A DNA stretch of 63,869 nucleotides, filler included, from Neolecta irregularis DAH-3 (taxonomy: Eukaryota): the NCBI GenBank assembly GCA_001929475.1. It is 8 parts of 8 records of this genome, joined end to end, with 100 filler letters (N's around TTAATTAATTAA, not from the genome) between each part and the next. Parts side by side here need not be neighbours in the genome. Positions count along the whole stretch, not along the records: positions 39,959 to 50,702 come from LXFE01000316.1; 7 more parts are not named here. One strand, 5' to 3'. Of this stretch, positions 1-63,869 are shown piece after piece. Position 1 is the stretch's first letter, and every line of letters starts with the position of its first letter. The translations under genes and the position numbers were made by a program. The notes below the pieces were generated by a model. That model did not search any database. It worked only from the letters and a program-made list of their open reading frames with translations, and was not told the DNA's origin.

Positions 1-890
1 TTGAAGATCTGGGAATTGTTGTCCTTGTTCGTTCCCAGCTTATGATCTTCTATCAAGGGAGTTGATGTCTTTGGCTTTCATCTGCTTGTTGATATGAGGC
101 AAAACAAGGTACTATGGCTCAGGGCATTCATGATTGTAAACCTTCAGCCCTAATCGACAATTATAGTTTGAACGAGATACACTACTATCTAGAAATCATG
201 ACTAAATACAGAAAGAAGCTTCCATACTTTGGGCAACCATGACGAGTGGTGAGGAGGGGAATGCAAGTGTATGGAGAGCTTACGTCAACCCAGTCACAAG
301 ATCAGGATATAAATCGCTTGTACAAATATCTGTATCCTGGTTTTTGTTTTGTAATAAACCTTTTGGTGTCGCCCTGATTGAAAATTTTGCAAGTTTCAGT
401 TTCAGTTCCAGATTCATGTTTCTGGTCTGTCTGCGTCTACACCTGATCACTTAAGAGCATTCTACAAAGCCTCCTGATGAGAATTTTGCCGGAGAGAGAC
501 GGGTCATTCTTCCTGCAGCTATGGTTGGATTATTGATACAGACGGTCAAGTCTGAATAGGTTTGGACTGTTTTGGTATGCGACCCCTTCGATATTCTGTA
601 GTACATTTATCGTATTTTTCCATTCCTATAATATAATCTCGATGTATAAAATAATGTCTATGGCTAGAATCTTTACTTATTCAGTGTTGGTCTTCAATTA
701 ATGAAGCATCAGAAATCTACGACCTCCATCCTTCAAAACCTCCTTAAACGCAACATTCAAAATCCTTCCAAGCTAGCCCGGACCCGCATATCTCTAAGCA
801 GACACATCGAATCTCCAATTATCCGTCAAGTTCCGCCAGGTGGATACATCAAACGGCTGAGTTTGATCATTTGTTTCTTGCGGGGAAATT

Positions 891-3800
891 ATGTCGAACA
901 TGCAGATGCTTACAAAATTTGAATCAAAATCTTCTCGGGTTAAAGGCATTACTTCGTATCGACTCGAAAATGTACTAATCCATTTAGGGATTACCTTCCA
1001 CTCGAAGCGACCTTGGATTTTAACCTCTTTACACAATGGCATCATCCAACTCTGGAACTATACAATGGGTATAATACACCGTCCTTGTCTGTAATATGCC
1101 TAACATCCAAACCAGGGACTTTAATTGATCGGTTCGAAGAACATGACGGCCCAGTTAGAGGAATAGCTTTTCATCATAATCAGCCGTTATTCGTATCTGG
1201 CGGTGATGATTATAAAATTAGAGTGTGGAATCATAAAACCCGCAGATGTCTATTTGTCCTTAATGGGCACTTAGATTATGTTCGGACTGTCGTCTTCCAT
1301 CATGAATACCCGTGGATTTTATCTTGCTCAGATGATCAAACTATTCGTATTTGGAATTGGCAGAGTCGGAATTGCATTGGCATGTCATTTTCTTTCAACC
1401 GACTAATTGGATAGCTGTCATTACCGGGCATAATCATTATGTTATGTGCGCTCAATTTCACCCAAAGGAAGACTTGATCGTTTCGGCCTCACTGGATCAA
1501 TCTGTTCGTGTCTGGGATATGTCAGGGCTCCGAAAAAAGAATGCTGTCGCTGGATCAACTTCTTTCGAAGACCAAACAGCTCGACAGAATCCGCAAGCTG
1601 ATATGTTTGGGCAGACCGATGTCGTTGTTAAGTACGTTCTCGAAGGGCATGATCGAGGTGTCAACTGGGTTTCTTTCCATCCGACAATGCCGTTGATAAT
1701 ATCTGCTGGCGACGACCGGTTGGTCAAGCTATGGAGAATGAGTGGTATATTGCGCCTGCTTGATCTCTGTTGATACTTTCCATAGAAACAAAAGCCTGGG
1801 AAGTTGACACTTGCCGAGGTCACTTTAATAATGCATCTGCCGCAATCTTTCATCCACATCAAGACCTCGTTCTTTCTGTCGGCGAAGACAAAACCATCCG
1901 CGTTTGGGATGTCAACAAGAGAACCGCCGTACAGACATTTCGTCGAGAAAATGATCGATTTTGGGTTATCGCTGCTCATCCTGAAATTAATCTTTTCGCT
2001 GCTGGTACGAATGTTCTCACCTGCAGATATCTAAGGATTAGGTCACGATAACGGTGTAATGGTTTTTAAGCTTGAAAGGGAGAGGCCTGCTCACGCCATT
2101 CATAACAACATGTTGTTCTATATGGATCGTGAAAAATGCATCAGGACATATGACTTTACAACTGGAGAGGAAAGTGCAAAGATAATTTCTCTTAGAAAAT
2201 CTAGTCAACAATGGATTTCACCTCGGACAATGTCATATAATCCTGCGGAACGTTCAGTTTTGATTACCAGTGTAGCATTTCTGTTATATTCGTCGTATTG
2301 ATGGCAACAGGCATCTGACAACGGCTCTTACGAGTTAATTACTCTTCCACGCGAGAGTGGCCCTCAAGACGCGTTCGAATCAAAAGGGGGATCCGGGTCA
2401 AGTGCAATTTTCGTCGCGAGAAATCGATTTGCTGTACTAGACAAAGGTCGGAACATCATCGATATCAAGGATCTCAGCAACAGCGTTACAAAGACAATCC
2501 AACCACCAGGCCAAATCAATGATATCTTTTATGGTGGTTCAGGACTTCTGCTATTATGTTCTTCATCAAGTGTCGTCCGCTATGATATTCAACAAAAACT
2601 CTCTCTTTCAGAGATCACAGCCTCTTCCATCAAATATGCCATCTGGTCAGCCAACGGGTCTCACGTTGCGTTGCTTGGAAAACATACTGTTCTAATTGCC
2701 ACGAAGAACCTGGAGCAGATCTGTTCAATTCATGAGACCCTTCGAGTTAAAAGTGCCATGTGGGATGATAGCGGGGTACTACTGTATTCCACTTTGAATC
2801 ACATCAAATATACTCTTCCCTCGGGGTACACTTTCTTGTTTAGTTGATTGCTGATTCTAGGGATAATGGAGTAATCAAAACCCTTGAACAACCAGTCTAC
2901 CTCCTTCGAACAAAGGGAAACCAAGTAATTGCATTAGATCGTTCTGCAAAAATTAGGACGATCCTGATCGATCCCACCGAATATAGATTCAAACTGGCTC
3001 TTGCCAAACGAAACTTTGATGAAGTTCTTCATATAATCAAAACTTCAAATCTAGTTGGACAAAGCATCATTGCATATCTCCAGAAAAAAGGGTTTTCGGA
3101 AATTGCGCTCCGGTTTGTTGAAGATCCACAGACAAGATTTGAACTTGCTATAGAATGTGGGGATAGTAAAATTGCTAGCGAAATGGCAAAGGAAATTGAT
3201 AGGCCGGATGTATGGAAGAAGTTGGCCCAGGAGGCTCTGTCTCAGGGAAATCATCAGATTGTCGAAACATGTTTCCAAAGGATGAAAACTTTTGAGAAAC
3301 TGAGTTTTCTGTACCTTATAACTGGAGATCTAGACAAACTCGGTCGAATGGCCAAAATTGCCGAACATCGAGGCGATCATTTGGGTTTGTTTCATAATTC
3401 GCTTTATCTTGGAGATGTTCAAACGCGAATTCGTATGATGAAGGAAGCTGACTTGTGTATGTGCTTTTCTCGGGAATTATAACTCATCGGCCTAGATCCA
3501 CTCGCATATCTTACGGCAAAGACATATGAACTGAATGATGAAGCCGCTGAAATCCTCGAAGTGTGCGGAATTTCGGAAGATCAAATCAAGATGCTTCCGG
3601 CAGGAGAATCGCTCAATCCAATTGCCCCCGTCTGCGAAACCTTCAAAGCAAACTGGGTGATTGCCTCAGCCCAGTCAATCTTCGACCCCGCATTAGCCGA
3701 TAAAGTTGCAAATCTCATCGTTGGAGATGAGGGAAGTGAATCTAACGGAGAGTTCTTGGATGCTCCAAATGTCGAAGAAGCAGATGGTTGGGACGTTGTA

Positions 3801-4893
3801 GGTGATGATTTAGAAGTTGAGCATAAAGGAGAGAGTAACGATGACGATGTTGCGGGTTCTAGTGAGGCTGATCTCTGGGTCCGCAATTCGCCCTTGGCTG
3901 TCGATCATGTTGCTGCTGGTTCATTTGAATCGGCTATGCAGGTATAATATTCCAGGGTCATCACTAATGGTCTAGCTCCTTAACCGGCAAGTCGGGGTGG
4001 TCAATTTCGTTCCTCTCAAACCTTACTTCTTGAATGTCTACCAGGCCTCACGAACTTATCTTCCGGCGAATGCAGGCCTTGAACCCCTTCCGAATTTTCT
4101 TCGGCGTAATAAAGAGGAGACTGATCTACGCAAGGTTTTGCCGGTTGCCGTCAGGGATATTGAATCAGTTACCCAGAAAGAACTTCAAAATGCTTATAAG
4201 GCTGTCAAGTCGAATAAACTCGAAGAGGCGGTTGCTTTGTTTGTGGACATTCTTCATATCCTCCTCTTAACTCCTGCCTCCACTAAGAGTGAGGAAAAGG
4301 AGGTATGCTTTTTCGATAGCTCATTTCCCACTAAAGAATAGATCAAACAACTCATCAAGACATCTTCACACTACATCGTTGGTTTATCTCTAGAAGTCGA
4401 ACGAAGAGGGCTTGCCGCCGATGAAAGCCAAGTTAAACGAAATCTTGAATTGGCAGCATACTTTGCTTCAGTAGACCTTCAGACCGATCATCGTAAGCTT
4501 GCTTTGTTGTCTGCGATGAAGGAATTCAATGATCGAAAGAATTTGGTTACCGCAGGATTCTTTGCTGAGAAACTTGTTGGCATGAAAGTCACTGGAAAAC
4601 CCGCTGAAAGGGTTTGATATGTCTTTTACATTACAATTGATTATCAGGCTAAAAAGATTATGCAGAATGCTGAAAGAGCTGCCAAGGATCCTATCGCAAT
4701 TGATTTCGATCAGTTTGTGCCTTTTGAGGTCTGTGCAGCTAGTCATACGCCAATATACCAAGGCGCTGAGTCGGTGAAGTGCAAGTATTGTCATGCTTCA
4801 TACCTCGAACACTATAAGGAGACAGTCTGCGTGGTGTGTAAAGTTGCACAAATTGGTATGAATGCTACTGGGTTCATTTGTTTGCACAAGTAA
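891..4893 (+). CDS. COP1: Coatomer subunit alpha (COPI), 12 exons
   Basis: [23 protein letters not shown]-terminus, WD40 repeats ([19 protein letters not shown]), TEYRFKLAL and C-terminal [14 protein letters not shown]. Eleven short introns traced; two use GC donors (946-987, 1380-1414). Confidence 0.97.
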
Positions 4894-5046
4894 ACTGTTT
4901 GAACAATAAATAATATTGATCAAATGAGACAGTTTTTGTCTGAGTATCATTGTGACTTCACGTCCTACAAAATATTTTGGCCGAGAGTGACAATCCAAAC
5001 GAACCGAATTCTTTCCAATCATCAAACTGTCCTGGCGAGTCTACGA

Positions 5047-7000
5047 TGAGCGAAATGCAACTCTTGGTTGATCTTGCTTAATCTTCGCAGAGTATAATGT
5101 GGTCCTTTTTCAAAATACGACCAAAGGCAGATTCCTAAATACAGCCCACATTTTTCATTCCACCCTCCATTGTTGTGGTTCAGTCAGAGTACAAATTCCA
5201 AGGACGAGGCATCGTAAACATTCTAGAGGAAGGGCTTGAGACCAATGTTGGGACCCTACTTGAGAGCGGTAGCATCCCGGTTCAGTAAATCCTATGGAAG
5301 GCTTTTCAGAGTCTCTCATCATTTTGCAAATTCATATACTTTCGAATAAGCACGAGTTGATTCACTCGTAATACTGCTACTAAAAGAGATCAATATCGAT
5401 CCTGGTTCGCAGAAACCAAACGAATCTTCAAGTTAAACGGGATCTTTGAGAATGTTCGATTCCCTAAATTTGTGTTTCACCATAAACCAATGCTTGAGAA
5501 ATGCGAGTAATAGTTTGAAACGTAACTCTTTCATGAGATGGGATAAATTTTATAACGGGAACTCGCAGAAAACGATGAAACCATTTTACAGGCTTCCTGA
5601 AGGATTGCAACTTTGAATTATACAGTGACAAGCTTGACCACGATTAGCACATTCTATCAAACGAAAAACTAAGAATTTTCATCTCTTGGAGTTTAAACGT
5701 TGGGTATCATTAAGTTTTCTGTCTTCTTATCTCGTGCCATAGGCATTAAACTTTGAAGATTGTACTTCGTCTCAACAGATGTCCACCGAATTCGTCTGAT
5801 ATGACTTTCCAAATGCCTCGTTAGCTTCTCAAGTTGTTCTTAGCTTACTTCACCGAATGCATAGCTCGAGAATGCTCTTGCTTTAAAAATAGCAAAACGA
5901 TGAGCCAAGACACCAAATCATTATTTCACCCTACTCCGTTTCAGAAATCCTTTCTGGTTCGATGTTTCAGAATCTATTGCTATTATCTCTTCGATATTGG
6001 CGAGTTATTTCATCTCGTGAAGTCGAAATCGCGAAGAGATTCTACTTAGCCTACTTGACCCATAGTTCGAAGTCTTGCTACATAAAAATAATATTTGAAG
6101 ATAGTTCAATTGGGATCCTTTATAGGCCAGATTTAAGAGCTAGGTCTGTGCAAATAATTAGCCTCCTGTTAAATGTTAGACGTTTGACACACCTGTTTCA
6201 ACCCAGCTTGAAGATCAACGTTCCTTACCCTCCTTCAAATACTATTTACAAATTCGCTCATCAGCTTCGCTATATTATTCTCATCAGTGTCATCTAATTG
6301 ACTCTACTTTCATTTACGAGCAGAGCAAAATGCGATTCCAGCCTCTAGCAATCATGGTGACGTCTGCAATAACGGGTACGGATTTCTTCCATGTCCTTGA
6401 ATCTTGATGTTTAGTATCATCTTCACCATTGCCAACTGCTACTCCTTCAAGGTTGTCCTTCGACATAAATGTGCCTGTTAGGATTCTCTCTTCGGAGGGA
6501 GGAATCTTAACAGGAGCCTCTATCAAGCAAGTTGATCAGAAAAACGGCCTAAGGCAACTTGTTTTCAGTGCGCCCGACAATAAGATACACTCGCCTGGTG
6601 CGTTCTCAATCTTTTGAATTTATTGTAAAGCTCATTTCAGGTTTGGACGAGAACGTTTATTCCCGGGGTCCTTCTCTTGTCGATGACCTTTTATCATTTC
6701 TATCAAGTCTCACTAATTCGCTTACGGATATTCTTGAAGAACTTACTGAATCACGCGAAGATATGAGATCTGATATCGAGCGACTTGCTCAAGGTGCTTC
6801 GTCAGAAGTACTTTCCGGGCGTCTTGACGAAGCGATCGCCGCTCTAATGTACACACTTTCTCGCATGGGTACCTTCTAATTGATCAAAGACAACGATTGG
6901 ACCCTGGCATTTTCAGTCCATTGGCTCAACATGAAGAGCACCCATTGCAACTTTTGTCCTGGCAGGCAAACCGATAACGCATGTTCATCATTGAGATGAT
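5047..7000 (+). CDS. Probable intron-rich hypothetical gene; boundaries uncertain
   Basis: Series of + strand coding-like segments (LPTATPSRLSFDINVPVRIL..., ENVYSRGPSLVDDLLSFLSSL...DIERLAQ) separated by short GT..AG segments. No family recognised and no complete model could be built. Confidence 0.35.
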
Positions 7001-7211
7001 TTCATAGAATTACCAAAGAGATAGAGAGGAATAAAAACTACATTTCTCCAGTTTTTGCATTTTTTTAAACAGCTTAAATAATTAAAGTTTTTCATCTTGA
7101 TTTAATAATGTTAGCGTTATTTGGCCGGCTAAACGTCCAATGTTTCATTCCCAACTTTTAAACCGAGTCACTCAACGTCGCTAATTTCTACTTGAATCAA
7201 TTCAGCACCAG

Positions 7212-7815
7212 ATGGCTGACACATCTCTATTCGACAAATCAATTCTCCCTGAAATTGAATTGCCTGAAGGCTATACTCTCCGACCACTATCATCAGGGGA
7301 TTATCAACGTGGAGCGGTAGAAGTTCTGAAAGTTTTAACAACAGTGGGAGATTTTACGGAAGAGCTTTATAGAGGTTTAGCAACAATCATTGAATCCTAG
7401 TTTAGCGACTAGAACGCTTTGACTATTGGTTTAAACACAATGATACATATTACACAATCGTCGTCCTGAATGCCAACGATAAAGTGGTCGGAATCGGAAC
7501 CTTGATGATAGAAAGGAAACTGTTTGCTTTGGCTTTTACTCAGCTTACACATCAGTATTCATCAAGCTGGTCTTACAGGTCACATAGAGGATATCGTTAT
7601 TGCTGAATCGGAACAAGGCAAGAAATTAGGGTTGAAGATAATCAACTCTTTAAGCGCTATTTCAAAGGCGGTAGGATGTTACAAGGTTACGCTCGTCTGC
7701 TCAGATCATAATGTCGAGTTCTATAAGAAATGTGGGTTCAAGAAAGGAACGAATGAGATGGTCAGTGTATCCAAGGCAGACGGTTTACCTTTAGACATAT
7801 TACTTCAAAGAGTAA
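7212..7815 (+). CDS. GNA1: Glucosamine-6-phosphate N-acetyltransferase (GNAT), 4 exons
   Basis: LPEGYTLRPL..DY..G.VEVLKVLTTVG, GHIEDIVI...QGKKLG, GCYKVTLVCSDHNVEFYKKCGF. Spliced end TYYFKE*. Confidence 0.95.
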
Positions 7816-8445
7816 CACATGAAGTGATTTGCTGATTTTCGGGATTGGAGGACATTTCGGGCCTGTCTCTTCTACAGCCTTCTTACTTTGAATCTTTAAG
7901 AATTCCTTGACAAGAGATATTTTATTTAGAGTGCGTTTTGCCGCTACATTTTTAGCTCGATTTAGCCGAAATAATTCGGATTTGACACGCGCGTCTTGTA
8001 ACCACAAAATAGTCTCACCTTTTTATGTTGTAAAGAGCTCAGTGATAAGGAATTGCGATTTTGTAAAATTTGGGGAGGGACTGCAGTTGGAATTATGCAA
8101 AACACGTTTCAAATTTCACGTTTTCGGATTTCATGAATTGTCTGAATGGTGCTGCAAAACGCACCGTTAAACCAGTTCTTTTTTTCAGGCTTTCAATTTA
8201 CGACTCTCTTTTAGTGAGATATGCCGATTTTGACTGGAATTTCCGTTGGAATGAAGGTTGTACTGCACATCATCGGGTTCACTGGTAGTGGAACCAGGGA
8301 GTAGCACATTCTCATACTCGTCACTTACATTGTGAATTTGAATTGTGGTAGGGCACCCCGGACTCCGGATTGCCTGCAGTATCAAAATGTCTATATAAGC
8401 GCTCTCGTATGTGCGCTCTTTTCTCCATCTATATTCATCTTCATC

Positions 8446-8841
8446 ATGATGTTTTCTTCAGACTCTTTTCATGAACAAGGCTCCTATTCCTCCAGCGAAA
8501 GTCCAAGTCAAACATTGCACAGAGCACAAATGCCCCGCGGCCTCTATAACACATCCAACATGAAAATTTACCTTGTCATCGGTAAAAGTCCTCTTCATTC
8601 TCATCATGCAATGGCTCGTCCGGCAAACGCATGCCACATTTACGCCTCATCTCCAATTACGGGGAGAACATCTTCGACAAACACACCAAAAGTCGCAACC
8701 AGTGAATGCTATTCGGACACTATGAATGAGCGAGATCTCAAATGCCGAATTACAGTAGAGACATGGCTTAACGACATGGCAATCGCAAAAATGGAACAAG
8801 ATTATCATGAAAGGACAGGAAAATACATGTACAATCCATAG
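8446..8841 (+). CDS. Small intronless orphan ORF (131 aa)
   Basis: ATG at 8446 preceded by TATATAAG near 8392. Ser-rich; no recognisable domain. Confidence 0.4.
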   Translation: MMFSSDSFHEQGSYSSSESPSQTLHRAQMPRGLYNTSNMKIYLVIGKSPLHSHHAMARPANACHIYASSPITGRTSSTNTPKVATSECYSDTMNERDLKCRITVETWLNDMAIAKMEQDYHERTGKYMYNP

Positions 8842-9407
8842 ATATTCCATTCATGGGTCTGTTGTTTTTACGGGAAGGAATGTATTCAAGGCTGGGATGG
8901 CATTTGATCTCTTTTAATGTACTTCTTTTCACGTGGCGATGTATGTAAATATATCAATGTATTTTCTTTCAAATTTACAACACTAGAGAATAACCTGTGA
9001 GCCGACTCAAGCTTCCGTATATGGTTATAATTGTTTCTCCAAGGGTGCCGTTGGGTTTTCCAATTAATGTTCGAACTCTTAAGCTTGCCATTGGGGGTAT
9101 AGATCTGAAATGTGATGACAACTGCCAATGAAAGTACGATTATACTTTTACAAACGTTTACTAGATTAGATCCTCATAAACAGGAATTTTAGAGGTAGAT
9201 TTAGGGTTTGATTTTGATACGCGTGGGAGGATGAGATTGTAACCGATGTATTTTTACAAACGGAAATACAAAGAGAGCAAAGTGAATGAAAACTCGGGAA
9301 ATTTCAATGAAGCTGACAGAGTCACAGCGCTCGAGAAGCAGAATATTCTGTACCAATATACATCCAAAGCCGAGATCATATAATCTCCGCTGCTATTAGG
9401 CAGTTTT

Positions 9408-11284
9408 TTAGGGCATTCGAACTCGAGGCTTGGACTTGATCATCAATATGGGCTTAGCAGCTGCGAAGTAATCTTGAGTGATATAGGGAACATCCGGTTC
9501 GACAAGCTGGCAATCCAATTCAAGAACCCACTGAGCAAGTGTCATTCGCATTTCCATGTATGCGAGACTAAAGGTCAATCAAAATATCCTTTAGACATTC
9601 TCACTTTACGCCAATGCACATTCGAGGGCCTTGGGAAAATGGCAGCCTATACATCAGTACTATCGAGGTTGGAATTAGGGAAGGTGTACACCGCAGTTTT
9701 TCCGAGAGTCTGATCTCGTTCGAATAAAGGATCAATCCAACGCTCTGGAATGAATTCATTTGGAGCAGTAAAATATCTTTCATCTCGACTCATAGCCCAA
9801 TTCGATGCGGAGAGATCTATGCCTGCAGGGAACATGCGACCGGCGATCATGGTTGGGTTCAATGTCTTTCTCGCGAGATCACCAGGTATAGGCAGACAAA
9901 TACGCAATCCTTCTTCAATTACTGCAGAAACGTATTTCAGATGTGATGCCTGGGACGCGGTGATATCTTCCTTTGAAGAAAAGGCGGACGACACTTCTTC
10001 ATAAAGTTTTCGGTAAACTCGAGGTGTCTTGAGAATGTAGTACATTGTCGACGTTAAAAATCCTTTTCGAGTTAGTAACAATTAAAGGTCTTCAGATTTG
10101 ATATGTACCGGAAATACTATCTCCACCAGCAACACTATGAGATCAGCATGTTTGGAGAAGCGAGAAGGCCCACAGAAATACATGACCAATTGTATTTAAC
10201 CGAGACTCTCGATCCGCGTCAGTTTCCTCAACATTGGCCAGTTTTTCCATGTACGTGAAAAGATCTTTTCGACCGCTAGGATTTCCTATTCTTTTCTTCA
10301 ACTTCTTTAGCGTTTCCTTGTTAATCAGTCCATTACTTGCGCATGCAAACTTACATTAGTCAGATCATCTCTACCCTTCAGAAGAGCTTTTGGCATTATA
10401 TATGGAGCAAATTTGACGAGGGAAGGAGGAATTGCCATGCCCTAAGATTGTAAGTACTTTTTAAATTGGGCTATAGATACCACTGCAATCCCCTTGACGG
10501 CCCACTCAATGATTTTTAGCAAAGGTAATGCCTCCCCCTTTTCAACCATACCAAAGGTCTCACCGTATGAGAGATCACTAAGGATATCAAAGGTCAGCAT
10601 ACTACACCATGCTGTCATATTCTATGAGTGGATTAAAACAGAAGCTTCGGGTACAAACCAATGGAATGGTCCCGTCTTTTCCGTAGATTTTAATATTGTC
10701 TGTAAATCTATCGATACTTGACTTGATATATTGCTCCATCCCTTCAAGTGCTCGGGTGGAGAAGGCAGGAGATACGTGTTTTCTCATTTGGGAATGTTTG
10801 ACTGGGTCCTGCTCATCTACAAGACTAGACATTTCTGGTTCGAGTCGAGCGGCGATATATCCATCTGATTTGACTACCTGCGAGCCGAAAGAATGAAGGT
10901 CTCGCAATTAGTAAAGGCAACGCTTGCATGCAACTACCTCTTTGCGCCGAGACATGTCGGATAATAACAGCATTAGGAGCGATTCGAACGAAATCACCTA
11001 GTACTAGCCCCGGCTTGGAAGGCAGTAAATACCATGCTTTTCGTGAAGAGCGGCAAAGATTACATGTCTGTTTCCCGATGCTACGACGAAAACGTTCCAA
11101 AACGGCGTGAGCTTTGCCAGGAAAGGGCCGGGATATTTCGCAAGCGGATGGAAATAAACGAGATATATGATGCGAGAGCAAGCAGCCTGGCGAGAGTGTC
11201 AGAACTACACAGAAGACCACGACAAACCCAAAACAACGAGCAGAGTAGAGTCCAAGTCAGCGACATATTGACAACAGCAAACAT
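9408..11284 (-). CDS. Cytochrome P450 (copy 1), 11 exons, apparently intact
   Basis: N-terminal membrane anchor, HPLAKYPGP, I-helix AGGDS on a 26-nt exon, EGLR (ExxR), FIPERW, heme motif FSQGPRMCIG. Confidence 0.93.
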
Positions 11285-12027
11285 CCTTTGCAACTATCCT
11301 GCTCTCGAGAAGGGAACATCTCGCTGTTATAGTGCAATGCTCTCGAAAGCGCGACGGATTCCGGACGGACTTACGCCTGTTTCTGGTTTATGATTCTCCA
11401 GTCGAGGGACTGCGTGGGAAAACCGCATAGAAGCGGCCCAGTCGCAATCATACGCCAGTCTGGCTAGCGACGAGATTGTAAACTGATATCGTTCTGCTCG
11501 CACGATTGTCGCGGATCACGTGACATGGTGTTCCGATGATTCAGTTTTGGTTGTTTAGTGAATTCGGGATTGCGCCTATATAAATTGTTAGGGGGAGCCT
11601 GTAAAAGCACGGACGGAGAGCAGAACATTTCAAACATGATCGCTCTTCCAGATGATCAACATCCCATCTGTCCACCTGGGTACTAGTTTTCTAGCCAATG
11701 GTTATTTCCAACGAGTCACCTTTAACCCTCGGTTTCATGAACGAGCAGGTTCAACCCGGTACTATCGTTTCTGAAGCTTTTAAATAAAGGCAGACGATTC
11801 CCGAAAATGTATAGGACCGGAAGGACAAACATCGCAAATCAAGTCAAAGTCAAAGTTATAGAAAGCCAAGTCGTGGTATTCAAGATCACTCATAATACCA
11901 ACAGAAACGAGCACAGATGCAAGGCCCCTCCTACCCTCAAACACGATTCTTAAGACTATGTGCTGCAAGCAAGAACTATACAACTAAAAAGGCAAAAAAG
12001 AAGTCAAGACAAATCTATTGAAGTCGA

Positions 12028-12089
12028 TGATATCAAGATTGAAGGGGCTTGATTGTGTTGATATCAAGATTGAAGGGGCTTGATTGTGT
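12028..12089. repeat. 31-bp perfect tandem duplication spanning the stop codon of the adjacent secreted-protein gene
   Basis: TGATATCAAGATTGAAGGGGCTTGATTGTGT occurs twice in tandem. Confidence 0.9.
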
Positions 12090-13394
12090 CGAAGCACTGA
12101 CGAAGCTGGATTTGGCAGTCTGCTGGTTTGCTCTTTGTCTGTGGTTGGATAATGCCGCATTTTTTGTTCTGCTCGTTGCAAGCTTGCACACAAGCAGTAT
12201 ACTACAAAGTCAGCCAAAGCAACAACTATCAACATACAAGGCTGGAGAACTGATTCTTGACGGAATCAACTGAAAAGGTCTTTCCATCAGCCGTGGCCGT
12301 GACTTGGGGAAGATCGCCTCCCTTGTTTCCAAACTTCGACCCGCATATTTTGCTAAATGATCAGTCGCGCTGCTCATTACTGTTCATACGGTGCTCCAAT
12401 AGGATTTACAGGAGTAGAATGGGGTGGCGAAACAGGAACTCCAGGAGTAGGATGGGGCGGCAGAACAGGAACTACCGGGGCGCCAGGGGTTGCTAGCCCA
12501 GTGACATTGAGCCACTTACAGTCATCAACAGAACCGCGCTGAGCTATTGGTAAAACAAGAGCCTGATGAGACTCCGAAGCCGCTATGGTACAAAATCGAT
12601 AAGTTCCTGCAGGAAGCCCACCAGCAACAAGGATAGACGTTTCCCCATTCTTGTCAGCTGCATTATTCGAGCCTTTGAAGAACGCAAAATTGCGCATATC
12701 GGGACTGGAAAGTCAACTAGCCATCTTTGAACGACATACAAAATACCCTCCTCTATTTCTTGGCCTACCAGATGGAAATGACCATTAGGGTTAAGAGTAA
12801 TTGGATCAACCACTTGTGGCTTGGAATAGTATTCAGTCTGTGTATTCGAAAAAAAACCAGTGTTGAGATGAACACACTTTACCACAACGTTGAACTCCGT
12901 CTTTTCTGAGATCACCTGGTTGTTTCTAGGCGAGAGAATTAAACAAGAGGGCTGGTGGTCAGAGGCCGGCCTAGGAAGCCGATTACCATATGATCGATAT
13001 CAGGAATCATTCCCATGACTACGGTGTTACACGAGCCTGTTTTAATTTGGTGTCCATTCGTAAGAGTTTGACCGTTGCAAATACTAGACGAATCGACTGG
13101 ATCTGAAGGGACTAGTTTTGAAGGTCCAGGTAAAGGTTTGGGGGCATCACTAGGTTTTGGAGGCTCAGGAATCCCCTTGACAAGATTGACAGGATCCGTA
13201 GGACTGGGTGGACTGGAAGTCGCTGTGCCCTTGTCTTTGCAATCCCGAACCTTTTTACTTGACGGGATGGGATTGGCGGCACGTTTTTCCAGAGCAAGTT
13301 GCCGCTTCATCTGGAGCGAGACGCTCGGCAGGTATGTTGAAGTGGATGAAAATACCATCAAGGCGAGAAAGACAAATACGGACTGGGGAAGCAT
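12064..13394 (-). CDS. Secreted Pro-rich/Cys-containing protein of a conserved fungal family of unknown function, 5 exons
   Basis: Signal peptide MLPQSVFVFLALMVFSS, KR sites, Pro-rich linker, conserved-looking core TNGHQIKTGSCN..MGMIP, GLPAGTYRFCTI...HQ....PIAQRGSVDDC. Two further introns extend it into a Cys-rich tail (TACVQACNEQNKKC...CQIQLRQC) ending at 12064. Confidence 0.8.
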
Positions 13395-24949: not shown

Positions 24950-27900
24950 ATGGGCATCGATGCTGCAATGGCCGCTCCAGTCGCTTCCTCAGTATCGTCT
25001 ATCATCTGCGACCCGAATGACACCCCGCAATCGCTGATTGAAGCCGCAAAAGGGGATTACGAAAGTGTCATCGCACAATTGATGCGCGATAAGGCCAGCT
25101 TGTATACCCAGAATGGTATGAAGTTATTATGACAGTTTACGGGTTTGACAGCAAGGTCAGCTGTGGCGGCTTGTCGATAGGCAACGGACAATGTACATTG
25201 TCTTGCTCTATAGCCCTGACTACTTAGGGTTCTAGACTTACAGAGAGATTTTGAACGAGTATCCAAAGAACGCGACCGGTACCACCTAAAATCTAAACGA
25301 TATCGCGACGAAGCCCTCCGTACAACGATCTGCTCCTCTCAGTCTAATCTGTCCATCCAATCGTCAGATGCAACTGAGACAAACGTTGATACAAACGGCA
25401 AAAACTTGATCGAATCTGTTCGAAACTCCCAATTTGCAGATCGTGATATGCCACCTTCGACTGATGCTCCTTCAAGTATTCTAGAGCTCGCTGAGATTCC
25501 TCTCGTACCGGAATATCTGGCAAACAATGACGACATCGCTCCAAAAGGAGACAGCTTACCAAATGAACCAACCCGACGCCAGATGAGTCCACGCATGACA
25601 GCCAAGCACCCTCGACCGGTGCCTTTGCTTATCCCAAACGAACAGTTTAAACAAAAGCCCAACGGACCGCCTAGATCAACCTCATACGCCTGCGATCCGG
25701 AAGTAACGAAATACATACCGCTGCCCTATGGTCCGCCTAATTTCAACAACCCATCAAGTCCTCCCTTTTCATTCGCTGAGGATTCAATAAAAGAAAATGA
25801 GTCGTCTAGAAAAATTCCAGTTGACCCTGTTCCAAACCGCAATATCGTTAGCTTATACAGCTCAAATACTGACGATGAGAAATCGTCAGACTCTGCTACT
25901 GCTCCAGCGATAATTCCAGGAACAGAGCAAATAATGCGACGGCCCTTTGACTCATCGATACCTCGTCGTCCCCGTCTTCCATCTTTACGGAATTCGTCTA
26001 GTGTGTCTAGTCAACTTGATGATACATGGAGGGGTTCAGTAGAAGAAGCTAGTAGACAGCTCTCTGTTCATATTGAAGAAACTCACTTCCAACCCGAATC
26101 TCGTAAACATATGGAATCGTCGCATCCACTCTCAAATATCACACCCGTGGAACTCTCTCCAGACCGTCTACCTTTTCTTACATTCAAAGTTCTATCTACC
26201 TCTGGTTCGGTCAAGGATGAGGCCTTTTCTATAATTGGGGTCTTTCTAAGGGATAAGGAACTTTGGAGGGTTCATAAAACTCCTTCACAATTTCTCCAGT
26301 TGGATGAAGTCTTACAAGCTGACACCGAAGAACAATTACATGAAAGAGCGCTTTTTCATGGACTTGCTCCTATAAAAATTGACCAACGCAAGGTGCTGTC
26401 CTTTAACAACCAGCCGGCGCTAGAAGCATACTTCACAAATCTTACGCAGTCAAAACTTGGATCGCTCAGCGGATGTGCATTGTGTGACTTTCTTACTTCA
26501 AATATTGTGCGCGTGAAACTTGTAGAACATATTCGAGCCGCATCACTTGGATATGGGAAAAAGGAAGGATATCTCACTAAACGAGGCAAGAATTTTGGAG
26601 GCTGGAAGGTGAGATATTTCGTTCTTGACGGTCCTATATTGAGATACTACGAAAGTGTATGTTTTTAAACACTGGAAACCGTTTCACTGACACAATAGCC
26701 TATCGGCGCACACCTCGGAAACATTAAACTCCCCCAAGCCCAAATTGGCCGCCAGCAAGCGCAAGCATATCCTTCAAAAGACAAAAATTCCAACGACGAA
26801 AATGCATATCGTCACGCTTTTCTCGTCTTGGAAGCAAAACACGATTCTTCAAATTCCATCTCTAGACATGTTCTCTGCGCTGAAAGTGATGATGAAAGAG
26901 ACGAATGGATTGAGGCTCTGTTGAGGTACGTTGATGTCGATCTTCCCCGCCATCATACGGCAGATAAAGTCTATAAACGACGCCGGTTTCCGAAACGAGA
27001 TTATATTGAAAAGTATATTGATTCAGGTGATGAAGATGGTGAAACTTCTCAAAGACCCTTGGTTTCAAAACATAAAAAGGATCCAGAGCGTTCAACACCT
27101 AGTCCTACCAGACAGTTTGAAGAACCTGTGTCGCCTCCGCTAAAATTGATATCGGGACCGATGAATGGTACTCCGATTACCGATAAGTCTCAATGGGGTA
27201 CATCACATCTCCTTCATAAAGACAAAAACAAAAAGAAAAGTATCTGGGGCTTTGGCCGTAAGTTTCGATTTGTATTTTTAGGTTTTTGATGATAATCAGA
27301 TCATCATAAAGATCGGATGTCAAGGACCGTCGGCTCAGCCATGAGTCCAAGTCTTTCATCATACAACATCTCGGGACAAGCTCTGCCGCGCAGCGTTTTC
27401 GGCGTGCCTTTACCCGACGCAATTGAATCTTCACGAATTTTAGGCCGTCCAAACCTTCAAATTCCTGCTGTCTTATATCGATGCATTGAATTTCTTGACG
27501 CAAAGAATGCTTGGAAGGAAGAAGGCATTTATCGACTCAGTGGAAGTAATGCTGTGATCAAGTCTCTAAGGGACAAGTTCAATTCCCGTGTGCAATTTTG
27601 CCAAGAAACGTGCTAACGAATAGAGGGAGATTTCGACATGCTGAATGCAAATGAATGTTTCGATACCCATGCTGTGGCTGGTCTTCTGAAGATGTATCTA
27701 CGAGAGTTACCTATGAGTGTACTTAGTCGTGAACTTCACCCCGAGTTTCTCCACGTAATCGGTATTTTTATTTGTTCATGCACTGCTGATCGTAGAAACT
27801 CCGGATCAAACTGAGAAACTGAGAAAGATTCGTCTACTAGTTGAGGATCTTCCACCCCCGAACCTTGCGTTACTCAAAGTTTTATGTGGTCATTTACTCA

Positions 27901-28083
27901 AAGTCGTCGATAATTCAGATGAGAATAAAATGACTATTCGGAATGGTGATTTTCTCATTCTTAATCAATGCTTACAAATCAGTCGGCATTGTTTTCTCAC
28001 CCACCCTCAATATTCCAGCTGGCGTCTTCTCGTTATTTCTCACCGAGTATGACAGTATCTTTGGTGACCCACCAGTACGATAG
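24950..28083 (+). CDS. PX-PH-RhoGAP protein (Bem3/Rga2-like)
   Basis: QNGQLWRLV N-terminal coil, PX-like LWRVHK..LD..L, PH domain KEGYLTKRGKNFGGWKVRYFVL and LCAESDDERDEWIEAL, RhoGAP EEGIYRLSGS, AGLLKMYLRELP, NKMTIRNVGIVFSPTL. Confidence 0.9.
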
Positions 28084-29971
28084 TTAACCCCCACTCTACT
28101 CTTATTTTTGGATAATCAGGACATATGTAGCCTCTGGAAGGTTATCTCAACGGGCTGGGCGTTTATTTCTGCACCGTCATTATATATGCTTGTCTTTTCG
28201 TTCTTGAAACGGTCTTGCGGTTGTTCTTTTGCTTTCCATAATATTATAGGACGTATTCCTTTTTATATTTCATATATTATCCTGATCCCTCAACCTGATT
28301 TTAGCTCCGAGCTTCAATTATGCGTCCAAGGTATCTCTGCCTTATACTAGTCTTCCTTTTTGAATAGTTGTTTTAATCTGAATGTAGCTGCTTGAGACAC
28401 CAGGTGAATTTGGTCACCTATGTGATCAGAAATGAATATTTGCACATGTACAAGAGAATTTTTGTTTTGTTCCTTATCAATGATTTTCAAAATGAACTTT
28501 TATTGTAATTGGTGCTGCTGCCATCCGTGTGCATAAACATGCAAAACCAAAGTCATATCTACATATCCAGTCACTTGATATCTTAATCTAGGCGGAGTAG
28601 ATGACAAAATATTTCATCAGAAATTGTAAAACAATAAACAACTATTAGCTCTGACATTTACATCACTGACTCCAGCAAGCTTCTAATTCGGCAGGTAGAT
28701 ATATTTTGCTTTCTGCAGCACATGACTTTAATGACGCCAATTTCCGAAACGATGAACCTCAACTTTTAACCACTACCCAGACATTATAACTACGGCAATT
28801 GCCATAAACTTATAACGATTTGACCTTGAATGACCTATTGATGATTACACAGAGTCGGGTGTGCTTGGATGTGTGGATATCGAGATTCGTCATCTTGTAG
28901 AGACTCACCATCTTGCTTTGTCAAAAGCTTTGATTCTCCATTTAGTCTCTCAAGAGAGGAACGTTCAATTTGACGTTTGATTCTGACCTGCTGCTACTTG
29001 GAGAACGATATCAGAGATGACATGTATGTTTGTCGCAGTTATCAACCCCCTATTCAGTGCGAGATGTCACATACCATGAATGTATGATATCGTGAAGGTT
29101 GATTAATATCACTTATCTCGAAATGAGATGTTGTCTTTGTACATGCTACTATCACGTTGAGGTCTTGTCTGTTATCTTTCAGCACAATGTGATGATGTTG
29201 CCTTCGTATATGCAGCCATCGCGAATTGTCTTTAAATCTGAAACACGAACAGACTTTGCCTTTAGCAGCTATCACTAAGAGATGTTGCCCTCGTATATGC
29301 AGTTATCATGATGAGATATTGTCTTCGTATTGCAACTAGCCGATCAATGCTGTTTTGGACGATGAGTTCTTATCTTTGTATCTCAACTAGCATGGTTCGA
29401 TACTATCTCCATATCTCGAATCGAACAAGCACAAATTATAAATTTCTGGATCCCAAGATATCCTCCACTATTTGGATTGAAGGGATATTCTACGTATTAT
29501 GCATCGCAATGTTTTCCGTCATGTTTCCTGAACTCCATGAATAATTTATTCATGGACAAGTTCTTCTTGTGACAAGTTGCATAAAATCATCAAGCCGTTC
29601 AAACTAGATACCCTTGAAGACTTTTACCATTGTTCTGAAAAAATGCATAAATGCTAGAGATCTTTCCTTGATCCTGTTTATGTACTTTATTGCGTGGAAT
29701 GTTGATCATCTCAAGCTGAGGAATTGCATGTGAAGTTTCCCTGCTTCTATTCTACATAGAAATCTTCCAGGTCATATTCAATATCCAACAGATGTTATCA
29801 AGTAATACTTGATCACCAATTCAATGTCATCTTTCTCCGTCACGTCTACATAATTATTGTTCCTTTGTTGCGGTGGTGCCATAATGACGTGAGAAAAGAG
29901 GGCCCCCAAGCATAAAAGGGCCCCTCCCCACTTCCGTCTCTTTTCCTCTACCATCGTGTGCTTGATTCAAA

Positions 29972-30505
29972 ATGTTCTTGCTTCTTGCACTTTTAGTACT
30001 ATCCATACTCTACAGCTACATACTCAAACCAACACTCTCTACTGAGATGCCTGGGCAATATCCAATGACTTGTTCTTCAGTCCCTGTTGAGCAAAATCAC
30101 AACACCGACAAACCTAGTCTGCTCGAACAGACTTCTAATATCTCTCAACAACTTAATTTCACTGAATGGTCATGGTCATTGGAGAAAGAACAGCAATACT
30201 ATCTTGCAAGGTACTATACTCCAGTTGCAGTTCTATTTGCGCCTCTCAGTTATCCGCGTGTATTTAATACTATTCAAGGATGCAATGGTTGCAAGTTTGC
30301 CCCATCTCCTAATGCTCCTCGCCCGCGGAAAATACTCAAGATAGGGATAATAATTGAGAACCATGGAAGAGTTGTGAGCTTCAATGAAGTTGTTCAAGTC
30401 AATGTCATTCATTGTCACGACGAGGATGGAAACAACCTGGACTTGTACACGAGTGATTGGAAGACACAACAAGATGATATCCATGAACAAATTGAAGAGC
30501 AATGA
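29972..30505 (+). CDS. Intronless orphan ORF with N-terminal signal/anchor (177 aa)
   Basis: MFLLLALLVLSILYSYIL hydrophobic start and a CxxC. No family recognised. Confidence 0.5.
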   Translation: MFLLLALLVLSILYSYILKPTLSTEMPGQYPMTCSSVPVEQNHNTDKPSLLEQTSNISQQLNFTEWSWSLEKEQQYYLARYYTPVAVLFAPLSYPRVFNTIQGCNGCKFAPSPNAPRPRKILKIGIIIENHGRVVSFNEVVQVNVIHCHDEDGNNLDLYTSDWKTQQDDIHEQIEEQ

Positions 30506-30896
30506 AGATGAAGTAAGTCAATTCATATATCCTTTGATCTAATCATTGTTGGAATGAAAATAACTCTTGTTGAAGGGATGTGTGGTTTGTCCAATTCGAC
30601 TAGTGACCAATCTAACGGAAATCATCTAACTTTTTAACATAAAGCAGTTCCCTTTAAGTTTTCTTCTAGCTTTGTAGGGCATCTTCATGTTGGATGGAGA
30701 TATGAAAACGGAATATCAAAGATGAGCCCCGGCTTGAGATGGAAGCGATGCGAATGAGGAAAATTTCCTTGGAAAAGCATAAATTGGATTACACTGTTAC
30801 TGGAATAGATAGTTTTTTTCTTATAGAATCAATTTTTTGGTCATAAACTGCACGCCTCTGTCGATCTTTTGGCCATCTTTCCAGTCCAGTTATATC

Positions 30897-31010
30897 CAAT
30901 GTTGCGGATGGGCCAAGACCGGCCCATGCAGTGTTAGCAATGGGCCATGGACTTAAACCAGTCCATTAAAACCCCATGGGCTGCGAAAAAGCCCGACCCA
31001 TTAGGGTTAG
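30897..31010. mobile_element. Possible hAT-like terminal fragment ending in TTAGGGTTAG
   Basis: CAATGTTGCG / CAGTGTT starts and short palindromic ATGGGCC / GGCCCAT / CCCATGGG motifs. Confidence 0.35.
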
Positions 31011-31059
31011 AGTCAAGTTGAGATGGAAATCTTTCACTAACATCTATCACAACTCAATC

Positions 31060-32700
31060 GAATGACTCAATTGCCATATTCAAAAACTTCCTTCAGTTTA
31101 CGCAGGAACACCTAGACACCCCTATTCTTCAGATCCCTCAAATCATTCAAATCCCTCCCCCCAACCTCCTCGAAAAACCAGTGCCCCTCACTCAAGACTC
31201 CTTTGCAGACGCAGTCCGACGAACGATTCCCACTGCAGGACTACTCCCACTTGTCGCTCGCCCAAAGGATAGAAGGGTCTCGTCCCTGCCGCCCCAACCT
31301 GCTGCCTAGCCCGGTAGATCGGCTCGTACGCCTGCAGTCAGCACTACGCCTCAAAATCGCGATTCACCCACCTGGAATAGCCCCCCAGCACGTATTCCTT
31401 CTTCTCCATCACAGACCCCGCACACAGTGGCACTCCGCGTATTCCCGTCTTCGCAAAACACCGCCACCTCGCCCCCGCGCCCATTTGCTCATCCACTAAC
31501 CACTGGCTGTGGGGGAGGCCGGGGCGGAGAGGGCTGCAGGGATGATACGGCGCTTGAGCGCAGGTTGGAGACAAATTTGAAGAATCTCGTCGCCATGATC
31601 CAATAATACTGGAAAGGTGTTGTTTGCATTGTTCGACGGCTATTTACGAAATAGATTTCGCTACAGGAATTTCTAGACTTCATCCACGAATTAGAAATTG
31701 TTCGCAATGCTCCTATGCTGAATGAATATGCTCGGACGCAAGCACAAGAATTCGTCCAAAGAGGATTGGGGAAGAAGTCAGCATTGGAGATCCCAGAAAC
31801 TAGATTCGGGAGTTAGGGGTGGGTAGCTCCGTGCGCCAGCTGAGAGAGTCCCGACTCCCAGAAGAATATCTTTGAAAGCAGTCCATTGAAAAAACAGCCC
31901 AATGTCACTTGGCACTGCTAGACCTTATTCCGGTATGATGAATCAAATTCCTCACAAACCCCAAGGAAGATATCAAACTTCGGCTGCTATCGGAATCGTT
32001 GGCGATGAAGGGATTGAAGGTCTTTCGGCTCTATGCGTTTTATAGAGCTCGCCCAATGCCATGAGAATCATAGTCACCCCATCGAAGCTGGACATCGATC
32101 CAAAACTTATCAGTCGTAGTACCATCAATTTGATCGCGGGAATCATTCAAGAGCGAAGGCTTCGAGACATTCCATCTGTAAGTGTTCAAGAATGCCTTCT
32201 ACACCACCAAGGGCATAATAATTCCAGACGGATAGTCTCTAGAATATGGTGTTGTGGTCACTGACATTTTGTAAGACAAAGCCGCGGGCTGGGTTCAGAT
32301 TTTTGGACGACCACGACCACGACTGCGACCCCGACATCCGTTATTTCGGAGACAAGAGATGAATACCCCGGATTTCCATGAGCTGTACCTCCTCGAGGAA
32401 GGGATGAAAAAGTATCAAGCTTTATTATAGAAGCGAAACTAATGGTCACGAGTCGTGGTGGAGGATGAAGATGACGATGAAGATGCGGCAGGTGCAGGGC
32501 AACTAGTGAGGACTGCTTTGTGCAAGAGGGCTGTCGGTGCTTTCCGAGGGCAGCGTTGACGGAGTGCAATGGCAGCAGAAGCTGGAGATCCCAGTCGTGA
32601 GCGGGTGTCTGGAGGCCTAAGCTGGCCGCCAAGGAGTAGATCTTTTGTAGGCAGGGCAGGAAATAGTCAATTGACAATAATTGAATTACAATATTATTGT
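31060..32700 (+). pseudogene. Long degenerate reading frame(s) of unknown family
   Basis: Coding-like stretches of 60-100 codons interrupted mainly by TAA/TAG, plus frameshifts. Confidence 0.45.
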
Positions 32701-32801
32701 TGAATTACACCCTTTACGTCTGGCATTACCTTTGAGTAATGACACCAATATCTGCAAAAGTCTCGCTGACTTTCCGTGGCGCCTAAAACATCAGATGACT
32801 T

Positions 32802-33227
32802 TTAAATCCCACTAACCCGAATCTTCTTGATCCTGTAGTATTTACGCAGCGTGAAATTAAGATATTCCGCGGGCACAATTTCCACCTCCGATCCTTCATC
32901 AAATAGGTAGCAGTCGTGGTTGTCGATATAGGCGTGTCGAAGATCGTTTACCATCATGAAAGAACCACACGAAAGGTCCTTGAAGCAGGCCAAAGCACAT
33001 CGATCTTCACTATTGGAATAGATATGATGTAATCGATTATTAATATCGATAGTGTCAGATTTCATATCAACCCAGGATTGGATAATTTGAGATGGGTGCA
33101 AATATTGGGGATCTACTGCGGTGAAATCGTAATTCTCATCCCTAACAAATTTCTCATCAAGAAATGCATGATGTACTGCAAAGGAAAGCTTTCCACACAA
33201 GGCGATTAACAAAATGATCGACAACAT
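32802..33227 (-). CDS. Small secreted PAN/apple-domain protein (141 aa), intronless
   Basis: Signal peptide MLSIILLIALCGKLSFA; CALAC-x5-CGSF...CYL Cys pattern of PAN/apple modules. Confidence 0.7.
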   Translation of the reverse strand: MLSIILLIALCGKLSFAVHHAFLDEKFVRDENYDFTAVDPQYLHPSQIIQSWVDMKSDTIDINNRLHHIYSNSEDRCALACFKDLSCGSFMMVNDLRHAYIDNHDCYLFDEGSEVEIVPAEYLNFTLRKYYRIKKIRVSGI

Positions 33228-33855
33228 GGTTCGCGACAAATTGAAAAAGATTTAGGGCACCTCGTCCTTAAATAACATTTTACAATCCGAAAAGAGCAAA
33301 TGACTAACTCTTCTTGAAACCAAATGCTTCTGAATGCGGGCATTGCAGTTGAAATATTCGTTTGAGGCTGAATCTTAATATGATATGTCCTGGTCTGGAA
33401 AGTGATCACGACGAAAAGAGCAACATCATGTTTCATCAACCGCATTCGGCTATCCCGAGGTCATGCCTTTTTCTTCATGGGAAAGCCGACAATATCTTCG
33501 CAATTTGGGTCCAGATGTTCAACTGGTAGCGTTGAATAGATAAACTTCATTTCTCTCAGAATCATTAGCAGATGATATCTGAGCCAAAAGNNNNNNNNNN
33601 NNNNNNNNNNNNNNNNNNNNNNNNNNNNNNNNNNTTAATTAATTAANNNNNNNNNNNNNNNNNNNNNNNNNNNNNNNNNNNNNNNNNNNNGCGGCGCGCT
33701 GGCGCTGGCGGTGCTGCTGCTGCTGCTGCTGCTGCTGCTGTGTGCGCGTCTGCGAGTCCAGCGAGGCGTAGCGCTGCATGCAGAGACGGCGGGGAGGCGG
33801 CAGGCGGCAGGCGGCGCGTGGACGGGCAGAGGTTGCTGTCTCCCGCCGCCCCTTG

Positions 33856-34262
33856 CATCCCTCCTACTTATCCCTCCTATCACTTATCCCTATCCACCCT
33901 CTATCCCTCTATCACTTATCCCTATCCACCCTCTATCCCTCTATCCACCCTTCTACTTATCCCTCTATCCACCCTCTATCCCTCTATCCACCCTTCTACT
34001 TATCCCTCTATCCACCCTCTATCCCTCTACCCACCCTTCTACTTATCCCTCTATCCACCCTTCTACTTATCCCTCTATCACTTATCCCTATCCACCCTTC
34101 TACTTATCCCTCTATCCACCCTCTATCCCTCTATCCACCCTTCTACTTATCCCTCTATCACTTATCCCTATTCACCCTTCCACTTATCCCTCTATCACTT
34201 ATCCCTATCCACCCTTCTACTTATCCCTCTACACTTACCCTCCTCCCCTACCTTATCCACCA
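33856..34262. repeat. 407-nt G-free modular minisatellite
   Basis: Shuffled CTATCCACCCT, CTATCCCT, TCTACTTATCCCT and ATCACTTATCCCT units; no G on the + strand from 33856 to 34262. Confidence 0.9.
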
Positions 34263-34809
34263 GGGTTATGCATCCTTAATCCTTACATCTCCCCAAATAT
34301 CACTCGTGAATGCCTTGCTCGTGAACTTTAGTATTCCAATTTCTCCTATTGTGCTCCAAAATTTCATTGCCAGTACTTGGCACTCACAATATCATAACTG
34401 GTGACACGCAGGTTTGATTGTACTGTTCACATGACAATTGACTCCTATTAATACATCATACTAGTTAATTTTGGAAACCGGTTGGGCTCGTTACAGTACG
34501 CGGTCCCGATAGCCAGATTCTTTGATGATTAGAAATTAGCACAAATCCTATTTACACACGGTCAACACCAATATTAAAGAAACAAAATTAGGAATTAGCC
34601 TCACTCCCAAGGCAAACAACAAACGTTTCTCATGAGGAAAGAAAAATAGCATGCCTCTTTGCACTGGCGTAGCACCGTTGGATAACCACCATTTCACTAT
34701 CCAGCAGGCCTAGATGAACGCTGCTGCAATCGTAAAGACTTTCTAGGACCATTCTTCGTGGTGTCTAAATCCCTTCGTTATGTTAGAATTCGTTTGATGA
34801 GCGATAATA

Positions 34810-36130
34810 TTACCTAATGCTGTCATTAGACAATGTCGGGCTATCTTCATCTTCACTTCTGTCATCATCTACTTCTCCACCTCGAAGTACTTTGATGATA
34901 ATTTTAATGATTAAGAAGAACCAATAGCAGATGATTGTTTGCAATCCAACAAGCAAACAGATAAACCCTATATGAACTTGGCTGGTGAAATAGATGCCTT
35001 TATCCGGCGCCCATTGGTATGGCAGGTGACGGGCTGCATGGAAGATGGCCGAATAGATTATGCGACCGAAAATGATATGGCGAGTTAGGACCCAACTTGC
35101 AGTAAATAGACCAAAGCATACATCGCAGAGCTTTGGAAGATTCATGTATTTGAGACATTTAGCCAGCTAGGAGAGGTCAAGATCGAATGGAAGCAGGAGA
35201 ATGTACCGCCAAAAAAATGTCTGCAAAATCCATTGTACAAAAGACTACATGCCCGATTTCGGTAAAGTTGTAAGCATAGGAAAGAATGATGAGACTGCAA
35301 GTGAGAAGATGGTGTCCAAACATTGGAACATGATCTTTCCTCCGTTCTTCCATATTCAATACAAGTATCTGCTGCAGCCAAAACCCTGTTTGCATGAGAT
35401 AGTAAAGTTTGGCAAAGGCTGGAATTTCGGGTGTGGGCGGTTTGGCTGACCACAAAGCTTCCACGTTCATCCAATAGGGCGCCGAGTATAACATTGTCTA
35501 ATAATCAATAGATGCAGCGGGTACCACTCACAATCCCAACAAACCAAGAACCTATAAAATACAAACAGCTCCAGGCCTGCTCAGCAAAACGCTCGAGAGA
35601 TCTCCGCTTACCGATACCCCACCACCGAGCGAATCGAATTAAAAAAAACTCCATTACTACTGCACGAGAAAATGTGAACCCTAAAATGCATGTGAATATA
35701 AATTTTGCGTCATCGAGTCCTTTCAAATAGCAATCCGTTCCGGGATCGTAATATGACAAATGAAAAAATGAACTCCCATGCTCCGGGGACACCGTATTGA
35801 GTGCCAAAAGAATCAATAAAGCTGTGGCTGACAGCTCTAACAGGTTAGCTGCACAGATGCCAAAGCGATACCCATCTCATTTTTCATGGTATAACGAACT
35901 GCCCGAGAAAAGAATGACATGATGACTGGATAATTTGTGCTGGACGGGACATCATTTACAGCGCGATGCCTCAAGGTGGACTTTGGTTTTGGTTTTTTAG
36001 GTGGCGAAGGTTCCCGAACTATTTGGACTGAGGCAAATTTCATACGACGATATTCTTTGGCGCTTCTAGTTGACTTCCAGAGTGATTGCGCTGTGAGGTT
36101 AGATATCAAGGCCGATATGTCATGTTGCAT
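34810..36130 (-). CDS. Ceramide synthase (TLC domain, Lag1/Lac1 family), 4 exons
   Basis: KGLDDAKF, RFAEQAW, YYLMQTGFWLQQ, EERRKDHVPMFGHH, MDFADIFLA, DDRSEDED. Confidence 0.93.
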
Positions 36131-37628
36131 GGTTGAATTAAGTGGGAAACATGTTTTGGAGGTTGGGCTTTTGAGGACTTCGAGTTCACATCCCCTAGTC
36201 CGCGGCAATCTAAGCGACTTAACCGCAGATCATCACACAAAGCTTATACTAGTATATCTAAATACGAGTCGTTATCATCTACAACCACTCGGCGCGTATA
36301 CCACTTTAGGAGGGCTTGCGACTTACAAGAAATATCAAATCGAAGGGAGCATGATTTCAAGATCCGATATCGCTTTTCACCCTTATCTATAAAGCATCAT
36401 CATACCCCACCGCCTCAGTCATCAGTATACACTGACACGCAATCACCAGTCATTCAACAGCACACTATATTTTCTAGTCTGACTTGAGCCAGCTAAGCGC
36501 CGTCCATGTGTTGTTGCTTAAAGAAAACACATGTTTTAAACCTCGGCGCTGTGTGATTTTCTTGTGCTACGTACACCAGTATAAGAGTCTCAACGATACT
36601 CTGTTCCAATGACAATAATTCCCAGTATTTCGTGAGCTCATAAAAGTTCATCCCCATTAGTTAATACTTGGCTCGTTACGAACGCCTGGCAGCAGATGTC
36701 ATTCATTACAACATTCACCCGCCATAATCACATTGTGACAATCATCTAATACTGTGACACATACTCGTTAAATGAAATTTCCATAAAGCACAATCCATCC
36801 ATCCAGTATTGAACTAACTAGACTGTTGACTTGATGGCGTTGTAGATTGAAAAAAACACTACTTTCATATTCACAACAGTCAGATATCAGAGAAGAAAAC
36901 ATCATGGGATGTTTGATCAATTGGCCGGAGCTTCAAGACATGATTCACAACACAAGAAATGTGAGGGTAGGACATCATCAAGGGTTTATCACGACATACA
37001 AAAGACCTTGCGTCGCTGCAGACCATGCAGGAAATGGACGGTGTGAAACCAAGATGTGCCTGTGTTTTAGCAGATATGACATGAGCCATCAGCTGCAGCA
37101 TAGAAGGCTGTGCGATTATCGACGGGAGACGAATGAATCAAGACATACGCGTGGTGCTGAGAACGTGCAACGGGTTGAAATCAACTCTAGCGGTATGATA
37201 CAACAAGCTTGGCAGTGTGGAAAGATATCAACCAATGTCGACCCAAAATAATATTCCCGCTTGGCCATTGCCGAACAAGCTAGGTATTTGATAGTCGTAC
37301 TAATGGTCCTAATGTTGAAAAATAAAGACCGTAGTAAGTTGACAAGTCGTGGTGAGATAGTTATGGATGTACAATTCCCTTATTGTACTCTATAGAATTC
37401 ATGATTGCTATGGCAGAGACCGATTTGACAAACTTGATTCAGACAAAGACCTTCGTTCGGCGACGAGCGTATTGAATTTTGAATCCAGATGGTAAGGAAC
37501 GTGTCTTGGCATTAAATTCGTTCGTCGCGGATCATATTCTCCAAATGAGTCTATTACAGTTCATGCACTGAAGAAGACTGAAACCGAAAAAGTGGACCTG
37601 TGATTGATTCGATTAACCGACTACTCGG

Positions 37629-39166
37629 ATGCACCTAACCACTAACCTTTCACAGTTTTCTTCAGCAGCATTTTCTCCAACAGGAAGACTCATAATAGTA
37701 GCCTTGGCAGCCTCTTCGATAACCGCGGCCTCAATTTTCGCTTATCAAGGAGCCTCCCGTCGCAGACGAACTCGTGATTTGAAGAACTCTTTGCTAAAAG
37801 ATCATTTCCAGGATGCCGCTCTCAACTCCTTTGGTGGCCCAACGCCATCTGAGCCGGTTTTAACCTGGGACGAATCGTTAGTAAACGAACAACTTGCTCG
37901 AAATATTGCATTTTTAGGAGAAGAAGGCGTAGCTAAAATTCGAGAGAGTTTTGTGATTGTCGTTGGAGCTGGTGGTGTTGGATCATGGGCTGTTACCATG
38001 CTCGTTCGGTAAACAGCTTGCTTGTTAAAAATTAATCTATTAAAGTTCTGGCGTGGGTAAATTACGAATCATTGATTTTGATCAAGTCACTTTATCAAGT
38101 TTGAATCGACATGCAGTAGCGACGCTCGAGGATGTAGGGACTCCCAAAGTCATCGCTTTGAAGAAGCACATGAAAGAAGTCGCTCCGTGGGTTAATATCG
38201 ACGCTCGAGTTGATCTTTGGACAAAAGAAAAAGCTCAGTCTTTACTTTCTGATAACCCGACAATTGTTCTCGATGCAATTGACAACAGTATGCGTATTTC
38301 TCAACCCTAGATCTCAGAGTCTAGTACCCACAAAAGCCGATTTATTGCATTATTGCAACCTTCATAATATCGATGTGATTAGCGCAATGGGAAGTGGGTG
38401 TAAAGCTGATCCTACACGGGTTCAAATCGGAGATATCTCAACAACGACCCAAGATCCTCTCTCACGCGCCATTCGTCGAAAACTCCGTATTTTAGGAATT
38501 TCCTCTGGAATACCAGTTGTCTACTCTACCGAAAAATCCGGGAAGGCGGCATTGATACCACTACAACAAGAAGAATACGAAAAGGGACAAGTCGATGAAT
38601 TAAGTGTGTTGCCAGATTTTCGTGTTCGGATATTACCTGTTCTTGGTCCTTTACCAGGGATCTTTGGGTACCTGCTTATCTCGACAGCATTATTTTAACC
38701 CAAAAGCTTGACAATGGCGAATTATGTTATTACTAGAATCGCAGGATATCTAGTTGACCCTCCCATTGGCAAAAACCGTACAAAGATTTACGATACAGCG
38801 TTATATCATCTCAGATCTCAAGAACGCCGTCTTTTTTCTAACGAGTATATTTTCTTAGTGTGCTCTGCTAATGCAAGCTCGATACCATTGACTCTCTCGG
38901 ATGTAAACTTTCTGATTGAAGAGATATATCGCGGAAGAAGTGCCATTCCGCCACATCATATACAGAAACTTGTCCTCACGCGATGGAGGAAAGAAGACGT
39001 CGTTTCAATAAGGAACGTCGTTTGTATGACAAAGGAAGAGGCCGGACGTCACGAAGTAGATATTTTACAAGAGGGCAAGGAAATTGAGGAAATATACACT
39101 CTAGACATTCTCGAAATCATAGAAAGTCGAATACAGGAGGCGATAGAGATGGAGAAGTGGAGATAG
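37629..39166 (+). CDS. tRNA threonylcarbamoyladenosine dehydratase (ThiF/TcdA family, Tcd1/Tcd2-like), 5 exons
   Basis: EQLARNIAFLGEEG, VVGAGGVGSW, IDFDQVTLSSLNRHA, DAIDN, DPLSRAIRRKL, RVRILPVLGPLPGIFG. Confidence 0.93.
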
Positions 39167-39360
39167 ATTTTAGAGTATATACTATAAGAGTCAAAAGATA
39201 ATGTGGCTAGCGAAGTTAAAGAGAACAGGCATTAATGAACTAGCCCTTGGAGCGCGATTCGCTAGGTGATGGCAGCATCTGAACCAGTGATGAGTGAGAA
39301 CCCATATCTGCAAGCGTATACCCTCGGGTAAAGCTTACTCTAAACGGTGAGCAGGTGAGA

Positions 39361-39448
39361 GCGCTGGAGCGGGCGAGGCAGTTGGAGTGGCGAGGGCGCT
39401 GGAGCGGGCAAGGCAGTTGGAGCGGGCGAGAGAGTTGGAGCAGGTGAG
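39361..39448. repeat. 18-bp minisatellite in a GC-rich relic next to a contig end
   Basis: About five copies of (C/T)TGGAGCGGGCGAGGCAG variants. Confidence 0.8.
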
Positions 39449-39958
39449 AACCGGGTTGAGCGGTGCCGCTATGCACAGTGCTGCGCCTGCACTCAGCAGC
39501 AGGCAGGTGCAGGGACAGATACCCTACAGCATAGCGTGCTGCCTCAGCAGCCACGAGCAGCGGGTGTGCGCGCAGTCCAGGCACATCAGTTTGAGTACCA
39601 GCTCGCCATCCGCAAAACCTGACAAAGAGCACGGCGAAGAGCGCAGCAGTATGTATAGGGCTGAGCCTGGCCCAGCGTGGAAAGTACAAGGTTCAGTACT
39701 GCAACTCGCAAGATAGCCAGCAGCGATGAGTGGTGAAAGACTGGAGGAGGGAGAGAGATTGGGAATGGATGCGATTCGGGCGGTAAACATGCAGCAGTTC
39801 TCCCACCCGTTGTTCTCCCTTGCCTGCCACCTTGACTGTGCTCACCGCCTCTATCGCTNNNNNNNNNNNNNNNNNNNNNNNNNNNNNNNNNNNNNNNNNN
39901 NNTTAATTAATTAANNNNNNNNNNNNNNNNNNNNNNNNNNNNNNNNNNNNNNNNNNNN

Positions 39959-40021
39959 GAAGTACGTTTACTTAGGCTAGTTATATCACTTGGTCTTATC
40001 GTACTTCTAAGCGCATAGCTT
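39959..40021 (+). mobile_element. Pogo-like transposon relic (near-identical to 63291-63353)
   Basis: GAAGTACG..TACTT.GGCTAGTTATA.CACTTGGTCTTATCGTACTTCTAAGCGCATAGCTT shared between the two sites. Confidence 0.75.
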
Positions 40022-40494
40022 ACACTTCGCATAGCCTTTCCTTTTTTACCTACAGCGTGTACTGGATGAAAGTATATTGGGATTCTGCGATTATTTAGGC
40101 CTCTTTCTTTCAATAAGAACAATAATTAATCAATCGAATCAATTCGAGAACCAACACGGTCGCAATCATTTGAACCCATTCATTACTAACAAAGCCCTAT
40201 AACTTTATCCTCCTCTTTCAACAACCGTTACACTCACTTCACATCCATCATCCTCCCTGGCTTCTGATCCTTGGGACGGATTCTGCGCTACACACTGCAC
40301 TGAGTTTTACCGTGTTTCACGCTTCTAAAGTTGATGAGAATGAGCCTCACTTTGTATACATTAATTATTCCTTGTTCAATTAATTAATAAGGACATTGTC
40401 CGCGAAAGCTCGCCTCAGAAAAAGGTAGTTATATACAAGAATATACAACCCGATTCATACAACCCGATTCATTCCCAGGACAAGAGAAGGAGAT

Positions 40495-42836
40495 TTACAT
40501 TCCGATATGAGAGCCTTTACCTCCTGCATTATGCAGATCGCTCATGGAAATCTTGATTTTCCTGCCAGTCATGAATCCATCAGACCCGGTAACGTTCATG
40601 AATACCTCGACGATCCATTCGTACCATACTTTACGTCCGTCTGTTTCTCGCCAAAACATAACCTGTATGTCGCAATTTTGCGGGACATAGATCGGTGTCT
40701 GCCGTTTAGAAATTCACGAGAGAGGAGTTGGGAATACCTTTAAAGGGAAGAAAATTGGAAACCACGAGATCATATCTTTGTTTTTCTTGTCGATTGAGTT
40801 TGGGCGGATACTCAATTCGATATCACCGTATAAAACAGCCTCAAAATATCCGGCTATTCCATGTACAACACCAGCGTCTCCAACATGAAAGGAAGCCTTT
40901 CCGGACCGCCGATTATGTACATTATCTTTTAGATTTTCCGGAACAATGGATAAATTTGGGTGTTGAAATTCCCATATTTGTGCAGTTTCATTTGACAATG
41001 AGTCAAAGGCAGTCAACAGGACGACATAGGGTGTATCGTAAGGTGATGGAGCAGTATATTTAGATATATTGGCGTAGAGCTTTGGTGTCATTATCGGTGT
41101 AATATGAGCGGTATAGGAAGCCGGTATCGAGATGCCTCGGTCAGCTGAAGGTCAGCCAAACAGTAAAAGCCTTTTGTACGATTAAGCACCCGCTGTGCCC
41201 CGTCGATACATTCTGGGCTCAATTCATTATCACCGAAACTTCCGAGCAGTTCGCTAATTAGTATATCGACGAGTATAGGAGGATCCCAGGATCTAATATC
41301 ACTCCGAACTAGCTGTACGCGTTCTCCCCATTCTTCAGCCTTTCGACGTTGCAACCTTGGGTTAGAAATACTTCAAAAAAGAAAGACGATATACGTGACA
41401 AATGCGTTGGGATTTTTCTCGATAGCAAACAATTCGATGGTTCTTCCTAACTCTCTGGCAGCTCGGAGAGTGCAAGTTACCAGTGGACCTCTTCCTGCGC
41501 CGACTACAGCAACAATCCTGAATCATCAGCGGGTCACAAAAACAATAATACACTAGACCATTCTTTGGTCTTGCTGAAAGAGCTTTATGAATGGCTTTTT
41601 CGTAAAGGCTGTATTTCACAGGGTCTTTCTCAAACACCTCATAAGTCATGCTTTCAAGGTTATCCATCAACGGCTGACAGTTCAGCAGAACAGAAGATGG
41701 GATAAATCTACCTGTAAGGGCGTTTGAAGAAAGTCCTGGTAGCCGGCAGTGAATCTTTCAGTAGCGGTTGATGGGGGGATTGAGCGGTGAAGATAGCGTA
41801 TATATTGAAGATAGCTTAGCTTTCCTCCATTTCGCTCAAGCGTGTCCGTGTCTTGAAGTATGACAAAGGGGTTCAGCTAACGATCAATAGTGCCAAACGC
41901 GGGGATATATACAGCCATAAATCTTGTGATCATCAATTGATGCGTTTTCGAGAGAACAGGAAAACCCTTTGCGTTGGATAAGAATGTGTTCGAAGAGATG
42001 ACGAGAGCTTTTATAGGCTCTGTAAACCACCTGTTCAAAACCACCGGATTGACAGGTAAACGAGGCGGGATTTGAAGAGCTCATATCAAAACCACCCGTG
42101 CAGGAATAAATACCTACTGAAAGTCGAGGATGGTAATCGCAGACAGATCGTATCGTGTTCCAAACTTCCCAGAGGCTCAAAGGGTCACTTTGGATGGTTT
42201 TCTCAAGAGTGGGAGAGGACTGAAAGTCTTCTTCGGAGATCGGCAGGTGTACGCTAACCTACGATGTCAAACCTTGTTTCTCAACGGGAAACAAAACCTG
42301 GGCATGGGTAGAGCAGCCTAGAGCGGATTTCAATGCCTGTGCATACTGGACGATGCGATGCCTCCGTTTTGGAGCGGGAAGGATAATGTGTGGGATGCCG
42401 CAGTAAGAAGCATATTCGATTTCGCGATGTAGAATCTTGGGTGTAAACAATTGCCCGAGGACTAGCAAGAGATACTTCCTTGGAGATGGATGCGGCGAGG
42501 TCATCCTTGGAATCGGGTTCGATCCACGCGCTGGTAAAAACATGGATGTGAGCAAGGGGGTCTATACAAATCAGCTGCCGCAAACCGCGTAGCAGCACCG
42601 AGAGTAGTGATATTTACATCTGAGTCGAGCAATTGAGTAGCCGACGCCTGCGGTAAGCGCGAAATTGCCGAAGCAGAGATCTGCTGCTGGATGCGTTCGC
42701 GCAAACGGGGCTTGCTGAGTGGTAAAACTACAAAATCATAGCCGTCGGTGACGCTCTGGGCGAGCAAATTCTCGATATTCGTTTGGTCCTGCTGCGATCC
42801 CAGATAGCCAATACGCGCAGGCGGCCGGTCTGCCAT
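40495..42836 (-). CDS. PRMT5: Protein arginine N-methyltransferase 5 (Skb1/Hsl7), 10 exons
   Basis: [78 protein letters not shown]. Confidence 0.96.
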
Positions 42837-42952
42837 GGCGGCGAGGTTTGCGATCCGAGGCGATACAGCGGGCCGGGCCGGACCGGACCAGAAGGGGCCT
42901 CCCGGGTAGCTCCGCGTCCGGGAAGTACCGAGCTTCTATATGCATTGCGGTG

Positions 42953-42958
42953 TATAAA
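42953..42958 (+). promoter_or_regulatory. TATA box of a putative + strand transcript divergent from PRMT5
   Basis: TATAAA at 42953, about 190 nt upstream of the candidate template. Confidence 0.5.
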
Positions 42959-42979
42959 GGGTGCCTGTCCCGCCCCAAT

Positions 42980-44340
42980 CATGCCAACCATCTGCTTCCT
43001 CCACCTCTGCTCCTCCCCCAATGCCTGTCTCCCTCTCCAATGGTTTCTCGACCTGCCCCCACCGAAGCAAAGCCCGGCCTTTCTGGCCTATAGGCATAAA
43101 GAATGCGTCTGTGGTCATTTGCACGGGGTCCGCAGGCCGGAACTTAACCCTAAGTTTACAGTCGGTGAGCAGTGTTCTCTCGTTGCTTTGGGTCTGTTGT
43201 TTTGCGTCTCTTGCAGAGACACCATCTCTTGTTTGTTCAACGGACCTGGCGCTTGTCTGCTTCACACACGAACGGATTGTCTGCTGTCTCTGCCGTTTCT
43301 GGATTCTGTCTCCCCAAGTCGTTGGTCATCGCCGGCACGGACCTCGTTTTGACATAGACGTTGTTCCAGCGGTCCATTCTAGACTCACACACGCTCGGAA
43401 TCCAGAAATCGTCTAGACATGTAGTCTTCGTTACATTTGCTCGCCAAACTGTCCCTGATTGGGCTTTGCAAGCTTTAAGCAATTGCCATCTCGATAGAAC
43501 ACTGCGCGTTTGCAATACAACATCACCGACAGGCCCAACCCCGAACCTTCTTCGGGGAGGCCGTTTATTGTCCACAAGGCGGTTTTCGTGTTTCACGTTT
43601 GTCTGCCCAGGCTCGGATGCCTGACAAACAAAGGAAACATGAGGGACATGCAATACACACGAAGCGGCGATATGATGATATGTTGAGATGCTATGAACCA
43701 GAGATTTGTGAGGAGGAATTGCGAGTAGAAAGAAGCTTGGGACTCTTCTCTGAAGATGTCAAAGTTACATACTTGTCCATGAATCTTTTTCTCGACTAGT
43801 TCCAAAGATCTGCGTTTATCTTTTGGTTTAAAGCATCAGGGATGCTTTCATTGTGAAGAGCTGAATCGGGATGTCCTGATCTGGGGCATCCCGTTTTCCT
43901 CCCCAGATATGTCTCTTGTTCCAGTGCAAATGCTTACTTTTATCTATGAGCAGGGTACGACGGGTGAAAGGAGTGCAAGTAGAATTAATATCTTTCCAAT
44001 AGATAGATAGAATGAAATTAGATCATGCGCCAGGCACTTGCACATTCAGATCAATTCTCACAGCGGCTAAACTTACACCAAGTGTTTCTTATAACTCCTC
44101 TTTATCTGAACTGGGGTCAATCCAGGGTATACGCGTCTTTGGGACGGGCGTCGGTGTTCTTGCCGGTTTCCACTGTCCACGCACTCTCTTGAGCGGGTCG
44201 GGCTCTGTCTTGACGCTTTGCTCTGAAGAATCTGACGCGGAATTAAAGCGGACTGATGCTGTTTAGAGTCAACGGACGATTCCATCTAGTGCAAATACCT
44301 TTCTTTTCCGCCATTGTAAATAAAAACTAATATTTGCTGA
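42980..44340 (+). ncRNA. Candidate telomerase RNA gene (ends approximate)
   Basis: Template TAACCCTAA (43145-43153); boundary stem CCGGCCT/AGGCCGG (43074-43080/43134-43140); many GU-containing hairpins; candidate pseudoknot at 43931-44023; P6.1-like GGGTCGGGCTCTGTC at 44195-44209; no credible protein-coding frame. Confidence 0.68.
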
Positions 44341-45644
44341 GGTCTGTGTGACAATGAAGAAGTAATGGCAGCGAGGCTGTGGAAACAGTAGTACAGAGAA
44401 CAGGAAAACAAAGCGTTCGGACGAGACTTGTCGAGTTTCAGACTGCCTGGGTATTTAGAAGGATACGGAGAGCGACATGATTGGCAATGAACTGAGAGCT
44501 GGAGCAGGATCAAGAAGGGGCGTCGAGGAGGGGCCGCCAGCTTTATATTGGCATCAAGTCTGAGCTGTTCTCGAACCTTTCTTTGTGCGGAAGAGCTAAC
44601 TCGAAAGGGTCAAGTGCTTCGTACACCGAGAATTTATCAACGTGTCATCCAGGGGCATCATGCTTTGACAAACGGCAAGCTTGACCACATGCAGGTAAAC
44701 AACCTCAGCACGGATTCCGAGGCAGGGCAAGGATTGAGGACTTGGGGATTCTGATAACCAAACCTCATGTGTTTGAAGACTTGTCCGAACCATGGCAAAC
44801 AATCATGCTTTGAATTAGCCAGAATTTATCAGCCAGGCCCATTAACTCGCTGTTTTGTTGTTCCATTGGTCCCAGTCCGAGGGCCGGTCCCCTTTATAGT
44901 AGTCTGGTGACAATATAGGATTAATATGATTGGCAGAACTGTCCTCATGACGATTTCTAATTTTCCCATTAAGACTCCTGCATATCGGTGTTCCAGACGG
45001 CCTTTGGTCCTTGACAACTACATCGATCGCAAAGATACAACTATGATCGCCTAAAGCAAAGATTCAATCTCCATTTTCCACTTGTCCGAGAAAACGCCGG
45101 TATAATAGTGCTCGCCTCATTTACCGCTCTTTCATCGTTACGATCTTGCATGGCAAGAACACTCGCCGTGCAATTTTAATCTTCAATCAGTAGGATTAAC
45201 AGGTGTATAAAGAAGGACAAGTCCATGAAGAGGCCGATCACAAATCCCCAGCGGACAGCAGCGATTTCAGACTGTCCTATTTCCCAAAACTCGGATAGGA
45301 CTAAGTAAGGTCCTTCCTATCCACTGCAGAGTCAGTCGAGGACCTTAGCACGAACTAAAGCCTGCAACGAATTTCATTCAGATGGAATGAACTCCACAGT
45401 CCGAATAACACATAATGGACAATATGTCCGGTTTACTCCCCTACAAGAATCCTGTGCCCGGCGTCCAAATCAGGGAATCAGTTGCCAATTGCCATTGCCA
45501 CAAAAACATTTCAAAATTCATTGTATTCTACTTTAAAGTCACTGATAAAGTATTTGTAATTTCATAAATGGGATGGATAAGAAATATCGAGGTATCTATA
45601 CTGTACAAATCCTTTCTATTTTAAAAAATATTATCTAGCTAATT

Positions 45645-48188
<2,544 letters not shown>

Positions 48189-48450
48189 AATTTATCCCTA
48201 TGAAAAGGGTGGATGTTGATTGTGGTATGGTCACGTGAAACCAGACGAACAAGTGCGCGAATCAAGAAAGGTGAAATCCCAAAAACTTACAACAGAAAGA
48301 GAAAAGACTGGAGTATTGAAGAAATAATGAGGAGTAATATATTAATTGTCCTATGAATAGGATTATTGTAAGTATGCTATGCAGACTCACAACTTTCAAG
48401 ACGATCGGTATACTGTGTCACGTGACCCACCAGAACTTAGAGCAAATGGC

Positions 48451-48592
48451 AATCAATTCACAGCCATACAACCAACCAACAGATTCCAACAAAAGAAGTA
48501 TCCTCAGGATCAGAATTTAAAGGCGAAACTAATGGCTTACCAGAAACCTCGATTTAAGAATGTCAAAAGGGGACCTTTGAGTAAGCAGCTCA
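48451..48592 (+). repeat. Diverged dispersed repeat, copy B (homologous to ~22089-22230)
   Basis: Same colinear matches as copy A. Confidence 0.75.
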
Positions 48593-48727
48593 CAAACGTG
48601 CGATATCGATATCTCATCCTAGAAAATCACTTAATTACTAGCGCAATCCAATTATTATCAGTATAGAAAAACTTTTACATAAGCAGCTGCATCTGACCTT
48701 TGCTTGACTTTGAATCAAGAATCACTT

Positions 48728-50002
48728 TCAGTTGGTGATAATATCAATTAGACCCGATTTGAGTGCACCACTGGCCTTGTTGCTGAAGTTCTCTTGGAAT
48801 GAAGCAATAGATTTTTGAGTCCTTCCATATACGTTAGAGAGCACTGCTGTTACAAGATCGCGATAAATTATTATTTCCTCGTCCGACGGGCCCTTATCCG
48901 GTTGGTTAAAACCAGGTGGAAAGAGCGCCTTTGCCACAGTGATCAATACAGTTCCTGCCATAGATTGCTCGTCATTGTTGGTGTCAATGATACGGATTTC
49001 TTCAGGAGAAGTAATAGTATTATAATTCCAATCAATACGAGCCATTGCGTCTTGAAAATGTTTCAAAGCGAGTTTCTCGTGGTGCGGGTTGATTTGAGAT
49101 GTGGCTGCTACTATCAAAATTCTTTTGAAAGAACCACCATATCTGGAATCAACGTACTGTACTATCTCGTAATGATCAGGGCCGAATGAAACGATAAGCA
49201 GGTACAATCCATCACCTCGAATGAAAAGTATCTTGCTGGTTGGATCGTAAAGAGTGGTAATATCTGCACGAGCATTCCTGCCGAATACCTCTAGAAAAGT
49301 TAATACAATTGTATCAACCCCTTCTGAAAAAGTTTTTGAATTGCTCGAACGCTGTGCCCATGATTTTACAATGTCCATAAGCTTATCGTACAAAATATGG
49401 TGAGGTTTGGAAGCTGGTTCCCGAGAAAGCCATTCCTCAAAATTTACCATAACTGCTGGCTTGTCATGTATAGCAGTTTTGCAGACCCCTAGAATATCTC
49501 GATTTAACTTCAAATTAGAATCAGGAGATGATATCAAATATTTGGCTAAAATCCCACTAGCCCATTGTTCTACGGGCGTTTTATTGCTGTAAGAAAACCT
49601 TGCAATAACGTCTCGAACTAGTTCTGGTCCAGATATCCCAGATAGCCTTGTTATCAGAATTCTAGCATTACTTGGAAATACATACTCATATACTGCCAAG
49701 ACTTTATTAAGGGGCCAACTAGAAGGTAGGATCGATTTTGCCCCGTATGCGGGAGAGAGTAAACATAGTTTTTGTTTAGACATGGCAAATGAATGGCAAA
49801 AGTATGGCACCAACCGGCATTCTCGTGCGCATGCTTCTATTGCTTGGTCCTCATCCTTAATCAGCAAGACCAAGATTTTTCCTCTCGGCACAGAGCCGTC
49901 GTTATTGGTGTGAAACCCAGTAAATTTCTGTGTGAAATACTCGAGATCTGATGCCACACAAAGAGTACAAAGGGCGATCAAACATAGGAGCTTTGGAAAC
50001 AT
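48728..50002 (-). CDS. Secreted protein (424 aa): PAN/apple module plus a C-terminal domain resembling a degenerate Ulp1/CE-clan protease
   Basis: Signal peptide MFPKLLCLIALCTLCVA; CARECRLVPYFCHSF...CLL; C-terminal LYLLIVSF...IVQYVDS...SMAGTVLITVAKAL...EEIIIYRDLV; upstream TATATAAG on the minus strand; intronless. Confidence 0.75.
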   Translation of the reverse strand: MFPKLLCLIALCTLCVASDLEYFTQKFTGFHTNNDGSVPRGKILVLLIKDEDQAIEACARECRLVPYFCHSFAMSKQKLCLLSPAYGAKSILPSSWPLNKVLAVYEYVFPSNARILITRLSGISGPELVRDVIARFSYSNKTPVEQWASGILAKYLISSPDSNLKLNRDILGVCKTAIHDKPAVMVNFEEWLSREPASKPHHILYDKLMDIVKSWAQRSSNSKTFSEGVDTIVLTFLEVFGRNARADITTLYDPTSKILFIRGDGLYLLIVSFGPDHYEIVQYVDSRYGGSFKRILIVAATSQINPHHEKLALKHFQDAMARIDWNYNTITSPEEIRIIDTNNDEQSMAGTVLITVAKALFPPGFNQPDKGPSDEEIIIYRDLVTAVLSNVYGRTQKSIASFQENFSNKASGALKSGLIDIITN

Positions 50003-50308
50003 CTTTTTGGATAAGTCGAAACTAGGGTGACCCAGGTGACCATGGTGGGGCTTATATAGGGAATGTCTCCTCTACTTCCGCTTTCGTCCTTTTTTCTGCT
50101 TTTTTCATTTCTTTTTTTCGTCAAGTTATTTGCACATTAGCTCACATGATTACAGGAATCTGACTGGGGGGCTGCCTCGCGACTGCAAATTTCGGTTTCT
50201 CTTACTTTCTTGTCTTAACTTCTCAAACATTTTGCCCCCTGCGCCCATTAGCGATTCTTGCGGTTTGCTTCGATTCAGTTTCATCCTCTCTCCGTTTCTA
50301 TTTGTACA

Positions 50309-50458
50309 TACAGTCAACCTTGGCTATTGGGACCCTCCGTATAAAGAACCCAACTGTCTGCCAAAACTGATTTTAATGCGGTATTTTGCTATTATATACA
50401 ACGAATCCTCCTACTGAACACGCTGTCAAGTCACTTCGTTATGCCCGGTTCGACTATA
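50309..50458. mobile_element. Pogo/Tigger-like MITE relic
   Basis: TA|CAGTCAACC...GGTTCGACTA|TA imperfect TIRs. The left end aligns with the reverse complement of 63730-63771. Confidence 0.6.
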
Positions 50459-50802
50459 TTCCACTTTCAACATCATCCTGACGTTATACAACTTGCCTTG
50501 TATGTAAATGTGCTTGCCGTTCACCCGCGAACAAACCCTGGGTTAGTTTCTTTTGTACAGTTCGACACCCCCCTAAACGCAACACCTCGCCAAAAAGAAA
50601 CGTAAATTTCCAAACCAAAATTTCTCCCACACCACCTATTAAAAATGGAAACCAATGAGCAGATGGTACAATTAGATATCACAGATTTAGAAAATAGAAG
50701 ATNNNNNNNNNNNNNNNNNNNNNNNNNNNNNNNNNNNNNNNNNNNNTTAATTAATTAANNNNNNNNNNNNNNNNNNNNNNNNNNNNNNNNNNNNNNNNNN
50801 NN

Positions 50803-51984
50803 CTGCTTCATTATCTGCTTCATTATCTGCTTCATTATCTGCTTCATTGTGAAGCGTCCATAGTAAACCCCCTGCCGTGAACTGGTTAGGAGACGCCCAA
50901 GTTCGTCGAAATATTGTGTCAACAGCTGTATCCATTGCAGAGATTTTGATCTTTTCATAGGGAGTGATCATGTTTGCGATGCCCGTGAGGTACCGCACCA
51001 ACGCCTGATCGGTTGCCATTTTGAATTTCGCCGGAAAGATAATATCAACTGTGCCCATATACAGATTTACATTCCGTTGTGACTTTTGTATGAGATTAGC
51101 GACCTGGGCACGTGTTCTATGTCTGTTTCTAGAAAGACTTTCTAGAAGAGGAATGATGCGAGAAGGCCGCAGCGCCTCCGGTAGTGCAGATTCATTAGAG
51201 AGGAATTTCCGGATTGCGTTGCGACTAGTATATGAGGGATCTCCATTTGTTGGATCTTCAAGCCATTTGATGTTGTTAAATTTCGCCGTAGCTATTAAAT
51301 GAGACTTTTAAAAAGTTAAATGGGAAGTTTAGAAATTATTGTTTGTACCTTGCGCAGGCCCAGGAACGGTCGGAGTAGTCTTAAATCATTTGATTCGGTC
51401 GACGGATATCCTGGGATAGGGGCGATAGGCTCCATTCCAGCCAAGCCCCATGCCCGGCTTCCCATCATCAGTCGCATGAAAAAGGTCTCCATTTGATCGT
51501 CGGCATGGTGAGCCACAAGCAGGTCGGGCAATTTATATTGGAGACATGCTTCTGCGAGAACAGAGTATCGCAACTCCCGGGCATCTTTTTCAAAGGTGCT
51601 CGACGTGCGACGACTGGGAATTTGCGGTAAATCTAAGATTACGGATTTTAAACCTGGAACGAGTCAAAATGATTTACTCAATGCGTTTTTTACCCCAGTT
51701 AGTCACGAGTTTTTGCACATGCTGAGCTTCTCGAGTACTATCCGGGCGGGCATGATGGTCTACGATCAAGGCAGCGCCAAAGAATGGGGCTTGACTGCTT
51801 ATCTTAAGCTGGCTCACCAGATAAGCGAGAAGAAGACTATCGACTCCACCGGAAATCGCAACACCTCTGGATCAGCCATGCAAAATTATGGATATCTACC
51901 GCAGCGGTTTCTGAATCGAAATTTACTGAGTATGCGACGGAAACCATAGAGTGAAAGAGGAGCAATGGGGTCACCGAGTTTCAT
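50803..51984 (-). CDS. tilS: tRNA(Ile)-lysidine synthetase (TilS, PP-loop), 3' end truncated by the gap
   Basis: VAISGGVDS, VDHHAR, ARELRY, AHHADDQMETFFMRL, LLRPFL, EDPTN...RNAIR. Confidence 0.9.
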
Positions 51985-52074
51985 GTGTACACGACAAGAT
52001 TTGTGTCGGAGTTTGCACGAAAAGTTTCCTTGACCAGCCATCTATATTTGGACCACGCCTATCACCAGCGCGAG

Positions 52075-53002
52075 ATGGAGGGCAACAATTTATTTCTCAC
52101 GTCGCTGGTGGTATGGTGCTTGGATGAAGGAGAGGTTGCTGACCGAGTCAGGCAGGGGCAATGGCAGGGACTGCAGTAGATCTCTTGTTATTTCCACTTG
52201 ACACGATCAAGACTCGACTGCAAGCACAGGAGGGTTTTATGAAATGTGGAGGATGGCAGGGGATGTACAAAGGAGTGGGAAGCGTCGTTGCTGGAAGCGC
52301 GCCGGGCGGTGCCAAGCTGTCGCAACCCGCCGTGCTGATTAGCCAGCGGCTCTGTTCTTTGCGACGTACGAGTGCGGCAAGAAATATTTGCAGCCGTATA
52401 CAGCAAGCGACTCTGTGTGCCACATGGTGTCGGCATCGCTGGGAGAATTAGCCGCGTGCACTGTGCGCGTGCCGACCGAAGTAATCAAACAACGGACACA
52501 AGCATCAGGTCATCAGTCATCGCTAGAAGCACTGCGGTACATTTTGTCGCAGTCTTCTGGGGAGAGGGTGCTTGCAGGGCTCTATCGTGGATACGGGAGT
52601 ACGATATTTCGAGAGATACCGTTCACAGTGATCCAGTTCCCGCTGTACGAAGCGTTGAAGGCTTGGCGAGCACGATTGACTGCTCGCAAGCGGGTTAGTG
52701 CTGGAGAAGCAGCTGTTTGCGGGTGTATAGCCGGAGGGGTTGCGGCGGGGTTGACGACGCCGCTGGATGTGATAAAGACAAGGCTGATGCTGGCAAGAGA
52801 GGTGTGGCATGGGAAGGGTGCGGTGCTGATGTGCTAGCGGCATAGCATTGGCGAGATTACCCGTCAGATAGTGCGAGACGGGGGGGTACAGGAGTTTTGG
52901 TTGGGAGTGGGTCCTCGGGTGGGATGGATTGGAGCGGGAGGAGCAGTGTTTTTGGGGGTGTATGAATGCGCAAGACAATACATGGATGCATGGCTTGAGT
53001 AG
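52075..53002 (+). CDS. PET8: Mitochondrial S-adenosylmethionine carrier, 4 exons
   Basis: [69 protein letters not shown]. Confidence 0.92.
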
Positions 53003-53252
53003 ATGGTGAATGATGAATGTGCATGGGAGTAAGAGAATGGATAAGGATGACATTAGATGAATATATGCTAGAGGAGATACTAGATGACCATAAAGAACAG
53101 ATGGTGGTCGATATACTAATGATAGATGATGAATAGATGATATCCTAGATGAAAGACGATATACTATATGATAAATAGTGGTTGGTGGATGAATGCTCGT
53201 GCTCATAAATACCAGACGTACACGTGACACCCCATCGTACTGCATCCTTGCC

Positions 53253-55614
53253 ATGTGCCCGCTGCTTCTCTCAGAGTGGCGCGTTTCTTTGCCGCTGCAC
53301 GGGCACGAATTCTTTTTTGCAGACGATGCGCTGATCGGCCCGCTGCTGATTGCACTCCCACTCGACAATTCGCGTTCTGCCGCTGTCTTTGCTCTCTGCG
53401 GCTCCCTATCCATCCCAAACCTCTCCCTTTCTCCAAATGGCCCCTTCTTTCCCGCTGCCCAACATCTCCCTCCATCGCTCTTCGAAAATCTCCATATCCG
53501 CGCTCTCGCAGTGGCAATGCTCCGCTATTTTGCTCAGATCCCGGACAATGTCCGCCGCAAAGCCCGCATCTTTCACGAACCAAATTCCACCGATCAGCTC
53601 CAGATAAGCGCCCGCGGCGGCGCTTTCGACGAAATGCACGCTGCAGACATTGCCCAGCGCTGCGTTCCCGCAAGAGCATCGCTCCTCCAGTCGCAGATAA
53701 ACAAGATCCTCGAACAGCGATTCACAAAGGACCTCATTATAGATCTCGTCCTCCCAGACACGGACACAACCAATCCATGCCCCTCAACCGACTCCTTTCT
53801 CTCAATATTCACAGATCCGGACGACCTCACAACAACCCACGATCCGTGCGTAAGAGACTCCATTTTGTCACCCCACCTGCCCCAATCTGGCTCCCTCCAG
53901 CTTGATTCCCATGTCACAGAACGACGCGTCCGCTTTTTTCATGAACTAGTGTCAACAGAAGAGCGATATGTGGATCGCCTTTCCCATCTGATCAGAGATT
54001 ATGTCGTTCCACTCCGACGATTAGGCACACCCTCATCATCCTACGACCTCAAGGCCCTCTTTCCAGCAGTTCTAGACCAGATATCTCAAGCAAACTCGGC
54101 ATTTTACAACGAAATAAAAGACGTCGACAACGAACTGCAATTAGCTACTCTGTGCTCCAAACACGTTCGCCTCCTTTTATATTTTAGTCACGTCATTTAA
54201 TCTCCTAGTTTGGTTTGTTTGCCCCGCTCTACTCTAAATTCCTCGAAGCAAGCTTGGACTTTGAAATCCATCTCGAGAATCTGCTGCGGCAAACTCGATG
54301 CAAAGAATACGCAAATGTCCTTGTCAACGTTGTCAAAATTAATCTTTTTAGGCGCAAAAGTACAAAGGACGACACCATGTCGGACTCAAGGAGTTGCTGA
54401 TGGAACCAATGCAACGAATGCCTCGGTATTCCATGTTACTCTCAAGTATTTTCCCTGGAACCTATCACTTCTTACCTTATACATCCTCGCATTGACCCCT
54501 GACTCGACTACTCTACATAAAACCCTAACCGAGACTATCAATATTGCTAAAAGAATCTCTACAATGGAACGAAAAGACGCGGAGAAAGTATCCTCTACAT
54601 TCTTTGCTTTAAAAAATAAAATCGCCGGCTTCCCTGATTCCATGATCTCTGCAAATCGCAGACTAGTCAATGCCGTCAACGCTCAATGCCTTCTCAGCCC
54701 AGATTTTTTACGAGCAGAATCCCTTCCAGTCACTCTTGTAATTTTCACCGACTGTATCGCGATTCTCCAGCGCGTAGGAGAAACTGTCTCTGGAGCAGCT
54801 GAAATCTTGCAATGTCGATTCCTGCTCAAGCCACAGGGCAGCAGGAAAACAGAAAAGTCAAACAATCTAGCCACAAGCACCTCCAACAAAAAAGACTTGA
54901 TATTTCGCGGGTGGATCAAATGGGAACAGGCATATTTTGAATATGGCCACCAGCAAGATTCTCTATGGATCAGACTATCCTCCGAAGTCGTCAACTCGGT
55001 CGTCGACCACGATAATCGATGGACCCGCAAACCCGAACGCAAATTCATCATATCCGGAGAAACTAATATTGACGTAGAAGGTTTCATGCAAGCCATCACA
55101 TCCGCAAAACTTCAATGCAAAACAGGAAAAGCTGAAACACTGACCTTGAACAACCATTCGCTCTCGGCGAAATTCGCAGTATATAGAGGAACAGAACAGT
55201 ATAAATCCGAAGATGTTAAAGTAAGACAATCCTGTAGTTGAGGAGCTCTGACGACTAGTCTGATATAGCTATTATCTGCGAATCGAGCAGCGATTTCCAT
55301 ATCTCCTTNNNNNNNNNNAGCTCTGACGACTAGTCTGATATAGCTATTATCTGCGAATCGAGCAGCGATTTCCATATCTCCTTGAAATTCCTGCAGGCAG
55401 TAAAGGTGGGAATCACCCTGAAATTTTTAGATAATGAGCACTACAAGTAAATACCCTCAACATCAATTAACCTAACCTAAAAAAGTCTATCTGTCCAAAG
55501 TGCCACTGACGGCGTTGCAGACGCCTCAATCGACCAAATACCTCTTTCCAATCTCCGCAAAGCGATCCTAGAACAAGGTAAAAATTAATCTCCAATCTCT
55601 AGTATTAAAAATCC
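53253..55614 (+). CDS. Bud3/Gef2-like RhoGEF (DH-PH), 3' end truncated by the gap
   Basis: Bud3-type N-terminus (LSLSPNGPFFPAAQHLP, FDEMHAADIAQR); DH motifs ELVSTEERYVDRL and GLKELLMEPMQRMPRYS; PH-like LVIFTDCIAIL. Confidence 0.82.
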
Positions 55615-57219
55615 NNNNNNNNNNNNNNNNNNNNNNNNNNNNNNNNNNNNNNNNNNNNTTAATTAATTAANNNNNNNNNNNNNNNNNNNNNNNNNNNNNN
55701 NNNNNNNNNNNNNNAGAGCCTTTAAGTATCCTCCAAAATATTATGTGTATCATTTTCGTGCCACAAACACATTAAGGCTGAAGCCACGAACGATAAAGTT
55801 AGATCTAAATGATGATCTCTTTCTCCAAACTAGAATTAGGCAGCTAAATAAACTCTCCTTATAATGATGCGATCGACTTCAACACAGGTTCTTTTTTTAA
55901 GGGAATTTTTGAGGGAGAGGGATAGAGGGCTTTTCTGACCGTGTGAGTTCACTGGGTAGAAATAGTGAGACAGATTATTTCTCTACGGTTTTTCTTGCTG
56001 CAAGAAAGGAAGACTACCCAATCTTTATTTTCCCACCCGCAAAACACACACTGTAGCAAGTTGAACTCTTGTGTACAAATAAGACTAAGTTATATTTCTT
56101 TAATCTAAGCTTGTGGACTTTATGAGCTTAGGTTAAGGTATGCCTGACAAGCCATTATATACTTCTACATACAAATGCCCTTATTTCTATTTCACCCCTT
56201 GCTCAATTGGTAAGATATATCAGGTAATACCCCGGATGTATCCTTACACACACGATCCCAAGAGAACATAAAAGTAGAAAAGTAAAGAGAAAGTAATTGA
56301 GCTAGTGGAACACCTGGGAGACAACTAGCTTGTTAGCACACAGGTTCCAGTCAGTGTTCACAGTGAGTTTTGACTGCTTTGACGAGTGGTAGGTTTTTGG
56401 TGGGAAGGGGGTTTGAAGCTTTGTTGAGCGAGGGCGAAGTCTGGTAGCGAGGAATCAAGTTATCAAAGAAAAGACTAGACTCGCTATTCAGACAGTATCC
56501 TCGTCTATCGAAAAAGAAACCTTCGCAGCCCTTTGATCCTATCCACAGAACACACGCTATGCCAAGTGGCTCTGAAAAACAAAAATGATAAAGTAAGTAA
56601 GTAAATAAAAATAAAAGATAGGAAACTTCTCTAAACTAGACCCAGTGAGACAACCGGCCGCATTCCCTTATACGAGAGACCTATGGCGATCCAGACCGAT
56701 CCAATGACCTAGTTCTTCAAAGTTAAACGTAGAAACACGTCGTTGGTTTTGGCTGACTGCGTGCTAAGACGTCTAAAAATGCGTTGCCGCTGTAACCGGA
56801 AAATGAAGAAATGCGGTTCCATGTTACTCGGGACAAGCTTGGCACAGGAAAATGGTACACGTGGTATTTTGCGGTTATCTGATGAGTTTTCTCTTCCTTG
56901 GTTTACTACAATGACGTGGCTCATACTTGTAAATCTATAAGTAGTCCTGTATCTGCACATTTGTAGGATGGATGGATAATGCTCTATTCATCCCGTTAAG
57001 AATCAAAGAATAGTTTCCCTCTTTTTCCTCTATGTTACCAGAATCCTAAAACCTCAAAAGGCTCTACAACTACAACCTGTGTGTAACAAGCTGTATCCCT
57101 ACTACGAGGGAGACCATTCAAGATCTGAAACCAACCCAATACCCTAGTTTCCTTCAATCCGGTGGTTATTAGTGGCGGAGCGCGTGTAAAGTGGGGATAG
57201 TAGAGTGGAAGGGTCTGTC

Positions 57220-57290
57220 GCGCAGAATCCGTCCCAAGGGTTAAAGTCGAGACAAGAATGGGAATAGAGTGAGTGTTGATTGTTGCTAAA
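57220..57290 (-). repeat. Dispersed repeat shared with 40215-40288
   Basis: Exact 20-mer CCTTGGGACGGATTCTGCGC at 40269-40288 (+) and 57220-57239 (-), with weaker upstream similarity (CAACAA...CACTCACT). Confidence 0.7.
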
Positions 57291-58294
57291 TGGGTGGGTA
57301 GTAGCAGGTAGGCTTCCTAAGGTTGTTCTTTTTGATCTTTGATATTTTGTTGTGAAGAAAGAGGGGCAGGGGACTATAATATCCTTGCACAACACAACAT
57401 ACTTCCTTCCAGTACACGCTGTAGGAAAAAAAGGAAAAGCCAAGCCAAGCTCTGTTTATTGTCAGCACACCACATACTCCCGGTACGAAGATACTCTCGA
57501 GAAGACAGAGAACTGAAGTTGGAAGCAGAACCGTGTCAAAAATAGATAGGATAGTGAATTGTAAGTGAGATTGGTGATAATAAAAATCGTGGAGGTGACG
57601 GGAGAAGGGAGCTCGAGTGAGGAGTCCCGATAGTGTTGTATTAGGCGAAAATCCTCAGTTTAGCATTTCTTTATGACAGGTCCTTTAATGTTCTGAGGCC
57701 ATCATGGCTAACCCCTTGATATCATTTATATCAGCAAGATATCTCTTGGTATACATTACCATTACGGAAGGAGGCTTGCCATAATATTAGGCAATTGAAA
57801 TTACAAGTTTATAAAAGTAGACAGACGGCGATACCTGGTCTAAGTCAAATTCACTTAGGGTAGCTAGTCTTGTTCGCACTCGGGCTTCAATACCTAATTA
57901 TTTGAGGATAAAAGAAGAAATCGGGCGCTTCGTGCGGTTTCCCGCAAGTAACTCCACCTATTCCTATTTGACGTTATGTGCACAATGGTATTGTGTTCAA
58001 CTTCTGAGGGCTTGAATCTGAGGTTCTCGAAACTAAAGTACTGGTAACACTACCTAATTATAGTTTTGCTAAACTCATCTTATGTCGGGTCTTTGGGCAC
58101 ATTAGTAGTGGCTCTCTCTGAACACATGAAATCTATATTAGCTCCAATGTAGCAGGTATAAGTAGAGCAAAGATGACCCTTTAGACAGACGATATCTTTT
58201 CCATTCTTTCAGCTTTGGTCTGTGGATCAGGCGCTGCAATTACTACTTTTCATTCATCGAACTTGTCTTTCTGGGAAAGATATTCAACACACCA

Positions 58295-59431
58295 ATGAAG
58301 TGTTTCTTGGTCTTCGTCACTATCCTGACTGCTCGTTCAACTCCGATCCTCCCTGTGAGATCTATAGCTGCCCGAAGTTCTCCCTCAGAAGTGATAGATA
58401 TCGTTATTCCCGAAGGTAGATCGCAAACAAACTGCATCGTGTCCCAAATGTCCGATCTAAAACATTGTCTCAAGACCAAAAGCATCGTTATCTCCAACCT
58501 CGCCGTACCAGCACGTGAAACCTTGGACCTTAGCAATCTTATATCTGGTACCCAAGTTATGTTCACGGGAACCACAACATTTGCTCACGCTCATTGGGTT
58601 GGCCCTCTAGTCGTTATCTCTGGGAAAGATATCCAGGTCTCCGGTGATGGTATTCTCGACGGACAAGGCGCCTTGTCTTGGGACGGAAAGGGAACCAACG
58701 GTGGCTATAAAAAAGCTCGGTTACTTTATCTGAAAGATTTGCATGGTGCCAGCGTTACAGGAATAACGATCCGAAATTCACCAGCACAGGTTATGAAGGT
58801 CATTGACTCAGACCACCTCATGATTTCGGGAATTACTATCGACAACACGGATGGCGATACGCATGGAGGACACAACACAGACGGCATCGGTATTTCGAAT
58901 TCGCAATATATCACGGTTTCCAATTGTATCATGCACACACAAGATGATTGCATAGCTGTTGTTTCTGGCAGCAATATACACGTCTCAGGCATCCATTGCA
59001 CGAACGGACATGGACTGGCAGTTGGCAGTGTCGGTGGTAAACTTCATAATTCTGTGATGAATGTCCTGTTTGAGAACTCGATTTTGGTCAATAATACGAA
59101 TGGTGTACGACTCAAAACGAACTATAATACCACCGGAGAGGTTGCCAACGTCACATTTTCCAATATCAAATTAGAAATGATTGCCAAGTATGGGATTGAT
59201 ATTCAGCAAGACTATTTGAATGGAGGACCAACTAACATGCCATCGGATGGGGTCAAAATTACAAACATCCATATGCACAATATCTTTGGGAACGTGAACA
59301 AAGGAGCATACCCCGTTAATGTATTGTGCGGACATGATTCCTGCCATAATTTAGAATTTAGTGGCATAAATATAACCGGCGGAAGTGGCAGTCACTGTAA
59401 CGTGAAAATTATAGGCTTCGATTGCAGGTGA
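58295..59431 (+). CDS. Secreted polygalacturonase (GH28), intronless
   Basis: Signal peptide; catalytic motifs HNTDG, QDDC, GHGL, RLKT; YGIDIQQDYLNGGPT. Confidence 0.95.
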   Translation: MKCFLVFVTILTARSTPILPVRSIAARSSPSEVIDIVIPEGRSQTNCIVSQMSDLKHCLKTKSIVISNLAVPARETLDLSNLISGTQVMFTGTTTFAHAHWVGPLVVISGKDIQVSGDGILDGQGALSWDGKGTNGGYKKARLLYLKDLHGASVTGITIRNSPAQVMKVIDSDHLMISGITIDNTDGDTHGGHNTDGIGISNSQYITVSNCIMHTQDDCIAVVSGSNIHVSGIHCTNGHGLAVGSVGGKLHNSVMNVLFENSILVNNTNGVRLKTNYNTTGEVANVTFSNIKLEMIAKYGIDIQQDYLNGGPTNMPSDGVKITNIHMHNIFGNVNKGAYPVNVLCGHDSCHNLEFSGINITGGSGSHCNVKIIGFDCR

Positions 59432-59990
59432 TGCTTGTTATTTTGTGTACCGTGATAAAGAAAATTTGATCAATGTAGTAATCGTCTTATTGCCTAGACA
59501 TGAATGCGATATCATCTTCAACGGTCTCATTTTGGATTCCAGCCCTTTAGTAAAAGCGTGTTTATGAAACTAATTTCGGATATCTTCCCGCAATTCTCCC
59601 TATGCCGGTGTTTGTNNNNNNNNNNNNNNNNNNNNNNNNNNNNNNNNNNNNNNNNNNNNTTAATTAATTAANNNNNNNNNNNNNNNNNNNNNNNNNNNNN
59701 NNNNNNNNNNNNNNNATCCAGTTCTAAATACTTCACGTAACTCCAACTCTGAGCTAATGAGGATTCTCAGAATCAATTTATCCAGCTTACGAGAGATTCA
59801 AACGCGGTGAGAAAGCCACGAATTGCAAGAATGGAGGTTAATGAAAAGCCGCAAATTAGTCTGGTTTCACGTGACCTTTGCAAAAAGAATGAGGTTGCCG
59901 CTCATTGGGTGCCTTCGAACTTCACACACCAAAGAAGTTGACAGCTTTTTTAACTTCAGCCTCGAGAGAAGCTTCAGCGCATAAAAGAGC

Positions 59991-61870
59991 ATGGATCGTA
60001 TTCTTCTATATGACGAAAATGAAGATGCTCAAGTAAATAGGCGTTGAGACTCATCGACCTTCTGGAGAGACTAGGTCGAGAAGTGATCACAGAAGCGGAG
60101 ATAATTACGTATATTATACCCCCTTAACCCTCGTTTTTCGGGGCTAATTCTTGGTTAGAGTGCCAATCGACCGAGATCTAGATCTCCGCGTGGAAGACGG
60201 TCATCAAGATCTCGTTCCCGCTCTCCACGTCGTAGGTCTTACACCAGAAGCCGATCCAGGACACCTCCTCGACGAGGGAGATCCAGATCCCCTGCTTACG
60301 ATTCGTACGGCGGCAACAATCGCAGCCAGGAAGAACGAAACCTTGAAAAGGACGCTATGGTCCAGAATATTAAAGAAGGCTCTCAACAAGAGCGGCGAGT
60401 TTATGTAGGAAACTTGAGTTACGACGTCAAGTGGCATCACTTGAAAGAGTATATGAGTGCGGGTATGCGGTTATGGATGAGTGAAATGGTCGGTTGGCTG
60501 AAACTTGGGTATAGCGGGAAAAATAGTTTATGCGGATGTTCTTCAGTTACCAAATGGGATGTCCAAGGTACGTACACTGCATTCTCTTTTGTGCTGGGTT
60601 GACATTCGGGGGCTTCTTTGCCCTCTTTTTTATAGGGCTGTGGGTATGTTGACACCCAAGCGTTTCGGTCCTCATTATTTATAGTATCGTCGAATATTCT
60701 ACCCGGGAAGAAGCCCAAAATGCCATTAATACACTGACAAATCAAATATTGATGGGACGCTTAGTGTATATTCGAGAAGTATGGTGGATGACATGGAGCC
60801 TGGAAATTAAGTGCTAGGATCGTGAGCAAGAGCCAAGATTTAACAATTCGTCATCCGGGGGAGCAGGATACCAGCCTCGTGGAGGTTTTCGAGGCGGTTA
60901 TTCTGCTGGCCGAGGTGGATATGATAGTTATTCCAGTGGAAGTCACGGTTACGGTGGTGGCACTCAACTCTTTATCAATCACGTATGAATTTCCTTTCTA
61001 CTAAATTGACTCCTAGTTGCCTTATACCGTTGGCTGGCAAGATCTGAAGGATCTTTTCCGACCAGTCGGTATGCATAATTCTGCCTAGAAGTTTATAGCT
61101 CATTCTAGGAAATGTTGTTCGAGCCGATGTTCACAGCACTTTTGACGGACGACCCAAGGGCACAGGTATTGTTGTCTTCGAAACGCCTGCCGAAGCACAG
61201 GCCGCCATTCACCAGTTCAACGGATATGATTTGCAAGGTAGAAACATTGAAGTCCGAGAAGATCGATTTCCTCAGAATGGGCTTGGCGGTCGTTTCGGGG
61301 GTCGTGGCAGTTTCGGAGGACGTGGAGGCTTCCGTGGTGGATTCCAGAGTTCTCGAGGTGGATTCGGCGCTGGCCGAGGTGGATTTCAAGGTGGCTATAA
61401 CAGCTATCAAACCCAACCAGTCGTTAAAACCAACGAATTCACTGATGGTGCGCTTGGTGGAGGTTCTCCAAGCGCAACGATTCATGTTGATAATGTATTT
61501 CGAATTCCTTTGAGAAGATACTAATTTTTCAGTTGCCGTGGTCCACCAGCAACGACGATCTCGTTGAACTCTTTACAACAATAGGTAAAGTAGAACGTGC
61601 TGAGATGCAGTTCGAGCCTAATGGACGGTCTAAAGGCGCCGGGGTTGTCCAGTTCGATGGACAAGAAATGGCAGAAATGGCTATATGTAAGTATCAAGTG
61701 AGTGATTTCCAGCTTATTATAAAGCCAAATTCGGTGGATATATGTACGGTGGGCGACCACTTCGACTCTCCTACGTTCGCTATGTTTCCGGAGACGATAC
61801 CGGGATGGGAGTAAACGCCGGGATGGGCGGAGATGCCACCATGATAGACTCCTCCTATAATGGAATGTAA
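59991..61870 (+). CDS. SR-like three-RRM RNA-binding protein (Gbp2/Hrb1-like), 11 exons
   Basis: RS-rich N-terminus, [27 protein letters not shown] (8-nt microexon), [18 protein letters not shown] tracts, [20 protein letters not shown]. Confidence 0.9.
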
Positions 61871-61985
61871 AAGGTCGGAAAGCTCCAGATCTGATCCCGT
61901 TAATTGACATGTATTCTGTTTATCGTATGCAATATTCAAGATCTCAAGTTTGGTGTTTACAAGATTTGAGATAAGCTCGGCGCCG

Positions 61986-62177
61986 TACCAACAGCCCCCC
62001 CTCCTTCCCCCACGTTCCTACACGATATAAATATATAATAAAAATAAAAATATTTCTCCACCACCATCTCTTCAAAAGGATAATGGCACCTAAACTTTGA
62101 ATAGAATAGACAAATATATGTCTCGCGTATTTTTTGGTAAGGTGTCGGGTCGCAGGGGGCGGGGTGTCGGTTGATAC
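61986..62177. mobile_element. Possible small non-autonomous DNA transposon relic
   Basis: Imperfect inverted ends (TACCAACAGCCCCCC / GGGGTGTCGGTTGATA) and partial similarity to 50556-50650. Confidence 0.35.
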
Positions 62178-62440
62178 GATNNNNNNNNNNNNNNNNNNNN
62201 NNNNNNNNNNNNNNNNNNNNNNNNTTAATTAATTAANNNNNNNNNNNNNNNNNNNNNNNNNNNNNNNNNNNNNNNNNNNNACTTTCTAAATACAATTGCC
62301 GTTATTTCTTTTCCGCCACTTGCTTCATTGGTAAGATATATCCGGTGGTGCCCCGGCGGATATAGCCTTTCAGGTTTAATAGTGGCTTCACAAAATTTCG
62401 ACATTTTCAGCTCCACCACTTCCAAAAGATTCCGGTTACG

Positions 62441-62932
62441 ATGCCCATTAGGCCACTACTATCGTTTCCATCACTTTTGCATTCCCGCTCGTCAATTCCT
62501 CCAGGTTTGCCTTATTTAGTGAGAAATAAAACCAGTGGCGGACCCCCTCAGACCGGCCCTATACGTAAAAAAAATGAGAACAAAGATGATCCTCGTCGAA
62601 CTCTCTTAAAACGCATTCTCTACAAAGCGCCAAATCCAAAAACCTTAGAAATGAATGAAGAAGATCTCATTCGCCACGAAGTAATTCATCGTGCTTGGCA
62701 TGTCAGAGAACGGAATGACCGAGAAAGAAGGGATGCTGAACTTGACCGGCAGTATACTAAAATCGTCGACGCATGTACAGAGCTTGAGAAGGCTGATAAA
62801 AAATTATTTCGCGCATCTATGATGAAGCCTACGAATAGACTATTTCCGATGGAAATGAGAATACCAACAGACACGCCTGGATCTTGGAAGTATGATTGGA
62901 AGGCTGACGAATCCAAAGTAAAGTCTCGCTAA
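62441..62932 (+). CDS. MRPL28: Mitochondrial ribosomal protein mL40
   Basis: RHEVIHRAW, LDRQYTKIVDACTEL, FPMEMRIPTDTP...WKYDWK. Confidence 0.85.
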   Translation: MPIRPLLSFPSLLHSRSSIPPGLPYLVRNKTSGGPPQTGPIRKKNENKDDPRRTLLKRILYKAPNPKTLEMNEEDLIRHEVIHRAWHVRERNDRERRDAELDRQYTKIVDACTELEKADKKLFRASMMKPTNRLFPMEMRIPTDTPGSWKYDWKADESKVKSR

Positions 62933-63239
62933 GTCAGTTATTACATATGGCTAGACCTCATGAGTTTTTGGAGTTATCTCTTTTGTACATGGACGAGCAC
63001 TATGCGATTGTCGTGGGCTCAGAATAACAAACATGAATCTTGTAGCATGACTACGAAGTCACCATGCAAGCGATAGATGACAATCAGGACCGAAAATTAT
63101 ATAATTGTTCAGGCCTCAGTTGTTCAAAGTCTACATGACACCATTATATCAAAGGGTTTAGAGGGTTTTTGTAAGGATATACATATATCTTACCAATACG
63201 GCAAGGTGGCTTGACGGGAAGTAAACAGAGGCGGAAGTT

Positions 63240-63864
63240 AGCTAATCCTAGCCAAGTACGAGTACTTAGGCTAGGTATGTCCCTTTGTAAGAAGTACGAA
63301 TACTTCGGCTAGTTATAACACTTGGTCTTATCGTACTTCTAAGCGCATAGCTTGCAGTTTTCCTTGACGACTCTGTCTATAGATCGCTGAAGAGCCTCAC
63401 CTGCTGTTACAATTGGCAGCTCATCAACCTCTTCATCTGACTCTCGCTCTATCTCTGGGTCAAATTGGTAGGTAATGAATTCCTCAATATCATCCTGTCT
63501 ATCATGTATAGCCTCCTCTGCCGGATTAAGAAAATTCTGAATATCCATAGCATCATGGATCTAAGCCACAATCATTCTATATTGACTTGAAAGCAATCTT
63601 TTGCTCTTTGTAATAGCGGAATGGAGTTTCGTGTATGTCTTTATAACGAATTTGGTATTAATCAAACGAACTTCGTAACAAGGTTTAAATTCGTTAAACC
63701 CCATACAAATTAATTTTGGTAGAGAGTTGGATTCATTATTCGGAGGTTCCCTATAGCCAGATTTGACTGTATGAGGTATTTTTCTATCATCATGGAGCGA
63801 ATTCGCCTTATAGCGAATTAAACACCCTTGAACGCCACATTCGTTATAAGTACGTTCGACAGTA
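63240..63864 (-). mobile_element. Pogo/Tigger (CENP-B-like) transposon relics with TIR fragments
   Basis: Acidic transposase C-terminus MDIQNFLNPAEE...ESDEEVDELPIVTAGEALQ (63339-63548); TIR-like ends ATTTGACTG|TA (63771) and TTCGTTATAAGTACGTTCGACAG|TA (63864). Confidence 0.7.
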
Positions 63865-63869
63865 TGCCA

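Follow-up and report, generated by a model that had tools for sequence, protein, structure and literature searches.

Our results indicate that the + strand at about 42990-44560, between the genes PRMT5 and PRP43, may encode the telomerase RNA of Neolecta irregularis, a candidate known from sequence alone to which we give an even chance. All positions refer to the window, i.e., the whole stretch of 63,869 nucleotides that was analysed, which is a string of separate contigs; the real neighbourhood of the locus is 39959-50702 only. The order of promoter, boundary helix, template, pseudoknot-like pairing and junction on one strand (Table 1) is the order expected of a fungal telomerase RNA, and the distance from template to junction is about 1 kb, as such an RNA should show. 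The presence of the motifs, their order, their strand and the missing coding signal are direct observations. That the locus is transcribed, where its RNA begins and ends, which helices form and what the candidate does are all predictions from the DNA. Taken singly, the clues are near chance, with p values of 0.02-0.10 for the structural features, and the structure arguments were all made after seeing the sequence. At present the locus amounts to a candidate, exactly located and open to testing, and not to a discovery.

Table 1. Sequence and structure elements of the candidate telomerase RNA locus (window coordinates; z, fold score against shuffled sequence; MFE, minimum free energy).
Element	Position	Strand	Description	Basis
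TATAAA	42953..42958	+	Putative promoter element of the + transcript	Sequence; promoter function presumed
CU-rich 5' arm	43004..43037	+	Predicted terminal helix with 44494-44533, five segments of 4-5 bp	MFE of 42990-44556
Candidate template boundary hairpin	43074..43140	+	7-bp closing helix CCGGCCU/AGGCCGG	Watson-Crick pairing; fold z -1.0
Local hairpin	43140..43157	+	GAACUUA/UAAGUUU, burying both template ends, ACCC in loop	-4.2 kcal/mol
TAACCCTAA	43145..43153	+	Candidate 9-nt template, 1.5 repeats of CCCTAA	Sequence match
Pseudoknot-like element	43931..44012	+		Hairpin plus loop-to-downstream pairing
Hairpin of this element	43931-43952	+	UGCUUA/UGAGCA; loop CUUUUAUCUA can pair with UAGAUAGAA at 44004-44012	
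Candidate three-way junction	44133..44216	+	P5 = GCGUC/GACGC	Constrained fold
Alternative canonical P6.1-type hairpin	44134..44146	+	CGUC-UUUGG-GACG, 4 Watson-Crick pairs, 5-nt NUNGN loop	Descriptor scan
P6	44142-44178	+	Two segments of 6 bp	Constrained fold
P6.1-like hairpin	44191-44205	+	GAGC/GCUC, 7-nt loop GGGUCGG	Constrained fold
GUCGGGCUCUG	44197-44207	+	P6.1-like stretch	Match to human motif
GA-rich 3' arm	44494..44533	+	Partner of 43004-43037	MFE fold
Possible 3' end processing cassette	44536..44607	+	Putative 3' role	Hairpin plus intron-like element
Small hairpin	44536-44552	+	U-rich loop CUUUAUA	MFE fold
Intron-like element	44558-44607	+	50 nt: GUCUGA 44558-44563, GCUAAC 44595-44600, first AG 44606-44607	Motif reading

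The interval between PRMT5 and PRP43

The start codon of PRMT5/skb1 was placed at 42836 on the - strand by alignment of the annotated protein (P0121), and the gap between this gene and PRP43 (42837-45644, 2.8 kb) is gene-free. The GC content is 0.49-0.65 across 42700-43700 and 0.525 at the junction, and the mean of the window is 0.43. The TATAAA reported in the initial annotation was found at 42953, and 117 nt separate it from the start codon of PRMT5/skb1. Transcription by RNA polymerase II might begin 30-50 nt past this element and yield an RNA of about 1.55 kb, back-to-back with PRMT5/skb1.

It had been claimed that the interval carries no credible protein gene, which agrees with our results showing a flat period-3 signal, no Pfam match, and ORFs outside the protein collection. 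Sixteen ATG ORFs of at least 40 aa were listed in the interval, the longest being 131 aa. None of the seven ORFs sought in the protein collection was present, and this collection does include the annotated proteins of the contig; a Pfam search of two ORFs gave no match. Over 42650-45457 the period-3 signal was at most 1.7 and mostly below 1.5, compared with mostly 1.3-6.3 in PRP43. The introns of the two neighbouring genes are just 35-55 nt long with weak signals and degenerate 5' sites (n = 7), so genes may escape ORF scans here. However, given the coding results, it is highly improbable that an unannotated protein-coding gene, cut up by such very short introns, occupies the interval.

Candidate template and boundary helix

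The candidate template TAACCCTAA was located at 43145-43153, where the initial annotation had placed it, and the template of the N. crassa telomerase RNA is 9 nt long according to the available portion of its description (PMC3592445). The helix proposed upstream was also recovered, with CCGGCCT at 43074-43080 pairing with AGGCCGG at 43134-43140 and ending 4 nt before TAACCCTAA. A helix is therefore present where fungal telomerase RNAs have their boundary helix, just 5' of the candidate template, although 10.1% of 3812 random positions have a helix of at least 7 bp so placed (p = 0.10); an equally good helix occurs at one of six control telomere-like loci. TERT would copy UAACCCUAA (43145-43153) into TTAGGG repeats, and the 7-bp helix ending at 43140 would keep it from copying past the template's 5' edge. 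The earlier caveat that AACTTA/TAAGTT could fold over the template agrees with the folding prediction, which leaves five of its nine bases with P(unpaired) of just 0.09-0.20. Telomere repeats were sought at the ends of the eight contigs of the window, and none were found.

TAACCCTAA matches the window seven times compared with 0.39 expected, so it is not specific to the 43145 locus. These telomere-like 9-mers lie at seven loci in 63 kb, 43145 being one of them, and the hexamer count is as expected; because they are frequent, the prior for any single one being a template is low, and the "template" at 43145 could be a promoter box. Under this explanation, it would be a Myb-type TTAGGG-binding site in the divergent PRMT5 promoter, or an interstitial repeat, and the rest would be spacer DNA or a long non-coding transcript of another kind, with resemblances due to chance. 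Fission yeast has TTAGGG-binding promoter factors. The box lies within a 7-bp inverted repeat, a form common among DNA-binding sites, at a distance of 309 nt from the start codon of PRMT5, and two of the telomere-like loci are about 20-75 nt upstream of an ORF-opening ATG. In addition, single structural features with p values of 0.02-0.10, structure equal to background, and the empty Rfam searches favor a box of this kind. However, it leaves unexplained a 2.8-kb gene-free interval with GC content at or above the coding level, and the telomere-like boxes other than 43145 are not within extended palindromes. Of the seven loci, 43145 alone is followed on its own strand by a P6.1-like match. It is also less likely that the box, the helix, the P6.1-like motif, a canonical P6.1 hairpin and the end pairing occur together on one strand in the right order than that any one of them does. 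We consider the promoter box or interstitial repeat possible but somewhat doubtful.

Pseudoknot-like element and candidate junction

Downstream of the candidate telomerase RNA template, TGCTTA/TGAGCA was found at 43931-43952 with a loop complementary to 44004-44012, as the initial annotation described. The loop-to-downstream pairing comprises 9 bp with a duplex energy of -8.7 kcal/mol, a value reached in 2.0% of 2921 random 150-nt segments. Runs of four or more A residues were absent between template and junction, so no U-A.U triple helix can be made out, and the purine strand alternates; likewise, no run of A-U pairs fit for base triples is present in the pseudoknot-like element.

GGGTCGGGCTCTGTC was confirmed at 44195-44209, inside GCGTC/GACGC (44133-44216). 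The P5/P6/P6.1 junction fold has an energy of -25.6 kcal/mol compared with -31.7 kcal/mol for the MFE structure, i.e., within 6 kcal/mol, and a z of -0.98. The P6.1-like 11-mer lies 1.05 kb downstream of the template on the same strand. The chance of this is about 0.02 in 2.5 kb on one strand, a value derived from an expectation of 0.95 matches per 128 kb; with at most one mismatch, two matches were found in the window compared with 0.95 expected. The 'UC' that extends the human P6.1 motif beyond GGGCUCUG follows the motif as quoted in the initial annotation. Compared with the human GUUGGGCUCU, 9 of 10 bases are identical, and the mismatch falls on the U that is invariant in the available text of the source (PMC2965242).

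The P6.1 consensus, in the accessible part of its description, is a stem of 4 bp carrying a loop of 4-5 nt (NUNGN) (PMC3592445). The drawn P6.1 departs from the family form: its loop is 7 nt long, or else its stem is 3 bp and C replaces the invariant U. A stem of 3 bp had been noted before as a caveat, and the register of the human motif does give three pairs, one of them G.U. The hairpin at 44134-44146 does fit the P6.1 definition, yet it is incompatible with the P5 and P6 strands as drawn; it stands without P5/P6 context, 50 nt from the P6.1-like 11-mer. Hairpins of this canonical P6.1 type are to be expected by chance, and the descriptor matched seven of them in the 2.5 kb of 43154-45640, this one included. 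The junction at about 44133-44216 may bear a TERT-binding P6.1-type hairpin, formed by either the GAGC/GCUC stem or CGUC-UUUGG-GACG.

Proposed RNA ends and 3' processing

The 5' and 3' ends of the RNA might form a helix, with 43004-37 joined to 44494-533. This terminal pairing ranks first among 2137 + strand windows of the contig, at -39.4 kcal/mol compared with a mean of -15.0 (sd 6.5), and other contigs of the window offer stronger partners for 43004-43037, down to -51.7. A core-closing pair of TGCCTG (43022) and CAGGCA (44031) had been suggested earlier. Both motifs are present, but the MFE structure joins 43024-27 to 44505-08 instead, and the pair was given no weight.

The intron-like element, which comes directly after the terminal pairing, has a perfect branch site in GCUAAC at 44595-44600, and its 50 nt are close to the length of the local introns (35-55 nt). 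A first splicing step at 44558-44607 might make the 3' end near 44550, in the manner of fission yeast. Motifs as short as those of this intron-like element are common. A motif search for a canonical Sm site (AU4-6G) and for AUAAGU found neither, and the Aspergillus-type signals CRCGDCGCG and CGGC3-5U7-12 were both absent from the locus. The initial annotation presumed a Pezizomycotina-type organism, which proved wrong, as the DNA is that of Neolecta irregularis, a member of the Taphrinomycotina. Thus, AUAAGU-type 3' end signals need not apply.

Local hairpins and folding stability

The hairpins reported at 43539-57, 43585-643, 43830-48 and 43867-93 are real, with z values of -2.5 to -4.5 on the + strand. 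The accompanying claim that G-U pairs favor the + orientation held for one of the four (43867-93, -20.5 on + vs. -14.7 on -), but for the remaining three the - strand folds just as well or slightly better. The description of the hairpins as dense was not upheld. In a scan of 70-nt windows, counting those with z of at most -2.5, 42990-44560 had a mean z of -0.16 and 3% of 75 windows in this class, compared with 3.2% of 3124 across the whole stretch. The boundary hairpin, the pseudoknot region and the junction had fold z values of -1.0 to +0.5 against shuffled sequence, with no extra stability. The folding stability of the locus is no better than that of shuffled sequence or the window background.

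The strong local hairpins at 43530-43900 might also belong to a different non-coding RNA, such as a box C/D snoRNA at about 43658-43821 or a snoRNA host transcript. A weak Rfam match to Afu_198, a C/D snoRNA of A. fumigatus, covers 43658-43821 (+ strand; 25.2 bits, E = 0.057) and includes AUGAUGA at 43672. However, 25.2 bits is far under the gathering score of 40 and the whole-window search had no match, the D-box position aligns to GAUCUG and not to CUGA, and there is no terminal stem around AUGAUGA and the CUGA at 43751. Afu_198 was rejected because of its score, the unmatched D box and the absent terminal stem, and another non-coding RNA is an improbable explanation of the locus.

Comparison with known telomerase RNAs

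In the portions available of their description, the telomerase RNAs of N. crassa and 72 other Pezizomycotina (Qi et al., 2013; PMC3592445) have features predicted for the Neolecta candidate as well, i.e., a 9-nt TTAGGG template with a helix just 5' of it, the order from template to pseudoknot region to P5/P6/P6.1 junction, and a length of 1.5-2.4 kb without an ORF. In contrast to them, the candidate has no demonstrable sequence or Rfam match and no AUAAGU 5' splice site. Its drawn P6.1 loop is 7 nt compared with their 5 nt (NUNGN), and Neolecta belongs to another subphylum.

The known telomerase RNAs of the Taphrinomycotina, the subphylum of Neolecta, are those of the fission yeasts (Schizosaccharomyces TER1) and of Saitoella complicata, according to the excerpts at hand (PMC3592445; PMC4299874). 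The same excerpts describe a junction of vertebrate type, its P6.1 having 4 bp and a loop of 4-5 nt, which the putative Neolecta junction may share. For S. complicata, covariance models were the search method (PMC3592445). In these RNAs the first splicing step makes the 3' end, with an intron just past the mature end, and the motifs suggest a similar arrangement in Neolecta. The 5' splice sites of S. cryophilus and S. octosporus are GUCAGU, with C at +3, and resemble the GUCUGA of Neolecta. However, the fission yeasts have degenerate templates and telomere repeats, whereas the Neolecta box is of the perfect TTAGGG type, and the AU4-6G Sm site is missing in Neolecta. These likenesses were drawn from the published descriptions (PMC3592445; PMC4299874).

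As far as the available text of the report extends, the Aspergillus and Penicillium RNAs are intergenic and have CCCUAA in the template, a yeast-type boundary helix a few nt from the template and a compact CR4/5-like junction, and the Neolecta candidate would be similar in these respects (Kuprys et al., 2013; PMC3603654). Their genes lie between Zpr1 and the gene for a TATA-box-interacting protein, whereas that of Neolecta would lie between PRMT5 and PRP43. The promoter motif CRCGDCGCG, the Sm-like CGGC3-5U7-12 and AUAAGU, which that text gives for them, do not occur at the Neolecta locus (PMC3603654).

For human P6.1, the accessible passages (Kim et al., 2010, PMC2965242; AAGAGTTGGGCTCTG in PMC10035886) allow a match of the Neolecta GUCGGGCUCUG to GUUGGGCUCUG at 10 of 11 positions, and the P5-P6-P6.1 arrangement of human CR4/5 can be drawn at the Neolecta locus. 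U307 of human P6.1 is described there as 100% conserved and required for activity (PMC2965242). By contrast, the sole mismatch of Neolecta falls on U307, and its stem has three pairs, one of them G.U. The Neolecta P6-P6.1 linker is 12 nt, and there is no H/ACA domain, none being expected in fungi.

Possible significance

The candidate might represent the first telomerase RNA of the Neolectomycetes and be a hybrid, although we consider this unlikely. In such an RNA, a perfect template of the vertebrate type and a junction resembling CR4/5 would be combined with a deviant P6.1 (C for the essential loop U, or a 7-nt loop). A small hairpin would sequester its template until opened by TERT, and its 3' cut would be spliceosomal, at GUCUGA (C at +3), in the manner of some fission yeasts. 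Sm proteins are methylated by PRMT5, and the helicase PRP43 releases stalled spliceosomes. If the hybrid exists, the placement of its gene between PRMT5 and PRP43 would hint at co-regulation of the telomerase RNA with its own maturation factors.

To our knowledge, filamentous growth with fruiting bodies occurs within the Taphrinomycotina in Neolecta alone. If its telomerase RNA were confirmed, there would be a further deep branch point from which to trace three changes: how ascomycetes kept or altered the vertebrate-like core (template, pseudoknot, CR4/5), the origin of spliceosomal 3' end cleavage, and the timing of fission yeast telomere degeneracy.

Database searches and related loci

Rfam release 15, with such fungal telomerase RNA models as it contains, gave no match at the gathering level for the whole window. 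No telomerase family was obtained for 42700-45700 at E <= 10, and 44100-44260 had no match at E <= 10. No published Neolecta telomerase RNA was found in the literature, work on Neolecta telomeres was absent among the matches listed, and a search for GGGCUCUGUC gave only unrelated papers.

Scanning metagenome contigs with the C-terminal exon of PRP43 gave 20 loci with best-segment identities of 51-68%, and one fragment of 79 residues reached 78% identity to the query. TAACCCTAA was present at two of the 20 loci and GGGCTCTGTC at one, and none had both. At one locus (L002) the box is in the same relative position, with an ORF of 617 aa next to PRP43 and no PRMT5. This locus, the one that was read, is not syntenic. 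By eye, its 617-aa ORF is Gly-rich and looks like a DEAD-box helicase.

Coding potential and gene neighbourhood

The putative telomerase RNA gene (+ strand, ~42990-44560) lies between PRMT5/skb1 and prp43, and whether this interval encodes a telomerase RNA is, in our assessment, almost evenly balanced. By rough reckoning, any single telomere-like locus in this DNA has a prior chance of about 1 in 1600 of being the telomerase RNA, assuming 7 such loci in every 63 kb of a ~14.5-Mb genome, which we take to be the size in Neolecta irregularis. The odds are raised by the long non-coding setting, the boundary helix, two P6.1-like features, and the pseudoknot-like and end-to-end pairings; they are lowered because the template is buried, the triple helix is missing, and Rfam is silent. 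If real, the candidate would be a telomerase RNA from a class without a described one, and not a new kind of system.

Eight separate contigs make up the window, with seven linkers between them. The contigs are unrelated, and any gene neighbourhood across the linkers is artificial. The candidate's own contig spans 39959-50702 (10,744 bp). Its PRMT5 exon (40714-41091) matches, with 100% identity, Protein arginine N-methyltransferase skb1 of Neolecta irregularis DAH-3, and the helicase gene on the other side is prp43 of the same strain (90% match, computed over the raw ORF with introns still included; next best 67%). The initial annotation assumed a Pezizomycotina host; the DNA instead comes from Neolecta irregularis, a filamentous member of the Taphrinomycotina. 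A gene on the + strand of the interval would have a head-to-head arrangement with PRMT5 and a convergent one with prp43.

Positions of linkers, flanking codons, candidate elements and interstitial repeats in the window
Feature	Position	Strand	Content
Linkers	21984, 33591, 39859, 50703, 55615, 59616, 62181		44 N, TTAATTAATTAA, 44 N
PRMT5 annotated start codon	42836	-	
prp43 stop codon	near 45645	-	
Boundary helix	43074-43080/43134-43140	+	
Template box	43145-43153	+	telomere-like 9-mer
Pseudoknot-like element	43931-44012	+	
Drawn junction	44133-44216	+	P5/P6/P6.1
Interstitial telomere-like repeats	16897-16915, 22246-22266, 22971-22983, 12785-12793, 31001-31010, 54521-54530		CCCTAA/TTAGGG, 1.5-3 units

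All of the motifs claimed by the initial annotation were recovered at their coordinates, and its view that the interval contains no protein gene was borne out by ORF, protein, Pfam and period-3 checks. The longest ATG ORF has 131 aa; none of 7 interval ORFs had a match in a protein collection that does contain this contig's annotated proteins, and neither of 2 matched Pfam. The period-3 signal was ≤1.7, mostly <1.5, over 42650-45457, compared with up to 6.3 in prp43. In GC content the interval equals or exceeds coding sequence, with 0.49-0.65 over 42700-43700 and 0.525 over 44100-44299; the window as a whole averages 0.43. We regard a missed protein gene as highly improbable.

In prp43 and PRMT5/skb1, introns measure only 35-55 nt (n=7; window 45648-47786 and 42259-42585, - strand) and have degenerate 5' splice sites (GUAUGA, GUACUC, GUAUUC, GUGCGU, GUUUGC, GUAUCU and GUUUUG), as judged from two protein alignments reaching 489/660 and 196/650 residues. 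In addition, near-identical direct duplications (99% and 100%) on either side of 10-N gaps, at 13391-13623 and 55244-55383, look like assembly gap artefacts.

Candidate template box and boundary helix

The window contains TAACCCTAA 7 times versus 0.39 expected, and telomere-like loci in all registers number 7 per 63 kb, two of them being runs of 2.5-3 repeats. The telomere-like box is thus a common element in this DNA, and the template box alone says little. Telomere-like 9-mers are enriched ~18-fold in the window, while the hexamer frequency matches expectation. A factor that binds TTAGGG may recognise the interstitial repeats. That the candidate box is a promoter box or a chance resemblance is a possible explanation, though a somewhat doubtful one. 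A 7-bp inverted repeat, GAACTTA / TAAGTTT (43140-43157), encloses the candidate box and sets it apart from the other boxes in the window; such a repeat may form a hairpin in RNA or serve as a palindromic site in DNA. The earlier caveat of a fold over the template holds, with 5/9 template bases predicted to be paired in a hairpin of -4.2 kcal/mol that arises from this inverted repeat. At least two of the interstitial repeats lie ~20-75 nt upstream of an ORF-opening ATG.

A perfect helix of at least 7 bp ending 0-8 nt upstream was found at 10.1% of 3812 random positions, and a boundary-type helix (8 bp) at 1 of 6 control telomere-like loci. Fold z-scores were -1.0 for the boundary hairpin, -0.98 for the junction and +0.5 for the pseudoknot region. 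A 70-nt scan of 42990-44560 gave a mean z of -0.16, with strongly stable windows as frequent as across the whole window; folding stability gives the candidate no support. The four hairpins proposed for 43530-43900 are indeed stable, but on both strands, and the + strand is clearly favoured only at 43867-93. The pseudoknot-like duplex (-8.7 kcal/mol) was equalled by 2.0% of 2921 random segments, having been chosen after inspection of several hairpins. There is no A run of 4 or more between template and junction, so that no triple helix of the kind usual in telomerase pseudoknots is evident.

Candidate P6.1 and three-way junction

GUCGGGCUCU agrees with the human P6.1 string GUUGGGCUCU, as quoted in PMC2965242, at 9/10 bases. 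With at most one mismatch, such 10-mers occur 6 times in the window versus 2.95 expected, and 11-mers ending in G, the human form of which is quoted in PMC10035886, occur 2 times versus 0.95 expected; the chance of such an 11-mer in 2.5 kb of one strand is ~0.02. P6.1 of fungi and vertebrates is described as a 4-bp stem with a 5-nt NUNGN loop, the loop having 4-5 nt in S. pombe and S. complicata, and an invariant A separates it from P6 (PMC3592445; PMC4993307). U307 and G309 of human telomerase RNA are reported as invariant and required for activity (PMC2965242). The P6.1 hairpin of the initial annotation departs from the published definition in either register: the sequence-match register has a 3-pair stem with one G.U and a C in place of the invariant U, and the best-paired register (GAGC/GCUC) has a 7-nt loop. 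A junction can be drawn with this hairpin, a 5-bp P5 and a two-part P6 of 6 + 6 bp, at -25.6 versus -31.7 kcal/mol for the free fold, and its P6-P6.1 linker is 12 nt.

Downstream of the template, a descriptor scan returned 7 hairpins of P6.1 type. Among them, CGUC-UUUGG-GACG (44134-44146) has four Watson-Crick pairs and a loop that departs from the human loop only where the latter is not conserved. Because this hairpin shares bases with the 5' strands of P5 and P6 as drawn, only one of the two models can hold; no P5/P6 could be built around it.

Known RNA families and putative RNA ends

Rfam gave no gathering-level match, and at E ≤ 10 only a weak sub-threshold snoRNA match; we consider another non-coding RNA an unlikely occupant of the interval. 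Aspergillus-type promoter, Sm-like and AUAAGU motifs were absent from the locus, and these signals are described as clade-specific (PMC3603654). The literature searched yielded no description of a Neolecta telomerase RNA or telomere. The sub-threshold match, to the A. fumigatus C/D snoRNA Afu_198 (43658-43821, +; 25.2 bits, E = 0.057), has an AUGAUGA box but lacks both a terminal stem and a D box that fits the model.

When 42990-44556 is folded freely, the predicted partner of the CU-rich 5' end (43004-37) is a GA-rich tract (44494-533), which ranks best among 2137 + strand windows on the contig (z ~ -3.7); GA-rich tracts on other contigs are predicted to pair more strongly with 43004-37. Directly 3' of this pairing are a small hairpin, the loop of which is rich in U, and then a 50-nt intron-like element with GUCUGA, a perfect GCUAAC branch site and AG. 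GUCUGA would fit 3' end formation by splicing-type cleavage, but motifs of such length are common. Together, the end features suggest an RNA of ~1.55 kb, which would place the template around nt 155 and the junction at about nt 1150-1230, comparable to nt 1029-1090 given for the junction of S. pombe TER1 (PMC3592445). The ~1 kb from the proposed 3' end to the prp43 stop codon (44600-45640) is without an ORF, and its GC content drops from 0.49 to 0.29 toward prp43; this stretch may represent a second exon that carries a poly(A) site, the 3' UTR of prp43, or spacer.
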